Source: Archangium sp. (GTDB lineage: Bacteria; Myxococcota; Myxococcia; Myxococcales; Myxococcaceae). Taken from it: 14,652 nucleotides of DNA. The translations under genes and the position numbers were made by a program. Under the pieces are notes generated by a model. The model made no database searches and was not told where the DNA came from. It worked only from the letters and a program-made list of their open reading frames with translations. The stretch lies in the NCBI GenBank assembly GCA_031367385.1, contig JANLPS010000344.1:1-14652 (forward strand), written 5' to 3'. This document shows positions 1 to 14,652 of the stretch, piece after piece (the first letter of the stretch is position 1; the number at the start of each line of letters is the position of its first letter).

Positions 1-1
1 C

Positions 2-139
2 AAGACCCGCGCGCAGGTGCGGTACATCTCGACCTCGACGATGTTCGGCGTGCAGTTCACGGCGCTCCAGCCCAAAGACGTCGCCACCATCGAGGCCTAT
101 GTGGCCAAGCGGGTCGCCGAGGGTGGCCTCGCGCCGTAA
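2..139 (+). CDS. 3' end of a probable PilZ-domain protein (5' truncated by window)
   Basis: Hand translation KTRAQVRYISTSTMFGVQFTALQPKDVATIEAYVAKRVAEGGLAP*, TAA at 137-139, GC-rich third positions. The VRY...GVQF..L....I..YV pattern resembles the PilZ C-terminal strands and helix. Confidence 0.6.
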   Translation, partial: KTRAQVRYISTSTMFGVQFTALQPKDVATIEAYVAKRVAEGGLAP

Positions 140-165
140 CGAAGGTGAAAGGGTTCACTCTCGTT
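138..165 (+). terminator. Imperfect hairpin at the end of the PilZ-like gene, possible terminator
   Basis: aacgaaggtgaa-aggg-ttcactctcgtt: 10 of 12 Watson-Crick pairs plus one G-U; weak U tail. Confidence 0.3.
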
Positions 166-191
166 TCGTGAATGGTGAGAAAACCCAGGCC

Positions 192-2036
192 ATGCGCGCG
201 ACTGCTTTCTTCGCCTTCTGCTTCATCGCCTGTACCGGTCATCGCCCGACGCCGTGGCCCGAGGTGCGCGGCGTCTCAGACCCCGCCACTCGCCGCGAGC
301 TGACGCAGGGGCCTGTCATCGGCTTCGCTGACTCCGCCAAGACCCACGCCTGGCTGGGGTTGCCGTACGCCGCGCCTCCCGTCGCCGATCTTCGCTGGAG
401 AGCCCCCAGGCCAGCATCGTCATGGGGCCCATCGGTGCGCGAAGCGACGGTGTACAGCGCGGTGTGCCCTCAGTTTGGCAATGCGTTGACCGCTGGCAAA
501 GAGAGCGAGGTCATCGGCAGTGAAGACTGCTTGACGCTCAACGTGGCGGCGCCCCAGATGAGCGCCGCGCAGGTCGCGGGTGAGCACCGCGCGGTGATGG
601 TGTGGGTGCATGGCGGAGGCAACTCCATCGGCACCGGCAACGCGTACGGCGCGATGCGCAACCTGGCCGCGAAGTACGGAGTCATCGTCGTCTCGGTGAA
701 TTACCGGCTCGGGCTGCTCGGCTGGTTTCACCACGCGGCCATCAATGCCGCCGATGCGACGCCCGAAGACACCAGCGGCAACTTCGGCACGCTCGATCTC
801 ATCGCGTCTCTGAAGTGGGTCCAAGCCAACATCAAGGCCTTCGGCGGAGACCCCGGCAACGTCACCGTCTTCGGCGAGTCGGCCGGCGGGTTCAACGCGT
901 TCAGCCTGCTGGCGTCACCCCTGGCGCAGGGCCTCTTTCACCGGGTGATCATCGAGAGCGGAGTGCCCGCCAGCCGCACCATCGCTGAAGCCGAGAACTT
1001 CTCCGACGCGCCCGACCCGGGCCTGGCTTCGAGCTCGAGCGAGCTGCTGCTCAAGTGGCTCATCGCCGATGGCCGCGCGGCGACCCGTGACGACGCGAAG
1101 AAGCTGCTGGGCTCGATGAAGACGGCCGAGGTCGGGGCGTACCTGCGGTCGAAGTCACCCGCGGCGTTGCTGGCGCCGCTGCAGGGCGCGCCGTTTGGCA
1201 TGTACGCGGCGCCGGCGATTTTTCGTGACGGCCTCGTCGAGCCAATCGCGTCGATCACCGAAGTGCTCGCAGACCCCGCACAGGGCAATCACGTGCCGGT
1301 GCTGCTCGGCACCAATCGCGACGAGCTCAAGTTGTTCATGGCCTTCAACCCCAGGTACGTCGGCAAGACGCTGGGCCTCTTTCCCTTCATTCGCGACGAG
1401 GCGGTGTACGACCGCGACGCCGCGCTAGGCTCCGACATGTGGAAGGCGATCGGCACCGACGGCCCGGCCCGGGCATTGACGCAGGCGCAGGGCAACTCGG
1501 TCTTCGCATACCGCTTCGACTGGGACGAAGAGCCCACACGCCTCGGAGTGCCCGTCTCCAGGTTGCTCGGAGCGGCCCACGGGCTCGAGATCGGCTTCGT
1601 CTTCGACGACGTCACCGCGGAGATGGACGTGTTCAAGATCGCCAGCGACGAGAACGCGCCCGGCCGCATCGAGCTCGCTGATGCGATCAGCTCCTACTGG
1701 GCCAACTTCGCGATCACCGGGGCTCCCGGCCGCGGCGTTGATGGCACGTTGCCCGAGTGGGCTCCGTATGGCGCAGGGCAATTCATGGTGCTCGACAGCA
1801 AAGCCGGCGGTGGGCCACGCATGCAGGCAGGCGTCATCACCCCCGAGGCCCTCGAAGCGCGCATCTGGGCAGACCCCTCGATCGGCGACACTGCCGCGCA
1901 ATGCAAAGCCGCCGCGACGGTGCTCTACGGCTTCTTCGGCAAGCCCACCGGCGCGTGGACGGCTGCACGCGAGGCCAGCTTTCACAGCCACTGCCCGAAA
2001 GACACGGTCGAAGCTGTGATGGCTCAGCCCCGCTGA
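192..2036 (+). CDS. Type-B carboxylesterase (COesterase family), predicted lipoprotein, 614 aa
   Basis: Motifs SEDCLTLNV, VMVWVHGGG (oxyanion hole), FGESAGG (catalytic Ser), GTNRDE (Glu), AAHGLEI (His). ATG at 192 gives MRATAFFAFCFIAC with a lipobox-like FIAC. The start at 99 overlaps the upstream gene. Confidence 0.95.
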   Translation: MRATAFFAFCFIACTGHRPTPWPEVRGVSDPATRRELTQGPVIGFADSAKTHAWLGLPYAAPPVADLRWRAPRPASSWGPSVREATVYSAVCPQFGNALTAGKESEVIGSEDCLTLNVAAPQMSAAQVAGEHRAVMVWVHGGGNSIGTGNAYGAMRNLAAKYGVIVVSVNYRLGLLGWFHHAAINAADATPEDTSGNFGTLDLIASLKWVQANIKAFGGDPGNVTVFGESAGGFNAFSLLASPLAQGLFHRVIIESGVPASRTIAEAENFSDAPDPGLASSSSELLLKWLIADGRAATRDDAKKLLGSMKTAEVGAYLRSKSPAALLAPLQGAPFGMYAAPAIFRDGLVEPIASITEVLADPAQGNHVPVLLGTNRDELKLFMAFNPRYVGKTLGLFPFIRDEAVYDRDAALGSDMWKAIGTDGPARALTQAQGNSVFAYRFDWDEEPTRLGVPVSRLLGAAHGLEIGFVFDDVTAEMDVFKIASDENAPGRIELADAISSYWANFAITGAPGRGVDGTLPEWAPYGAGQFMVLDSKAGGGPRMQAGVITPEALEARIWADPSIGDTAAQCKAAATVLYGFFGKPTGAWTAAREASFHSHCPKDTVEAVMAQPR

Positions 2037-2097
2037 GCGGCCCACGGCGCGTTTCTCGAGAACTGCGCGAAGATGCGGCTGTTTGGGCCAGCGCGAT

Positions 2098-2126
2098 GAA
2101 AAAACGGCCACCGTGGCCGTGATTTC
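2098..2126. terminator. Rho-independent terminator-like hairpin, possibly bidirectional
   Basis: gaaaaa-acggcca-ccg-tggccgt-gatttc: perfect 7-bp stem at 2104-2120. Read on the minus strand it ends in a T6 run; on the plus strand it is followed by gatttctt. Confidence 0.5.
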
Positions 2127-2187
2127 TTGGGAGCGTCCCAGCTCAAGGCCCACCGGCGCTCGCGTGTTTGCGAACGCTCCCAAAAAA
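2123..2187. repeat. 14-bp inverted repeat, one mismatch, 37-bp spacer
   Basis: tttcttgggagcgt (2123-2136) versus acgctcccaaaaaa (2174-2187). Confidence 0.75.
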
Positions 2188-2278
2188 CTCGGGGAAATTG
2201 CGGCCCTTTTCTGGTCGGCGACCGGTTTTGGCTCATTTTGCCGCGCACGTGATCGAAAGCACAGGGCTCACGAAGGAA

Positions 2279-2560
2279 ATGGGAGCGCGCTCTCGCTTCG
2301 AGACTTGGCGCTGCTGTTGGTGCAGTCGATTGTGTGCACGGTGTTTTCCCCGGAAGTGGCAATTGCGCATCTTGCAGACGCTGAGCCCGTACACGCTGGC
2401 ATTGGCGGTCTCGCTTGTGTACAGCATGGGGCTGGCGAACGTGCTCTTCCCCGACTCTGAGCAGTTGACGGCTGGTTTCTATGCGGGCGCTGCGATGTTG
2501 GTGTTGTTGGTGCTCGTGAATTCGCAGGTCAAGCGAGCACCGCCGCCGCCGGAGACGTAA
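2279..2560 (+). CDS. Small putative membrane protein; 5' end uncertain, possibly frameshifted
   Basis: Two hydrophobic segments, YTLALAVSLVYSMGLANVLF and LTAGFYAGAAMLVLLVLVN; ends 24 bp before the next gene. The N-terminus looks non-coding in this frame, but an adjacent frame reads LRDLALLLVQSIVCTVF up to a TTTTCCCC run near 2345. Confidence 0.4.
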   Translation: MGARSRFETWRCCWCSRLCARCFPRKWQLRILQTLSPYTLALAVSLVYSMGLANVLFPDSEQLTAGFYAGAAMLVLLVLVNSQVKRAPPPPET

Positions 2561-2584
2561 CCGTACACGAAAGAAGAACTGAAC

Positions 2585-3484
2585 ATGTACACCAGCCAAG
2601 ACCTCATCGATTGCTTGGTTCGCGGCGGCGAGGGGTGGGCGAAAGTTGCGTACCACGGCAAGCCATTTGCCGCGCCGGAGATTCGAAAGTTCATCGAGCT
2701 GATGAACACACTGAAGGCGGTGCAGAATTCGGCCACGTTCATCAAAGCGCTTGTCGACGATGCGAGTGATGAAGCGCTCGTGGCGAGCTGGCGCGAGGCC
2801 ATGGCTGCGCTCGACGACATTCAGAAGTACCCGTTCGACGCGACGAAGCGAGGCAAGAAGCTGGGCGAAGTGGCGAAGAACGCTCGTATTCTCGGGGCGT
2901 GGCAGGCCTCGGCAGTGGGCAGTGAGCACGTGTCCAAAGACGTGCTTGCGTTGTTGGTCATCGATGCTTCTGCGGCTTCGATTGACGCGCTCCTGCCTCA
3001 TTTCGAGCGCGCGATGGGCGACCCCGTTCGACTCAGAGTGCTCGACGCTCTTGCGCGGTATGAGACTGCGGCGACGGCTCCGCTCTTTGCGAGAATTCGC
3101 ACGGAGACCGCTTCGCAGCGTGCGGCTTCTCCGGTGTTGGCGTTTGGCGAGAAATTTGGTCTCGCGAAGAACGGGCGTTTCAAATTGACGGTGAAGGTGC
3201 GCGCAAAAAAGCCGGCCGAGCGCCACACGTATGACTTCGTTTCGCTCGTCTTCGACAGCAATGAGCCCAAAGGTTTTTGGGTGAATCGCGGCCAAGAGAC
3301 GCTCACGGCTGGGAGCAGCTCGATGTGGCAACGCGGTGTGACCTGTACGCTTGCGAATTTACCCAAAGCCATCGCGAAGGCCGCGCGTGACGCGAAGGTC
3401 GAATGGGACTTCAAGAAGGTGACGACCAAGCCCCTCGGCCCAGCCAAGGCGGTGGCGTTGATTCAGTGGTTGGCCGGTTCGTAG
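2585..3484 (+). CDS. Hypothetical protein, 299 aa
   Basis: Long ORF with ATG start and protein-like composition; helical N-terminal part and Lys-rich C-terminal part; no family recognised. Confidence 0.8.
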   Translation: MYTSQDLIDCLVRGGEGWAKVAYHGKPFAAPEIRKFIELMNTLKAVQNSATFIKALVDDASDEALVASWREAMAALDDIQKYPFDATKRGKKLGEVAKNARILGAWQASAVGSEHVSKDVLALLVIDASAASIDALLPHFERAMGDPVRLRVLDALARYETAATAPLFARIRTETASQRAASPVLAFGEKFGLAKNGRFKLTVKVRAKKPAERHTYDFVSLVFDSNEPKGFWVNRGQETLTAGSSSMWQRGVTCTLANLPKAIAKAARDAKVEWDFKKVTTKPLGPAKAVALIQWLAGS

Positions 3485-3730
3485 CCCGCGCTCTTCGCCA
3501 GTGGCGTCGTCGAAGAAGTCGACCACCATGCTGTAGTGGTCTTTGCCGGTCGCGTACGCGGTGGAGCTGCAGGTCGGGCTGCTCGCCGCGCCGTACGCAG
3601 GGAAAGACGAGTGGTGGTAGTTGAAGTTGCTGCCGCCGCTGGTCCCCTGGAGGCCGTGCATTTGCGCGTCTGGAGTGAAGAACCAGCGCAGACCAGACTC
3701 GTCGATTTCCGTGGCGATCATCGCGTCCCA
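3485..3730 (-). pseudogene. Probable internal fragment of a truncated gene
   Basis: WDAMIATEIDESGLRWFFTPDAQMHGLQGTSGGSNFNYHHSSFPAYGAASSPTCSSTAYATGKDHYSMVVDFFDDATGEERG has strongly G/C-ending codons. The frame then runs antisense into the 2585-3484 gene and stops only at 3359. Confidence 0.5.
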
Positions 3731-3827
3731 GGGGGGCGAGGAAAATGGGGGTTCTGAGCTGATGCAAATCACTCGCGTACACGGTGTCGCGTCGCGATTA
3801 ATACTCGAAGATTCGAAGGTTGAGACC

Positions 3828-3846
3828 GCCCTCGGCAACCGAGGGC
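3828..3846 (-). terminator. GC-rich hairpin directly after the stop of the 3846-4418 gene
   Basis: gccctcgg-caa-ccgagggc, perfect 8-bp stem; no U tract. Confidence 0.45.
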
Positions 3847-4418
3847 TAGGGTCTCGGCGTCTGCGCCTCCGCAATGGCCAGCCCAATCCAAATGCGCGCC
3901 GAGCCCAGGTCACCGTTCGCGAGCGACGCCTTCGCGGCCTGAATGTTCGCCAACGCGTTGCCAGTCAACGTGCTCTCCGCGTAATTCAAAGCCGCGCCGA
4001 CGTTGCCGTTGCCCGTCGCGAGCTGTTGCTGTGCCGCTCCGAGTGAGGCCACCGCTTGCTCTGATTGCGCGCGTCGTTCGGCGACTTGGCGCTCTTTCTC
4101 GGTTCTTCGGTTCTCGGTGTCGCTCAGCTGCGTCTGCAGGCTCGTGATCTGCCGGCTCAGCTTGTCGAGCTGCGCGCTCATCGCCTCGGCTTGGCTCGCT
4201 TGACGCTCGAGCAACGCGGCGCGGGTCTTCAGGTCGACGACGTCGCGACGCAGCTGGTCGACCTCTGCGATGACGGGGTGCGGTATCGGCGCGAGCGGCC
4301 TCGGCGGCTCAACCACGGTGACCCCTGCGTCGAGAGTAGGTTTCTTGACCACCGGTACGCCCGCGTCAATCGGTACCAGCCCGCCGGTGATGATCACCAT
4401 CGTGAAAAATTGAAACAT
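3846..4418 (-). CDS. Hypothetical exported or membrane-anchored coiled-coil protein, 190 aa; paralog of 6725-7468
   Basis: Hydrophobic N-terminus MFQFFTMVIITGG, DAGV and Pro-rich linker, heptad-like region (VDQLRRDVVDLKTRAALLERQ...LSDTENRR), C-terminal domain shared with 6725-7468. Confidence 0.85.
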   Translation of the reverse strand: MFQFFTMVIITGGLVPIDAGVPVVKKPTLDAGVTVVEPPRPLAPIPHPVIAEVDQLRRDVVDLKTRAALLERQASQAEAMSAQLDKLSRQITSLQTQLSDTENRRTEKERQVAERRAQSEQAVASLGAAQQQLATGNGNVGAALNYAESTLTGNALANIQAAKASLANGDLGSARIWIGLAIAEAQTPRP

Positions 4419-4555
4419 GGGCGCACTCTGGGCCGACTGCCGAGCAGGTGGCAACGTCCAACCGCTCTGTCCTCCAGGCGGCGGAGTGGAACGGGGCTGC
4501 GGTTCACGTACACTTCGCGCCCGTCGTTCGAACCATCTCGAGTGGAGCCCCCCCC

Positions 4556-6717
4556 ATGATTCGTTGTTGCCTCGGCCTGGCGCTCTCGCTCTTGGTGGCC
4601 TGTACCGGTACTTCTCCAGTCAAGATCGCGCTGGGCGGCGCGTGCACCAGCGACGCGAGCTGCGCCAATGATGGCAAGTGTACGAAGAACGTCTGTTACG
4701 CGCGCTCGTGCACCGCCACCACCTGCGGCGCCACCGAGGTCTGCGCCAGCAACGCCTGCGTCGATGAGCGTTGCCTCGGCGTCGCCTGCCCCGCCGGTGA
4801 CCTCTGCGTTCGCGGCACCTGCGCCTCGACCGCCTGTGCCACCAGCCAGTGCCCCACAGGCCAAGTCTGCGACAAAGAGACCTGTGTCGACGCCTTGTGT
4901 CTGGGCGTCGCCTGCCCCGGGAGTCAATCGTGTCGCGGCGGCGCCTGCGTCGATGCCTGCGCCGGGGTCACCTGCAACGGCAACCAGGTCTGCTCCAAGG
5001 GCAGCTGCGTCGACCCCTGCGCACAGGTCACCTGCACCGGCAACCAGGTTTGCTCGAAGGGCACCTGCACTGACCCCTGCGCTGCAATCACCTGCCCCGG
5101 CACGCAAATGTGCTCGAAGGGTACGTGCGTCGACGTGTGCGGAGCGATGAGCTGCACCACGGGCAAGACCTGCGTGAACAGCATGTGCATCGACGACGCG
5201 TGCGTGAACAAGACCTGCGGCTCGGCTCAGGTGTGCAGCCTCGGCGCCTGCATCGACCCAGAGTGCGTCGGCAAGAGCTGCACCGGCCCGCAGATTTGCC
5301 AGAAGGGCTCGTGCATCGACCCGCAGTGCGCCACGGTCACCTGCGCCGGCACCAAGGTCTGCAGCATGGGCACCTGCATCGACCCGCAATGCGTCGGCAA
5401 GACCTGCACCGGTACTGACGTGTGTGTGATGGGCACCTGCAGAGCGATCTGCGAGGTCAGCTGCGCTTCGCCGTGCCCGACGTGCACCGAGGGCCGTGGC
5501 TGCGGAGGCGATCTCGAATGCCAATCACGGCTGTGCGTCGGGGGCGTCTGCGCCTCCTGCGGCCCGAGCGCGCCCTGCCCCAACGGCGGTACGTGCCAGA
5601 ACGGCGTCTGCCGCTCCGGAGTGCTCGGCCCTGCGCCACCCTCACCGATTGCCAAAACCCCTTGGTCTGCGAAGACAACGTCTGCCGGTGGGCGGCTGGG
5701 CATGCGTGCACCACGACACCGCAATGCGTGAAGGGCCTGGCGTGCGAGAACCTCATTTGCCAGCGGCCGCACTGCATCGTGACTCCGGTCGAGACGCAGC
5801 CGGTGCCTGGAGGCACGGTGTGGTGGGCCTCTCAATCGATGTACATGGCCCCCAACGGCGAGATCTACGTGACCCACGGCCAGTGGAACATGTACCAGAA
5901 CTACGACATTCGCCGATTCCGCGTGGCGCCAGGCCAGACCGCGGTCGAGCAAGACCCTGCGCCTCCCGCTCCTCTTCTCACCTTCGGCAGCAACAGCCCC
6001 ATCGCCGAGGGCTCGAGCGATCAACCCGGCTCGGCGCAGGGCACGGCGACCGTCGGTGGCACCTTCTGGTGGATGCCCGGCGGCGGCGCGTGGGACGGCC
6101 GCATCTCGGTGACGATCAAGTTCACCGGGTTCAACAGTGATCTCGATTCGAACATGACCAACGAGGGGCGCTTCGCGAAGTGCGGCAGCAATTTTTACTT
6201 CTTCGGCGGCCAGTACACGACCAAGAAGTACGGCATTCGCTTCGACGCTGGAGGCGACCCCGCGTCGTTGGCCTCGGCGGTGACGCTGACCACTTCTGCG
6301 GCTCGGCGTGACACCTGGCCTTTCACCAGCCTCATCAACGTGGCCTGCACGCCGACCGCCGTCTGGGTCTTGGGTTCCAACGGCACCACGCCGGCGATTC
6401 AGAAGCTCGACCCGCTGACGCTCGTCGAGATGGGCGCGCCCATCTCAGTGGCGCTGCCCTACGGCAACCTCATCGGAGACTGGACCATCGCCATCGTCAG
6501 CGACGACCTCTTCTACCTCGTCGACACGGGCGGCGGCATCGTGTGGCAGGTGTACAAAGGGGCGGGCAAACAAATCGGCAAGGCGGTGGCGAACTCGCAT
6601 GCGTTCGGTACCCAAAACGGCCTGGCGGTGTTCACCAACACGAGCGTCATTCGCTACGAGAAGCAGATGATGAACGGCATGCCGCCCCCGCTCGACATCG
6701 ACTGCCAGTGGCAGTGA
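4556..6717 (+). CDS. Cys-rich repeat lipoprotein with a beta-rich C-terminal domain, ~720 aa once a frameshift at 5629-5631 is repaired
   Basis: GGAG at 4544-4547, ATG at 4556, signal MIRCCLGLALSLLVAC (lipobox LVAC). The Cys pattern stops at RSGVLG in one frame and resumes as PCATLTDCQNPLVCEDNVC in the frame of ORF 5422-6717. Adding one C to ggc cc tgc joins them. Confidence 0.85.
4697..5440 (+). repeat. 12 tandem coding repeats of 60-63 bp (C-x4-C-x5-C-x4-C)
   Basis: Units such as VDPCAQVTCTGNQVCSKGTC and IDPQCVGKTCTGTDVCVMGTC; eight of 21 aa plus four of 20 aa = 248 aa = 744 nt. Confidence 0.92.
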
Positions 6718-6724
6718 CGATGGC

Positions 6725-7468
6725 TCACTGAACCGGCGGAGTCGCCGACGCCGTCAGCACCGCTTGGTTGATCAGCTGCGCCGCGCCCGCCAGGTCTTTG
6801 TTCGCCAACGCCTGACGTGCTTGCTGCAGCGCCCCCTGCCCCACCGCGTTCATCGCAGGAGCAGCCGATTGCAACGCCCGGTCAACGCCTGAAATATCGC
6901 CCGTGGTCAGCTGCTGCTGAACGGCGAGCAGCGAATTGACGGCACCGTTGGTCTGCGCGCGCCGAGCCTCTTCGAGCGCCTCACGCCGGTCAGTCTCAGG
7001 CGTCGCCGGCTCAGCAGGCGCAGGCGGCGCCTCAACCGCGGCAACCGCAGTTGGTGCCGGAGCCACCGCTGGCGCAATCACCGGTACCACCCCCTGCTGC
7101 ATCGCCGCGACCGCCGCCCCGCCCACCTTCGGAGCGGGAACCGGCACCGGGCTCGGCACGCCTCCAGGCCCAGGCGTCGGCGCGGGCGCACCCGCCTCAT
7201 GAGGGGGCACCGGCAGCGGCGGGAGCGGAACGGGAACCGGCGCCACTGCGGCGACGGGTTCTTGAGGGGCGGCAGCAACCACCGCTGGGCGCGCAGGCGC
7301 CGCCGCGACCGGAGCCTCGGTCGGCATTCGCACCACCGGCGCCGTTACGGTCTCAGGCAGCACGATCTTCGGCGGAGTCGTATTCGAGGCCGCGATCTTC
7401 ACCCCAACGGTGAACGCGATGATCGCCGCAATCACTGACAACGTCACAGCAAGTTGAACGCGAGTCAT
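6725..7468 (-). CDS. Hypothetical membrane-anchored Pro/Ala-rich protein, 247 aa; paralog of 3846-4418
   Basis: GGAGG 7 nt upstream of ATG 7468; N-terminal hydrophobic helix LAVTLSVIAAIIAFTVGV; long Pro/Ala/Val linker; shared C-terminal helical domain. Confidence 0.85.
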   Translation of the reverse strand: MTRVQLAVTLSVIAAIIAFTVGVKIAASNTTPPKIVLPETVTAPVVRMPTEAPVAAAPARPAVVAAAPQEPVAAVAPVPVPLPPLPVPPHEAGAPAPTPGPGGVPSPVPVPAPKVGGAAVAAMQQGVVPVIAPAVAPAPTAVAAVEAPPAPAEPATPETDRREALEEARRAQTNGAVNSLLAVQQQLTTGDISGVDRALQSAAPAMNAVGQGALQQARQALANKDLAGAAQLINQAVLTASATPPVQ

Positions 7469-7481
7469 ACCCGCACCTCCG

Positions 7482-7497
7482 AGCATCGGGTGTGCCA
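7482..7497 (-). promoter_or_regulatory. Candidate sigma-54 (-24/-12) promoter
   Basis: TGGCACACCCGATGCT fits TGGCAC-N5-TTGCW with one mismatch and correct GG-N10-GC spacing, but the implied start site is only about 3 nt before the ATG. Confidence 0.25.
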
Positions 7498-7582
7498 CCC
7501 CCTACACCCTCCGTTTGAGAAATTCCAACCGGATACGGGGGGTGCCCCCGCCAAACTGCCACAGCGACGGGGCGTCTCGCGC

Positions 7583-8539
7583 CTAGCGAAAGACGATCAA
7601 CAGGGTGCCCGACCCGAGCGCCAGCAGCATGCAGGCGGCCAGCGACAACCGGTCATAGAACCGCATCTTGTCGAACTGCTCGGCGTCGCTCAGGTTCACC
7701 GCCAACACCGACTCGAGCAGCGCGACGAAGATCACCGCGTAGCTCAGGTTGTAGAGCTTATCGAGCAGCACCACGTACCCGACGTTGGGCAGCTCCGAGC
7801 TGCTGGTCAGCTGCAGCGCCACCGCCGAAATCAGCGTGGTGATGCCGAGCCCCATGCGCGCGTCGAAATATTTTCCGTGAATCAGAAACACCGCCATCGT
7901 GATCAGCAGCACGATCAACAACGGCAAAATCGACTTCACCATCGAGCTCCAGATCGGCCGCTTCACGTGAATGCTGGCGTTCAAGTGCGTGTAGGCCTCG
8001 GCATTCGCGGTCACTCGCGGGTCTCCGAAGTTGGTGTCGTATTTCATGTCGCTCACCGACAGGCTCACGTTCTCGAAGTCCCACCCGGCGAGCGAGAGAC
8101 CTGGGTGCACGCCACTGCGGCCGATGTCATCGACGCGGTACACCAGCTCGCTGTTCGTGGCCCGGTTGTCTTCGATCTCGAAGACCACGTCTTGCTCGTC
8201 GAAGGGGTAATTCTTCACCGAGAACGGGTGCGTGAACCGGCCCTGAATGTGAAATTGCTGATAGCTCGACCCGTCTTCGAGCACGTCGGGCTTCGAGTTG
8301 CCCTCGGCGTCGACGAAGATCGGTGTCTTCACCATCGACGACGCGTCGGCCGTGTTCATGAACTCGAAGCTCTTCGTCGGGTCGAGCTCTCCGTGCCAGC
8401 GAAACCAGATGTAGAAGTCGCCCATGTAGGTGTTCGACTTCAAATCAATCTCAGGAATGTGGTGCAGGTACGCGCCCACCGAGACCACTTCTGGGCCCGC
8501 CGGTTGAGCCGCGAGCATGATCAACACAAGTGAAACCAT
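7583..8539 (-). CDS. Prokaryotic pentameric ligand-gated ion channel (GLIC/ELIC-like Cys-loop receptor homolog), 318 aa
   Basis: Short signal peptide; beta1-beta2 VSVGAYL...IDLKSNTYMGDFYIWFRW; FEFMN; Pro-loop NYPFDEQ; GWDF; pre-M1 VKR; M1 with conserved Pro (ILPLLIV); M2 ARMGLGITTLISAVAL; M2-M3 loop LPNVGY..LLD; M3 and M4. No Cys-loop disulfide, as expected for bacterial members. Confidence 0.92.
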   Translation of the reverse strand: MVSLVLIMLAAQPAGPEVVSVGAYLHHIPEIDLKSNTYMGDFYIWFRWHGELDPTKSFEFMNTADASSMVKTPIFVDAEGNSKPDVLEDGSSYQQFHIQGRFTHPFSVKNYPFDEQDVVFEIEDNRATNSELVYRVDDIGRSGVHPGLSLAGWDFENVSLSVSDMKYDTNFGDPRVTANAEAYTHLNASIHVKRPIWSSMVKSILPLLIVLLITMAVFLIHGKYFDARMGLGITTLISAVALQLTSSSELPNVGYVVLLDKLYNLSYAVIFVALLESVLAVNLSDAEQFDKMRFYDRLSLAACMLLALGSGTLLIVFR

Positions 8540-9489
8540 TACGCCCCTCGTTTACGCGGTGGCGACCACCGGTGGCTCTCGAGCCGTGATTGCTGCAGAA
8601 AATGCTCTGAGACCGTGATGATCGCGGTGCGCATTTGGCTCGTCACTCGATCGACGTTCAACGCCAATGACAGGGTCTGGCTCGTGTCCCACCCGACCAC
8701 CTCGACTGGCACCAATTGCCCCGAGTGCATTCGCCCCATCGCCGCCGCAACCGGGCCGAACACCACCTGACTCGAGGCCACCGCGAGGTCGAGCGCCAGC
8801 TGAAGCGTCTGCGCCTCGTGCCCGTTCAGGCGTTGCCCGTATGGCAACGGGCACCCATCGTCGAGCGGCACGAAGTTGCCGTCGCTCGAGTTCACCGGGC
8901 TCACGAAACGCTCTCCTTTGATGAGCGAAACGTCGACCGGCTGCGGCCCCAGGCGCTTCGCCACCTCAGGCGTCGCGAACAGCCGGTTCTGCAGCTCTCC
9001 CAGCACCACGCTGTCCCACGTATCGAGCGAGATGGGCGGGCCGATGATGAACGCCGCGTCGAAGATGCCGGTGGGCGCCTGGGCCCGAATTTCGGCGGGC
9101 GCGAGCTGCAGCACGCGAAGCCGCTGAGCGGGCATTGCGTCGGCCAGCGGGCCACCCATGTTCTGCATCACGTACGACGGGCCAGCCACCGTCAGCACCG
9201 GGCCGGGCGCTCCAGCGTCGAGGCGGGCCTGCCGCAGCCGGGCGATCGCCCCTTCGAGCAGCGGCACCACTCGGGCCGCCTCATCGCTGGGCTCGACTCC
9301 GCGGGCCGAGCGCACCAACAGTGACACGTTGAGCTGATTTTCGAGCCGGGCGATCGCCTTCGAGACTTGCGAGGTCGTCACCCCGAGCTCACGCGCCGCC
9401 GCGCTCAAAGAGCCCTGCCGCCGAACCGCGAGAAAGGTCACGGCGTCTGAAAGTCGAAAGTCGGCGAGAGCATCTCGGCGTCGTCGCAT
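8539..9489 (-). CDS. LysR-family transcriptional regulator, 316 aa
   Basis: N-terminal HTH FLAVRRQGSLSAAARELGVTTSQVSKAIARLENQLNVSLLVRSARGVEPS; typical length; stop overlaps the channel start (TAATG). Confidence 0.93.
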   Translation of the reverse strand: MRRRRDALADFRLSDAVTFLAVRRQGSLSAAARELGVTTSQVSKAIARLENQLNVSLLVRSARGVEPSDEAARVVPLLEGAIARLRQARLDAGAPGPVLTVAGPSYVMQNMGGPLADAMPAQRLRVLQLAPAEIRAQAPTGIFDAAFIIGPPISLDTWDSVVLGELQNRLFATPEVAKRLGPQPVDVSLIKGERFVSPVNSSDGNFVPLDDGCPLPYGQRLNGHEAQTLQLALDLAVASSQVVFGPVAAAMGRMHSGQLVPVEVVGWDTSQTLSLALNVDRVTSQMRTAIITVSEHFLQQSRLESHRWSPPRKRGA

Positions 9490-9506
9490 GCGGGCCGCAC
9501 CGTACC

Positions 9507-9522
9507 TTTTCCTTCGGGGAAA
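9507..9522. promoter_or_regulatory. Short dyad upstream of LysR, possible T-N11-A box or small hairpin
   Basis: TTCC-ttcgg-GGAA (9509-9521) is T-N11-A with dyad symmetry, in the 44-bp gap between the TonB-like and LysR genes. Confidence 0.25.
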
Positions 9523-9533
9523 CGCTCAGCCGT

Positions 9534-10601
9534 TTAGCGGTTCATGCGAAAGAACTGAGGCGAGCCGAACCCGCCCATGCCCTCGTTGCTGACCAGAAAA
9601 CCGAACTCGAAGACGATGAACCCGTTCTCGACCAGCGCCGCCGGAGGGTTCGGAAAGGGCTGGGCTTTTTCGAACGCCTTCATCGCTTCTTGGTCGAGCT
9701 CGTCGACGCCTGAGCTTTGGCGAACGAACAAATCGGCGATCGACCCGTCGGGGCGCAGCGCGACGTGCATCACCGTCTTTCGCTCGACCGCGCCCAGCTG
9801 GCGGCCCTTGGCCCGCATTCGGCCGTTGGGGTCCCACTGGGCGCTGACGGCTTGCTTGACCCGGTTGAAGAAGGCCGCGAACTTCCACTCCCGGGTGTTC
9901 AAGAACGTGCCGTCGCCCTGCGCGACATCGTGCAGATCGTCATTCGGCGCCCCACCGCCCTCGGTGGCTTCGCTGCCCGGCACTGGAGCCTCGTTCGAGG
10001 CCTGCGAGCCGACCGCGCTGGTCTCGGGAGCCGTGTCATCGTGGCCCTGCGATGATTTTTGAAACAGCTCGCTGAGCTTGGGCCGCATGCCCAAGGGGCT
10101 CGTGAAGAGCTCTGCCGGAGAAGTACCGAGCAATGAGGGCGCCGCTCGCCCGTGCGCCATCGGCATCGCCATTGGGTTCGCCGTCGTCTTCGGAGTCGCC
10201 TTGCTGTACTTGTTCGTCTGCTCCTTCGCGACGGTCTGTTTCTGCACCCGGTTGTTGGTCTCGGCGAGGTACTTCGCGTCGGGCGAGAGCTGCTCATTGC
10301 CCGCCGCGACGTCGACGACTTGCCCTTTGGGGTGCAGCTCGGCCGGCTTCTCGAGCATGCTCTCAGCCGGCGTCGTCTTGCCGCGGTTGACTGCCCACCG
10401 CCGCGCGTCGATTTTTCGCAGGCTGACCGGGCGAGACACTTTTTTCGGTGGCTTCACCGTGGCCGTTAGCGTCGACAGCCCGACCAGCGCACAGATCAGC
10501 GCCGCGTTGCCGAGCAACGCCAGCAGCGGCACCGCGAGCCAGACCCGCAGCCGCTCACGAAGCGACGGCGGTACGCGCGGCTGGGTAATGCTCGAAGACA
10601 C
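9534..10601 (-). CDS. TonB-family protein (TM anchor, low-complexity linker, TonB/TolA-type C-terminal domain), 355 aa
   Basis: N-terminal hydrophobic helix; C-terminus FLNTREWKFAAFFNRVKQAVSAQWDP...VALRPDGSI...SSGVDELDQEAMKAFEKAQPFPNPP matches the TonB_C/TolA-III pattern. Confidence 0.88.
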   Translation of the reverse strand: MSSSITQPRVPPSLRERLRVWLAVPLLALLGNAALICALVGLSTLTATVKPPKKVSRPVSLRKIDARRWAVNRGKTTPAESMLEKPAELHPKGQVVDVAAGNEQLSPDAKYLAETNNRVQKQTVAKEQTNKYSKATPKTTANPMAMPMAHGRAAPSLLGTSPAELFTSPLGMRPKLSELFQKSSQGHDDTAPETSAVGSQASNEAPVPGSEATEGGGAPNDDLHDVAQGDGTFLNTREWKFAAFFNRVKQAVSAQWDPNGRMRAKGRQLGAVERKTVMHVALRPDGSIADLFVRQSSGVDELDQEAMKAFEKAQPFPNPPAALVENGFIVFEFGFLVSNEGMGGFGSPQFFRMNR

Positions 10602-10634
10602 AACGGTCGCTATAGGAGCCCCCGCCGCGTCAAG

Positions 10635-10985
10635 TCAAAGCGAGACGCAAACCCTCTTGCCCAATCGCCCTTTCGTCAGCTGCACCCGCGCCTGCGCCTG
10701 CTGGTACGTGGCGCGAACGAGGTTCAACTTGGCCTGCGTCAGCGCCGACGGCGCAGCCAACAAATCGGTCGTTGTGCCCGAACCGGCCTGAACCAGGGCG
10801 TTGGTCACCCGATACGACTCATCGGCGCTGGCGATGGCCGTGCCTGCGACGTCAATCGCCGCGGTCGCCGCCTCGAGCTGGTCAAGACGCTCCGAGACCT
10901 CGACCCGCACCTGCCGCTTCGAGGCGTCGAGGCGTCAGCGCGGCTTCGCCAAGACGAAATTCGAGGGCAGCGCGGCGGTGCTCAT
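10635..10985 (-). pseudogene. C-terminal remnant of a TolC-family outer-membrane efflux protein
   Basis: VRVEVSERLDQLEAATAAIDVA...ADESYRVTNALVQAGSGTTTDLLAAPSALTQAKLNLVRATYQQAQARVQL is the terminal OEP helix pattern. Only ~115 codons remain, with apparent indels near 10932 and 10670. Confidence 0.75.
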
Positions 10986-11352
10986 GCCCAGCGCGTGGGC
11001 TTCGATCAACCGGCGACGAAACCGGGCCTGGGTGCCACTCACGTCGCACACCAACAGAATCACGTGCACCAGATGCTCTCGCAAAGGCAGCTCGCTCGAC
11101 GCTTCAATCGCGTTCTTCAGCAGCTCGTGAAATTTCGCGCGGCGGGTGTCGGTGAGCGATGCCACCAGGCTCACCCGGTCGGCGAAGTGGTTGTAGAGCG
11201 TGCCCACCGAGACCCCGGCGCGGGCGGCGATGGTCTCCATGCGCGCGTCGAGGCCCTCGTCGGCGAACACCTCTTCGGCCGCGTCGAGAATCGCCGAGGT
11301 GGCGACCTCCTTGAGGCGAGTGCGCAGATTTTGAACGCGCTCTTTCGCCCAC
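10935..11352 (-). pseudogene. TetR/AcrR-family regulator, C-terminally truncated
   Basis: HTH AILDAAEEVFADEGLDARMETIAARAGVSVGTLYNHFADR. About 138 codons, short for TetR (~190-200). The nearest plausible start, GTG at 11352, is one base out of frame (GTG-G-GCG-AAA-GAG). Confidence 0.75.
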
Positions 11353-11433
11353 AGTGTGTTGAATCGCGAAGACCGCGAACCACCAGCCCTTCGGAGGTAG
11401 CGATATGTGAGCCAGGCGGCTACGAGAGCCGCC

Positions 11434-12438
11434 ATGACCTGGGTGACCGATTCGGTGGAGTTCGCATTGAAGGGCGTCGTGGTGACCGTGGTCTTCGGCG
11501 TCATCGCGATGATCATCGCCTCGCTGGTTCGACGGCGCCGTGACAGCGGCCCCCGCCTCGAGGTGCGCAAGCTCAATGAGCGCTTCGAGAGCCTCGGCCG
11601 CGCCCTTCGCACCCACGTGATGGGCAAGAAGGCCTACAAGGCCTGGCTCAAAGCCCAGAAAGACCCCGAGGCGAGCGACTCGAAGCCCAAGGTCTTCGTG
11701 CTCGACTTCGAGGGCGACCTGATGGCCACTGCCACCGCGTCGTTGCGCGAAGAGGTCACCGCCATCGCCTCTCTGGCCCAGGCCAATGACGAGGTCGTGG
11801 TACGCCTCGAGAGCCCCGGGGGCGCGGTACCCCACTACGGCCTTGCCGCCGCCCAGCTGGCCCGGCTCAAGGCCCACGACATCAAGCTCACCGTCTGCAT
11901 CGACCGGGTGGCTGCCAGCGGGGGCTACATGATGGCCTGCGTCGCCGACTCCATCATCGCCGCGCCCTTCGCCATCGTCGGCTCGATTGGCGTGGTCGCC
12001 CAGGTGCCGAACCTCCACCGCCTGCTCAAGAAACACGACGTCGACTACGAAGAGATGACCGCCGGCGAGTTCAAGCGAACGGTCAGCTTCTTCGGCGAGA
12101 TCAGCTCGAAGGGCCGGGCCAAGTTTCAAGATCAGCTCGAAGAGACCCACAGCCTGTTCAAGGAGTTCGTCAAAGCCCACCGCCCTTCGCTCGACGTCGA
12201 GCAGGTGGCCACCGGCGAGTACTGGCTCGGTCGCCGCACCATTGAGCTGGGCCTGGTCGATCGACTGGCGACCAGCGACGAGTATCTGCTCGAGCGCGCC
12301 AAGACCGCTTCGCTCTACCGGGTCGCCTACCACCCCAAGGTCGAGTGGCGCTCGAGGCTGAGCCGGTTCGCGACCGAAGCCGCCGAGGCCACCGTGATGA
12401 AATTTCTCAGCCGGGCTATGAGCTTGAGGCTGCGGTAA
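11434..12438 (+). CDS. sohB: Protease SohB (peptidase S49)
   Basis: N-terminal TM helix; VFVLDFEGD, LREEVTAI, LESPGG.V..YGLAAAQL, DRVAASGGYMMAC, APFAIVGSIGVVAQ, TAGEFKRT, VATGEYW. Alternative GTG start at 11407. Confidence 0.93.
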   Translation: MTWVTDSVEFALKGVVVTVVFGVIAMIIASLVRRRRDSGPRLEVRKLNERFESLGRALRTHVMGKKAYKAWLKAQKDPEASDSKPKVFVLDFEGDLMATATASLREEVTAIASLAQANDEVVVRLESPGGAVPHYGLAAAQLARLKAHDIKLTVCIDRVAASGGYMMACVADSIIAAPFAIVGSIGVVAQVPNLHRLLKKHDVDYEEMTAGEFKRTVSFFGEISSKGRAKFQDQLEETHSLFKEFVKAHRPSLDVEQVATGEYWLGRRTIELGLVDRLATSDEYLLERAKTASLYRVAYHPKVEWRSRLSRFATEAAEATVMKFLSRAMSLRLR

Positions 12439-12469
12439 CCACCCTGCTGACCTGCTCGAGGCCGCGCGA

Positions 12470-14652
12470 ATGCACAGCATCAGCCATGACACGCCGACGC
12501 CGCTCGAGCTGCCGCTTCGAGACCTGATTCGCGAACGCTGCGCGGCGCTCGCCAAACGCCTCGACGTCGCCCTGTGCGCGGTGTGGTCGCTCGCCTCCAA
12601 TGACAATCTGCTCGATCTCCAGGCCAGCGGTGGAGCCGCGCGACTTCACGCGGTGCACGAGCGCATGCGGGTCGGCAAGTACAAGATCGGGTTGATCGCC
12701 ACCGATCAGCTCCCGGTACTCACCAACGCCTTTCTCGATGACCCGGCCATCGCCAGCCGAGAGTGGGCCGTGCGAGAAGAGCTCACCTCGTTCGCCGGGT
12801 GCCCCCTGTTGATCGGCACCCGCACCGTCGGAGTGCTCGCCGTCTTCGGGCGCACCGACCTGCCCCAGAGCATCATCGCCGAGCTCACCGCCGCGGCGCC
12901 CTCGCTGGCCCGGCTGATTCACGAACATGCGTCGCCCTTCGTTTCAACCTCCGACTCCGGGGTGCACCTCAAGCTCAAGGGCGACGAGCGGTTTCTCTTT
13001 TTGGGAGACGCCATACCCCACCAGGTGTGGACGGCCGCCCCCGACGGGCAGCTGACCTACGTGAATCAGCGGGTGCTCGAATACTTCGGTCGGAGCCACG
13101 AGCAGCTGTTGGGCTCGGGCTGGCTCGACACGCTGCACCCCGATGACGTGGCCGAATGTACGAAGCGGTGGGGCATGTCGCTGGGCTCTGGAGAACCCTA
13201 CGAATTCGAATTTCGCCTCTGGTCGGTCAAGGCCAGCGCCTACCGCTGGCACGAGGCCCGTGCGCTGCCCGAGCGCAACAACCGCGGCGAAATCGTTCAG
13301 TGGTACGGCGCCAACACCGACGTCGATGCCCGCCGCCGCTCCGAAGACCGCCACCGCTTGCTGCTCGAGGCCGGCCGGAGGCTCTCGAGCTCACTCGACG
13401 CGCCGCACATCTTGGCCGAGGTCGCCTCGATCTGCGTGCCTCACCTCGCAGACTGGTGCTTCATCGACCTGCTGCGCCTCGACGGCACCTGTGACCGGGT
13501 GCAAGTCGCCTGCGCCAACCCGATGCGTCAAGGCTTGGCCAAGCGCTTCTTTCAGTGGCCCGCCGCGCTCTACGACCCCAAGCACCCGGCCAATGAGTCG
13601 CTCGTCAAGGGCACGGCGCGCTTCGTGGCCGTGCTCACCGACGAACAGCTCGACGACGCTGCGATGAGCCCCGAGCACCGTGAAGCCCAGCGCGAAATGG
13701 GCCCCTCGTCATTGATGACCGTGCCGATGCGCGCCATCGAGCGAAATGTCGGCATCATCTCGCTCCTCACTTCGGTCGACTCGGGCCGCCGCTTCACGCC
13801 CGAAGACCTCGACCTGGCCCAAGAAATTGGTTCCCGGGCCGCGCTCGCGCTCGAAAACGCGCGCTACATCAGCGAGTTGCGAGCCGCCTTCGCGCAGCGT
13901 GAACAAGCCCTGGCCGACGCCGAATTCGAGCGCCGAACACTCCAGCGTATCTTCGAGCAGGCGCCAGCGGCCATCTGCATCACCCGGGGCCCCAAGCACG
14001 TCATCGAGACCGCCAACCGCCGCTTCACCGACATCGTGGGCCCCCGCGACCTGCCCGGCAAGACCTTCGCGCAAGCCTTTCCCGAGGTCATGGGCCAGGC
14101 CGACCTGGGCTGCCAGATGGACGAAGCCTTCAAGAACGGCGTGGCCTACGTCGGCACCGAGGTGCCCTTCGAGCTCGCGCGCGAGACCGAGGTCAAGACC
14201 GCCACCGCCATCTTCGACTTCGTGTACCAGCCGTTGAGCGACGACACCGGAGCGGTGCAGGGCATCATGATCTTCGCGGTCGAGGTGACCGAGCAGGTGA
14301 CCGCCCGGCGCGAGCGCGAAGCGATGATCGCGACCCTTGCCCAGGCCAACGCCGAGCTCGATGAGTTCGCCTCGGTCGCGTCACATGACCTCAAGGCACC
14401 GCTGCGAGGCATCGCCAACCTCTCGGAGTGGCTCAGCGAAAGCCTGGCCCCCAAAGCCACCGAAGAAGAGCGCGTGCAGCTCTCGCTCATTCAAAATCGC
14501 GCCAAGCGCCTCGGGGCCTTGGTCGACGGCATCTTGATCTATGCGCGGGCCGGGCGGCTGCGCGGCACCAAAGAAAAGGTCGATACCCGGGCGCTGGTCA
14601 CTGAAATTCTCGAGCTGTTGGGCGCCACTCATGAGCCCGTCATCGAGGTCTC
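12470..14652 (+). CDS. Sensor histidine kinase, GAF-PAS-GAF-PAS-HisKA (3' truncated by window)
   Basis: Hand-translated open frame from ATG 12470, absent from the ORF track because no stop lies in the window. GAF (VGKYKIGLIA...FAGCPL), PAS (IPHQVWTAAPDG...LHPDD...WYGANTD), GAF (VPHLADWC...LALENAR), PAS (FEQAPAAI...FVYQP...EVTEQV), H-box FASVASHDLKAPLRGI. Confidence 0.93.
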   Translation, partial: MHSISHDTPTPLELPLRDLIRERCAALAKRLDVALCAVWSLASNDNLLDLQASGGAARLHAVHERMRVGKYKIGLIATDQLPVLTNAFLDDPAIASREWAVREELTSFAGCPLLIGTRTVGVLAVFGRTDLPQSIIAELTAAAPSLARLIHEHASPFVSTSDSGVHLKLKGDERFLFLGDAIPHQVWTAAPDGQLTYVNQRVLEYFGRSHEQLLGSGWLDTLHPDDVAECTKRWGMSLGSGEPYEFEFRLWSVKASAYRWHEARALPERNNRGEIVQWYGANTDVDARRRSEDRHRLLLEAGRRLSSSLDAPHILAEVASICVPHLADWCFIDLLRLDGTCDRVQVACANPMRQGLAKRFFQWPAALYDPKHPANESLVKGTARFVAVLTDEQLDDAAMSPEHREAQREMGPSSLMTVPMRAIERNVGIISLLTSVDSGRRFTPEDLDLAQEIGSRAALALENARYISELRAAFAQREQALADAEFERRTLQRIFEQAPAAICITRGPKHVIETANRRFTDIVGPRDLPGKTFAQAFPEVMGQADLGCQMDEAFKNGVAYVGTEVPFELARETEVKTATAIFDFVYQPLSDDTGAVQGIMIFAVEVTEQVTARREREAMIATLAQANAELDEFASVASHDLKAPLRGIANLSEWLSESLAPKATEEERVQLSLIQNRAKRLGALVDGILIYARAGRLRGTKEKVDTRALVTEILELLGATHEPVIEV

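Follow-up and report, generated by a model that had tools for sequence, protein, structure and literature searches.

The window analyzed here, a stretch of 14,652 nt from Archangium sp. (contig JANLPS010000344.1), raises the question of which ions are passed by a bacterial pLGIC whose M2 helix resembles that of the glycine receptor (GlyR). A sequence-only reading had presented the channel as a candidate for unusual ion selectivity with a possible affinity to animal anion channels, and held that its selectivity cannot be called from sequence.

The gene (positions 7583..8539, minus strand) encodes a protein of 318 aa without any added domain, described by its ORF, Pfam, PDB matches and predicted model as a pLGIC of the Cys-less (Pro-loop) type. 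The Pfam match to PF02932 (E 5e-6, 27.4 bits) lies just below the gathering cut-off of 28.1, and a PDB search with the whole channel yields 217 sequences at E<=0.001, with ELIC and GLIC chimeras first, followed by GlyR (57-60 bits), ELIC (56) and GLIC (55-57). The predicted monomer model (pLDDT 95.8) comprises a beta-sandwich and four membrane helices. Foldseek places GLIC chains at the top (TM about 0.8, 20% identity), and VIA-align Z scores are 25.1 for GluCl, 24.7 for GLIC, 24.2 for RDL and 24.1 for alpha7 nAChR, which are all within 1 Z and count as tied. The Pfam and PDB matches, the pLDDT and the pLGIC fold of the model argue for homology rather than chance, confirming the earlier assignment to bacterial pLGICs. 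All superfamily marks given in the accessible part of PMC4795631 (Table 1) are present (the F/Y-P-x-D loop as Y111-P112-F113-D114, the beta9 Trp as W153, the Arg before M1 as R194, the Pro of M1 as P206 and that of the M2-M3 loop as P251), as is, in the monomer model, the superfamily architecture of an extracellular beta-sandwich domain followed by four membrane helices. Judged by its sequence and predicted structure, the gene is an ordinary bacterial pLGIC, a Cys-less Pro-loop channel.

All parts of the channel are given here on the minus strand. The hydrophobic N-terminus ahead of the first strand is a probable short signal peptide that would be cleaved (residues 1-12, 8504..8539). The extracellular beta-sandwich domain (residues 13-194, 7958..8503), with an ELIC-like site according to alignment and conservation, contains the Pro-loop Y-P-F-D (residues 111-114, 8198..8209) without flanking cysteines; the sole cysteine of the channel is C303 in M4, and the Cys-loop pair of animal receptors is absent. 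The M1 helix (residues 196-219, 7883..7954, from DSSP on the model) carries P206, which is kept in all of the best 120 of 192 homologs. The model further contains the M2 pore helix (residues 225-247, 7799..7867), M3 (residues 258-285, 7685..7768) and M4 (residues 289-316, 7592..7675), with a link of 3 residues between M3 and M4 and no intracellular domain. The GlyR-like M2 peptide quoted in the sequence-only reading is indeed there (residues 225-260, 7760-7867), and its numbering was correct: D226 is -2', A227 is -1' and R228 is 0' (selectivity triplet, 7856..7864). The predicted pore-facing residues of M2, with positions taken from the accessible part of PMC3590989, are D-2', G2', T6', I9', A13' and L16'.

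Positions -2' to 0' were compared in several homolog sets. In the close set (the best 120 of the 192 homologs found, 41-100% identity), position -2' is Glu in 85 sequences, Asp in 34 and Ala in one, the last having Glu at -1'; thus, acid is found at -2' in 119/120 and at -2' or -1' in 120/120. At position -1', 79 of them have Gly and 37 have Ala, R0' is invariant (120/120), and -5' is Lys or Arg in 82/120. The broad set was composed of the 150 best 50%-identity representatives of the broad profile, less two five-repeat proteins; acid occupies -2' in 128 of these 148 representatives and either position in 129, while A-1'/R0' is seen in 38, always with an acid at -2' (38/38). The own-phylum set of 112 loci (114 hits, one duplicate and one fragment being dropped) has acid at -2' in 92 and at either position in 97, and A-1'/R0' is again preceded by acid in 38/38. 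Pro-2' occurs in 0/120, 0/148 and 0/112 sequences of the close, broad and own-phylum sets, respectively, which overlap, share kinship, lean to the profile's own lineage and are not independent. In 44 distinct loci of the phylum to which a Caulobacter genome belongs, acid is found at -2' in only 12 and at either position in 15, with Pro-2' in two, so that acid at -2' is a trait of the clade of the window channel and not of all bacteria.

Hence the anion-type triplet P-2'/A-1'/R0' without an acid is not found in the window channel, which has D-2', and the acidic ring of GLIC/ELIC-type cation channels (at -2' or -1') is represented by D226. The sequence-only reading had pointed to the identity at A-1', omitting that GLIC, which is cation-selective, reads E-2' A-1' N0' in the profile alignment; Ala-1' as an anion mark is therefore rejected, being uninformative, and the informative position is -2'. 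In GLIC the charged ring is at -2', where the Glu-2' ring binds cations (PMC3590989, accessible part). According to the accessible part of PMC4795631, basic residues at 0' are widespread, being present in 79% of pLGICs and in both of the animal motifs, and the selectivity position is cautioned to be, in general, not sufficient for prokaryotes.

The closest experiment is the glutamate scan of GABA rho1, whose loop has the same length as that of the window channel (nine residues, W-9' to R0'). In the accessible part of PMC2174155, P-2'E gives a PNa/PCl of 3.4 +/- 1.2, the maximum of the scan, compared with 0.05 for P-2'A, 0.09 for P-2'K and 0 for the wild type; several Glu mutants at -1', 1', 3' and 5' are non-selective, and neutralisation of the native basic loop residues changes selectivity little. 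Conservation of the acid at -2', taken together with the effect of P-2'E in rho1, allows a preference for cations to be called with moderate confidence, contrary to the earlier view that sequence does not permit such a call. The window channel is predicted by this analogy to be a natural counterpart of rho1 P-2'E, with Asp for Glu and a possibly modest cation preference. The rho1 P290E (-2') mutant, cation-preferring in the same source, shares the acid-Ala-Arg triplet and the anion-length loop; it differs in that it is a human receptor altered by engineering, has Glu in place of Asp and carries Pro at 2'.

We consider it probable, from sequence and analogy, that the gene product is a bacterial Pro-loop channel of five identical subunits, with a preference for monovalent cations and gated by an amine. 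At the cytoplasmic mouth, five Asp226 side chains would make a ring of negative charge, in the place of Pro-2' in GlyR and Glu-2' in GLIC. Pore-facing residues 9', 13' and 16' are I, A, L, as compared to I, A, I in GLIC and L, T, S in GlyR, and would make up a GLIC-like hydrophobic gate. A small amine would bind between subunits, at glutamates E59 and E123 in an ELIC-like aromatic box, and would open the gate via the Pro-loop, R194 and the M2-M3 loop. The GlyR-like run G2'-T7' would then come from common ancestry together with recent drift at positions that do not determine selectivity. Several points speak against the cation preference: Asp, with a shorter side chain than that of Glu, could serve as a helix cap or form a pair with R0', a residue absent from GLIC; the ratio for the rho1 mutant is no more than about 3:1; the loop exceeds that of GLIC by two residues; the 60 best membrane-domain matches are of the GABA-A/GlyR type; and GluCl (Z 25.1) ties with GLIC (24.7) in comparisons with the model. 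The selectivity of the window channel may thus be modest, and some chloride leak is also compatible with these data.

A poorly selective channel, in which Arg0' and Lys-5' cancel part of the charge of the Asp-2' ring and let both cations and chloride pass, seems to us rather unlikely. It would accord with the non-selective rho1 mutants and the mere 3.4:1 of P-2'E, with the invariance of R0' and the frequency of Lys or Arg at -5' (82 of the best 120 homologs), and with Gly2', which would leave the lower pore wide. The small effect of native basic residues on rho1 selectivity (PMC2174155, accessible part) is at odds with such cancellation, and so is the conservation of the acid in the FastTree tree. 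This midpoint-rooted tree was built from 222 of 454 rows after removal of near-duplicates and fragments, with bacterial and dinoflagellate rows only, and places the window channel in a clade of 75 (support 0.996), where acid is at -2' in 72 members, at -1' in two and at neither position in one; its retention in 74/75 suggests a strong function.

Taking the resemblance to animal receptors at face value, the channel would be anion-selective and branch near the root of GlyR, GABA-A and GluCl, with Asp-2' acting as a helix cap facing away from the pore; we regard this as very improbable. The alignment with GlyR is gapless from M1 to M3, and 15 of 35 residues from -2' to 32' are identical to those of the PDB chains, in agreement with the GlyR stretch given in the sequence-only reading (A-1', R0', G2'-T7', S18', L22', P23', V25', Y27', V28', D32'). 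The membrane domain alone finds only GABA-A/GlyR-type channels among its 60 best PDB matches (GABA-A at most 38 bits, GlyR 31-34), GluCl heads the fold list by a margin of less than 1 Z, and the M1-M2 loop of nine residues (-8' to 0') equals that of animal anion channels, being two longer than in GLIC. The loop length is, however, 9 in 146/148 of the best representatives, and so the anion-type length is not diagnostic. Two controls reject the best match to GlyR as evidence of kinship: for the paralog L003, with D-V-R, the first match is also GABA-A (about 31 bits), and the membrane domain of the unrelated bacterial channel L095 reaches 61-63 bits against GlyR alpha1 and 64-65 against ELIC, compared with 31-34 to GlyR here, while the window channel over the same 97-residue span has no PDB match at E<=1e-7. 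With the broad profile of these bacterial channels, GLIC chains fill almost all of the best 60 PDB matches.

The GLGITT motif (G2'-T7') is similarly rejected as a sign of kinship, as it is twig-specific: it occurs in 8/120 of the best homologs and 0/148 of the best representatives, and in the tree it is confined to a terminal twig (6/7 tips). The absence of Pro-2' from all three sets also argues against anion selectivity. Moreover, a relative of anion channels need not share their selectivity: LGC-50 is cationic beside the anionic MOD-1 (PMC8536830, accessible part); loop swaps convert LGC-55 (PMC4562599, accessible part). Only slightly less doubtful, and still quite unlikely, is that the channel conducts chloride no less readily than sodium in spite of Asp-2' and that its wide bacterial clade, with an anion-length loop and acid-A-R, retains the ancestral state of the animal P-A-R chloride channels, which would have arisen from it through one substitution at -2' without proline insertion.

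As to the proposal of unusual selectivity, the anion-type loop length and the GABA-A/GlyR best matches of the membrane domain remain in its favor, but a special anion candidate is not supported, with D/E-2' in 119/120. The reading had set against itself strict cation selectivity and a motif common among bacterial pLGICs with no special affinity to animal anion channels; the latter is what we find in the sets examined (acid-A-R in 38/148, the loop length in 146/148, L095 far closer to GlyR). The cation preference may be less than strict, giving an intermediate phenotype.

The preferred reading, a cation-preferring and amine-gated channel, also draws on the ligand site. The ELIC pocket consists of E77, E131, F133, Y175, F188, F19 and Y38, with the two glutamates adjoining the ammonium (PMC3316889, accessible part). 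In the ELIC part of the 6cdu alignment, Y24, Y43, E123, Y167 and Y183 correspond to F19, Y38, E131, Y175 and F188, and E59, in the loop A motif of the profile alignment to GLIC, is probably the equivalent of E77. These positions are conserved among the best 120 of the 192 homologs (E123 in 120, E59 in 118, Y24 in 117, an aromatic residue at 43 and at 167 in 120 each, Y/F183 in 105). Six of the seven ELIC orthosteric equivalents are thus present and conserved, while the counterpart of loop-B F133 is the variable N125. The gating ligand is likely, from these residues, a small amine or amino acid, its identity being a guess due to this replacement.

Besides the rho1 mutant, the known systems closest to the channel are GLIC, a proton-gated cation channel of Gloeobacter, the animal anion channels, and ELIC, an amine-gated cation channel of Dickeya/Erwinia. 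Like GLIC, it has an acid at -2' with Ala-1', I9', A13', a Cys-less Pro-loop and no intracellular domain, whereas GLIC has a loop two residues shorter, Asn0', T2' and S6', and its orthosteric site has a single principal-side aromatic residue (PMC3316889, accessible part). It shares with GlyR alpha1, GABA-A and GluCl the loop length, A-1', R0', L22'-P23', Y27' and D32' (and G2'-T7' with GlyR), but these receptors have Pro-2' instead of Asp, T13'/S16' instead of the hydrophobic A13'/L16', and Cys-loop cysteines and an intracellular domain that are absent here, with about 20% overall identity. ELIC has counterparts of the site residues (E77, E131, F19, Y38, Y175, F188) and a whole-chain score of 56 bits, and differs in F133, which is Asn in the window channel. 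The acid of ELIC is located at -1', compared with Asp at -2' here.

A LysR-type regulator assigned by Pfam lies upstream of the channel (8539..9489, minus strand), its stop codon overlapping the channel start by one base, and the two are probably co-transcribed in this genome. As a conserved partner it is rejected, no LysR match being found at the 11 loci examined, which included the closest orthologs (most flanks 1.5 kb). There is no sign of recent lateral transfer of the channel: its GC3 (0.87) is similar to that of the neighbours (0.81-0.88), and orthologs of 62-74% are present in related genomes. Named homologs belong to Myxococcaceae and Polyangiales; the window genome carries two channel paralogs (29-31% identity). 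The phylum survey gives a match in 71/401 genomes, often in two to five copies, a tally that counts the unpublished genome G181, from which no sequence entered the analysis. The broad profile reaches 2,979 clusters at 50% identity with E<=1e-30, eukaryotic ones included, and bacterial and archaeal pLGIC clusters are found in the Atlas at 0.95-0.96. A close ortholog (59%) in a Myxococcaceae MAG is spread over two frames (L113:3723-4588), owing to a frameshift or an assembly error.

Other genes of the window are a carboxylesterase (99-2036), a TonB-family protein (9534-10601), a TetR regulator (10935-11627) and a SohB-like S49 peptidase (11407-12438), all ordinary neighbours assigned by Pfam. 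A cysteine-rich repeat protein with a weak DUF7107 match and at least five paralogs in the genome is encoded at 4448-5731 (plus strand); the ORF at 5422-6717 (plus strand) continues the cysteine repeats and overlaps it by about 300 bases, so that 4448-6717 is possibly one frameshifted gene. The proteins encoded at 3846-4454 and 6725-7498 (both minus strand) have no Pfam match, each with a hydrophobic N-terminal stretch and with similar, Gln/Ala-rich C-terminal helix regions, and are possible distant paralogs.

Several other channels were met alongside. A group from the phylum of a Caulobacter genome (L136:235-2364 and L161:1-1245, both plus strand, with relatives L137-L146) carries a periplasmic binding domain at the N-terminus (PF13458 in L136 and L141) and reads P-S-R or A-S-R at -2' to 0', so that neither -2' nor -1' is acidic; the M2-M3 loop is shortened and has lost L-P, and the group's best PDB matches are of the GlyR/GABA-A type. 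By their sequences these are better anion candidates than the window channel, though with Glu at -5' or -6'. The genome's own paralog P0121 (L002:1423-2343, minus strand; G000 C133) falls in a clade whose triplets are S-P-R or G-P-R, with neither -2' nor -1' acidic and a net loop charge of +2, and L098 and L104 read S-A-K; their triplets make all three candidates for non-cation selectivity. The paralog L003 (L003:1378-3807, plus strand; G000 C228) is an 810-aa protein in which a pLGIC is followed by a family 5 solute-binding domain (PF00496) at the C-terminus, so that the sensor domain sits after M4 and not ahead of the channel; many genomes of the family contain open frames of about 800 aa (also P0153 and P0187). 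In L007 and L122 two divergent pLGIC genes are adjacent (D-A-R with S-P-R, and G-P-R with A-P-R, respectively), and the different loop motifs suggest heteropentamers.

The most striking incidental find, unrelated to the window, is a set of proteins of 1641-3136 aa (P0243, P0139, P0272-P0282) with five tandem pLGIC subunits per chain. Among the 13 clusters found, 12 have five Pro-loop motifs and the remaining one is N-terminally partial; the named proteins come from dinoflagellates (Prorocentrum, Polarella, Symbiodinium), and in the FastTree tree each of repeats 1-4 of P0139 groups with the repeat at the same position in P0243. From its sequence, such a protein looks like a natural single-chain pseudo-pentamer, and since P0243 has no hydrophobic segment before the first repeat, its topology may be unusual. 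No five-subunit single-chain pLGIC was found in the literature at the level of listings or in the accessible part of PMC4795631.

No prokaryotic pLGIC with anion selectivity came up in the literature at the level of titles and abstract openings; a genuine one would therefore be of importance for the origin of inhibitory receptors. The window channel is not the best candidate for this role, those met alongside being better: bacterial pLGICs number in the thousands, and this one probably behaves like known cation channels. Still, only D226 separates its triplet from P-A-R and its loop has the required length, which makes it a test bed for whether -2' alone sets charge selectivity in a prokaryotic scaffold.
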